Positions 1 through 22,212 of a stretch of 22,212 nucleotides of DNA are shown in pieces. The stretch is from assembly GCA_016926735.1 (NCBI GenBank), contig JAFGOA010000068.1:1-22212 (forward strand). Reading direction: 5' to 3'. Within the stretch, counting starts at the first letter, position 1; each line of letters opens with the position of its first letter. A model generated the notes under the pieces. That model made no database searches, was not told where the DNA came from, and saw nothing but the letters and a program-made list of their open reading frames with translations. The DNA comes from Promethearchaeota archaeon. Its GTDB lineage: Archaea; Asgardarchaeota; Lokiarchaeia; Sigyniarchaeales; SOKP01. A program made the translations under genes and the position numbers.

Positions 1-123
1 GAATTATAAAATTTAAAATAATTTATAAATATAATAAAAAAAACAACAATATATTAGTTAAAAAAAAGACTTTTAGTTATGAATTATAATTTTTTAGAAT
101 TTTAAATAATCATCCTTTACCAT

Positions 124-1032
124 TTAAAGATTATAAGTAATTCCTGTTAGTTTTTCAGAAATATCCCATAATTTAATAGCATCTTCTTCGTTATATGACT
201 TTTTACTTGATTTGACTTTTTTAGGATATCCTTTCCAGCCAAATGTTCCATCTGGACCATAATAAGCTCCACCTTCAACGTCAGTAGAAGTAGCTGCATA
301 AAGCATAGGCAAAGCACCCATTTCTGCTTTTTGAGATAGAAATTTTAAAGTTCTAAATAAAGCAGTATATCTTTGGAGATTTGTCCTTGACCATCCAGGA
401 TGACATGCTATACTTAATACATCACTATTTTTCGCACTTATGCGTCTTTGAAGTTCATATGCAAATAATAAATTTGCTAATTTACTTTGAGCATATGATT
501 TTCTTTTTTTATATTTTGTCTCCCAATTTAAATCATTAAAATTAATTTTACCCATAGAATGGACAAAACTACTCTGTGTAACAATACGAGAATTCTTAGT
601 TTTCATTAACTTATCTAATAATAATCCAGTTAGTGCAAAATGACCTAAATGATTTGTACCAAATTGTAATTCAAATCCATCAACAGTTTTTTGATAAGGA
701 GGCATCATTACACCTGCATTGTTACATAAAATATGTAATGATTGATTTTTTTTTAAAAAATCTTCAGTAAATTTCTTAATAGAACCTAAATTTGAAAGAT
801 CCAATTGCATTATTTCAATAGAAACATTATTATTTTCTAATAAAATTTGATTATAAGCCTCATTAGCTTTCTCGAGATTTCTGCATGCCATTATAATATG
901 AGCTCCTTTCGAAGCTAAGATTCTACTTACCTCATAACCTATTCCACTATTTGCTCCTGTAACTATAACAGTTTTTTCAGATTGGTTAGGAATATCATTA
1001 GAAGTCCATTTTTTTTCACTCATAGTATTCAT
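124..1032 (-). CDS. Short-chain dehydrogenase/reductase (retinol dehydrogenase/WWOX-like classical SDR)
   Basis: Rossmann motif TGANSGIG, NNAG, GFELQFGTNHLGHF, catalytic YAQSK (YxxxK), CHPGW. The start may be the second Met at 1023. Confidence 0.93.
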   Translation of the reverse strand: MNTMSEKKWTSNDIPNQSEKTVIVTGANSGIGYEVSRILASKGAHIIMACRNLEKANEAYNQILLENNNVSIEIMQLDLSNLGSIKKFTEDFLKKNQSLHILCNNAGVMMPPYQKTVDGFELQFGTNHLGHFALTGLLLDKLMKTKNSRIVTQSSFVHSMGKINFNDLNWETKYKKRKSYAQSKLANLLFAYELQRRISAKNSDVLSIACHPGWSRTNLQRYTALFRTLKFLSQKAEMGALPMLYAATSTDVEGGAYYGPDGTFGWKGYPKKVKSSKKSYNEEDAIKLWDISEKLTGITYNL

Positions 1033-1175
1033 ACCATAATCAATTTATTATAATAATAACATTAAAATTAAGAATCATTGAATAATTTTTTTTTTAGCAA
1101 TTATTGGACTAATTTAATATTTTATATTCTTCTAAATGAGATTATTATAAAGAGAAAAAAAACTTAAAAACAAAA

Positions 1176-2720
1176 ATGGATAATACATATTTAGAGTACC
1201 AATCATCAAGAATAAGCGATATAGGAAGAAAATCAATACTAACAAAATCTAAAATAAAAAAGACTAATACATCTAAATTGGTATTTCAATTAAAGATGTG
1301 GAATCTCTTAAATAAATTACCGCTTTCTATAATTCTTCATAAATTTAATAAAAATTGTTTTTACTGTAAGCGTAGTTATGCTGAAACAATTATTGATTAT
1401 TATATTTCAAAAAAAATAGAATGTAAGAAATGCAGATTTGCTGCAAAGTTTAAATATCCCCTTGTATCATTTATTTTTCAATTAATCTCTAAAGGTCTTG
1501 GTATGCCAAGCGACTCTTTTAAAAAAATAATCAGAGAGAATAAACCTTTAAAAAGATTGATTTTAAATTATATGGAAGGTCTTGGAAGATATGGATTAAC
1601 AATTCCACAAATTCCTGGAGGACCAATAGTTACGTTATGGTCTATCACAGATAAATGTAATTTGAGATGTAAACATTGTTTTGTTCATCAAAATCAAATA
1701 AAGGATGAAATAAGTTTTTTTGATGCTTGCAAAGTAATTAATCAATTATATGAAGCAAAAAACTTTTCTTTAGGATTTTCAGGAGGAGAAGCATTACTAA
1801 AAAAAGATATTTTTAAGATAATGAAATATGCCTCTGATAAAGGAATGCATATCGCTCTTGCTTCCAACGGAACATTGATTACTAAAGAAGTTGCTTATAA
1901 AATAAAAGAAGCGGGTGTTAAATATGTTCAAATAAGTATTGATGGATTAGAAGAGGTACATAATCAAATCAGAGGAAAAGGAGTTTTTAAAAAAGCAATA
2001 AGAGGTATTAAAAATTGTCTTGAAGTTGGATTATATGTCAGTATGGACGTTGTAATTACCAAACTGAATTTAAATCAACTTGAAGACTTAATAAAATTAG
2101 CAAAATCTTTGAAAGTCCCTAAATTTGAAATCCTTGATTTTATTCCTTCTGGAAAAGCCTCCAAACATGCAAATATTGCATTGAGTCCATTAGAAATTGA
2201 ACATTTAGGATTAAAATTATGCAGATCATGGGAAAAATTAATTGAATCTGATTATCCCTTCTCTTTATCATATAAAAACCCTCATTTCGCGAGAATTGTA
2301 TCTCAAAATATTCCAAATTTACAACTTATGCCCTTTTTTAAAGGTTTATTTCCTAAAAATGCTTTAAAATTCTTTAATTTTTCAAAGAGGCTTTCCAAAG
2401 GAATTCATGATGATCAATCTCCATTTGGACCCTTTATGACGGGATGTGAACCGGGATTTTATGTAATTCATATTGACCCATCACTGAATATAAATCCATG
2501 TCCATTTAATCCTATCTATTTAGGAAATCTTAAAAAAAATCATATTAAGGATATATGGGATAAATCTTCTGTTTTAAATACTTATAGAAAATTGAAATTT
2601 GATAAGAAATGTGGAAAATGTATGTATAAGATAGTATGTGGAGGATGTCGAGCAAAAGCATATCTTGCATTTAATACACATTCAGCACCAGATCCTTCTT
2701 GTATTTTAAATTGCAGATAA
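1176..2720 (+). CDS. Radical SAM protein with C-terminal SPASM domain and long N-terminal extension (possible GMGT synthase-like family)
   Basis: CNLRCKHC (CxxxCxxC), SGGE, SNGT, QISIDG; SPASM cysteines GCEPG..PC..CGKC..VCGGCRAKA..DPSC. The N-terminal extension carries CFYC and CKKC. The subfamily call is inference. Confidence 0.9.
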   Translation: MDNTYLEYQSSRISDIGRKSILTKSKIKKTNTSKLVFQLKMWNLLNKLPLSIILHKFNKNCFYCKRSYAETIIDYYISKKIECKKCRFAAKFKYPLVSFIFQLISKGLGMPSDSFKKIIRENKPLKRLILNYMEGLGRYGLTIPQIPGGPIVTLWSITDKCNLRCKHCFVHQNQIKDEISFFDACKVINQLYEAKNFSLGFSGGEALLKKDIFKIMKYASDKGMHIALASNGTLITKEVAYKIKEAGVKYVQISIDGLEEVHNQIRGKGVFKKAIRGIKNCLEVGLYVSMDVVITKLNLNQLEDLIKLAKSLKVPKFEILDFIPSGKASKHANIALSPLEIEHLGLKLCRSWEKLIESDYPFSLSYKNPHFARIVSQNIPNLQLMPFFKGLFPKNALKFFNFSKRLSKGIHDDQSPFGPFMTGCEPGFYVIHIDPSLNINPCPFNPIYLGNLKKNHIKDIWDKSSVLNTYRKLKFDKKCGKCMYKIVCGGCRAKAYLAFNTHSAPDPSCILNCR

Positions 2721-2875
2721 ATTAATCTATTTAAATCATCAATTTTTTAATTTTATGTTTTAAAATAAAAAAAATCATATATTCTTAAGAAAATTTTTTA
2801 AGAAGAAGTAAATTCCATATAGTAATTGTAAACATAATTAGATATCATCCGGTATAAGTTAATTAGTGTTTTTAA

Positions 2876-3367
2876 ATGAAGTTAGAAAAAGAATTGTCCA
2901 TTTCTCATATGAAGAAATTAAAATTATTACTATATTTATCAATAATTATATCTATAATTGGAATTGTTTTCTATTTTATTGTAGTTTATCTTCAATATTA
3001 TAATGAGGATATTTTTAACTTATTTTTTATTGAAGTAAGTTTAGGTAATTATTCTAATTGGCTTCAATATTTTGCATTATTAATTGTTTTTACTGGTCTC
3101 ATTCTCTCTGAATTAGTATATATATTATTCTATATCTTCAAAAAAGTGATATATACTACACTTGAACTAAATATAAAAAAAATAATTTTTATTTTGTGTC
3201 TATATCTAGGAAATATTCTATTATTCTATTATATGATTATATCTTATGTTTTTTATCTTTATATTCCAACACCAATTCCATCATATGTCTATATTTTTAC
3301 GTTAGTCTCTAATCTTGTTTTTATTTTAATTATTTATGTTATTTGTCTAATTTTAATTAGTAAATAA
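2876..3367 (+). CDS. Hypothetical integral membrane protein (about 4 TM helices)
   Basis: 163-aa ORF with four long hydrophobic stretches that fills the gap between two genes; no motif recognised. Confidence 0.6.
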   Translation: MKLEKELSISHMKKLKLLLYLSIIISIIGIVFYFIVVYLQYYNEDIFNLFFIEVSLGNYSNWLQYFALLIVFTGLILSELVYILFYIFKKVIYTTLELNIKKIIFILCLYLGNILLFYYMIISYVFYLYIPTPIPSYVYIFTLVSNLVFILIIYVICLILISK

Positions 3368-3399
3368 TTATATCTTTTTTGATAATTAGGAAAATTCTT

Positions 3400-4293
3400 T
3401 TATTTAAAATCTAAATTTCTCTTGGTCCTATTATTTGGATTAGCATAACAATAAAGACAACTATGATAACATATCCAATCTTTTCCATAGCCTCCAATAT
3501 CTTTACTTTTAGTACAACCACAATATTCTCTCTGACCTGGATCTTTAGCTGTAGATAAAGGGATATTCCATAATTTTGATAGAAAATTTCCATCAACACA
3601 ATGAGCTTGTTGTATACCATCAATTTTTAATAAATTTGGATTACAACAAGCAAATAAAGTTATATTATATTTTTTTGCAATTTTAACAAGCTCTTCCGTT
3701 ATTTTTTTCATCTCCTTATCGCTTATTTTATAATAATTAAGTGAAAATCTTTTGAATCTATTTTCTACTTTCCTATAATAAGTAGCGAATGAAATAGTAC
3801 ATTTAGTGATTCCAAAATTAGAAAATTGGTAAACAATTTCTTTGAAATCTTTAAGATTATTTAACAATATATTATTACTTCGGTAAAACACAATTGGATC
3901 AAATCTCCACATAATATGATCAGGAGAACTAATTTCAATCATTTCCTTCAATTGAGAAATACTTTCTTGAAGAGAAGGTGTATTTGGTTCTAAAATCCTA
4001 TCTACAGAATTTCTTGTAAATTGAAAATATACAGGAATTATCCTTTGTGAACTAAATAGGGTATTTTGAGAATAATTTAATAGTATTTCCCATTTATTCA
4101 AAAAAGGCTTAAAATTTTTTGACCATAATACAAATCCAGCAATATCATTTGGTTTAAGAGACACTGTATACACTTTTTTATTATATGGATTTTGAACATT
4201 TATATACTCTTTTTCAATCGCATCTTGAAATTTATCCATATAAAAAGCAGGTCCATCAGTTCTACGACTGAAACTAATAATTTGCTTATTCAT
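3400..4293 (-). CDS. DUF1848 family protein (C-terminal radical-SAM-like Cys cluster)
   Basis: N-terminal IISFSRRTDGPAFY, LWSKN, WRFDPI, and C-terminal KDPGQREYCGC..DIG..CYHSCLYCYAN, all typical of DUF1848. Confidence 0.9.
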   Translation of the reverse strand: MNKQIISFSRRTDGPAFYMDKFQDAIEKEYINVQNPYNKKVYTVSLKPNDIAGFVLWSKNFKPFLNKWEILLNYSQNTLFSSQRIIPVYFQFTRNSVDRILEPNTPSLQESISQLKEMIEISSPDHIMWRFDPIVFYRSNNILLNNLKDFKEIVYQFSNFGITKCTISFATYYRKVENRFKRFSLNYYKISDKEMKKITEELVKIAKKYNITLFACCNPNLLKIDGIQQAHCVDGNFLSKLWNIPLSTAKDPGQREYCGCTKSKDIGGYGKDWICYHSCLYCYANPNNRTKRNLDFK

Positions 4294-4318
4294 TTTAAAT
4301 TTTAATTATACATATCTA

Positions 4319-6052
4319 CTATAATAATCTTATTAGTGACCCAAATCCATATAATGTAGTAAGTGCTGAGCAAAAAAAGATTTGGATTATTATAAATGAA
4401 CTTATTAAAACTGAACTAATTTTACCAGTTTTATTATAAATTAAAGAGTTCATTAACATTACAACGAGACTTATAAGAAAAGCTGCCATAAAAGCAACTA
4501 TAAGAAATAATCCATAAGCTAAAAACATTAAAATAAGCATATGTATAATACCCATAGCGTTGACAATTACTAATTTAATGGCTGAAGATTTTATAAAATT
4601 TAACCTATCAAATACTACTTTTCTATAATATAATTCAAATACCAAATAAAAAGGATAAACACCATATGCCAATATAAAGGATATTATATTGTTAGGGGAA
4701 AAATAGGCAAATGGAAATGAAATAGAAAATGAGAAATATAAAATTAAAAAAATAGTAACTGAAATTATAGGATAAAGAATAACATTCTTTTCGAAGTGAG
4801 AAGATATTATATGTTTCAAATTTAATTTCGAAAAGTAATTTTTTTTTTTCCCATTTGATTTAACCCTTCCAATAATATAATTAATAGAACTTAGAACAAA
4901 AATTAATAATATTATCGCTACGGGTGCAATAAAAAGACCAGGTATTCCAAGTTCTCTAATAAAAAACACCCAAATCATTATAAATAAAATATATGATGTT
5001 AATATCGTAAATGAATTTTGAATACCATGAACAATTCTGTTATGCTTGCTTTCTTTTAATATTGTTGATTCTTCTTTTTCTATCTTAAAATATTGAGACA
5101 TTTTAATCATTACAGCAATGGTAACTAAAAATATTGAAAATAATGTTAAAAATAACAATACATAAACTTGAAGGTAAGTTAAAGATATAGGACCATTAAT
5201 TGAATCAGAACTAAAAAAAGATATTTCGAACCAATTTATTGTTTTTATTAAAACTTCATCTGCTAAAAGGAAGTGCGGACCACCTAAGATATGATATGTA
5301 ATATTTAACAATGTACAGTTGGTTAAATTATGAGCAACCAAAGCATTTTTTTTATATGGTACAGTATTATCATAAATCGAATGAATTACTAAAAGATTTT
5401 GAGGATTGGTTGAATTTATTATTTTTGCAGGTATATAGCTCATAAATAGATTACTTTCACTTATTCCTAATAATTGTGCTGAAAAGTTGACTACACCTGC
5501 CCAGGTTACTGTTGCTTTAAATCTATTATCTAATGCACTTGTCATCAAAGCAACCATTCCTCCAAATGAATGCCCAATAATTCCAATTTGAGAATTATTA
5601 ATTCTATTATACTCAGGAAGAGTTTCTATTTTATCTAATAATCTCGAACAATCTTGAGCAATGGCAGGTACATTTGTTCGGTTCTGATACTCATTATAAT
5701 TGATATCCAATAGTTCACCAGTACTTTCACCACTCCCTCTATAATCAACACTAACAACAAAAAATCCTCTTTTGGTTAGTTCTAAAGGAATTCTAGGATC
5801 CAAATCTTTTTGGCTACCAAGTCCATGAAGGAAAAAAATTAAAGGGTGTTGTTCTTGAAAATCCAAACTCTTCTTTGGAATATATAAATTAGCGTTTATA
5901 GTAGCTCCAGATGAGGAACATTGTATTTTTTTATAATTTATATAACTATTAAATCTATGATAGTATGAAAAACTAATGGAAAATATAAGTAGAAATATTG
6001 AGAAGATTAAAAAAAGATTTTTTCTTTTAGAATGATTATTTTTATTATTCAA
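4319..6052 (-). CDS. Membrane-anchored alpha/beta-hydrolase (S9-like serine hydrolase) fused to a multi-pass C-terminal membrane domain
   Basis: N-terminal hydrophobic anchor, HGLG oxyanion region, DYRGSGES, nucleophile elbow GHSFGG, candidate Asp (DNTV) and His (GGPH); about 7-8 hydrophobic helices after residue ~290. TTG start is uncertain. Confidence 0.8.
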   Translation of the reverse strand: MNNKNNHSKRKNLFLIFSIFLLIFSISFSYYHRFNSYINYKKIQCSSSGATINANLYIPKKSLDFQEQHPLIFFLHGLGSQKDLDPRIPLELTKRGFFVVSVDYRGSGESTGELLDINYNEYQNRTNVPAIAQDCSRLLDKIETLPEYNRINNSQIGIIGHSFGGMVALMTSALDNRFKATVTWAGVVNFSAQLLGISESNLFMSYIPAKIINSTNPQNLLVIHSIYDNTVPYKKNALVAHNLTNCTLLNITYHILGGPHFLLADEVLIKTINWFEISFFSSDSINGPISLTYLQVYVLLFLTLFSIFLVTIAVMIKMSQYFKIEKEESTILKESKHNRIVHGIQNSFTILTSYILFIMIWVFFIRELGIPGLFIAPVAIILLIFVLSSINYIIGRVKSNGKKKNYFSKLNLKHIISSHFEKNVILYPIISVTIFLILYFSFSISFPFAYFSPNNIISFILAYGVYPFYLVFELYYRKVVFDRLNFIKSSAIKLVIVNAMGIIHMLILMFLAYGLFLIVAFMAAFLISLVVMLMNSLIYNKTGKISSVLISSFIIIQIFFCSALTTLYGFGSLIRLL

Positions 6053-6136
6053 AATGATTCTATTATCCTTTATGTTCCTTTATTTTATAGTATTATAGAT
6101 ATTTGTTAAATCTAATTATTTTTATTATTGTACTTT

Positions 6137-6382
6137 TTATTTTAAATCTCTCTCGGGATTTAGATCAATATTTTTGAAAATTTCTTCTATTTTATCAATA
6201 CTAATTAGATTTGTTTGATATAATTCCCGAATGAATTTATATGCAGCACATTCATATTCTTTTTCCCAATATTCTTGATCTTCATGATAAAAATTGCATT
6301 TATGACAAATAGTGTTTATTAATTGTCTATTTAATGGACTTATATCATCTTCATTTCTTATAATTTCATGTTCCTTAACCAA
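6137..6382 (-). CDS. Small Cys-containing hypothetical protein (CxxC-FY...EC motif), likely accessory to the upstream radical SAM enzyme
   Basis: 81 aa with TTG start preceded by GAGGT (gaggtatgaaaaTTG); motif ICHKCNFY..ECAAY; 43 bp downstream of the radical SAM gene on the same strand. Confidence 0.7.
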   Translation of the reverse strand: MVKEHEIIRNEDDISPLNRQLINTICHKCNFYHEDQEYWEKEYECAAYKFIRELYQTNLISIDKIEEIFKNIDLNPERDLK

Positions 6383-6425
6383 TTTTCATACCTCTTTAAT
6401 AGGAATTATTAATTGATAATATTTA

Positions 6426-7703
6426 TTATTTAATTATTTTTCCAAATTGATAACACTTAAAAGAATCTATTCCTTTTATACTATTCGTTTGTTTATAAGC
6501 TCTATATCTGCATCCTCCCCTACAATTATCAAGATATTCACATTCTATTTCAGCACATTTAAGTTCTTTAATATTCCAATTTAATTCCTTTTGAATGATT
6601 TCCCAAGCGTTTTTAAGATTAAGATCAAATACATTTCCTAAATTATATTCTGAAAAAAAACCACACTTAGTTATTTTTCCTTTTACATCAATAGCCATCA
6701 TATATGGACCACATGCATAATTTATTTCTTCTCCTTCTGAAGAAGATTCATAAATTACCCCCCATCCATAATTTTTAAGTATTTCACCCCCATCTTTAAA
6801 AGATATTTCATATTTTTCTCTGATATCTTTTGGAGTTTTATCATCGAATGTAGGAATATCGATTGACCAATTCTTAACTGTTCCAAGTGAAGTTATTAAT
6901 TTATAAATTTCATCAAACTCGCCCAGATTTTGTTTATGAATCATAGTGTTTATAGAAACACTGATGTTATTATCCATAAGGATTTTTATTCCTTTGATTG
7001 TATCTCGAAAACAATCTGAATTCCTAAAATCATTATGAGTACTTTCTAAACCATCAATACTTACAAATACTTCGAAATAATTTTCTTTCAAAAGGTCTAA
7101 AATTATTTGATCTTGTTCGTGGATAAGAGTACCATTAGTTAAAAGTACTTTTTGAAGAGGAAGATCTTTTAATTCTTCTAATAGATTCTTAAGTTTAGAG
7201 TATAGAAAAGGTTCTCCTCCGGTTAAAATAATCTTAATACCTTGTAATTCATAAAATTCTTTTATTAATTTAAATAAAACCTCCAATTCCATATTAATCG
7301 GATTTTTATCAGTTATATAACAATGTTTGCAAGTTAAATTACACTTTTCTGTAATATTTATCATTATATTCTTGAGATAAGGAGGATTTAAAGGATTTTT
7401 TTTTGGCAAGGTTATATGTTCATTAGTTATTATAGAAGGATCAGTTATCATTGTAGAATAAAATTGAATAACACCTATTTCATTATATTTTTCAAGTGCC
7501 TTTTTAATTTCAGATTCCTTATTTGAAGGGAATGAATTAATAATTTCTCTATTAGTTTTTTTTCCATTAATCAAGGATAATAAAGCATATGCCTCGTTAT
7601 CGATGATATATGACTCATCATTTTTTAAATCGTATATATTATAATCTTTATATTTCCTTAAAACTATATTCTTAAGAACATAAGGGAATAGTTCTAAATT
7701 CAT
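6426..7703 (-). CDS. Radical SAM/SPASM peptide maturase candidate with N-terminal PqqD/RRE-like domain
   Basis: CNLTCKHC, TGGEP, TNGT, VSIDG; SPASM cysteines ACGP..TKC..CAEIEC..NCRGGCRYRA..KC. The N-terminal ~85 aa (IYDLKNDESYIIDNEAYALLSLINGKKTNREII..KKALEKYNEIGVI) show the beta-strands plus winged-helix pattern of PqqD/RRE domains. Confidence 0.88.
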   Translation of the reverse strand: MNLELFPYVLKNIVLRKYKDYNIYDLKNDESYIIDNEAYALLSLINGKKTNREIINSFPSNKESEIKKALEKYNEIGVIQFYSTMITDPSIITNEHITLPKKNPLNPPYLKNIMINITEKCNLTCKHCYITDKNPINMELEVLFKLIKEFYELQGIKIILTGGEPFLYSKLKNLLEELKDLPLQKVLLTNGTLIHEQDQIILDLLKENYFEVFVSIDGLESTHNDFRNSDCFRDTIKGIKILMDNNISVSINTMIHKQNLGEFDEIYKLITSLGTVKNWSIDIPTFDDKTPKDIREKYEISFKDGGEILKNYGWGVIYESSSEGEEINYACGPYMMAIDVKGKITKCGFFSEYNLGNVFDLNLKNAWEIIQKELNWNIKELKCAEIECEYLDNCRGGCRYRAYKQTNSIKGIDSFKCYQFGKIIK

Positions 7704-7722
7704 ATTTAAAGGTAAATTCTTG

Positions 7723-7733
7723 ATATATAAAAA
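7723..7733 (-). promoter_or_regulatory. Putative TATA box for the radical SAM gene (leaderless-type spacing)
   Basis: The minus strand reads TTTTTATATAT about 20-30 nt upstream of the ATG at 7703. Weak evidence given the AT-rich background. Confidence 0.3.
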
Positions 7734-7896
7734 TGTTATCTTAATTTATTAAAAGGATGATAAATATATATCTAAGACGTCAAGACATTTCTTTTATGAT
7801 TTTTAAAATCAATTTCAGTAAAATTAATTAGATTTATAAAGGGATAAGATTTAAATTTGAAAGATAATCATATTAGATTAATTATAAAAAGAAAGA

Positions 7897-8022
7897 TTAG
7901 TAAACACCTAATAAGTCCAATTCTAACAGTTCCTGATATCTTTTCTTAGAATTAGCTTTTTTATATTCTCTAAGTATTTCCCAATTATTTCTACTGATTT
8001 CTATATTTTTATTGTTTTTCAT
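7897..8022 (-). CDS. Small 41-aa basic protein, possibly ribbon-helix-helix-like
   Basis: MKNNKNIEISRNNWEILREYKKANSKKRYQELLELDLLGVY. The ATG at 8022 is preceded by AAAGTGATTGAA (GTGA RBS-like) and is preferred over the track's TTG start at 8088. Confidence 0.45.
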   Translation of the reverse strand: MKNNKNIEISRNNWEILREYKKANSKKRYQELLELDLLGVY

Positions 8023-8126
8023 TTCAATCACTTTTTTTTCCTTAATAGTAAAAAATGCCTTTATGAATATAATATTTTTATAGACCAATTTTTAAAGAAT
8101 TAGTAAAAGTAAAAATAATAGGATTT

Positions 8127-8134
8127 AAAAAAAA
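8127..8134 (-). terminator. Possible oligo-T terminator downstream of the Cys-rich peptide gene
   Basis: T8 run on the minus strand starting 24 nt after the stop codon. Such runs are common in this genome. Confidence 0.25.
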
Positions 8135-8157
8135 GATTATATAAAATTAATTATTAT

Positions 8158-8277
8158 TTAGCAACCGCCGCCACATTTGCAAATACAACCACCACCACAC
8201 TTGCAACTGTTTGAGATGCATCCTCCTCCACATTTACAAGCAGCACTGGTAGTTTTTTCTTTTTTTACAATTTTCAT
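8158..8277 (-). CDS. 39-aa Cys/Gly-rich peptide with three CKCGGGC repeats; candidate radical-SAM RiPP precursor (or metallothionein-like peptide)
   Basis: Hand translation: MKIVKKEKTTSAACKCGGGCISNSCKCGGGCICKCGGGC-stop(TAA). ATG preceded by GTGAATAAA. The repeat copies differ only at synonymous third positions, and the core is locally GC-rich in an AT-rich gap. Confidence 0.9.
   Translation of the reverse strand: MKIVKKEKTTSAACKCGGGCISNSCKCGGGCICKCGGGC
8161..8238 (-). repeat. Three 21-nt coding repeats of CKCGGGC (8218-8238, 8185-8205, 8161-8181)
   Basis: TGTAAATGTGGAGGAGGATGC / TGCAAGTGTGGTGGTGGTTGT / TGCAAATGTGGCGGCGGTTGC on the minus strand. Confidence 0.95.
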
Positions 8278-8351
8278 TTTATTCACATTAAAATTTTAGT
8301 GTGTTAATATTTAATTATTAGAATATATTTTTAAATTCTGCGCTTATTAGA

Positions 8352-8391
8352 AATAATATGAAAAAATCATATAATAATATGAAGAAATCAT
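8352..8391. promoter_or_regulatory. Tandem 19-bp direct repeat (21-bp period), each copy containing the palindrome ATGA-N5-TCAT; putative operator
   Basis: AATAATATGAAAAAATCAT (8352-8370) and AATAATATGAAGAAATCAT (8373-8391), 18/19 identical, in the divergent region between the peptide gene and mtnA. Confidence 0.5.
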
Positions 8392-8548
8392 TACATATTA
8401 CTGAGATTTTTAAATATGAGAAAATTAGATAAAAGTATGAAAAGTATTAAAATAAATTATTCAAAAAATCTTTTATAAGGTTTTTTTTAGATTGAAGTAT
8501 TCATTAATTATAATTACAATTTAAATTAACATAAATAGTATAAATAAA

Positions 8549-9583
8549 ATGATTCCATCGATAGAATGGGTAAATCAAAATAATCGATCTATAGTCAAAA
8601 TGATTGATCAGACGGTTCTTCCCCATGAATTAAAATTTTTAGAGTTATCTGATTATAGAGATGTTGCAAAATCAATAAAAGTAATGAATATTAGAGGTGC
8701 TCCGGCAATAGGAGTTGCTGCTGCTATGGGAATGGCATTAGCAGCATTAGAATATAAAAATTTATCAAAAGATGATTTCCTAAAAAAAATGAAAGATGCT
8801 GCTAAAACGATTAGAATGACACGTCCAACAGCTTCTAATTTATTTTGGGCGTTGAATCGGATATTAGAAGTAGTTGATAAATCAATTGGTACTGTTAATG
8901 AAATTTGTGAAGAAGTTGTTGAAGAAGCAATATTAATGGCTCAGGAAGACATAATAGTTAATAAAAATATAGGAAAACATGGAGCAGAATTAATTAAAGA
9001 TGGAGAAACTATTTTAACTCATTGTAATGCAGGTTCTCTCGCAACTGTGCAATATGGAACTGCCTTAGCTCCTATTCGGACAGCTATTGAGCAGGGAAAA
9101 AAAATATCAGTTATAGCTGACGAGACCAGACCAAGATTACAAGGAGCAAGATTAACTGCCTTTGAATTAAATTATGATAATATACCTGTAAAAGTAATTT
9201 CTGATACTTCTTCAGGATTATTAATGAAATTAGGAAAAATAAATAAGATAATCGTGGGTACGGATAGAGTCACATCTGATGCTGTTTTTAATAAAATCGG
9301 TACGTATCTTGTAGCTTTAGCAGCAAAAGACAATAATATTCCATTCTATGTAGCAGCCCCCACTTCGACCTTATCCCTTGAAGAAACGATAGATGATGTC
9401 GAAATTGAACAACGAGAGGATAGTGAGGTATCATGTGTGTTAGGTAAAATACGAATTGTCCCTGAAGGTGTAGAATGTTTAAATTATGCTTTTGATATTA
9501 CAACATTTGAACTTGTCACAGGTATCATAACAGAAGATGGTGTATTTACAGCTGAAAAACTACTTGAAAAATACAGAAAATAA
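8549..9583 (+). CDS. mtnA: S-methyl-5-thioribose-1-phosphate isomerase (eIF2B-alpha-like family)
   Basis: DQTVLP, IRGAPAIG, TRPTASNL, THCNAGSLAT, DETRPRLQGARLT, GTDR, NKIGTY, NYAFDIT. Confidence 0.92.
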   Translation: MIPSIEWVNQNNRSIVKMIDQTVLPHELKFLELSDYRDVAKSIKVMNIRGAPAIGVAAAMGMALAALEYKNLSKDDFLKKMKDAAKTIRMTRPTASNLFWALNRILEVVDKSIGTVNEICEEVVEEAILMAQEDIIVNKNIGKHGAELIKDGETILTHCNAGSLATVQYGTALAPIRTAIEQGKKISVIADETRPRLQGARLTAFELNYDNIPVKVISDTSSGLLMKLGKINKIIVGTDRVTSDAVFNKIGTYLVALAAKDNNIPFYVAAPTSTLSLEETIDDVEIEQREDSEVSCVLGKIRIVPEGVECLNYAFDITTFELVTGIITEDGVFTAEKLLEKYRK

Positions 9584-9612
9584 ATTTAATCTTATTTAAG
9601 GAGAATTATTGT

Positions 9613-10617
9613 CTAATTTATCAATAAATCTCCATTAAAGATTTTATTCAAAATAAATTTTAAACTCTGTAGATTTCTAGTTTTACTTAATTCAGTTCTA
9701 TATACAGTAGAATTCTGAATATATTTTGTGTGCCATATAGAATTTCTTTTTAACTCTTTAAATTGGAATTCTTCTATGCTTGATTTTAAAGATACTTTAG
9801 ATGCAAAATTTTTAAGAATTTTCTCATATAATACTAAATTTTCTTTCATTACTTTTAATGATCTATTTGGAGAGTTATAGATACCTTTTGAAAGATAATC
9901 TTCAATTTGAGAAAATATTTGGGGATTCCCCATAGAAGCTCTTCCTATCATGATTCCGTCTACTTTTGTATAATCCATCATATGTTTAGCTTTTATTGGA
10001 GAATTAATATCTCCATTTCCAATAACAGGAATAATTATACTTTCTTTGATTTTTTTCAACGTATCCAAATCAAGAGTTTCTGGATCAAATCTATCTTTTA
10101 CTTTTCTTGCATGGATAGTTAAAAATTCCAAATTTGAATTATTGATAATTGCTGAAAATTTTTTGATATCCATTAATTTTTGGAAACCTAAACGAGTTTT
10201 TAAAGAGACTGGTTTTGAAGAGTATTTAACAGCAGAATTAATTATTTTTTCTAATGATTCCAAATCTTTTATCAAAAATCCTCCTTGTTCTGCACTAAGA
10301 GATCTTGAAGAAGCACAACCTGCATTTATATTAATAACATCATGATTATAACTATTAAGAAAATCTAAAGAATTCTTGAAATCATTAGGATGATTCCCGA
10401 TCAATTGGATAGAAATAGGTTTTTCTTTTTCAATTAGGGCTAGATTATAATCAATTTCTTTCTGATTTTTAATGATTCTTTGAGTATATATCATTGGAAC
10501 CTCTACTAGTCCAATTTTTTGAAATGATCTACAGAATCGTCTATAAGGCGCAGTTGTAACATTTAATAAAGGTGCTAAGAATAGCGTATTACTTAAAGAT
10601 AATGTACCTAGTTTCAT
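9613..10617 (-). CDS. dus: tRNA-dihydrouridine synthase (Dus family, DusB-like)
   Basis: LFLAP, PISIQLIG, ININAGC, PVSLKTRLG, TIHAR, IPVIGNGDI, DGIMIGRASMGNP. Confidence 0.9.
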   Translation of the reverse strand: MKLGTLSLSNTLFLAPLLNVTTAPYRRFCRSFQKIGLVEVPMIYTQRIIKNQKEIDYNLALIEKEKPISIQLIGNHPNDFKNSLDFLNSYNHDVININAGCASSRSLSAEQGGFLIKDLESLEKIINSAVKYSSKPVSLKTRLGFQKLMDIKKFSAIINNSNLEFLTIHARKVKDRFDPETLDLDTLKKIKESIIIPVIGNGDINSPIKAKHMMDYTKVDGIMIGRASMGNPQIFSQIEDYLSKGIYNSPNRSLKVMKENLVLYEKILKNFASKVSLKSSIEEFQFKELKRNSIWHTKYIQNSTVYRTELSKTRNLQSLKFILNKIFNGDLLIN

Positions 10618-10768
10618 TATGGAAATAGAAGTTTATTTAGTTATGAAATTTATTTATATAAAGGATTGATTTTTAAGAAATGAATAATATTTTTATTAGA
10701 TAATATTCCATATAATTTGAATTTAGTCAAAAATTTATTTTAACTAAGTTAAAAAGATGAACAACTAA

Positions 10769-11269
10769 ATGAATCAATTTAAACTAAACAATGAAAATAT
10801 TAATGTTGAATTTCATTCTGGAGATTCATTAAATATAACTTCAGAATTTAAATTCTATCATAATAAATTAAAATTTCGAAAAGAAATTAATACTCTCCAA
10901 TTTCTTTTTAAAAAATATTTAGATAATCCACTTCAAGCAACAGGGATTCGAGATTCATATCTAGATGAGGAATATTCGAACAATTTTCTTATTCTAATAT
11001 TTTCTACTTATGAAAATATTAAAAATCTTAATATATTTATGAAGAAATACAAGGAACTAGAGATTGATAAAAGTTGTTTTTTTACAGAATCAAATTCAGA
11101 ATATATAATATTATTATCAAAAGATATAGAAGGAATAAAAGAAGGAATTCATATTTTAGAAGAGGTTTTTAATCAAATATTAACAAAATATTTCGAGAAT
11201 AGAAATTTTAATGAATATATTCAAATTTTTCCATTTAAAATAGATAATTCTAAAATAAGAAAAGGATAG
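10769..11269 (+). CDS. Hypothetical protein, possibly a stand-alone GH20 domain-2 (zincin-like) fold
   Basis: 166-aa ORF. The C-terminal IILLSKDIEGIKEGIHILEEV..FPFKIDN resembles the end of the N-terminal domain of beta-hexosaminidases. The fold call is tentative. Confidence 0.55.
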   Translation: MNQFKLNNENINVEFHSGDSLNITSEFKFYHNKLKFRKEINTLQFLFKKYLDNPLQATGIRDSYLDEEYSNNFLILIFSTYENIKNLNIFMKKYKELEIDKSCFFTESNSEYIILLSKDIEGIKEGIHILEEVFNQILTKYFENRNFNEYIQIFPFKIDNSKIRKG

Positions 11270-11336
11270 ATAAGAAAAATTAAGTTTTTTTAAAGAATAA
11301 CAATGAAAATTAATTATAAATAGAATTTACTTTAAT

Positions 11337-13058
11337 TTATTTAGTAAATTTCCATGGTTTTTGTTTTTTTAATTTATACGCTTTTTCTGCATATTCTTCA
11401 ATCATTCTATGGGTATTAAAGTAAGCTGCTAGTGATATAGCATTTTTAGCCTTAAAAAGCCATTCATCATGATTCATATATGTTGGGATTACTTCATTTT
11501 CTAAAATATCATAAATATCTTGAGCATCTCTTTTCCAATCATTAATCGTTTCATCTTTTGCATATTCTTCTGGAAATTTGCCAATTGCCCAGCCTGCAGA
11601 CTTATTCATATGATATCCTTCAATCCACCATCCATCTAAAACACTTAAGTTTAAAACACCATTCAAAGAAGCTTTCATTCCACTTGTCCCGCTAGCTTCT
11701 CTATATCTTTCGGGATAATTTAACCAAATATCTACACCAGAAACGAGCATATGAGCTAAATCCATATTGTAATTCTCCATCATAACAACCTTTACTCCAT
11801 AATTATCATATAAATATTCACCAGCTTCAAAGATCTTTTTTATATAACCTTTTCCTTCTTGATCTTTTGGGTGTGCTTTTCCAGCAAAAATAAATTGGAT
11901 TTTTCCTTTACATATTTTACCTAAATGATCTAAATCATTAAATATTAAAACAGCTCTTTTATATGTTGCAAATCTACGGGCAAAACCAATAGTTATTAGT
12001 TCTTCATCCAATAGATTCCAAGAATGCCCCTTTTGGTAATTAATTAAATTAAATTTATTTTCAATATGAGCATCAAATAAATCCAAATCATCAATTTCAA
12101 TAGCATTTTCCAAGATGGATGGATTCGATTTCCAATTAGGCCATTTTCTATCAAAGATTTGTTTTATTGGTTTTGAAATCCAGAAAGGTAAATGTACACC
12201 ATTGGTAATAGCATCTATTTCATAATCAGGAAACATTTTTCTTGTCACAATTCCATGTTTTTTCGAAACTCCATTTATATATCTTGCACTATTCATCGCT
12301 AGAATCGTCATATTAAGATCTCCATTCTCCATTCCTAATTTAAGCATTTCTGGAGGAAATCTATCAATAAATACTTTTTTTACCAGATCTAAACCAAAAC
12401 GATCATGACCTGCCGGTACGGGTGTATGAGTTGTAAAAGCTACTTTTTCTTTAACTTTTTTAATATCATTATTGTAATTTCTATATATTTCCAATGTTGA
12501 AAAAGCTCCATGTCCCTCATTTATGTGATATGTCTGGATATTGTTGAACCCTAATGAATGTAATAATCTAACTCCGCCGATTCCCAATATCATTTCTTGA
12601 CAAATTCTATTCCATCTCGATGTAGAATCATATAGTGAACCAGTTAATTTATGCATCCATGGTTCATTACCTTCAACATCAGTTGTTAAAAGATATATTG
12701 GAATCACATGTCCTGATTGGCCAATAACTCGATAGAGCCATGCACTTACCTTAATTTCTTTATTTTCTATCATCATAGAAATTGGTTCTTCTACTTTATC
12801 AAATTCATAGAAAAAACTCCATTCAATTTCTCTTTCTTTTTGTTCTCCTTTTTCATTAAATAATTGATAAAAGTATCCTGAACTATAGCATAAACAAATT
12901 CCAACCATCGGTATTTCTAAGTCTGCAGCAGATCTAACAGTATCTCCTGCTAAAACACCTAAACCTCCGCTATATGTTGGGATGTTGCTATCAAATGCAA
13001 TTTCCATTGATATATATGCAACATTTGTATTATCTTTTAAATTTTGATCGATTTCCAT
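11337..13058 (-). CDS. glgP: Alpha-glucan (glycogen/maltodextrin) phosphorylase, short form
   Basis: AYISME, YSGGLGVLAGD, HINEGH, FTTHTPVPAGHD, ITNGVH, GFARRFATYKR, AGKAHP, and the PLP-lysine motif EASGTSGMK. Confidence 0.95.
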   Translation of the reverse strand: MEIDQNLKDNTNVAYISMEIAFDSNIPTYSGGLGVLAGDTVRSAADLEIPMVGICLCYSSGYFYQLFNEKGEQKEREIEWSFFYEFDKVEEPISMMIENKEIKVSAWLYRVIGQSGHVIPIYLLTTDVEGNEPWMHKLTGSLYDSTSRWNRICQEMILGIGGVRLLHSLGFNNIQTYHINEGHGAFSTLEIYRNYNNDIKKVKEKVAFTTHTPVPAGHDRFGLDLVKKVFIDRFPPEMLKLGMENGDLNMTILAMNSARYINGVSKKHGIVTRKMFPDYEIDAITNGVHLPFWISKPIKQIFDRKWPNWKSNPSILENAIEIDDLDLFDAHIENKFNLINYQKGHSWNLLDEELITIGFARRFATYKRAVLIFNDLDHLGKICKGKIQFIFAGKAHPKDQEGKGYIKKIFEAGEYLYDNYGVKVVMMENYNMDLAHMLVSGVDIWLNYPERYREASGTSGMKASLNGVLNLSVLDGWWIEGYHMNKSAGWAIGKFPEEYAKDETINDWKRDAQDIYDILENEVIPTYMNHDEWLFKAKNAISLAAYFNTHRMIEEYAEKAYKLKKQKPWKFTK

Positions 13059-13208
13059 ATTGACTCAACTAAATAATTGATAATTTTTGATTGATTTTGC
13101 ATTTTTTTTATATTATTATTTTATGTAATATTTTTAAAGGAATTTAAATGATTACTTAAACAAAAATAGATATTATTTATAAAATATTATAAAATTGATT
13201 TAAATTAT

Positions 13209-13844
13209 TTATAATTTTAGAGATGTTCCTTCCAAAATTTCTACATTTATATTAGGGTTTTTTTTATTCAGTAGGATTTTAAAGTCAGTCAGATCTTTTC
13301 CCCAATTATGCATTGGTATAACTATATTAGGATCAATATCTATTGCCGCTTCACACGCTTCTTCAAAATCCATAGTATATGTACCACCACAAGGAAGAAA
13401 TGCAACAGTGATACCTCTCAATTTAAGTTCCGTCATTTCTGGTATTTTTTCTGTGTCTCCAGCATGATAAATTTTTTTTCCCTCAGTTTCAACTATAATT
13501 CCAGCAAATTGTCTACTTTTAGGATGAGTCCCCTTTCTAATAGTATAAGCAGGGAATAATTCGATTTTAACATCCTCTTTTTGATAACTTTCTCCAATTT
13601 TTAAAGGAATTCCATTAAAACTTTTTAAATCTGAAGAAATGGAATCTGGTCCAATTATCACAGTACTTTCTTGATACACATTATTAATAGCTCCTTTATC
13701 TAAATGATCATAATGATTATGGCTTGAGACTATAAAATCTGCTTTTTCTTCATTTTCAGGTATTTGATATGGATCCAAATATAGTATTTTTCCACTTTTA
13801 GTTTTAATTTTAAAACACGCATGTGAAATCCATTTTATTTCCAT
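13209..13844 (-). CDS. MBL-fold metallo-hydrolase (UlaG/UPF0173-like)
   Basis: WISHACF, YLDP, SHNHYDH, YHAGDT, IPMH. Start moved to the ATG at 13844, which is preceded by GAGTGA. Confidence 0.88.
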   Translation of the reverse strand: MEIKWISHACFKIKTKSGKILYLDPYQIPENEEKADFIVSSHNHYDHLDKGAINNVYQESTVIIGPDSISSDLKSFNGIPLKIGESYQKEDVKIELFPAYTIRKGTHPKSRQFAGIIVETEGKKIYHAGDTEKIPEMTELKLRGITVAFLPCGGTYTMDFEEACEAAIDIDPNIVIPMHNWGKDLTDFKILLNKKNPNINVEILEGTSLKL

Positions 13845-14012
13845 GTTTATATCACTCTTTTTTTTTATAAATTCTCTCTGCATTGAATAAATATAAAGAA
13901 CCATTGAAGTTTTTTACTGATAATTTTAATGATTAACATAGTTCATAATTAAAAAATCAATATATTTTATAATTTAAAAAAAAAATCTTTTTCTAGTATA
14001 TAAATGTGATCT

Positions 14013-14888
14013 CTATTGTTTTCGCTCTGCTATGATAAACACATGGTATTCTGGTACAATTGGTTCATCAATACCTATATACTTTGTTTCAATTACATTA
14101 AAACCGTAATTATTTAATTCTTTCTCCCATTCTTTCAATTTAAGAAAATTCAGAGGAATATTAATATCCGCACCCCGAATTATACGATTATAAAACCAAT
14201 CCATAAAACAATTTGTGATTCTAATATCCTCATCTTCAATATATCCTTCTAAAATTACTAAACGCTTTTTTGTAACTCTAGCTGCTTCTTTTAATAAATC
14301 TAAAGGATTATTTGCATGATGGAGAACAACAAATATAATTGTAGTATCTACTTCTTGATCTTCTAAAGGAATCTTATCTCCCTGATTATATAATAACAAT
14401 GGAAGATCAGTATAATTATAATCAACAACATCAACAAGAAAAACCTCCTTCCCAAGACGTTCTTTGATCTCTAATGCTAATAGACCATCTCCAGCTCCAA
14501 GATCAAGAACCTTTTCTCCTACAACATAATCTTTAACTTTTTCAAAACTTCTTTTTCCACGTTCTAATGTATTTTTTGTTCTATCTTTTTCTTCATCCAT
14601 ATGTCTTTTTAGGAAAGTTCTTATTTCTGCTTCTATTTGAGAGAGTCGTTTTCCTTTTTTAATACCTTTCGTTATTTTTCTATTTACATAAGTCCAAAAT
14701 ACTTTTCTCCTTACACTATTGACATGAGCCTCTTTTAATGCTTTCATCATTAATAAACGAATTTCCTTCCAATAATGAATATCTTGTTCAGTTCTTTTTA
14801 AAAAAATAGGAAATACTATATTTTCAACAATATCAAGATCATTTTGATCTTTTGTTTTTTGTATCTTATTTGATATAACTCCTGTCAT
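14013..14888 (-). CDS. Class I SAM-dependent methyltransferase with helical N-terminal extension
   Basis: Motif I VLDLGAGDG, LVDV, FVVLHH, LLKEAARV, LVILE. Confidence 0.88.
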   Translation of the reverse strand: MTGVISNKIQKTKDQNDLDIVENIVFPIFLKRTEQDIHYWKEIRLLMMKALKEAHVNSVRRKVFWTYVNRKITKGIKKGKRLSQIEAEIRTFLKRHMDEEKDRTKNTLERGKRSFEKVKDYVVGEKVLDLGAGDGLLALEIKERLGKEVFLVDVVDYNYTDLPLLLYNQGDKIPLEDQEVDTTIIFVVLHHANNPLDLLKEAARVTKKRLVILEGYIEDEDIRITNCFMDWFYNRIIRGADINIPLNFLKLKEWEKELNNYGFNVIETKYIGIDEPIVPEYHVFIIAERKQ

Positions 14889-15261
14889 TCTTCTTTAAAT
14901 CCATATTATAAAAAGTCTAAAAAAATGGAATAATTCTTTATTTATAAACTTTATATGAACATTTTATTTTTCCATATAGCGTGACATAATTAAATTTCAC
15001 CTAATGAAAATGAGATCATTCCATTTTATACTCATTTAATTTTATAATTTCCTAAAAAAAGAAAAAGTTGTAATTGAAATATTAAAGACTGAAAATTATA
15101 ATATCTGTATTAATACTGAAAAAAAAATTGATGTGATAATTTCTAAAATTGTTATTAGAAGTAATGTCTTTTAAGAGATATAATTAGAGCTTAAAATGAA
15201 TACTATAAATTAAAAAATTTTAAAATTAGTATGATAATCTATTAAATAATTTGAAACTAAT

Positions 15262-15672
15262 TTATTCCTTATGAACAACAGTCTTTTTATCAATAGTTTC
15301 CTCATAATTAAACTTCCATTCGGGACTTTCAAGAGCTATTTTTTTAGAGATCCCAAATTTGTCTGGATTTTTTAAATCTATTTCTTTTAATCTTTCCAAA
15401 AACATCTTGTTTTTAAAGATAGGGATTTCATTCAGAAATGTGGTTTTTTCAATTGGATTTAGATTATTTAATTTTGGAAATCTATCATAATTATTTAATA
15501 TTTTTTCTTTCAAATGTAGATTTTTATCAATATTATCTTTAAACAATTGATTTCTTAAGAATAATGGTTTTTCTCCAATTAAATTTTCTCTTAATAATGA
15601 TTCTGGATTAGTATAATTTGATATTCTGCAGATAGGACAATTAATTTCATCGAGATTATGATTGCACGTCAT
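15262..15672 (-). CDS. Hypothetical protein with N-terminal C-x-H-x6-C-x2-C putative metal-binding motif
   Basis: 136-aa ORF starting MTCNHNLDEINCPIC; remainder not recognised. Confidence 0.6.
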   Translation of the reverse strand: MTCNHNLDEINCPICRISNYTNPESLLRENLIGEKPLFLRNQLFKDNIDKNLHLKEKILNNYDRFPKLNNLNPIEKTTFLNEIPIFKNKMFLERLKEIDLKNPDKFGISKKIALESPEWKFNYEETIDKKTVVHKE

Positions 15673-15855
15673 AATTATATAACTTTAAAGATAATTAAAT
15701 ATTAACTAGAAAAATTAATTGTATCTTAAAATATTTGTTGTTATTGCTTATTGATATTATATACAGAAAAAAACAAAGGCTCTCACATCTTTATTTAAAT
15801 AATTTTAAAAAAATTCAATTATTAACTACATATAATAAACAAGATATATTCAAAA

Positions 15856-16989
15856 ATGACAAAAGCACTAATACTCAGTGGAGGTTGGGGTACACGCCTT
15901 AGGCCACTTACATGTACAATTCCAAAAACGTTAGTTCCAGTTGGAAATAGACCAGTTATAGAAAGATTAATGCTTCTTTTAAAAGAAGCGGGAGTAAAAG
16001 AGATTGTTCTTGCAGTTAGTGTTATGTCTGAGTATTTAAATAATTATTTTGGAAATGGAGAGAAATTAGGGTTAAACCTTCATTATACTAATGAAAAAAC
16101 TCCTATGGGAACTGCTGGAGCACTTAAGTTAGCAGAGAAATATCTAAAAGATGATAATTTCTTCATGATAAATGGAGATATTATAATAAATTTTGATTTT
16201 AAAAAAATGTTAGAATCTCATAAACGTGATGAAGAGATTGGATTAATTGCAAGCCGGATAGTAGAAGATCCTTCGAGATATGGGGTTCTAATCTCAGATA
16301 AAAATAAAAAAATTGAAAAATTCTTAGAAAAAGAAAATTTTAATCCTTCTATTTATGGAAATTCAGATATGCCTGTTAATGCGGGAATATATATACTTGA
16401 ACCACAAATTTTTCATTATATTCAAGCTAATAAAAAACTTTCTCTTGAGAGAGACATCTTTCCATTACTCGCCTCAGAAGGAAAATTATTTCATTATCCA
16501 ATAAAGGGTATTTGGAAGGATATTGGATTACCTTTTCAATTATTAGAAGGTAATATTTTATACATGAATGATGTGATAAAAAAACTAAACTTAGAAGAGA
16601 AAAATATAATTGATAATACGGTTCAATTAGATCCTAGTGGAAAAATAAATTCTCCGATAATGATCGCAAAGAATGTAAAATTGGGGAAAGATAATATTAT
16701 TGGTCCAAATGTAATAATAGGAGAAAATGTTGAAATAGGGAATAAATGTATAATAAGGGATTCTTTAATTTATAATAATGTTCTAATATCAGATAATGCT
16801 CAAATTTCTAAGACTATTATCGCTGACCATAGTATAATACATCATAATGCCACTCTACAAGGTAATAAAGAAAATCTTGTGATTATTTCTTCATATGTTC
16901 AAATCAATAAAAATATCAAATTAATTTCTTCACCAAATCGTGCTATATCTGTATGTCATAATGAAATCGTAAAAACAGATAGAACCTAA
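15856..16989 (+). CDS. NDP-sugar pyrophosphorylase (mannose-1-phosphate guanylyltransferase/GCD1-like) with left-handed beta-helix
   Basis: LSGGWGTRLRPLT..PK, MGTAGA, NGD, YGV, FLEK, VNAGIY, WKDIG, and hexapeptide repeats (IIGPNVIIGENVEIG). Confidence 0.9.
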   Translation: MTKALILSGGWGTRLRPLTCTIPKTLVPVGNRPVIERLMLLLKEAGVKEIVLAVSVMSEYLNNYFGNGEKLGLNLHYTNEKTPMGTAGALKLAEKYLKDDNFFMINGDIIINFDFKKMLESHKRDEEIGLIASRIVEDPSRYGVLISDKNKKIEKFLEKENFNPSIYGNSDMPVNAGIYILEPQIFHYIQANKKLSLERDIFPLLASEGKLFHYPIKGIWKDIGLPFQLLEGNILYMNDVIKKLNLEEKNIIDNTVQLDPSGKINSPIMIAKNVKLGKDNIIGPNVIIGENVEIGNKCIIRDSLIYNNVLISDNAQISKTIIADHSIIHHNATLQGNKENLVIISSYVQINKNIKLISSPNRAISVCHNEIVKTDRT

Positions 16990-17065
16990 TTACAAATAAT
17001 TTAATAAATTTTATTTCTTAATAAAGTACAAATTAGTTTTATTCATTATAGATAAATGAGATATA

Positions 17066-18361
17066 ATGGATTTTTTTCAAATATTAAAATTTTGTTTTGA
17101 TATAGGGACGGGAATAAGTTGTCTATTATTAGCAATAATAACATATACAAAACCAGAAACTAAAAAGATTCCCTCAATATACTTTATAGGTTTATATTTT
17201 ATATTTTTTGCAATTGTTAAATTTTGTGATGGAATTGGTACTTTCATAAGTAATAATTATATTATTCGGATATATGGAATATGTTTTTTTCTATTTGTTT
17301 TGTTTTTAATAATAGCGATAAACTATATAGTTCAAGATAATGCGATATCTTTAAGTCTATTTATTGCCTTTGGTTTTGGAATATTACTTCTATTTATTTC
17401 ACTACAACCAAATATTGGACAAGTAGTTATGAAAAATGGTTATAAATCCGTTCTTGAAAATGATTTGTTTAATGGTTTCATATATGCATTAGCAATAATA
17501 GGAGCATATTACATTTTTTACTGGGGATTGAAAACATGGTTAAATGTTCCCTTTTACATACGAAAAGATGCAATAATATTCTTTATAGGAATAATTTTAT
17601 CCTCAATAATTACAATGATAGTTCAATCATTAAGTATGATAATTCCCACTATGTCAATATTTGTAAATATTACAATTTCATCAGGATCGATAATTTTATT
17701 ATACGTTATTTTTAAAGAGCCTAAACTCCTCTATATTCTTCCGTTTATTATCTATAGAATAATTGTAAGAGATCGAGAAGGATATTCTCTGTATGATCAC
17801 GATTGGACAGAATCTGAAATAAATGATAAATTATTCACAAGGTTTCTAAATGCAATTCAAATAATGAGTGAAGAAATTATGAAAATAGGAGGAGTTTTAG
17901 ATATTAATCTATATGATGGATTATTAATATTATATGAAAGTACATATATTTCTGTAGGGTTAGTCTCTTCAAAATCATCAAAGCTTCTACGAGAAGCAGT
18001 AAAAAACTTTACTAATGATTTTGAAAGATTATTTGAAAGATTATTAAAAAAAAAAAATAGAGACAGAAAAGAATATGAAGAGGCATATAAACTAATAGAA
18101 AAACATTTTTCCAAATTCCCTTATAGAACCTCTAAGGATAAAAACCATCCATTAACATTATCATATAAACAAAAAAAACTTCCTTTGGAAACAGAAAAGG
18201 ATCTTAAAAAAATCTTGGAAGGGAAAGATGAATTTGAAATAATAAAGAATGATATGCTTAAGTGTCCTGATAGTTTATCTTCTGATTTTTTTAATCTTTA
18301 TAAGGATTTAGAGAAAGAAATTGATGATGTAGAGCATGAGGAGGATATGAAAGAGGATTAA
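17066..18361 (+). CDS. Seven-TM membrane protein with cytoplasmic longin-like C-terminal domain
   Basis: Seven hydrophobic segments in residues ~1-220, followed by RIIVRDREGYSLY..KLFTRFLNAIQIMSEE..VGLVS..LREAVKNFTNDFERLF, which fits a beta-beta-alpha-beta-beta-beta-alpha-alpha longin-like pattern. Confidence 0.7.
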   Translation: MDFFQILKFCFDIGTGISCLLLAIITYTKPETKKIPSIYFIGLYFIFFAIVKFCDGIGTFISNNYIIRIYGICFFLFVLFLIIAINYIVQDNAISLSLFIAFGFGILLLFISLQPNIGQVVMKNGYKSVLENDLFNGFIYALAIIGAYYIFYWGLKTWLNVPFYIRKDAIIFFIGIILSSIITMIVQSLSMIIPTMSIFVNITISSGSIILLYVIFKEPKLLYILPFIIYRIIVRDREGYSLYDHDWTESEINDKLFTRFLNAIQIMSEEIMKIGGVLDINLYDGLLILYESTYISVGLVSSKSSKLLREAVKNFTNDFERLFERLLKKKNRDRKEYEEAYKLIEKHFSKFPYRTSKDKNHPLTLSYKQKKLPLETEKDLKKILEGKDEFEIIKNDMLKCPDSLSSDFFNLYKDLEKEIDDVEHEEDMKED

Positions 18362-18363
18362 AT

Positions 18364-19080
18364 ATGGAATCTACATCTTCACATAGCATTATTAGTCTAG
18401 AACATCCAAGTGTAATAAAAATATTAGATATTGCTGAAGAAATTATAGAAAATAATAAAATTTTAACGATTGAAAATTTATATAAAATTACCAAGAAAAG
18501 GTTAAAATTGCCTCGAAAGGGATTATTAGAAATCATCCAATATTTGATTAGAAAAAAAATAATAGTTGATGGTTCAAAACATACAAAAAATACGATATTA
18601 AATAATATCTATCGAAAAAAGATATATTTTGCTATAAAAAACAGCAATGGATTGAAATTTTCTTCAATTAGAAAAAAAGTTTTTACTAAAAATTATGGTA
18701 GCCCAGGTCAATTAATTTGGCATTTAGAGGTATTAATTAAATTTGGTTATATAAAAAAAATAAATATAGGTAAATTCACAGTATTTCTTCCAATTGAAAT
18801 TGAAGATGATATTGGAAAATTAATTTTTTTTAAAAAAAATAACCTCAATAGTAAGATTATTGAAGTCTTAAATAATCATGAATCAATAAAGAAATCAGAT
18901 ATTTTTAAATTTTTGAATGAAAAAAAGGAAAAAATATACTATAGAATCAATACACTTTTAGAAAATAAAATAATTCAAATGGATGAAAATCAAAATAATG
19001 AATTATTTCTCCCTTATAAAATAAAAAATAACGTACGTATAATAACAAAAAAATATACTTTTAAAAATGATATTTCTTGA
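18364..19080 (+). CDS. Multi-winged-helix DNA-binding protein / transcriptional regulator
   Basis: Repeated wHTH-like signatures: IIQYLIRKKII, YRKKIYFAI..GQLIWHLEVLIKFGYI, KIYYRINTLLENKII. Starts 2 bp after the upstream gene. Confidence 0.75.
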   Translation: MESTSSHSIISLEHPSVIKILDIAEEIIENNKILTIENLYKITKKRLKLPRKGLLEIIQYLIRKKIIVDGSKHTKNTILNNIYRKKIYFAIKNSNGLKFSSIRKKVFTKNYGSPGQLIWHLEVLIKFGYIKKINIGKFTVFLPIEIEDDIGKLIFFKKNNLNSKIIEVLNNHESIKKSDIFKFLNEKKEKIYYRINTLLENKIIQMDENQNNELFLPYKIKNNVRIITKKYTFKNDIS

Positions 19081-19083
19081 AAA

Positions 19084-19686
19084 TTATGATAATGAATCGA
19101 TGATAAGCTCAAGATAGGATTTTGTAATGGAATCTCCTCTCTGTATTTTTAATAACTTTAAAAATTCAAATAAAAGAGATTTAACATCATTTATATCTTT
19201 CTGGTCCTTGCTTATGTATTCAATTTCAAGAAAATATTTTTTTAATAAGGGAACATAATCAATTAATAGTTCTAAAGTATAGTTTTTATATATTAATTTA
19301 AATAATTCTCTCTCTTTTTTAATAGTTAAAACCTCTCTAAATCCTAGAATACTGAATATCTCTCTAAGTTTTTCACTATCATCTATTTTAAGTTCTAATT
19401 CTTTTCTGGTCTTTGTTTCCATATCAAGCTTCTTTCCTTTATACGCAATATATGAATTATACGAATGAATTTCTTCTTTATTCATTTTATTAAATTTGAT
19501 AGAGTCTCTTATTCTTAATGCTTCATCGGTTTCTCCAAAATCCCTCAGATTTAATGGCAAATTATAATAAGTATCTTCATGAATGAGAGAACATATGTAT
19601 TTAGCTCCATATCTTTCTAACTCTTTTCTAATAAATTCTGGATCAGAAATAGATGTTTTAATTTCGACTTCAATCATAAATTTCAT
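19084..19686 (-). CDS. cyaB: CYTH-domain protein (class IV adenylate cyclase/triphosphate tunnel metalloenzyme)
   Basis: EVEIK (ExExK), EDTYY, ALRIR, YKG, RKELE, KER, FLEIE, SYLEL. The start may be the Met at 19677. Confidence 0.9.
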   Translation of the reverse strand: MKFMIEVEIKTSISDPEFIRKELERYGAKYICSLIHEDTYYNLPLNLRDFGETDEALRIRDSIKFNKMNKEEIHSYNSYIAYKGKKLDMETKTRKELELKIDDSEKLREIFSILGFREVLTIKKERELFKLIYKNYTLELLIDYVPLLKKYFLEIEYISKDQKDINDVKSLLFEFLKLLKIQRGDSITKSYLELIIDSLS

Positions 19687-19774
19687 TTAATAAAGGAATA
19701 TTTAATTGATTAGTAATAATACAATCATAAATAATAATTTTCTAATTTCTTTAATTCTGGATTGGTTTGCTATT

Positions 19775-20740
19775 ATGAATAATGATTATAAAATTAAAGA
19801 ATTTACCTCAAAATATGGTTATTCAGAATATATGATTAAAAGATATTTTGATTTCCTTGGTATTGAACAGACAGAAAGTCTATTAAAATCTAATGAAATT
19901 AAATCAAAACAATCTATTCGGGTTAATACTCTTAAAATAAAACCAGAAATATTAAGATCTCGTTTAGAAAAACTAGGTTTAATTCTAAAAGATAATGAAT
20001 GGATTTCATATGCTTTTGATATTCATAAGGAACATTCAAATTTAGGCTCACTACATGAATATCTTCAAGGATATTTTTATATACAAAATAAAGTATCTAT
20101 GCTTCCTCCGTATATCCTCCAACCCTCTTCTAATGACACAGTAATAGATATGTGCGCTTCACCAGGAGGAAAATCAACTCATCTCGCACAAATAATGAAG
20201 AATAAAGGGAAATTACTCTTAATAGAGAGAAATAAAAAAAGAATTCCTGCTTTAGAATTTAATATTAGAAGAATGGGGATATATAATTCAGTAATTATAA
20301 ATGAAGACGCAAGGAATATACCAAATTCCAAGTTAAAGGGAGATAAAATATTGTTAGATGCTCCTTGTACAGGTGAGGGTTTAATAAGAGATGATCCCAC
20401 TAGAAAAAAAAATAGAACAGTTTCAGATATAAAAAAAATGGCTAAAATTCAAGAAGAATTGTTATTAGCAGGACTAAAAATATTAAAAAAAGAGGGTTTG
20501 CTAATCTATAGTACGTGCTCTATTTCACCCGAAGAAAATGAAATGGTAATAGATAGAGTACTTAAAAAACAAAATAATTTTGAAATAGTAAAGATTCAAA
20601 AACAATATGGTATTTCTGGATTCACTAAAGTATTTGGAAAAGAATTAGATAATCAATTACAATTTTCTCAACGTTTCTTTCCCCATATTCATGATACGAT
20701 AGGATTTTTTATATGTTTAATTAAAAAGATACATACATAA
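19775..20740 (+). CDS. RsmB/NOP2/NSUN family RNA (cytosine-C5) methyltransferase
   Basis: IRVNTLK, DMCASPGGKS, LLDAPCTGEG, YSTCS..EENE, RFFPH..GFF. The ATG at 19775 is preferred over the TTG at 19706. Confidence 0.92.
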   Translation: MNNDYKIKEFTSKYGYSEYMIKRYFDFLGIEQTESLLKSNEIKSKQSIRVNTLKIKPEILRSRLEKLGLILKDNEWISYAFDIHKEHSNLGSLHEYLQGYFYIQNKVSMLPPYILQPSSNDTVIDMCASPGGKSTHLAQIMKNKGKLLLIERNKKRIPALEFNIRRMGIYNSVIINEDARNIPNSKLKGDKILLDAPCTGEGLIRDDPTRKKNRTVSDIKKMAKIQEELLLAGLKILKKEGLLIYSTCSISPEENEMVIDRVLKKQNNFEIVKIQKQYGISGFTKVFGKELDNQLQFSQRFFPHIHDTIGFFICLIKKIHT

Positions 20741-20817
20741 CTACAACAAAAGTAATGTAATTTTAATTCATTGTATGATTAGAGAGGATTTATAAATATA
20801 CTTTCTTTTCATAAATT

Positions 20818-21519
20818 ATGACTTCAATAAAAATTCAGACTTTGGGAATTGGAGCAATTAGACTTTCTTTTGATGAATTAATATGTGTCGTAGATGCGTT
20901 TATAGATGATGTTCATAAGTTAGATCCTTTTGACGAGAATGATATTGATATTATATTCATAACACATGATGATGGAGACCATTTTTCCTCTAAAAAAGTA
21001 GCAGATAATGTGAAAAAGACTAATGCAATAGTAATTGGACCCCCAAGTATCACATTTCCTTTATTAATTAACGAAAATCTTCCCTCAGAGAATTTAAAAG
21101 TTTTTTATCATCCTAAAAGATTTGAGGGGATAAAAACAATAGTTAAAGGAATTCCAATTTCTATTTACAATACAAAACATTTTTTAGATCATTATCCAGT
21201 TCACATTAGCTTTTTACTTAAAATAAATGAAAAAAAGATATATATTACAGGAGATAGCAATGAAATTACGAAGGAGGATCCTAAATTAAAAAATCTTGAT
21301 TTAATAATATTTAATTTTGTAAATCTAGAGAAAAATCTTTCAGAGATTTCCGTTATTAAGGATCTAATAAAAGATTTTTCTCCAAAGAAAATTTTAATTA
21401 ATCATATTCTTAATTGTGACTGGACTTTTAACCCAACAGAATTAAAGAAGGAGATTGAAATTCAAAATCTAGATAATGTTATAATACTGGAAAACAATTC
21501 TGAAATTCTCGAATTATAG
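20818..21519 (+). CDS. MBL-fold metallo-hydrolase
   Basis: VDAF, ITHDDGDH (variant of HxHxDH), YITGD, INH. Confidence 0.8.
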   Translation: MTSIKIQTLGIGAIRLSFDELICVVDAFIDDVHKLDPFDENDIDIIFITHDDGDHFSSKKVADNVKKTNAIVIGPPSITFPLLINENLPSENLKVFYHPKRFEGIKTIVKGIPISIYNTKHFLDHYPVHISFLLKINEKKIYITGDSNEITKEDPKLKNLDLIIFNFVNLEKNLSEISVIKDLIKDFSPKKILINHILNCDWTFNPTELKKEIEIQNLDNVIILENNSEILEL

Positions 21520-21610
21520 ATTCAAACAAGATGAAAATGTATCAATAAGATAAGAGATCATCTCTTTTTTTTAAAAAATTTATAATTATTATTTTTAATA
21601 TTAAACCTAT

Positions 21611-22186
21611 TCATGCTTGCTTTCTCAAGAAATATCCTTTATCAATTAGATTTAAAGCTATGATCTCATCTTCTTGAAGTGAATTAATTTCATTATTTTT
21701 TTGATTTAAATAACCTATAGCAATAAGTTCATCTAATTTATTATATATTATAATAAAATTATCTTTCTCTATATGTCCTAAGTAAGAATTTATCATCTTC
21801 TTTTTTATATCATTTCCATACAAAATGGACTTTTCTGCTTTTTGAGTAACTTGAAATTTAATTTCATTGGGAATTAAATTCTTTTTATCAAAGAATTCAA
21901 ATACTTCAAGACTGGGATAGAATTCTCCTCTTTTAATAAATCCAAAATAAATACCTACACTCCAAACAGATAATTTGAATTTATTTATCAAATCTTTTAA
22001 AATATAAGGGGAGTAATATATTTCAGGGAACGGTTTTATTTTTTTATCTTCATAAATCGAAATATATAGATCTTCAGAGACTATATCCAAAAAAGAAACA
22101 AGTTTTTCTGAAATAGTTAAAAAAGTGTTCTTTAAAAATTCTATTTCAATAATATTTAAATTTCGAAATTCAGTTAATAGTACCAT
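21611..22186 (-). CDS. Nip7-like PUA-domain ribosome biogenesis protein
   Basis: SVGIYFG, F.PSLE, KAEKSILYGND, IIYN..DELIAIG, and C-terminal DKGYFLR, matching the archaeal Nip7 pattern. Confidence 0.75.
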   Translation of the reverse strand: MVLLTEFRNLNIIEIEFLKNTFLTISEKLVSFLDIVSEDLYISIYEDKKIKPFPEIYYSPYILKDLINKFKLSVWSVGIYFGFIKRGEFYPSLEVFEFFDKKNLIPNEIKFQVTQKAEKSILYGNDIKKKMINSYLGHIEKDNFIIIYNKLDELIAIGYLNQKNNEINSLQEDEIIALNLIDKGYFLRKQA

Positions 22187-22212
22187 ATTCGGATTAGATA
22201 AATAAATAAACC

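Follow-up and report, generated by a model that had tools for sequence, protein, structure and literature searches.

Genes for Cys-rich peptides are known to occur beside those of enzymes that join an RRE, a radical-SAM core and a SPASM domain. Members of the radical SAM superfamily share a CxxxCxxC cluster motif and a partial TIM-barrel core, and SPASM is a C-terminal domain with seven or eight cysteines for two auxiliary Fe-S clusters. The RRE, or PqqD-like domain, is a winged helix of three strands and three helices to which the leader is bound as an added strand. In sactipeptides the Cys sulfur is linked to the alpha carbon of the acceptor, in ranthipeptides to its beta or gamma carbon, and the known ranthipeptide families each retain, to our knowledge, one acceptor residue, for instance Asp, Thr or Asn. 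For the archaeal enzyme CrpC, PMC13692751 describes a seven-Cys SPASM domain whose arrangement leaves one iron free to hold a substrate Cys.

Here, we describe a candidate system of this kind in the window, the whole stretch of 22,212 nt from a Promethearchaeota archaeon that was analysed. Four co-directional minus-strand ORFs, as listed by the initial annotation, are all present where it had placed them (Table 1). Judged from their conservation, the peptide, the enzyme and the 81-aa protein probably are one conserved maturation system, and this system is a family rather than a one-off. We give a probability of about 60% to the reading that enzyme and peptide are a maturase and its substrate, with a modification centred on Cys; taken on its own, the part of this reading that makes the peptide the substrate of the enzyme is very probable.

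Table 1. Features of the candidate system in the window.
Feature	Position	Strand	Description	Basis
Maturase	6426..7703	minus	425 aa; RRE-like, radical-SAM and SPASM domains	Pfam, AF2, Foldseek, alignments
Radical-SAM core	6849..7376	minus	residues ~110-285; C121-x3-C125-x2-C128	Pfam
SPASM domain	6444..6731	minus	residues ~325-420	seven invariant Cys
N-terminal RRE-like winged-helix domain	7419..7703	minus	residues 1-95; net acidic; predicted leader cleft	AF2, profile alignment, co-fold
Precursor peptide gene	8158..8277	minus	39 aa and stop	ORF, repeat codons, homologues
Run of eight T	8127..8134	minus	24 nt past the peptide stop codon	read from the sequence
Accessory protein	6137..6382	minus	81 aa; TTG start; C26-x2-C29...C45 invariant	conserved near the enzyme
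Short ORF	7897..8019	minus	40 aa from ATG (database copy listed with 41 aa)	self-match only

The enzyme was found to have 92 homologue clusters with 48-68% identity among the 120 of 1023 matches listed. All 14 organism-named close homologues among these matches belong to Lokiarchaeota, Promethearchaeota, Promethearchaeia or Hodarchaeota, so that the host is indeed Asgard-like, as had been suspected. In the phylogenetic tree the enzyme family forms a clade (SH-aLRT 99), within which 26 Asgard rows group together (SH-aLRT 93), as do nine rows from Nitrospirota loci (P0104 and P0105 included) and three rows of Actinomycetota; this points to inheritance mostly within phyla and lineages. A second rSAM/SPASM gene of the window (1176..2720) groups with the outgroup rSAM/SPASM enzymes and not with the maturase family, and was left out.

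Pfam Radical_SAM (PF04055) matches the enzyme with an E value of 5.6e-22 and 79.1 bits, against a cut-off of 29.5, and C121, C125 and C128 are invariant in 29/29 aligned sequences, which places it in the radical SAM superfamily. Seven further cysteines (C331, C347, C383, C388, C394, C398 and C417) are invariant in 29 aligned homologues; their pattern, C-x10-G-x4-C followed by C-x4-C-x5-C-x3-C and a last C, is that of the SPASM subfamily. Pfam SPASM (PF13186) reaches 14.8 bits for the window enzyme against a cut-off of 21.5 and is matched by six of the 29 members, and a profile alignment spans the SPASM domains of anSME and TigE, the extra cluster-I Cys of anSME being absent from the family domain in the same alignment. 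The AF2 model of the enzyme (pLDDT 90.7) gives full-length fold matches to SPASM enzymes: Foldseek against the PDB places SuiB first (E 1e-17, TMq 0.65), then CteB, SkfB and TigE, all of them RRE-bearing RiPP maturases. By these cysteines, the Pfam match and the fold matches, the enzyme is the rSAM-SPASM protein with CxxxCxxC motif that the initial annotation had proposed.

Its N-terminus had been called PqqD-like. Pfam PqqD is matched by 0/29 family members at E<=10, with only weak winged-helix matches; profile alignments, on the other hand, cover the N-terminal domains of TigE (query 24-417), CteB (21-243) and SuiB (9-395), and the strands (13-17, 21-25, 30-34) and helices (36-42, 51-55, 60-75) of the AF2 model fit the RRE fold. 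By fold and profile alignment the domain appears RRE-like; its assignment to the PqqD family of Pfam is not upheld. No NCBIfam model is above its cut-off for the enzyme, the best being NirJ with 105.3 bits against 515, and the outcome is the same for four bacterial or archaeal homologues. By these cut-offs the enzyme does not belong to the maturase families AlbA (66.6 bits against 850), PapB (85.5 against 340), StsB (80.8 against 625), SkfB, ScmE/F or QhpD-like.

The peptide, MKIVKKEKTTSAACKCGGGCISNSCKCGGGCICKCGGGC, consists of a basic leader of 13 residues, MKIVKKEKTTSAA (net charge +3), and a core in which three CKCGGGC units alternate with the spacers ISNS and I. An in-frame GTG at 8286 would give an alternative peptide of 42 aa; conservation in the family favours the ATG as the probable start. 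The three units show 14 pairwise nucleotide differences, 14 of them synonymous and none non-synonymous, and the GC content of the ORF is 40.8%, compared with 25.3% for the window. It is the sole markedly Cys-rich short ORF in 22 kb, with nine Cys against at most five in the other six listed. The protein collection holds two close homologues from two other samples: P0121 with three CKCGGGC units, and P0122 with two CKCGGDC units and one GKCGGDC. Because of the all-synonymous repeat differences, the high GC, the Cys richness and these homologues, the ORF is taken to be more than chance, and the selection on its codons indicates, indirectly, that it is probably translated. A chance frame over a G-rich repeat, encoding nothing, could be argued from its shortness, a size seldom reported by gene callers, and from an antisense ORF on the plus strand (8177..8299) that overlaps it; against the synonymous differences in precisely this frame, the homologues in two other samples and the single-core forms with Shine-Dalgarno-like motifs in 15 loci (see below), we consider this extremely improbable.

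The window peptide matches no Pfam or NCBIfam family at E<=1, the metallothioneins of Pfam included, and P0121, P0122 and four peptides of 20-21 aa likewise match no NCBIfam family at this threshold, in keeping with the earlier impression that the core is not that of a characterised RiPP family. The best score of an Atlas search with the window peptide, 0.76, is not meaningful. The eight-T run behind the gene may be an archaeal oligo-T terminator, in which case the peptide gene would be its own transcription unit. Rfam shows no family in 5900..8700. For the short ORF between peptide gene and enzyme, included in the system by the initial annotation, there is no support as a gene: it matches itself alone in a collection of 5.8 billion proteins, ORFs of such length are expected by chance in DNA so AT-rich, and it was dropped.

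A contig scan with two generic Cys motifs returned at least 19 loci of distant full-length relatives of the enzyme (the family loci) and 61 whose rSAM/SPASM enzymes are of other kinds, which served as controls. None of the loci returned is from Asgard, and the close Asgard homologues were covered as protein sequences. An ORF of 20-21 aa adjoins the enzyme in 15/19 family loci and in 0/61 control loci, the family loci being spread over five phyla (Nitrospirota, Actinomycetota, Thermodesulfobacteriota, Rokuibacteriota and Methanobacteriota). The short Cys peptides that had been expected beside homologous maturases are thus found, also in bacteria and with a single CxCxxxC, so that the system is not specifically archaeal as had been supposed. 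All 15 ORFs have exactly 13 residues ahead of the first Cys and a C-terminal CxCxxxC; the window peptide has the same leader length, with the core in three copies. Twelve lie downstream of the enzyme, with gaps of 13-252 bp, and three upstream, with gaps of 328-475 bp; 14/15 are on the same strand as the enzyme. The alignment of 16 peptides shows no variation at C14, C16 and C20 and very little at I3, K5 and K15, K15 being the sole conserved non-Cys core residue (E in L019). A loose purine-rich pattern precedes the start in 15/15 ORFs; its end lies 7-9 nt from the start in 12 of them and 15-16 nt away in the other three, and a full GGAGG was seen by eye in 12/15 within the 25 nt upstream shown. 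The clearest comparison of peptide genes, L007 with L013, gives seven synonymous and no non-synonymous differences over 20 codons. No such peptide lies within 900 bp of the enzyme in four of the 19 family loci (L002, L004, L016 and L018), the contig of L002 ending 114 bp past the enzyme. The peptide matches (on contigs of 6309 and 569 bp) share no contig with the 120 of 1023 enzyme matches listed, and the peptide-enzyme pairing in Asgard rests on this window and the two orphan peptides P0121 and P0122.

The 81-aa CxxC..C protein of the initial annotation is likewise present and conserved. In 11/19 family loci, compared with 0/61 control loci, a homologue of it is encoded next to the enzyme or forms part of it, and five further representatives (P0130, P0138, P0146, P0153 and P0154) carry it as an N-terminal fusion. 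It was not found beside the enzyme in eight of the 19 loci, mostly of Nitrospirota; L012 and L017 are without upstream flank. The 81-aa protein has no Pfam or NCBIfam match, the Atlas clusters that match it are all labelled "hypothetical protein", and its AF2 model, with a pLDDT of only 69.5, gives 0 matches in the PDB at E<=0.001 (Foldseek). Its family is nameless.

Co-folding of peptide and enzyme bears on the proposal that the enzyme takes the MKIVKK leader. Leader residues 1-17 are predicted to lie in the N-terminal cleft, with a score of 0.80 compared with 0.01 for the best of three controls; the mark applied is reached by 58/80 solved complexes and 2/110 mismatched pairs, a rough guide only, as own alignments were used here and small molecules were included. 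At least 45% of the contacts agree between runs, and the partner pLDDT is at least 51. The modelled contacts involve enzyme residues 29-38, 41 and 65-76; those of lowest error join leader residues 2-6 to enzyme residues 30-38 and 69-76 and include I3, K5 and D35, the last being invariant in the enzyme family. The charges are opposite throughout, +3 to +7 for the leader in 16/16 peptides and -1 to -15 for the N-terminal domain in 29/29 enzymes. Since the PDB matches of the enzyme include solved complexes of like kind, SuiB with SuiA (5v1t) and ChlB with its leader (9gm3), the pass may reflect likeness and not the binding of this pair. These results also bear on the possibility that the peptide is an unmodified, metallothionein-like metal binder and that the enzyme acts elsewhere, for example on the 81-aa protein, the adjacency being regulatory or coincidental. 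Nine Cys in 26 core residues with a CxC/CxxxC pattern would suit this reading, as would the conservation of the 81-aa protein itself beside the enzyme. An adjacency in 15/19 loci of five phyla against 0/61, a fixed leader length, a co-fold placement of the leader in the RRE-like cleft for which no control exceeds 0.01, and the absence of any metallothionein or other Pfam family at E<=1 for the window peptide speak against it, and the fusion of the 81-aa protein to the enzyme in some lineages suits a subunit, not a substrate; we regard it as very improbable.

For the preferred maturase-substrate pair, the following course of events may be proposed. The translated 39-aa peptide would dock with its basic leader as an extra strand on strand 30-34 and helix 60-75 of the acidic RRE-like domain, as in the co-fold model, and the core would thread to the radical-SAM site, where SAM cleavage would yield a 5'-deoxyadenosyl radical able to abstract hydrogen from one residue of the core. 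The thiolate of a core Cys, held on the three-Cys auxiliary cluster I of the SPASM domain, would then, as the analogy with CteB and CrpC suggests, close a thioether between Cys S and carbon. One such event would be expected per CxCxxxC unit, that is, three in the Asgard peptide and one in the bacterial 20-mers. The three-Cys protein, being fused to the enzyme in some bacteria, is viewed as a detachable enzyme domain, which may serve to bind a metal or a cluster, or to present the peptide.

Thioether crosslinking as the chemistry, which is drawn from this analogy, falls somewhat short of even odds. Counting against it, no fixed acceptor is conserved, as K15 is the only non-Cys core residue kept and is E in L019. 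The links from Cys to neighbouring Gly, Lys or Cys suggested by the initial annotation are one conjecture, and a different Cys chemistry may apply. The same partners could convert Cys into a heterocycle or another product without crosslinks, such as the thiooxazole of SbtM, and thereby a chelator of copper or other soft metals. The three invariant Cys, with spacers that vary, resemble a set of ligands rather than a pair of donor and acceptor, and the NCBIfam model of SbtM ("thio(seleno)oxazole modification radical SAM maturase") weakly matches bacterial homologues (53-71 bits against 350); the SbtMa peptide carries thiooxazole motifs, like the copper-binding bufferins (PMC12538549). The SbtM score is, however, far under the cut-off and is matched or exceeded by those of many other rSAM/SPASM models, and copper-handling neighbours are lacking. 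This chemistry is held to be unlikely.

Around the family loci no protease, exporter or immunity gene is conserved within about 4 kb; the other neighbours of the system are housekeeping genes, which are not common to different phyla. A hydrolase or membrane protein just downstream in the window (4319..6052) was considered as leader peptidase by its position only, has no counterpart in the 19 loci and was rejected. The missing genes argue against a secreted product of sactibiotic type and, together with the housekeeping surroundings, let us expect a small thiol-rich peptide for metal binding or redox reactions, kept in the cell and not secreted as an antibiotic. This intracellular role is inferred from missing transport genes inside about 4 kb only, and the odds that the product stays in the cell seem evenly balanced.

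Alternatively, the peptide might give rise to a small redox cofactor, much as PqqA does with PqqE and MftA with MftC; the enzyme would take the first step and unlinked genes would finish the product. The very short precursor (20-21 aa) with its C-terminal core, an enzyme composed of an RRE-like domain and rSAM/SPASM, inheritance mostly within phyla, housekeeping surroundings free of export genes and weak NCBIfam matches to the maturase models of mycofactocin and PQQ would all agree with this. No conserved peptidase, oxidase or dependent dehydrogenase is found nearby, however, the scores remain low (71.7 bits against 265 for the mycofactocin rSAM; 60.1 against 381 for PqqE with L006), and the triplicated Asgard core is a better fit to a peptide modified repeat by repeat than to a single excised cofactor. 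We therefore hold a cofactor precursor to be quite improbable.

With 13 leader and seven core residues, the precursor of this family is among the shortest known to us. New aspects are the conservation of leader and core across Bacteria and Archaea, a nameless three-Cys accessory domain, in some cases part of the enzyme itself, and a system free of export, protease and immunity genes within about 4 kb. The pattern provides a simple, testable rule for spotting unannotated 20-aa genes, and three genes with a 39-aa substrate are small enough for direct reconstitution. A product acting in the cell as a metal or redox peptide would mean that Asgard archaea and widespread anaerobes of sediments have one more cofactor-like molecule of peptide origin in their physiology. 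A full-text literature search, core strings included, gave no paper on this family; an unnamed cluster in the "bioinformatic atlas" of rSAM RiPPs (JACS 2022) could correspond to it. In PMC12144867 and PMC13635244, archaeal "ranthipeptide/sactipeptide" clusters appear as generic counts only.

Compared with described systems, the family resembles the CteB/SCIFF-type maturases in having an RRE-like N-terminal domain together with radical-SAM and SPASM domains, and an adjacent gene for a short Cys-rich peptide. Two CteB structures (5why, 5wgg; E 5e-16 to 2e-15) rank among the best fold matches, and the profile alignment reaches the N-terminal domain of CteB, but identity is 17-18% and related maturase models (PapB, StsB, AlbA) are far under their cut-offs; the 20-21-aa bacterial precursor, the lack of a fixed acceptor, the extra three-Cys protein and the absence of a peptide model match also set the family apart. 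SuiB gives the best fold match of all (E 1e-17 and TMq 0.65 over ~460 columns, which take in the N-terminal RRE), at an identity of 16-18%; streptide contains a Lys-Trp crosslink, and as the core here is without Trp, this chemistry cannot apply. As in PapB/freyrasin, a single enzyme would work on several copies of a short Cys motif within one precursor; PapB matches weakly over residues 111-408 (85.5 bits against a cut-off of 340), and its motif pairs Cys with Asp, which is absent from the window core. The ACGX-repeat system (TIGR04340) likewise has an rSAM/SPASM enzyme named for a neighbouring short repeat peptide containing Cys and Gly, and matches the enzyme weakly; with 74.9 bits against 400 the enzyme is not a member, and a match of the peptide model was not seen.

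CrpC/CrpA of Methanococcus voltae, as described in PMC13692751, is an archaeal RRE-rSAM-SPASM system whose SPASM domain has seven Cys, like that of the window enzyme. According to the same text its thioethers are placed in a Cys motif that recurs behind a leader-like N-terminal part, similar to what is proposed here, and a metal role is suspected too. CrpA differs in its size (~29 kDa), its 17-residue motif repeated ten times and its CxxQ/D acceptors (PMC13692751), and CrpC belongs to TIGR04463, which is absent from the best 25 of 84 NCBIfam matches of the window enzyme.

PqqE/PqqA and MftC/MftA resemble the present family in that the precursor is short (~20-30 aa) and has its core at the C-terminus, an RRE (here an RRE-like domain) accompanies the rSAM/SPASM enzyme, inheritance is mostly lineage-wise and the product is intracellular, as is expected here; the family differs in its Cys-only core, and scores far under the cut-offs and the lack of conserved tailoring genes at the family loci place it outside PQQ and mycofactocin. 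A tentative and, taken as a whole, rather doubtful extension of these likenesses would see an ancient, undescribed cross-domain system, inherited mostly by lineage in bacteria that are anaerobes and, with a triplicated core, in Asgard archaea. From a Cys-tripod peptide of 20 residues it would make a cofactor-like molecule with a housekeeping role inside the cell, which binds a metal or cluster or is redox-active, and it would rank beside PQQ and mycofactocin and not beside antibiotics.

Comparison across loci shows that the 39-aa candidate precursor peptide, the 425-aa predicted maturase and the 81-aa putative accessory protein constitute a conserved three-gene module. Reading of the sequence recovered all four minus-strand ORFs that the initial annotation had placed at 6137..8277. 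One of them, the short ORF between peptide and enzyme, matched only itself in a collection of 5.8 billion proteins and is not counted as a gene. The peptide (MKIVKKEKTTSAACKCGGGCISNSCKCGGGCICKCGGGC) joins a 13-residue basic leader to three CKCGGGC units of 21 nt. These units show 14 pairwise nucleotide differences, all 14 synonymous, the pattern expected under selection on the translated peptide, and this comparison shows selection acting on the codons of the putative precursor. The ORF has a GC content of 40.8% against 25.3% for the window and, with nine cysteines compared to at most five in the other six short ORFs listed, is the sole markedly Cys-rich short ORF among those listed in the 22 kb. 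A run of eight T residues, 24 nt past its stop codon, may be a terminator; an Rfam search of the region around the system gave no match. A 40-aa antisense ORF overlapping the peptide gene mirrors its G-rich repeats and has no support of its own.

Coordinates of the features discussed, in the window and in related loci (L handles) that carry distant relatives of the enzyme
Feature	Sequence	Positions	Strand	Remark
Second radical-SAM/SPASM protein, 514 aa	window	1176..2720	+	
DUF1848 protein (Pfam 4.5e-70)	window	3400..4293	-	between two radical-SAM genes
577-aa protein	window	4319..6052	-	85 bp past the 81-aa gene, same strand
81-aa protein	window	6137..6382	-	
Enzyme, 425 aa	window	6426..7703	-	
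Short ORF	window	7897..8019	-	not counted as gene
Peptide, 39 aa	window	8158..8277	-	
Antisense ORF, 40 aa	window	8177..8299	+	overlaps the peptide gene
MtnA	window	8549..9583		ordinary annotated gene
Dihydrouridine synthase	window	9613..10617		ordinary annotated gene
Glycogen-phosphorylase-like gene, methyltransferases, CYTH protein, RsmB-like genes	window			ordinary annotated genes
Radical-SAM/SPASM gene without RRE	L012	1947..2957		
Radical-SAM/SPASM gene without RRE	L016	1761..2762		
Masked stretch	L019	5318..5467		

The proposed pairing of the enzyme with a short Cys-rich peptide extends to its distant homologues. A genome scan yielded at least 19 distant full-length relatives (27-36% identity) and at least 61 loci with other radical-SAM/SPASM enzymes. 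The 19 listed relatives come from Nitrospirota, Actinomycetota, Thermodesulfobacteriota, Rokuibacteriota and Methanobacteriota; there was no Asgard locus among the matches listed, and the peptide counts therefore cover other phyla. ORFs of 20-21 aa (for example MKIRKVRRVARGLCKCKQTC and MTIKKVTRKMATTCKCKSSC) neighbour the enzyme in 15 of the 19 listed family loci and in none of the 61 listed controls, all with exactly 13 residues ahead of the first cysteine and a C-terminal CxCxxxC. The gap is 13-252 bp for the twelve ORFs downstream of the enzyme and 328-475 bp for the three upstream of it; all but that of L001 share the enzyme's strand. All 15 are preceded by a loose purine-rich pattern ending 7-9 nt (12 ORFs) or 15-16 nt (three) from the start, with a full GGAGG, judged by eye, in the 25 nt upstream shown for 12. 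The clearest peptide comparison, L007 with L013, shows 7 synonymous and no non-synonymous codon changes out of 20 codons. Summed over all pairs, synonymous and non-synonymous differences number 16 and 4 for Actinomycetota, 116 and 97 for Nitrospirota. An alignment of these peptides with that of the window and with P0121 and P0122, its two close homologues, shows no variation at C14, C16 and C20 and almost none at I3, K5 and K15; by this alignment the putative archaeal precursor has the same leader, with the core in triplicate. P0122 (42 aa, on a 569-bp contig) carries CKCGGDC units, the middle one reading GKCGGDC with its first cysteine gone, so that either one of the nine cysteines may be dispensable or the middle repeat may be decaying. 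Within 900 bp of the enzyme, such an ORF was not found in L002, whose contig stops 114 bp past the enzyme, nor in L004, L016 and L018. Directly downstream of the enzyme of L019, a masked stretch translates to a run of X and leaves this locus partly unreadable.

The enzyme itself showed an RRE-like/radical-SAM/SPASM architecture. It matches Pfam Radical_SAM (5.6e-22) with the CxxxCxxC motif at C121, C125 and C128, and an alignment of 29 homologues revealed seven more invariant cysteines in a SPASM-type pattern; the Pfam SPASM model stayed under its cut-off on the window's enzyme. Among the best 25 of 84 NCBIfam matches no model came near its curated cut-off (top NirJ, 105 bits versus 515), and the same was true of four distant homologues. 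A confident AlphaFold2 model built from the family alignment (pLDDT 90.7) best matches, among PDB folds, RiPP maturases that carry an RRE: SuiB (E 1e-17, TMq 0.65, about 460 columns), CteB, SkfB and TigE. Residues 1-95 form strands followed by three helices in this model, and the family profile alignment extends across the N-terminal domains of these maturases, namely TigE, CteB and SuiB. The "PqqD-like" N-terminus of the initial annotation thus probably holds for the fold but not for the sequence family, as Pfam PqqD matched none of 29 members. The profile alignment also revealed that the second cluster-I cysteine of anSME is absent from the family, which makes this a seven-Cys SPASM domain, a type that, according to the Discussion of the CrpC paper (PMC13692751), frees one iron for a substrate cysteine.

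Enzyme and peptide were co-folded, each with its own alignment, together with SAM and three 4Fe-4S clusters. The pair scored 0.80, the best control 0.01; 58 of 80 solved complexes attain the 0.80 mark, as do 2 of 110 mismatched pairs. These counts apply here only roughly, given the custom alignments and the small molecules present. Contact agreement in the runs was at least 45% and partner pLDDT at least 51. Residues 1-17 of the leader contact enzyme residues 29-38, 41 and 65-76, the N-terminal strand-and-helix cleft, as well as residues 112, 159, 278-282, 309-320, 332 and 335 near the active site. The lowest-error contacts join I3 and K5 of the leader to D35, all three among the best-conserved positions of their respective partners; all 16 peptides have a basic leader, and all 29 enzymes an acidic N-terminal domain. 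Solved leader complexes exist for the fold matches SuiB and ChlB, so the co-fold result may partly reflect likeness. The model supports, rather than shows, binding of the leader by the enzyme.

Homologues of the 81-aa protein adjoin the enzyme and keep the invariant cysteines C26-x2-C29...C45. By six-frame profile search this type of protein is adjacent or fused in 11 of 19 listed family loci (L005 being weak, and L012 and L017 having no upstream flank) versus 0 of 61 listed controls. It is duplicated in L010 and L014, and the duplicated form is joined to the N-terminus of the enzyme in five further homologues (P0130, P0138, P0146, P0153 and P0154), which marks it as a probable detachable enzyme domain and not a substrate. 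Pfam, NCBIfam and a fold search with its model (pLDDT 69.5) gave no match; the clusters returned by an Atlas search, which come from Promethearchaeota, Actinomycetota and Thermodesulfobacteriota, are all annotated "hypothetical protein".

Among the matches listed, close relatives of the enzyme form at least 92 clusters (48-68% identity), the 14 with organism names all being Lokiarchaeota, Promethearchaeota, Promethearchaeia or Hodarchaeota. Relatives at 34-37% identity form a second tier that includes Helarchaeota and Jordarchaeum, and those at about 33% a third, which is bacterial. A protein library clustered at 50% identity contributed 58 representatives with E<=1e-30. In a maximum-likelihood tree of 60 rows, excluding the truncated L010 and L012 enzymes, the 51 rows of the family make up a clade (SH-aLRT 99, stem length 1.19) separate from nine other radical-SAM/SPASM enzymes. 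Its 26 Asgard rows form one group (SH-aLRT 93), with the Loki/Hod type as a subclade (support 100); nine Nitrospirota-locus rows, including P0104 and P0105, cluster, as do three Actinomycetota rows. This grouping by lineage suggests inheritance mostly within lineages.

The remaining neighbours vary between phyla and are housekeeping genes, for example glycogen phosphorylase, GHMP kinase, PRPP synthetase, tRNA synthetases and regulators; those of the window include MtnA and a dihydrouridine synthase. In the Nitrospirota loci L003, L008 and L017 the order enzyme, peptide, TPR protein, GHMP kinase is shared, followed by PRPP synthetase in L003 and L008, and the system there is in a stable housekeeping neighbourhood. 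The RRE-less radical-SAM/SPASM genes near the family enzyme in L012 and L016 (333-336 aa) are 34% identical to each other (E 6e-58); L016 also belongs to the four loci in which no 20-aa peptide was found. In the window, the 577-aa protein combines an alpha/beta-hydrolase domain (weak Peptidase_S9 match, 2e-12) with a membrane anchor at its N-terminus and a long, polytopic membrane tail. Its gene could be co-transcribed with the system, and none of the 19 listed related loci contains a counterpart. The 514-aa radical-SAM/SPASM protein bears an N-terminal extension of about 150 aa with CxxC...CxxC. Its nearest NCBIfam models, AhbD (207 bits), NirJ2 and TIGR04053, are all under cut-offs, it falls among the outgroup enzymes in the tree, outside the peptide-linked family, and no Cys-rich short ORF was seen adjoining it.

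By analogy with CteB and CrpC, closure of a thioether by the enzyme is the favoured chemistry. The leader would dock on the RRE-like domain, as the co-fold predicts, a core cysteine would ligate auxiliary cluster I at its open iron, the 5'-deoxyadenosyl radical would take a hydrogen from a neighbouring residue, and one thioether would form per CxCxxxC unit. The sole conserved non-Cys core residue is K15, replaced by E in one peptide; without a fixed acceptor residue, conversion of cysteine to a heterocycle, as reported for SbtM peptides in the available text of PMC12538549, stays a live rival to thioether formation. No recurring peptidase, ABC exporter or immunity gene was found among family-locus neighbours within about 4 kb. 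Together with the housekeeping setting, this leads us to expect that the product is a thiol-rich peptide that stays inside the cell and has a metal-related or redox function, the boldest version being a peptide cofactor resembling PQQ or mycofactocin.

The system belongs to none of the curated maturase or precursor families tested (Pfam, NCBIfam). Full-text literature searches, core strings included, found no description, though a large radical-SAM RiPP atlas or supplements might list the family unnamed. Archaeal "ranthipeptide/sactipeptide" clusters appear as counts alone in the accessible portions of two surveys (PMC12144867, PMC13635244). The nearest published archaeal case is CrpC/CrpA, which, as far as the consulted sections of PMC13692751 describe it, is a different family: CrpC falls in TIGR04463 and its substrate is a 29-kDa protein. 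In its predicted mode of operation, the system resembles an RRE-dependent radical-SAM/SPASM RiPP pathway.

Follow-up and report, generated by a model that had tools for sequence, protein, structure and literature searches.

SuiB, the streptide enzyme, forms a C-C bond by coupling Lys to Trp, PapB, the freyrasin enzyme, uses Cys-X3-Asp, and the cores handled by SkfB and AlbA (sporulation killing factor and subtilosin) adopt a nested hairpin. The nearest tested archaeal case found is the CrpA/CrpB/CrpC system of Methanococcus voltae (TIGR04463; PMC13692751, 2026), in which CrpC, a thioether-forming enzyme with seven SPASM Cys, acts according to the available part of that report on a large protein of 28.8 kDa with C-x-x-Q/D motifs and ranthionine links. 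The screen in the same report covered proteins of 100 aa or more, and its available part does not mention Asgard archaea. To the extent that this source describes it, the Crp system resembles the locus analysed here in having an archaeal RRE-radical SAM enzyme, a seven-Cys SPASM domain, a leader with repeated Cys motifs and a suspected metal role, but the candidate substrate here is a peptide of 20-42 aa with CKCxxxC units, accompanied by a separate three-Cys helper. No protein in the genome reaches the TIGR04463 cut-off and the enzyme at 6426-7703 is absent from the six hits to that model.

The window, meaning the whole stretch of 22,212 nucleotides that was analysed, contains the following features:

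8158..8277, minus strand: gene for the putative 39-aa precursor peptide, with a 13-aa Lys-rich leader, three C-K-C-x-x-x-C units (CKCGGGC here) and a C-terminal Cys
6426..7703, minus strand: 425-aa RRE-radical SAM-SPASM enzyme, with a predicted RRE-like domain at about residues 1-85, C121/C125/C128 and SPASM Cys 331, 347, 383, 388, 394, 398 and 417
6137..6382, minus strand: helical accessory protein of 81 aa in which C26, C29 and C45 are invariant
7897..8022, minus strand: 41-aa ORF, real and genus-restricted
8356..8382, minus strand: proximal NikR-like site of the form TCATAY-N15-TCATAY, immediately upstream of the TATA-like box
8414..8440, minus strand: distal TCATAY-N15-TCATAY site, NikR-like
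8324..8335, minus strand: TATA-like box (TTTAAA), recognised by eye in upstream regions, its position conserved before family f1 precursors

The first-pass annotation had listed four minus-strand ORFs including the 39-aa peptide and had suspected an Asgard-like host. All four are present, and the host is Lokiarchaeial, with closest relatives named Promethearchaeota or Lokiarchaeota. The reading preferred here, with a probability of roughly 0.55, is a minimal RiPP pathway in which the RRE-radical SAM enzyme cross-links a CKCxxxC peptide by thioether formation, with a nickel-related function and a three-Cys helper. The tiny, unannotated gene is probably the precursor of a previously undescribed cross-linked, metal-related peptide.

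The enzyme matches the Pfam Radical_SAM model PF04055 with 79 bits (cut-off 29.5), and the CxxxCxxC residues C121, C125 and C128 are invariant in 109/109 family sequences. The seven SPASM Cys are invariant in the same 109 sequences and align with the SPASM domains of anSME and TigE, while the Pfam SPASM score lies below its cut-off (14.8 vs 21.5). Their number is not diagnostic of the chemistry, since TigE shows the same count in the alignment and is not a thioether enzyme. The AF2 model of the enzyme has a pLDDT of 92 and places strands and three helices at residues 6-82. The top structural matches are the RRE-rSAM-SPASM RiPP maturases SuiB, CteB, SkfB and TigE. Residues 6-422 superpose on SuiB (Z 25.8, rmsd 4.2, 385 residues aligned) and the full-length model on SkfB (Z 25.6, rmsd 5.0, 343 aligned), in both cases with the RRE region included and starting at residue 6 or 11. 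SkfB is also the best PDB sequence match (E 1e-27), and profile matches extend to the N-termini of CteB, SuiB and TigE. The N-terminus had been called PqqD-like: the Pfam PqqD model fails to detect it, matching 1/109 family members (E 0.023) and nothing in the own genome, whereas the full-length predicted structure supports an RRE-like fold. An N-terminus unlike an RRE had been named as grounds for refuting the proposal, and the structural model speaks for a predicted RRE-like domain at residues ~1-85.

None of the NCBIfam family cut-offs is reached by the enzyme. The system shares with SCIFF (CteA/CteB; TIGR03974; PDB 5WGG/5WHY) a short Cys-rich precursor, a fused RRE-rSAM-SPASM architecture and the structural match, but the core is different, TIGR03974 gives 35 bits against a cut-off of 425 and two of the six catalytic-proximity positions agree with CteB. 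These positions (Y/T/T(S)/S/G/F), assigned by our own motif-based mapping, agree with SkfB at 3-4/6: positions 1-4 resemble SkfB, and positions 5-6 (G, F) are unlike both CteB (H, Q) and SkfB (Q, L). The likeness to SkfB/AlbA lies in the sequence match, the superposition and positions 1-4; on the other side stand the 7-residue module that forms the core here, 67 bits against a cut-off of 850 for AlbA, and the lack of conserved cyclisation, protease or export genes at this locus. The StsB model gives 81 bits (cut-off 625). PapA/PapB (NF047865) is similar in its modular Cys motifs behind a leader, which are processed repeatedly, but the score is 85.5 bits against a cut-off of 340 and the core of the window peptide contains no Asp or Glu. 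SuiB/SuiA (PDB 5V1T) offers the top structural match, RRE region included, and an invariant core Lys. Aryl coupling of the SuiB or cyclophane type is excluded, since no aromatic residue is present in the 84 precursor units collected here.

Translation of the precursor gene at 8158-8277 yields MKIVKKEKTTSAACKCGGGCISNSCKCGGGCICKCGGGC, with CKCGGGC units at 8218-8238, 8185-8205 and 8161-8181. In a six-frame search of the 3.88-Mb genome this was the sole segment carrying at least two CKCxxxC units, and the chance expectation for one CKCGGGC is 7e-5. Comparison with six further copies of 39 aa gives a total of 100 synonymous and 13 non-synonymous codon differences, which indicates that the ORF is coding and under selection. 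Across 40 aligned precursor homologues M1, C14, C16 and C20 are invariant, and nothing is constant except the basic leader and the C-K-C-x-x-x-C unit. The leader is Cys-free, has a fixed length of 13-14 residues and is kept in Asgard and bacterial-like loci. Lys2 is found in 83/84 units and a C-terminal Cys in every precursor, features that the search patterns partly impose. Linkers between internal repeats vary from 1 to 5 residues, precursor length ranges from 20 to 42 aa, and the core is very small and almost unchanging, with no sign of diversification. The (CKCGGGC)x3 core proposed at first is accurate for this locus but too narrow for the family: the conserved unit is CKCxxxC, most lineages have a single one, and multi-unit precursors are confined to the Lokiarchaeial family of this host.

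A peptide this rich in CxC, with 9 Cys among 39 residues, might also be an unmodified metallothionein-like binder or chaperone that is co-regulated and co-inherited with an enzyme acting on the three-Cys protein or another target. This explanation appears improbable. No Pfam family, metallothioneins included, matched the peptide at E 0.1 and no Atlas match exceeded 0.76, although a 39-aa query makes this a weak test. The fixed-length Cys-free leader and the existence of a 20-aa single-unit form with just three Cys also argue against it, as does the distribution of the genes. A loose CKCGxxC DNA pattern matched 84/161 genomes, mostly as single chance or zinc-finger-like occurrences, and was replaced by a leader-anchored pattern. 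This leader-plus-core pattern was found in 22/400 Asgard genomes, all 22 of which have the enzyme (21 whole, one as a contig-edge fragment), so that the peptide was never seen apart from an enzyme with an RRE-like domain; conversely, 30/35 enzyme genomes contain the precursor, these counts including related genomes that are not independent. The precursor was not found in G032 and G037, where the enzyme lies at a contig edge, in G039, where the enzyme is frameshifted and the small gene truncated, in G153, which is 97% complete with intact genes, or in G309, which is 80% complete. Reading the TGA stops in G039 as selenocysteine was rejected, because the breaks consist of a frameshift and of a stop that does not fall on a Cys position. 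On the side of an unmodified binder, the peptide is encoded on another contig or far from the enzyme in several genomes, and the most constant neighbour of the enzyme is the small 81-aa gene, present at 27/27 Lokiarchaeial-class loci.

Among metagenomic, mostly bacterial-like orthologues of the enzyme, a 20-aa single-unit precursor lies beside 26/42 and the 81-aa gene beside 27/42, compared with 0/38 control rSAM loci for either. Shine-Dalgarno-like purine runs precede the 24 distinct metagenomic precursors inspected, and seven metagenomic loci with flanking room had no precursor. The idea of an archaeal system had to be widened accordingly to bacterial-like loci, and maturases without neighbouring Cys-rich peptides, another ground for refutation named at first, were not the rule. 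Taken across genomes, these patterns support the original grouping of peptide, RRE-rSAM-SPASM enzyme and 81-aa protein as one co-inherited system, as judged from gene content. A plasmid search with the bacterial homologue gave no match. The tree is a quick, midpoint-rooted version from which five intended outgroup rows are absent, and no direction of transfer is therefore claimed.

In other lineages the 81-aa protein is duplicated, arranged in tandem or built of two domains. No curated family was found for it, and fold searches (Foldseek best E 3.8; VIA-align best Z 3.5) gave neither a clear match nor proof of a new fold. Weak MerR-like fold rows were not trusted, and weak NMD3 and SMEK_N matches below cut-off were rejected. 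Complex prediction with enzyme and peptide, in which the 81-aa protein was scored as partner, returned 0.00, a value that speaks neither for nor against binding. It probably serves as a helper that forms dimers and binds a metal or a cluster.

The precursor gene has its own putative promoter elements, as seen on inspection of upstream regions, and the TTTAAA box may serve as one of them. A strict TCATAY-N15-TCATAY site lies upstream of 19/20 family f1 precursors and 12/31 cbiM/nikM genes, against a background of 6/2434 genes in the own genome. With a broad pattern set post hoc, the search of 2961 upstream regions in the own genome gave two sites only for cbiM and for the precursor together with the gene divergent from it. 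TCATAC is the NikR half-site of E. coli, and the deltaproteobacterial NikR signal resembles the TATTAC-N13-16-(G/T)TAAT inverted repeats that are present before 6/10 other Asgard precursors. Three NikR_C proteins are encoded in the genome. The family f1 site is a direct repeat, unlike the inverted repeats of the cited NikR operators, and the importer that shares it may carry Ni or Co; cbiM is present in 92/135 genomes, and many genomes without the cassette have cbiM with the site. In Asgard archaea a NikR-family repressor probably ties precursor expression to nickel supply, to judge from these upstream regions, and the NikR-like site before the precursor makes a role of the product in nickel (or cobalt) handling most likely. 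A promoter common to the Ni/Co importer would also suit an unmodified binder.

Antimicrobial or signalling roles are common among characterised sactipeptides, and a thioether RiPP for competition or signalling, such as a sactipeptide-like bacteriocin or quorum signal, would fit the lack of enrichment of NikR-like sites at bacterial-like loci (0-2/42 vs 0-4/38 controls). The site would then belong to a general regulator and metal binding would be incidental. This is slightly less probable again than an unmodified binder: neighbour-gene comparison found no leader peptidase, exporter, immunity or cyclisation gene conserved with the cassette, the core does not diversify, and the double sites in the own genome are confined to the precursor and cbiM.

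For the preferred pathway, we infer that the RRE would bind the leader, a 5'-deoxyadenosyl radical would take a hydrogen from the unit, and a substrate Cys held on the open iron of auxiliary cluster I would close at least one thioether per unit. A link from sulfur to the alpha carbon of a small variable residue is slightly favoured because the variable residues here are all Gly, which has no beta carbon, and the catalytic-proximity residues give a further indirect hint; the invariant Lys or another Cys would be the alternative. With Gly at the acceptor positions beta or gamma links are precluded, and in the window peptide only Lys, Cys or flanking residues could take a non-alpha, ranthipeptide-type linkage, as read from its sequence. 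The leftover free thiols would bind metal. The same pair of genes could instead act on the Cys/Lys unit by radical chemistry that forms no thioether and requires the three-Cys protein. Candidates would be a Cys-derived heterocycle, a thioaldehyde, oxidative decarboxylation of the C-terminal Cys, and epimerisation or C-C coupling at Lys. The near-constant Lys2 and terminal Cys, partly imposed by the patterns as they are, fit such a reaction, as do SuiB as best structural match, proximity positions 5-6 that match neither CteB nor SkfB, and an obligatory accessory protein of no known family. Internal repeats with variable linkers imply that the chemistry works on internal units, which counts against terminal decarboxylation alone, and thioether formation has precedent for Cys-rich cores paired with seven-Cys SPASM enzymes. 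Non-thioether chemistry is considered rather unlikely, though more probable than the other two alternatives. A bolder version of the metal-related reading is speculative and judged unlikely: a nickel-regulated class of ribosomal metallopeptides in Asgard archaea and anaerobic bacteria, in which the radical SAM enzyme and a previously unknown three-Cys helper would install a novel cross-link (for example Cys sulfur to the invariant Lys, or Cys to a Cys carbon) in the seven-residue CKCxxxC module to pre-organise thiols for Ni, the module having been multiplied into a metallothionein-like chain in one Lokiarchaeial family.

The initial impression that this core belongs to no characterised RiPP family agrees with the absence of a curated family or paper in our searches. 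No description of the core was found in the literature (subscription journals not covered), the motif strings returned 0 papers, and no radical-SAM RiPP characterised in an Asgard archaeon came up in the literature searches. In the available part of the Precord 2023 data (PMC10288494) the motif strings had 0 matches in the spreadsheet of 3,422 precursors, while the enzyme could still sit among the 14,550 UniProt ids given there. A synthesisable 20-aa candidate substrate with three Cys, a soluble enzyme and one helper make the chemistry directly testable, and a putative operator common to a Ni/Co importer gives a clue to function of a kind seldom available for orphan RiPPs. If correct, the preferred reading would connect nickel homeostasis in relatives of eukaryotes with RiPP chemistry.

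Other parts of the neighbourhood are more local. The four genes noted at first as co-directional do not generally keep this arrangement: in many genomes the precursor gene points the other way or lies elsewhere. The 41-aa ORF, initially counted as part of the system, has homologues only in genus g1 among all loci compared (G000, G036 and, twice, G038); a role as second substrate or core part was rejected for this reason, and by its distribution it is probably outside the core system. A membrane alpha/beta hydrolase downstream (4319-6052) was considered as leader peptidase; it adjoins only genus g1 loci, so that a general part is unsupported and a local role possible. The increase from one to two or three units within one Lokiarchaeial family shows a way in which metal peptides with Cys repeats can come about.

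The 3.88-Mb genome (26% GC) has Promethearchaeota/Lokiarchaeota as its closest named relatives, in line with the Asgard-like host suspected in the first-pass annotation, and all four minus-strand ORFs described there were found at their coordinates. The features on which the analysis is built are the following.

8158-8277, minus strand: 39-aa precursor peptide, a basic Cys-free leader followed by three CKCGGGC units
6426-7703, minus strand: RRE-radical SAM-SPASM enzyme, 425 aa (Pfam Radical_SAM above cut-off, Pfam SPASM weak)
6137-6382, minus strand: 81-aa small protein with three Cys
8356-8382 and 8414-8440: two TCATAY-N15-TCATAY sites upstream of the precursor

The earlier view of a precursor-enzyme-small protein system was largely right, except that the 41-aa ORF included in it is confined to loci of the host genus. 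The cassette is marked by co-inheritance, domain anatomy, an invariant unit and a common promoter site. A putative thioether-forming, metal-related RiPP system is the favored reading, with a probability of roughly 55%.

The 39-aa peptide is the only six-frame segment of its genome with at least two CKCxxxC units, and the composition-based chance expectation for CKCGGGC is 7e-5. Codon differences from six other 39-aa copies are synonymous in 100 cases and non-synonymous in 13, which marks the peptide as the product of a real gene. The precursor family comprises 51 distinct sequences with one (n=34), two (n=1) or three units (n=16); 41 of them have their first Cys at residue 14 and 10 at residue 15. 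The 84 units, collected with a pattern that fixes Cys spacing and K/A at unit position 2 (freer patterns gave the same result), follow the consensus C-K-C-(G/K)-x-x-C, where x is a small residue. All of them lack aromatic residues, and the linkers between them are 1-5 residues long. Multi-unit precursors are confined to the Lokiarchaeial family that includes the host (f1). In a quick, unrooted 56-row tree, the f1 enzymes group as a clade with full support and a long stem. This is compatible with repeat expansion within that lineage, though it is not proof of it. One genome (G036) carries two near-identical precursor copies (C124 2826-2942 and C275 25128-25244), each with two promoter sites.

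The enzyme is present in 27 of the 161 genomes of the host's class. Seven further genomes came from searching 400 genomes of the phylum with a profile; this search scored few candidates per genome, missed four genomes already known to have the enzyme and may undercount. With G052, where a contig edge leaves just a C-terminal fragment, the total is 35. A leader-anchored precursor pattern matched 22 of the 400 genomes (one match for the reversed control), and every one of the 22 encodes the enzyme. Precursors with 14-residue leaders add G006, G007, G278, G280, G281 and G306-G308, and a precursor is found in 30/35 enzyme genomes, placed upstream, divergently, kilobases off or on a separate contig. 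None was found in G032 and G037, where the enzyme lies at a contig edge, in G153 (97% complete, genes intact) or in G309 (80% complete), which also has no clear small gene. G039 (L152, C38 about 66000-67570) has a frameshift early in the enzyme gene, near the N-terminus, together with a truncated small gene, and no precursor was found there; this locus is either a decaying cassette or the result of assembly errors. The small protein gene adjoins the enzyme in all 27 class loci. G278, G280 and G281 have a tandem pair of such genes, and G306-G308 hold a two-domain form apart from the enzyme. In a 120-aa database protein (P0287) the three-Cys domain is joined to an N-terminal stretch resembling the RRE, which may be a genuine fusion or an artefact of a deletion; as a fusion, it would hint at functional linkage.

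Scanning metagenomes with distant homologues gave 80 loci, namely 42 orthologue loci and 38 with unrelated radical SAM enzymes, which served as controls. The orthologues share 37-73% identity with a Thermodesulfovibrionales protein, and one of them (L096) groups with Asgard in the tree. A 20-aa precursor with one unit at its C-terminus (e.g. CKCKSSC, CKCKASC) adjoins 26 of the 42 orthologues and a small gene 27, while the control loci yielded no small genes and two chance pattern matches without leader. Contig ends truncate nine of the 16 loci without precursor; the other seven have room for one. Shine-Dalgarno-like runs precede all 24 distinct single-unit precursors printed; these runs and the grouping with the Thermodesulfovibrionales protein are why the loci are called bacterial-like. 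Neighboring Cys-rich peptides, as anticipated for homologous enzymes, occur in both the Asgard and the metagenomic sets. An unmodified metallothionein-like peptide would suit the Cys-rich units, and is improbable beside an enzyme that accompanies the precursor so regularly.

The SAM-cluster Cys residues (121, 125, 128) and seven C-terminal Cys residues (331, 347, 383, 388, 394, 398, 417) of the enzyme are invariant in 109 aligned homologues. TigE likewise has seven SPASM Cys, so this number is not diagnostic. In the AF2 model (pLDDT 92) the N-terminal domain consists of strands plus three helices. Residues 6-422 superpose on SuiB (Z 25.8, rmsd 4.2, 385 aligned) and residues 11-410 on SkfB (Z 25.6, rmsd 5.0, 343 aligned), and Foldseek ranked SuiB, CteB, SkfB and TigE at the top. 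The proposed PqqD-like N-terminus agrees with this predicted structure but not with Pfam PqqD, which matched one of 109 homologues (E 0.023); the model suggests an RRE-like domain. Genes and model liken the cassette to the RRE-rSAM-SPASM thioether systems CteB, PapB, SkfB/AlbA and CrpC, yet the enzyme scores below the curated cut-off of every thioether-system family tested, TIGR04463 and TIGR03974 included. The enzyme and three distant homologues also fall below all NCBIfam cut-offs among the best 25 families. Six catalytic-proximity positions (Precord et al., PMC10288494), assigned by motif, carry Y/T/T(S)/S/G/F and are nearer SkfB than CteB, a weak likeness because the residues at positions one to four are widespread across the superfamily. 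The core motif had no match in the literature searched and is absent from a set of 3,422 sacti/ranthipeptide precursors (PMC10288494).

In the proposed mechanism, the RRE would capture the leader, the enzyme would abstract hydrogen by radical chemistry and the thioether might be closed by a Cys held at the open iron of auxiliary cluster I, by analogy with seven-Cys CrpC, for which such closure has been argued (PMC13692751). As all three variable positions are Gly in the window peptide, a link to them must use the alpha carbon, and a beta or gamma link would need Lys, Cys or a flanking residue. Different radical chemistry on the same precursor is rather unlikely. A second radical SAM/SPASM protein with N-terminal Cys pairs (1176-2720, plus strand, 514 aa) lies 3.4 kb from the cassette; its best NCBIfam match is AhbD-like (207 bits, cut-off 500), and it was absent among conserved neighbors of the cassette.

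The metal-related part of the thioether reading draws on the promoter site. Derived from precursor promoters alone, it lies within 250 nt upstream of 19/20 f1 precursor genes, mostly right before a TATA-like box, against 6/2434 genes of the own genome. The strict site precedes 12, and a broader post-hoc pattern 27, of 31 cbiM/nikM genes of the Ni/Co importer (the best 30 of 92 matches plus that of G039). Seven genomes, belonging to two genera, have cbiM within about 5-20 kb of the cassette. Three NikR_C proteins are encoded in the own genome, two with His-x-His...Cys motifs, which we take to be metal ligands. In E. coli, the NikR operator has TCATAC as its half-site (PMC7055735); however, the half-sites in f1 are directly repeated, and the importer's metal could be Ni or Co. 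TATTAC...TAAT inverted repeats at 6/10 non-f1 Asgard precursors resemble the deltaproteobacterial NikR signal described upstream of nikMQO (PMC545781). Bacterial-like loci showed no enrichment of NikR-like sites (0-2/42 vs 0-4/38 controls).

No protease or exporter conserved with the cassette was found among its neighbors; the leader may therefore stay on the product or be cut off by housekeeping enzymes. A bacteriocin or signal is an improbable product in this setting. Of the 74 enzyme loci, 10 have a flavin amine-oxidase/phytoene-desaturase-like FAD oxidoreductase next to the cassette, and they fall on either side of the domain boundary (Asgard L014, L017, L018, L020, L023; bacterial-like L077, L082, L086, L097, L100). 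This oxidoreductase may serve in tailoring or may simply have been transferred along with the cassette; the own-genome copy lies elsewhere. An ATP-grasp protein, which may be an additional modifying enzyme of that clade, is immediately 3' of the precursor in six bacterial-like loci (L077, L078, L081, L082, L087, L100). In the Thermodesulfovibrionales-like clade the context is iron/redox, not nickel, with rubrerythrin/ferritin-like (L064, L065, L069, L071, L072, L076, L083, L084), ferredoxin, nitroreductase-like and 2-oxoacid oxidoreductase-like genes. ZIP/ZupT-like metal transporter genes lie 3' of the small gene in G307 and G308 (L184/L185 1710-2492) and, judged by eye, 3' of the precursor in G155 (L041 2235-2462). 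Downstream of the cassette in the host genus are a membrane-anchored alpha/beta hydrolase (peptidase S9-like; window 4319-6052, minus strand) and a DUF1848 gene (3400-4293, minus strand). A divergent IF-2B-family gene (8549-9583, plus strand), presumably methylthioribose-1-phosphate isomerase-like, shares the intergenic region holding both sites with the precursor, and the family adjoins the precursor in four genomes.

Follow-up and report, generated by a model that had tools for sequence, protein, structure and literature searches.

Does a 39-codon open reading frame rich in cysteine repeats, lying beside a radical SAM enzyme gene on an Asgard archaeal contig, encode a real peptide, and if so, what might the peptide be for? 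We addressed this question in the window (the whole stretch of DNA analysed, 22,212 nucleotides) and in related loci, and the features of the locus are collected in Table 1.

A small gene under purifying selection

Translation of positions 8158..8286 of the window on the reverse strand gave VNKMKIVKKEKTTSAACKCGGGCISNSCKCGGGCICKCGGGC followed by a stop codon. From its ATG onwards, the peptide consists of the leader MKIVKKEKTTSAA and three CKCGGGC units with ISNS and I as spacers between them, and it contains nine cysteines (23% Cys), C-x-C motifs, and neither aromatic residues nor histidine. The original prediction had described a hidden 39-aa gene with nine cysteines and nine glycines, unequal spacers, and three 21-nt units with 6, 4 and 4 pairwise differences, all of them synonymous. 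The translation agrees with this description and places the gene on the minus strand, and the units when re-read (TGTAAATGTGGAGGAGGATGC, TGCAAGTGTGGTGGTGGTTGT and TGCAAATGTGGCGGCGGTTGC) were identical to those described, with glycine codons GGA three times, GGT three times and GGC-GGC-GGT. The word "hidden" was also apt, since the 39-aa peptide was not found in a collection of 5.8 billion proteins, which does contain the enzyme encoded next to it on the contig. The GTG at 8286 was considered as a start codon and rejected, as the codons before the ATG are unconserved and several orthologues have stops two to three codons upstream of the ATG.

Across the whole 3.88-Mb genome, the CGGGC motif occurs in a single open frame, which is the 39-aa ORF. 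This ORF also has the joint-highest cysteine density, at 8 per 25-residue window, in a comparison set of 21 small ORFs (20-120 aa) with at least six cysteines per 25-residue window. Because it is the sole CGGGC frame, ranks joint top for cysteine density and keeps its frame in relatives, the ORF lies beyond chance.

We found homologues with a shared Lys-rich leader and one to three C-terminal CKCGxxC units in 27 of 400 genomes of the phylum. Loss of the frame in every orthologue, which had been named alongside a lack of transcription as fatal to the original prediction, is clearly not what we observed: the frame, with a stop right behind the last cysteine, is kept in all 21 loci examined. Synonymous and nonsynonymous changes to the three closest relatives number 14 and 0, 13 and 1, and 16 and 2, respectively. 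The prediction had also looked to repeat number and dN/dS among relatives, and these came to one to three units per peptide and a median dN/dS of 0.106 for the peptide gene (61 pairs with unsaturated dS). Comparison of unit against unit inside 19 genes gave 223 base differences in synonymous codon pairs and 26 in nonsynonymous pairs. Outside the core, the best-conserved stretch is the leader N-terminus, M-K/T-I-x-K/R-K/V, which is recognizable across classes and domains. Since relatives' peptides vary between one and three units, with 1-5 residues from one unit to the next, the 7-residue unit is, to judge from these alignments, the functional module, and one unit suffices. The same three-gene module, with single-unit peptides of 20-21 aa, recurs in four other families of Asgard archaea and on metagenome contigs of bacterial type.

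Transcription signals and neighbouring genes

The region upstream of the peptide gene contains a TATA box and an array of TCATAYT boxes, and a run of T residues follows the stop codon. The sequence TTTAAA(A/T)A is found 52-75 nt upstream of the ATG in 19/21 peptide loci, and a T-run stands ~20-45 nt past the stop in 21/21; archaeal transcription termination occurs at oligo-T. The array is composed of two pairs with 21 nt spacing inside each pair, the proximal two boxes being present in 19/19 loci and the distal two in 10/19. Genome-wide, the pattern of two TCATAYT boxes plus TATA occurs at the peptide gene and at one relaxed match only, and we regard the array as a candidate transcription-factor binding array. 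A wider TCATAYT regulon was rejected, as single pairs occur at about the chance level in the genome (5 found, ~4 expected by our own estimate) and the full pattern alone is specific. GTGA/TGAT/GATC-type elements stand at the Shine-Dalgarno position in many orthologues (judged by eye, uncounted), and we take the GTGA element of the window to be complementary to the 3' end of 16S rRNA. Two metatranscriptome runs from the same study, when aligned to the locus, yielded short spurious pieces only. A salt-marsh DNA run contains a relative ~95% identical over the locus, which plays no part in the argument here.

Table 1. Features of the peptide locus in the window, with position, strand and basis.
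Feature	Position	Strand	Basis or remark
39-aa precursor-like peptide gene	8158..8277	(-)	ATG 8277, last Cys codon 8163..8161, TAA 8160..8158; translation, conserved family, purifying selection
GTGA, Shine-Dalgarno-like	8283..8286	(-)	6-9 nt upstream of ATG
TATA box TTTAAAAA	8328..8335	(-)	58 nt upstream of ATG
Four direct TCATAYT boxes	8355..8440	(-)	start 25, 46, 83 and 104 nt upstream of TATA box
T8 run	8127..8134	(-)	24 nt past stop; candidate archaeal oligo-T terminator
Second small ORF, 41 aa, MKNNKNIE...LLGVY	7897..8022	(-)	tblastn and ORF listing
TATA-like TTTTTAT	7727..7735	(-)	~24-32 nt upstream of enzyme ATG
425-aa RRE-radical SAM-SPASM enzyme, proposed maturase	6426..7703	(-)	Pfam Radical_SAM, invariant Cys, PDB matches, structure model
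81-aa conserved Cys/His partner protein	6137..6382	(-)	invariant C26-H27-K28-C29 ... QEYWE-x-EYEC45; alignment
577-aa alpha/beta-hydrolase, S9 peptidase-like, long membrane C-terminal half	4319..6052	(-)	Pfam
DUF1848 protein, C-terminal CX3CX2C motif	3400..4293	(-)	Pfam; motif from translation

With the frame kept in 21/21 loci, an excess of synonymous change, and conserved promoter and terminator signals, the claim that this is a translated gene under selection, and not a slippage repeat, is borne out. The ORF is small and was left uncalled in the source collection, as might be expected of a DNA-level repeat or a chance open frame, yet we give such a reading a negligible probability: frame, start, stop position and amino acids are conserved across genera, families and two domains with synonymous sites near saturation, and the signals on either side are conserved as well. 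The 39-aa ORF is a genuine gene, conserved and under purifying selection.

The enzyme gene lies 455 nt downstream of the peptide ORF. Its upstream TTTTTAT element suggests, by its closeness to the ATG, that the enzyme gene has its own promoter and little or no leader. In our own reading, an aYaTTTTTAT-like element is found at an equal distance in most of 13 enzyme loci, the available flank of locus L025 being merely 36 nt. Between the two genes, a 63-aa ORF was rejected as such, as only its last 41 codons are conserved, and within the genus only. The 41-aa ORF always lies just upstream of the enzyme gene, and pS exceeds pN in 10/10 pairs (e.g. 0.57 vs 0.17, 0.35 vs 0.03), the margin being narrow in 3/4 pairs with the second paralogue of genome G001 (e.g. 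0.41 vs 0.36). Of the remaining neighbours, the 577-aa hydrolase is linked to the module in this genus only (3 genomes), and it was rejected on that account as a conserved leader protease. The DUF1848 gene is linked to the module in five genomes and its protein is probably outside the core module.

A maturase-like enzyme and its predicted contact with the leader

By its sequence motifs, the 425-aa enzyme has the architecture of peptide maturases. It matches Pfam PF04055 Radical_SAM at 5.6e-22, and the CX3CX2C motif of the radical SAM cluster (C121, C125, C128) is invariant in 13/13 orthologues. Seven SPASM cysteines (C331, G342-x4-C347, C383, C388, C394, C398 and C417) are also invariant, a pattern that fits two auxiliary clusters; the Pfam SPASM profile PF13186 itself had no match on the enzyme at E<=0.01. 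Full-length PDB matches include SuiB, CteB and TigE, the best PDB match by sequence is SkfB (3e-18), and the best structural matches are these same four peptide maturases. In the structure model, the N-terminal domain (residues 6-82) comprises strands at 6-9, 13-17, 21-25 and 30-34 and helices at 36-42, 51-56 and 60-75, and the PDB alignments begin at residues 23-34 of enzymes with known recognition domains. The modelled domain corresponds to a winged-helix RiPP recognition element (RRE).

We also modelled the peptide in complex with the enzyme. The model scored 0.70 (runs 0.70, 0.73 and 0.69) against 0.00 for the best control, a prediction which covers the leader and not the core, and which may pass by likeness to the solved leader-RRE pairs SuiB-SuiA and CteB-CteA. 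In calibration, the 0.70 mark was reached by 58/80 solved complexes and 2/110 mismatched pairs. The runs share at least 49% of contacts, with a partner pLDDT of at least 41, and they place peptide residues 1-6 on enzyme residues 30-38, 41 and 65-76, which belong to one strand and one helix of the N-terminal domain.

We consider it probable that the peptide is the precursor of the radical-SAM/SPASM maturase encoded nearby, with a core that would be thioether-modified and the 81-aa protein as an accessory. In this pathway, a small, separately transcribed gene would give a ribosomal precursor peptide, and its short Lys-rich leader (MKIVKK...) would be bound by the N-terminal recognition domain of the enzyme. 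The C-terminal CKCGxxC units, three of them in the 39-aa peptide, would then be modified by radical chemistry, most likely with intramolecular thioether-type cross-links of cysteine, by analogy with sactipeptides and ranthipeptides. The conserved 81-aa Cys/His protein may assist in this step, and one Lokiarchaeia-type family would have expanded the unit from one copy to two or three per chain. We infer that the enzyme takes the peptide as its substrate, and likewise what chemistry it performs and what the product does.

Co-distribution with the enzyme and a small partner protein

The peptide gene, the enzyme and the 81-aa protein are co-distributed. Among 135 genomes of the family, the peptide was found in 20, the enzyme in 22 and the 81-aa protein in 24, and all three genes are absent from two large genera (0/54 and 0/42). 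The enzyme is present in 19 of the 20 peptide genomes of the family, and in the one exception both genes lie at contig ends. In the 400 genomes of the phylum, 27 have the peptide, 35 have the 81-aa protein, and 26 of the 27 peptide genomes have both. In most loci no more than ~0.8 kb separates the peptide gene from that of the enzyme, the two being either co-oriented or divergent. The gap widens to 3-12 kb in five genomes, and in roughly five others the two genes fall on separate contigs. In genome G017, which is 97% complete, both the enzyme and the 81-aa protein were found, and the peptide was not detectable even at E<=10.

The gene for the 81-aa protein comes after the enzyme gene in 13/13 fetched loci of relatives, as it is in the window. 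Searches of Pfam and NCBIfam returned only sub-threshold matches (E 0.03-0.1) and no credible family: NCBIfam SMEK_N at E 0.037 (13.9 vs 30 bits), SpoIIE at E 0.1, and Pfam NMD3 at E 0.033 (14.1 vs 24.9 bits). A structure model of the protein (pLDDT 72.6) had no fold match in Foldseek at E<=0.001, and in the protein atlas it falls in a Promethearchaeota cluster of its own and nothing else. The synteny of the relatives' loci showed no protease, transporter or immunity gene conserved with the module, and because no protease gene is conserved, an uncleaved multi-unit product would fit the 39-aa peptide. The original prediction had suggested one polycyclic product in place of three released cores, which may be so.

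A metallothionein-like role is the main rival to the precursor reading. The unmodified peptide would then be a metallothionein-like or other metal- or Fe-S-binding protein, with thiolates holding Cu, Zn, Cd, Ni or an Fe-S cluster; the upstream boxes would make up a promoter that responds to metal, and the link to the enzyme would be indirect, for example through metal or cluster supply. C-x-C motifs are typical of metallothioneins, which resemble the peptide in being small, ~23% Cys, Gly/Ser-rich, free of aromatics and built of modular repeats. The nine cysteines in 39 residues, the repeated C-x-C and C-x3-C, the Gly/Ser/Asp-rich units with no aromatic residue or histidine, and a unit number of 1-3, as in modular metal-binding proteins, agree with such a role, as do the dedicated conserved box array, which suggests tight regulation, and the transcription of peptide and enzyme apart. 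We nevertheless consider this role unlikely. Three members of the peptide family matched no Pfam or NCBIfam family at E<=10, including the metallothionein and SCIFF models. Unlike metallothioneins, the peptide has a conserved leader-like N-terminus and co-occurs obligately with a radical SAM enzyme, being essentially confined to genomes with the enzyme and the 81-aa protein, which is unexpected for a free-standing metal buffer. Furthermore, the conserved MKIVKK is modelled on the recognition domain of the enzyme and has no obvious metal-binding role.

Some observations count against the precursor reading in their own right. Peptide and enzyme are transcribed from separate units, at times unlinked, and G017 keeps the enzyme and the 81-aa protein with no peptide found. 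The variable xx positions and the tiny rings of a 7-residue unit are unlike known acceptor motifs (C-X3-D/E), and a composition of 23% Cys, with C-x-C and no aromatics, suits a metal-binding peptide equally.

Comparison with known systems

The SCIFF/ranthipeptide systems (CteA-CteB, PapA-PapB) are similar in that a short precursor rich in cysteine is paired with an enzyme that combines a recognition domain at its N-terminus with a radical SAM core and SPASM, and CteB is among the best structural matches of the 425-aa enzyme. To our knowledge, SCIFF systems likewise have no dedicated protease or transporter that is conserved. However, the peptide does not match SCIFF (TIGR03973), and the enzyme scores 35.1 bits against a cut-off of 425 for the SCIFF maturase (TIGR03974) and 85.5 against 340 for PapB (NF047865). 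The core here is a 7-residue CKCGxxC at the extreme C-terminus, present 1-3 times and with no conserved Asp/Glu/Thr acceptor, and the system belongs to an Asgard archaeon. Sactipeptide maturases (AlbA, SkfB, StsB) have the same architecture and a Cys-rich substrate, and the AlbA model aligns with residues 33-416, but the enzyme scores 66.6 vs 850 bits for AlbA and 80.8 vs 625 for StsB. In known sactipeptides the Cys donors are in one half of a hairpin and the acceptors in the other, whereas here there are tandem 7-residue units only. The ACGX system (TIGR04340) presumably resembles the 39-aa system in its tandem short Cys-Gly repeats within a small peptide adjoining a radical SAM/SPASM enzyme; the enzyme scores 74.9 bits against its cut-off of 400, and the peptide has no NCBIfam match at E<=10. 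As the enzyme is far under the cut-off of every curated maturase family tested, its chemistry is not transferable from a characterised relative.

A second alternative keeps the peptide as substrate and replaces the thioether chemistry. By analogy with mycofactocin and PQQ, in which a SPASM enzyme works at the extreme C-terminus of a small conserved peptide, the CKCxxxC unit and the 81-aa protein may give a cofactor-like or metal-chelating product. We judge this improbable, as multi-unit precursors with 1-5-residue spacers would be unusual for cofactors, and the enzyme falls under the cut-offs of the mycofactocin and PQQ families. The mycofactocin maturase model does align over nearly the full length (71.7 bits vs cut-off 265), and the core ends at the C-terminal Cys and stop in 21/21 loci and in other Asgard and bacterial-type homologues. 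The same alternative is favoured by the strictly conserved small partner with its invariant Cys/His and acidic-aromatic motif, by the lack of a conserved protease, transporter or immunity gene, and by a module common to archaea and bacteria, which suits housekeeping better than an antibiotic.

An archaeal comparison is CrpA-CrpC of Methanococcus voltae, for which ranthionine cross-links are reported (PMC13692751). CrpA-CrpC shares with our system the archaeal host, a Cys motif that is repeated in the substrate, the RRE-radical SAM-SPASM type of enzyme and a leader-like N-terminus. Unlike the 39-aa peptide, CrpA is large and carries ten repeats of 17 residues, no counterpart of the 81-aa partner is described for it, and the study left out proteins <100 aa. 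The CrpC-type family TIGR04463 ("rSAM vs Cys-rich", cut-off 525 bits) had no match to the 425-aa enzyme at E<=0.001, and the second radical SAM gene of the window scored 54.6 bits against the same cut-off. Full-text literature searches found no occurrence of CKCGGGC, CKCGGDC, CKCGDSC or KCGGGC. In the literature on Asgard or Lokiarchaeota RiPPs, radical SAM enzymes, ranthipeptides and Cys-rich peptides, the family is undescribed in the portions available, though the supplementary lists of PMC13692751 and PMC12144867 might include the enzyme family.

In conclusion, we favour a precursor peptide and its radical SAM/SPASM maturase as the explanation of this locus. A bolder version of the finding is possible, though we consider it less likely than not: the peptide of 20-43 aa, the RRE-radical SAM-SPASM enzyme and the small Cys/His protein would together form a three-gene system not described before, found in several Asgard lineages and in some bacteria. 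Its cofactor-like or metal-binding product, made from C-K-C-x3-C, would be new in its chemistry and not a classical sacti- or ranthipeptide. In one Lokiarchaeia-type family the unit would have been multiplied up to three-fold per chain, with the copies kept identical by selection, and a dedicated array of transcription-factor boxes would control the whole. Genes as short as 20-43 codons are routinely overlooked, and the collection of 5.8 billion proteins holds only six peptide clusters of the 39-aa family against 27 of 400 genomes with the peptide. The system offers an assayable triple of substrate, enzyme and partner, a minimal 20-aa form for chemical work, and precursors that form a natural series from one unit to three, and the conserved promoter array could reveal the signal that controls the peptide gene. 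Asgard archaea are the closest prokaryotic relatives of eukaryotes, and natural-product-like peptide pathways in them are almost unexplored. If the chemistry is new, the system would add a class of radical-SAM peptide modification, and if the product binds metals, it would provide a first handle on metal handling in those Asgard archaea that carry the module.

The peptide gene and its homologues

Minus-strand positions 8286 to 8158 translate as VNKMKIVKKEKTTSAACKCGGGCISNSCKCGGGCICKCGGGC followed by a stop, and reading from the ATG at 8277 yields the 39-residue peptide with nine Cys and nine Gly described in the original prediction. This ATG is taken as the start because the codons 5' of it are not conserved and several orthologues carry in-frame stops two or three codons ahead of it; an upstream GTG was rejected on the same grounds. 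The pairwise differences reported among the three 21-nt CKCGGGC units (6, 4 and 4, synonymous throughout) and their Gly codons agreed with our reading. The window is the complete contig C97 of a 3.88-Mb assembly with 26% G+C, and no further open frame in this genome carries CGGGC. Cys density (8 per 25-residue window) was joint highest among the 21 small ORFs listed.

We found homologous small ORFs through the downstream enzyme gene in relatives, inspected the flanks, and built a profile from these ORFs. Of 135 genomes in the taxonomic family 20 had a match to this profile, and of 400 in the phylum 27 did; in every homologue a stop comes directly after the final Cys. The plan common to all is a leader, M-K-I-V-K-K-E-K plus about five small residues, followed by one to three C-K-C-G-x-x-C units in which xx is GG, DS, GD, SA, SS, ST or SG; one homologue genome carries the variant CKCGGDAC twice. 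Unit positions C1, K2, C3 and C7 are invariant, except that K2 is Ala in one lineage, and position 4 is mostly Gly.

The original prediction read the synonymous-only repeat divergence as a sign of a translated gene under selection, and this pattern proved general across the family. Synonymous/nonsynonymous differences between the window gene and its three closest homologues were 14/0, 13/1 and 16/2, more distant pairs gave a saturated pS of 0.7-0.98 with pN of 0.08-0.23, and median dN/dS was 0.106 (61 pairs with computable dS). Between units of the same gene, 223 base differences fell in synonymous and 26 in nonsynonymous codon pairs, counts that come from 19 multi-unit genes which are related and not independent. 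On these sequence patterns, we regard the ORF as a genuine gene.

In the same genus, one orthologue (locus L059) lies beside an intact, 92% identical enzyme and has kept its leader, promoter and terminator; two nearly identical 30-nt insertions interrupt its units. Both are in frame, include a TAA stop and fall between a unit's Lys and its second Cys, and translation is predicted to end after 23 residues. We read it as a broken gene or, alternatively, an unexplained variant.

Features of the window and of related loci (L, loci examined; G, genomes of relatives; C, contigs)
Feature	Position	Strand	Remark
Peptide gene	8277..8158	-	three CKCGGGC units
TCATAYT array	8355..8440	-	four direct boxes in two pairs; conserved across genera
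Second small ORF, 40-41 aa	7897..8022	-	unannotated; directly 5' of the radical SAM gene in each of the genus's four genomes
Radical SAM protein, 425 aa	7703..6426	-	455 nt 3' of peptide gene, same strand
81-aa protein	6382..6137	-	directly after enzyme gene
DUF1848 protein	3400..4293	-	C-terminal CX3CX2C-like motif, C-Y-H-S-C-L-Y-C
Second radical SAM/SPASM gene, 514 aa	1176..2720	+	N-terminal Cys-rich extension
Peptide orthologue with insertions	L059 (G003:C162) 430-583	-	
Second small ORF, relatives	L028 6604-6723; L020 6169-6288 and 5792-5911		
Second small ORF, relative	L059 180-303	-	
FAD-dependent amine-oxidase-like gene, examples	L024 7806-9362; L031 8415-9923		
Duplicated or fused 81-aa genes	L069 (G307:C4) 9312-9740; L072 (G308:C118) 9022-9447; L068 8644-9084		
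Ras-family small GTPase genes, beside module	L027 7358-7885; L029 4623-5156		

Transcription signals

In 19 of 21 loci the peptide ATG is preceded, at 52-75 nt, by a TATA box (TTTAAA[A/T]A). In all 19, direct TCATAYT boxes start 25 and 46 nt 5' of it (displaced by 3-4 nt in one sub-group), and 10 have a second pair at 83 and 104 nt. The 21-nt spacing within each pair, about two helical turns, is the layout expected of an upstream activator site. Lone box pairs occur in the window's genome at about chance frequency, and two boxes plus TATA match the peptide gene and one relaxed match only. In every one of the 21 loci the peptide stop is followed, within about 20-45 nt, by a T run. A separate TATA-like element precedes the enzyme ATG by about 24-32 nt, and, read by eye, a similar one stands there in most of the 13 enzyme loci compared; given these signals, peptide and enzyme are predicted to be separate transcription units.

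A radical SAM/SPASM enzyme and a small partner accompany the peptide

Invariant in the enzyme are a CX3CX2C motif and seven C-terminal cysteines with SPASM spacing. Its profile aligned over nearly full length with TigE (8vpo), SuiB (5v1q) and CteB (5wgg), with SkfB as best core match. Foldseek searches with its structure model (pLDDT 78.4; N-terminal domain of four strands and three helices) placed SuiB (E 6e-16, TM about 0.6-0.67), CteB, SkfB and TigE at the top, all of them peptide maturases. The enzyme scored far under every curated family cut-off tested: SCIFF maturase (TIGR03974; 35.1 bits, cut-off 425), PapB (NF047865; 85.5, 340), AlbA (NF012164; 66.6, 850), ACGX (TIGR04340; 74.9, 400) and mycofactocin maturase (TIGR03962; 71.7, 265), with no match to the CrpC family (TIGR04463; cut-off 525).

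Neighbour clustering over 25 loci found only the enzyme and the 81-aa protein recurrent with the peptide. This small protein is 64-84% identical across genera, with invariant C26-H27-K28-C29 and QEYWE-x-EYEC45. Pfam and NCBIfam gave only sub-threshold matches (E 0.03-0.1), the search with its model found no structural match, and databases label it 'hypothetical protein' of Lokiarchaeota/Promethearchaeota. Its gene is duplicated in tandem, or encodes two fused domains (141-146 aa), in other Asgard families.

The 135 family genomes include 20 with the peptide, 22 with the enzyme (E<=1e-60) and 24 with the 81-aa protein; the two largest genera have none of the three (0/54 and 0/42). The enzyme accompanies the peptide in 19 of the 20 genomes that have the latter; in the remaining one, G054, the peptide is located at the end of a contig and the 81-aa gene at the start of one. 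The enzyme occurs without the peptide in three family genomes, two of them (G003 and G008) broken off at contig edges and the third (G017) giving no peptide match even at E<=10. In the 400-genome phylum sample, 26 of 27 peptide genomes encode the 81-aa protein, and nine genomes encode it without a peptide profile match. Two of these nine have divergent peptides spotted by eye (cores CKCSSDC and CACKKCC), two are at contig edges, one is G017, one holds only an 81-aa gene remnant, and three, from another family, have a doubled domain with no orthologous enzyme nearby. This co-distribution spans five families and is patchy inside genera; in these counts relatives are not independent and most genomes are fragmented metagenome assemblies. 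The peptide and enzyme genes mostly lie 0.08-0.8 kb apart on the same or divergent strand, with 3-12 kb in G001, G006, G011, G021 and G274 and separate contigs in G005, G148, G046 and G275. An unmodified, metallothionein-like peptide would suit the composition and the regulated promoter, but is at odds with the strict co-occurrence and the conserved leader, and we consider it unlikely.

Proposed leader recognition and candidate chemistry

We consider a precursor role for the peptide fairly likely: the enzyme would recognise its leader, and the CKCGxxC units would be altered by radical chemistry. In complex predictions with self-built orthologue alignments for both chains, where none of three controls scored above 0.00, the pair reached 0.70 (runs 0.70, 0.73 and 0.69). 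In calibration, 58 of 80 solved complexes and 2 of 110 mismatched pairs attained this mark; the runs shared at least 49% of contacts, and partner pLDDT was at least 41. The confident interface joins peptide residues 1-6 to enzyme residues 30-38, 41 and 65-76, which belong to the N-terminal domain (its last strand and long helix). Solved maturase complexes show leader peptides docked on recognition elements in this manner, and since such complexes are already solved, the pass may reflect likeness to them. The prediction supports leader binding, favouring it short of establishing it, and covers the leader, not the core.

Thioether formation is our tentative first choice of chemistry, at somewhat less than even chances, because AlbA, PapB, CteB, SkfB and SuiB are among the full-length enzyme matches and the core is Cys-rich. 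Variation at the xx positions speaks against a side-chain-specific acceptor at those sites. Homologues have one, two or three units, with spacers of between one residue (I, V or M) and five, which shows that the unit is modular and that a single one suffices. Given the one-residue spacers and the lack of a conserved protease, we lean towards one multi-unit product over the release of identical cores.

Other neighbouring genes

The second small ORF has a Lys-rich start, conserved W-E-x-L-x-E-Y-K and K-K-R-Y/F, and a C-terminus of G-V-Y, G-Y or G-C. One genome (G001) has two paralogues. Its pS exceeds pN in 10 of 10 pairs, narrowly in three of the four involving the second G001 paralogue, and its product may serve as another substrate or as a small regulator. 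DUF1848 genes lie near the module in five genomes, S9-like membrane hydrolase genes in three and FAD amine-oxidase-like genes in four, the last of which, in G011 and G019, directly follow the 81-aa gene. The DUF1848 protein may be just a neighbour or an additional radical-SAM-like enzyme, and the FAD gene may encode a lineage-specific tailoring enzyme. The 514-aa protein is nearest to AhbD/NirJ/TIGR04053 models, under their cut-offs (207 bits versus 500). Ras-family small GTPase genes, common in Asgard genomes, border the module in some genomes and are probably unrelated to it.

Range of the module and relation to known systems

Four other Asgard families have single-unit peptides of 20-21 residues with the same type of leader, beside enzymes 33-37% identical and one or two 81-aa copies; database names in this tier include Helarchaeota and Jordarchaeum. 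The multi-unit form was seen in the window's family only. One 34%-identical enzyme carries the label Thermodesulfovibrionales bacterium, and metagenome contigs with its relatives (G+C 0.38-0.52) encode a 20-aa peptide with core CKCKSSC directly 3' of the enzyme. Two such loci, L099 and L097, have a longer 81-aa homologue divergently 5', and the L097 contig stops ahead of any peptide. None of these wider-range homologues matched a curated family. Because the CKCKSSC peptide and a related enzyme occur on bacterial-type contigs, the module is not restricted to Asgard archaea. Its presence in both domains would also fit a cofactor-like or metal-binding product, as would the invariable C-terminal Cys of the core and the lack of protease, transporter and immunity genes conserved with the module; we rate this reading as improbable.

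The closest known systems in logic are SCIFF/ranthipeptides and sactipeptides and, in archaea, CrpA-CrpC of Methanococcus voltae, in which a SPASM enzyme is reported to put ranthionine links into a large Cys-repeat protein and only proteins of at least 100 aa were screened (PMC13692751). A passage in a survey of archaeal RiPP clusters treats radical-SAM classes in Asgard archaea in general terms only (PMC12144867). Full-text search of the indexed papers found no match to the unit motifs. Radical SAM/SPASM-modified Cys-rich peptides are a known kind of system, to which the module described here is proposed to add a new precursor family and a new obligatory small partner.
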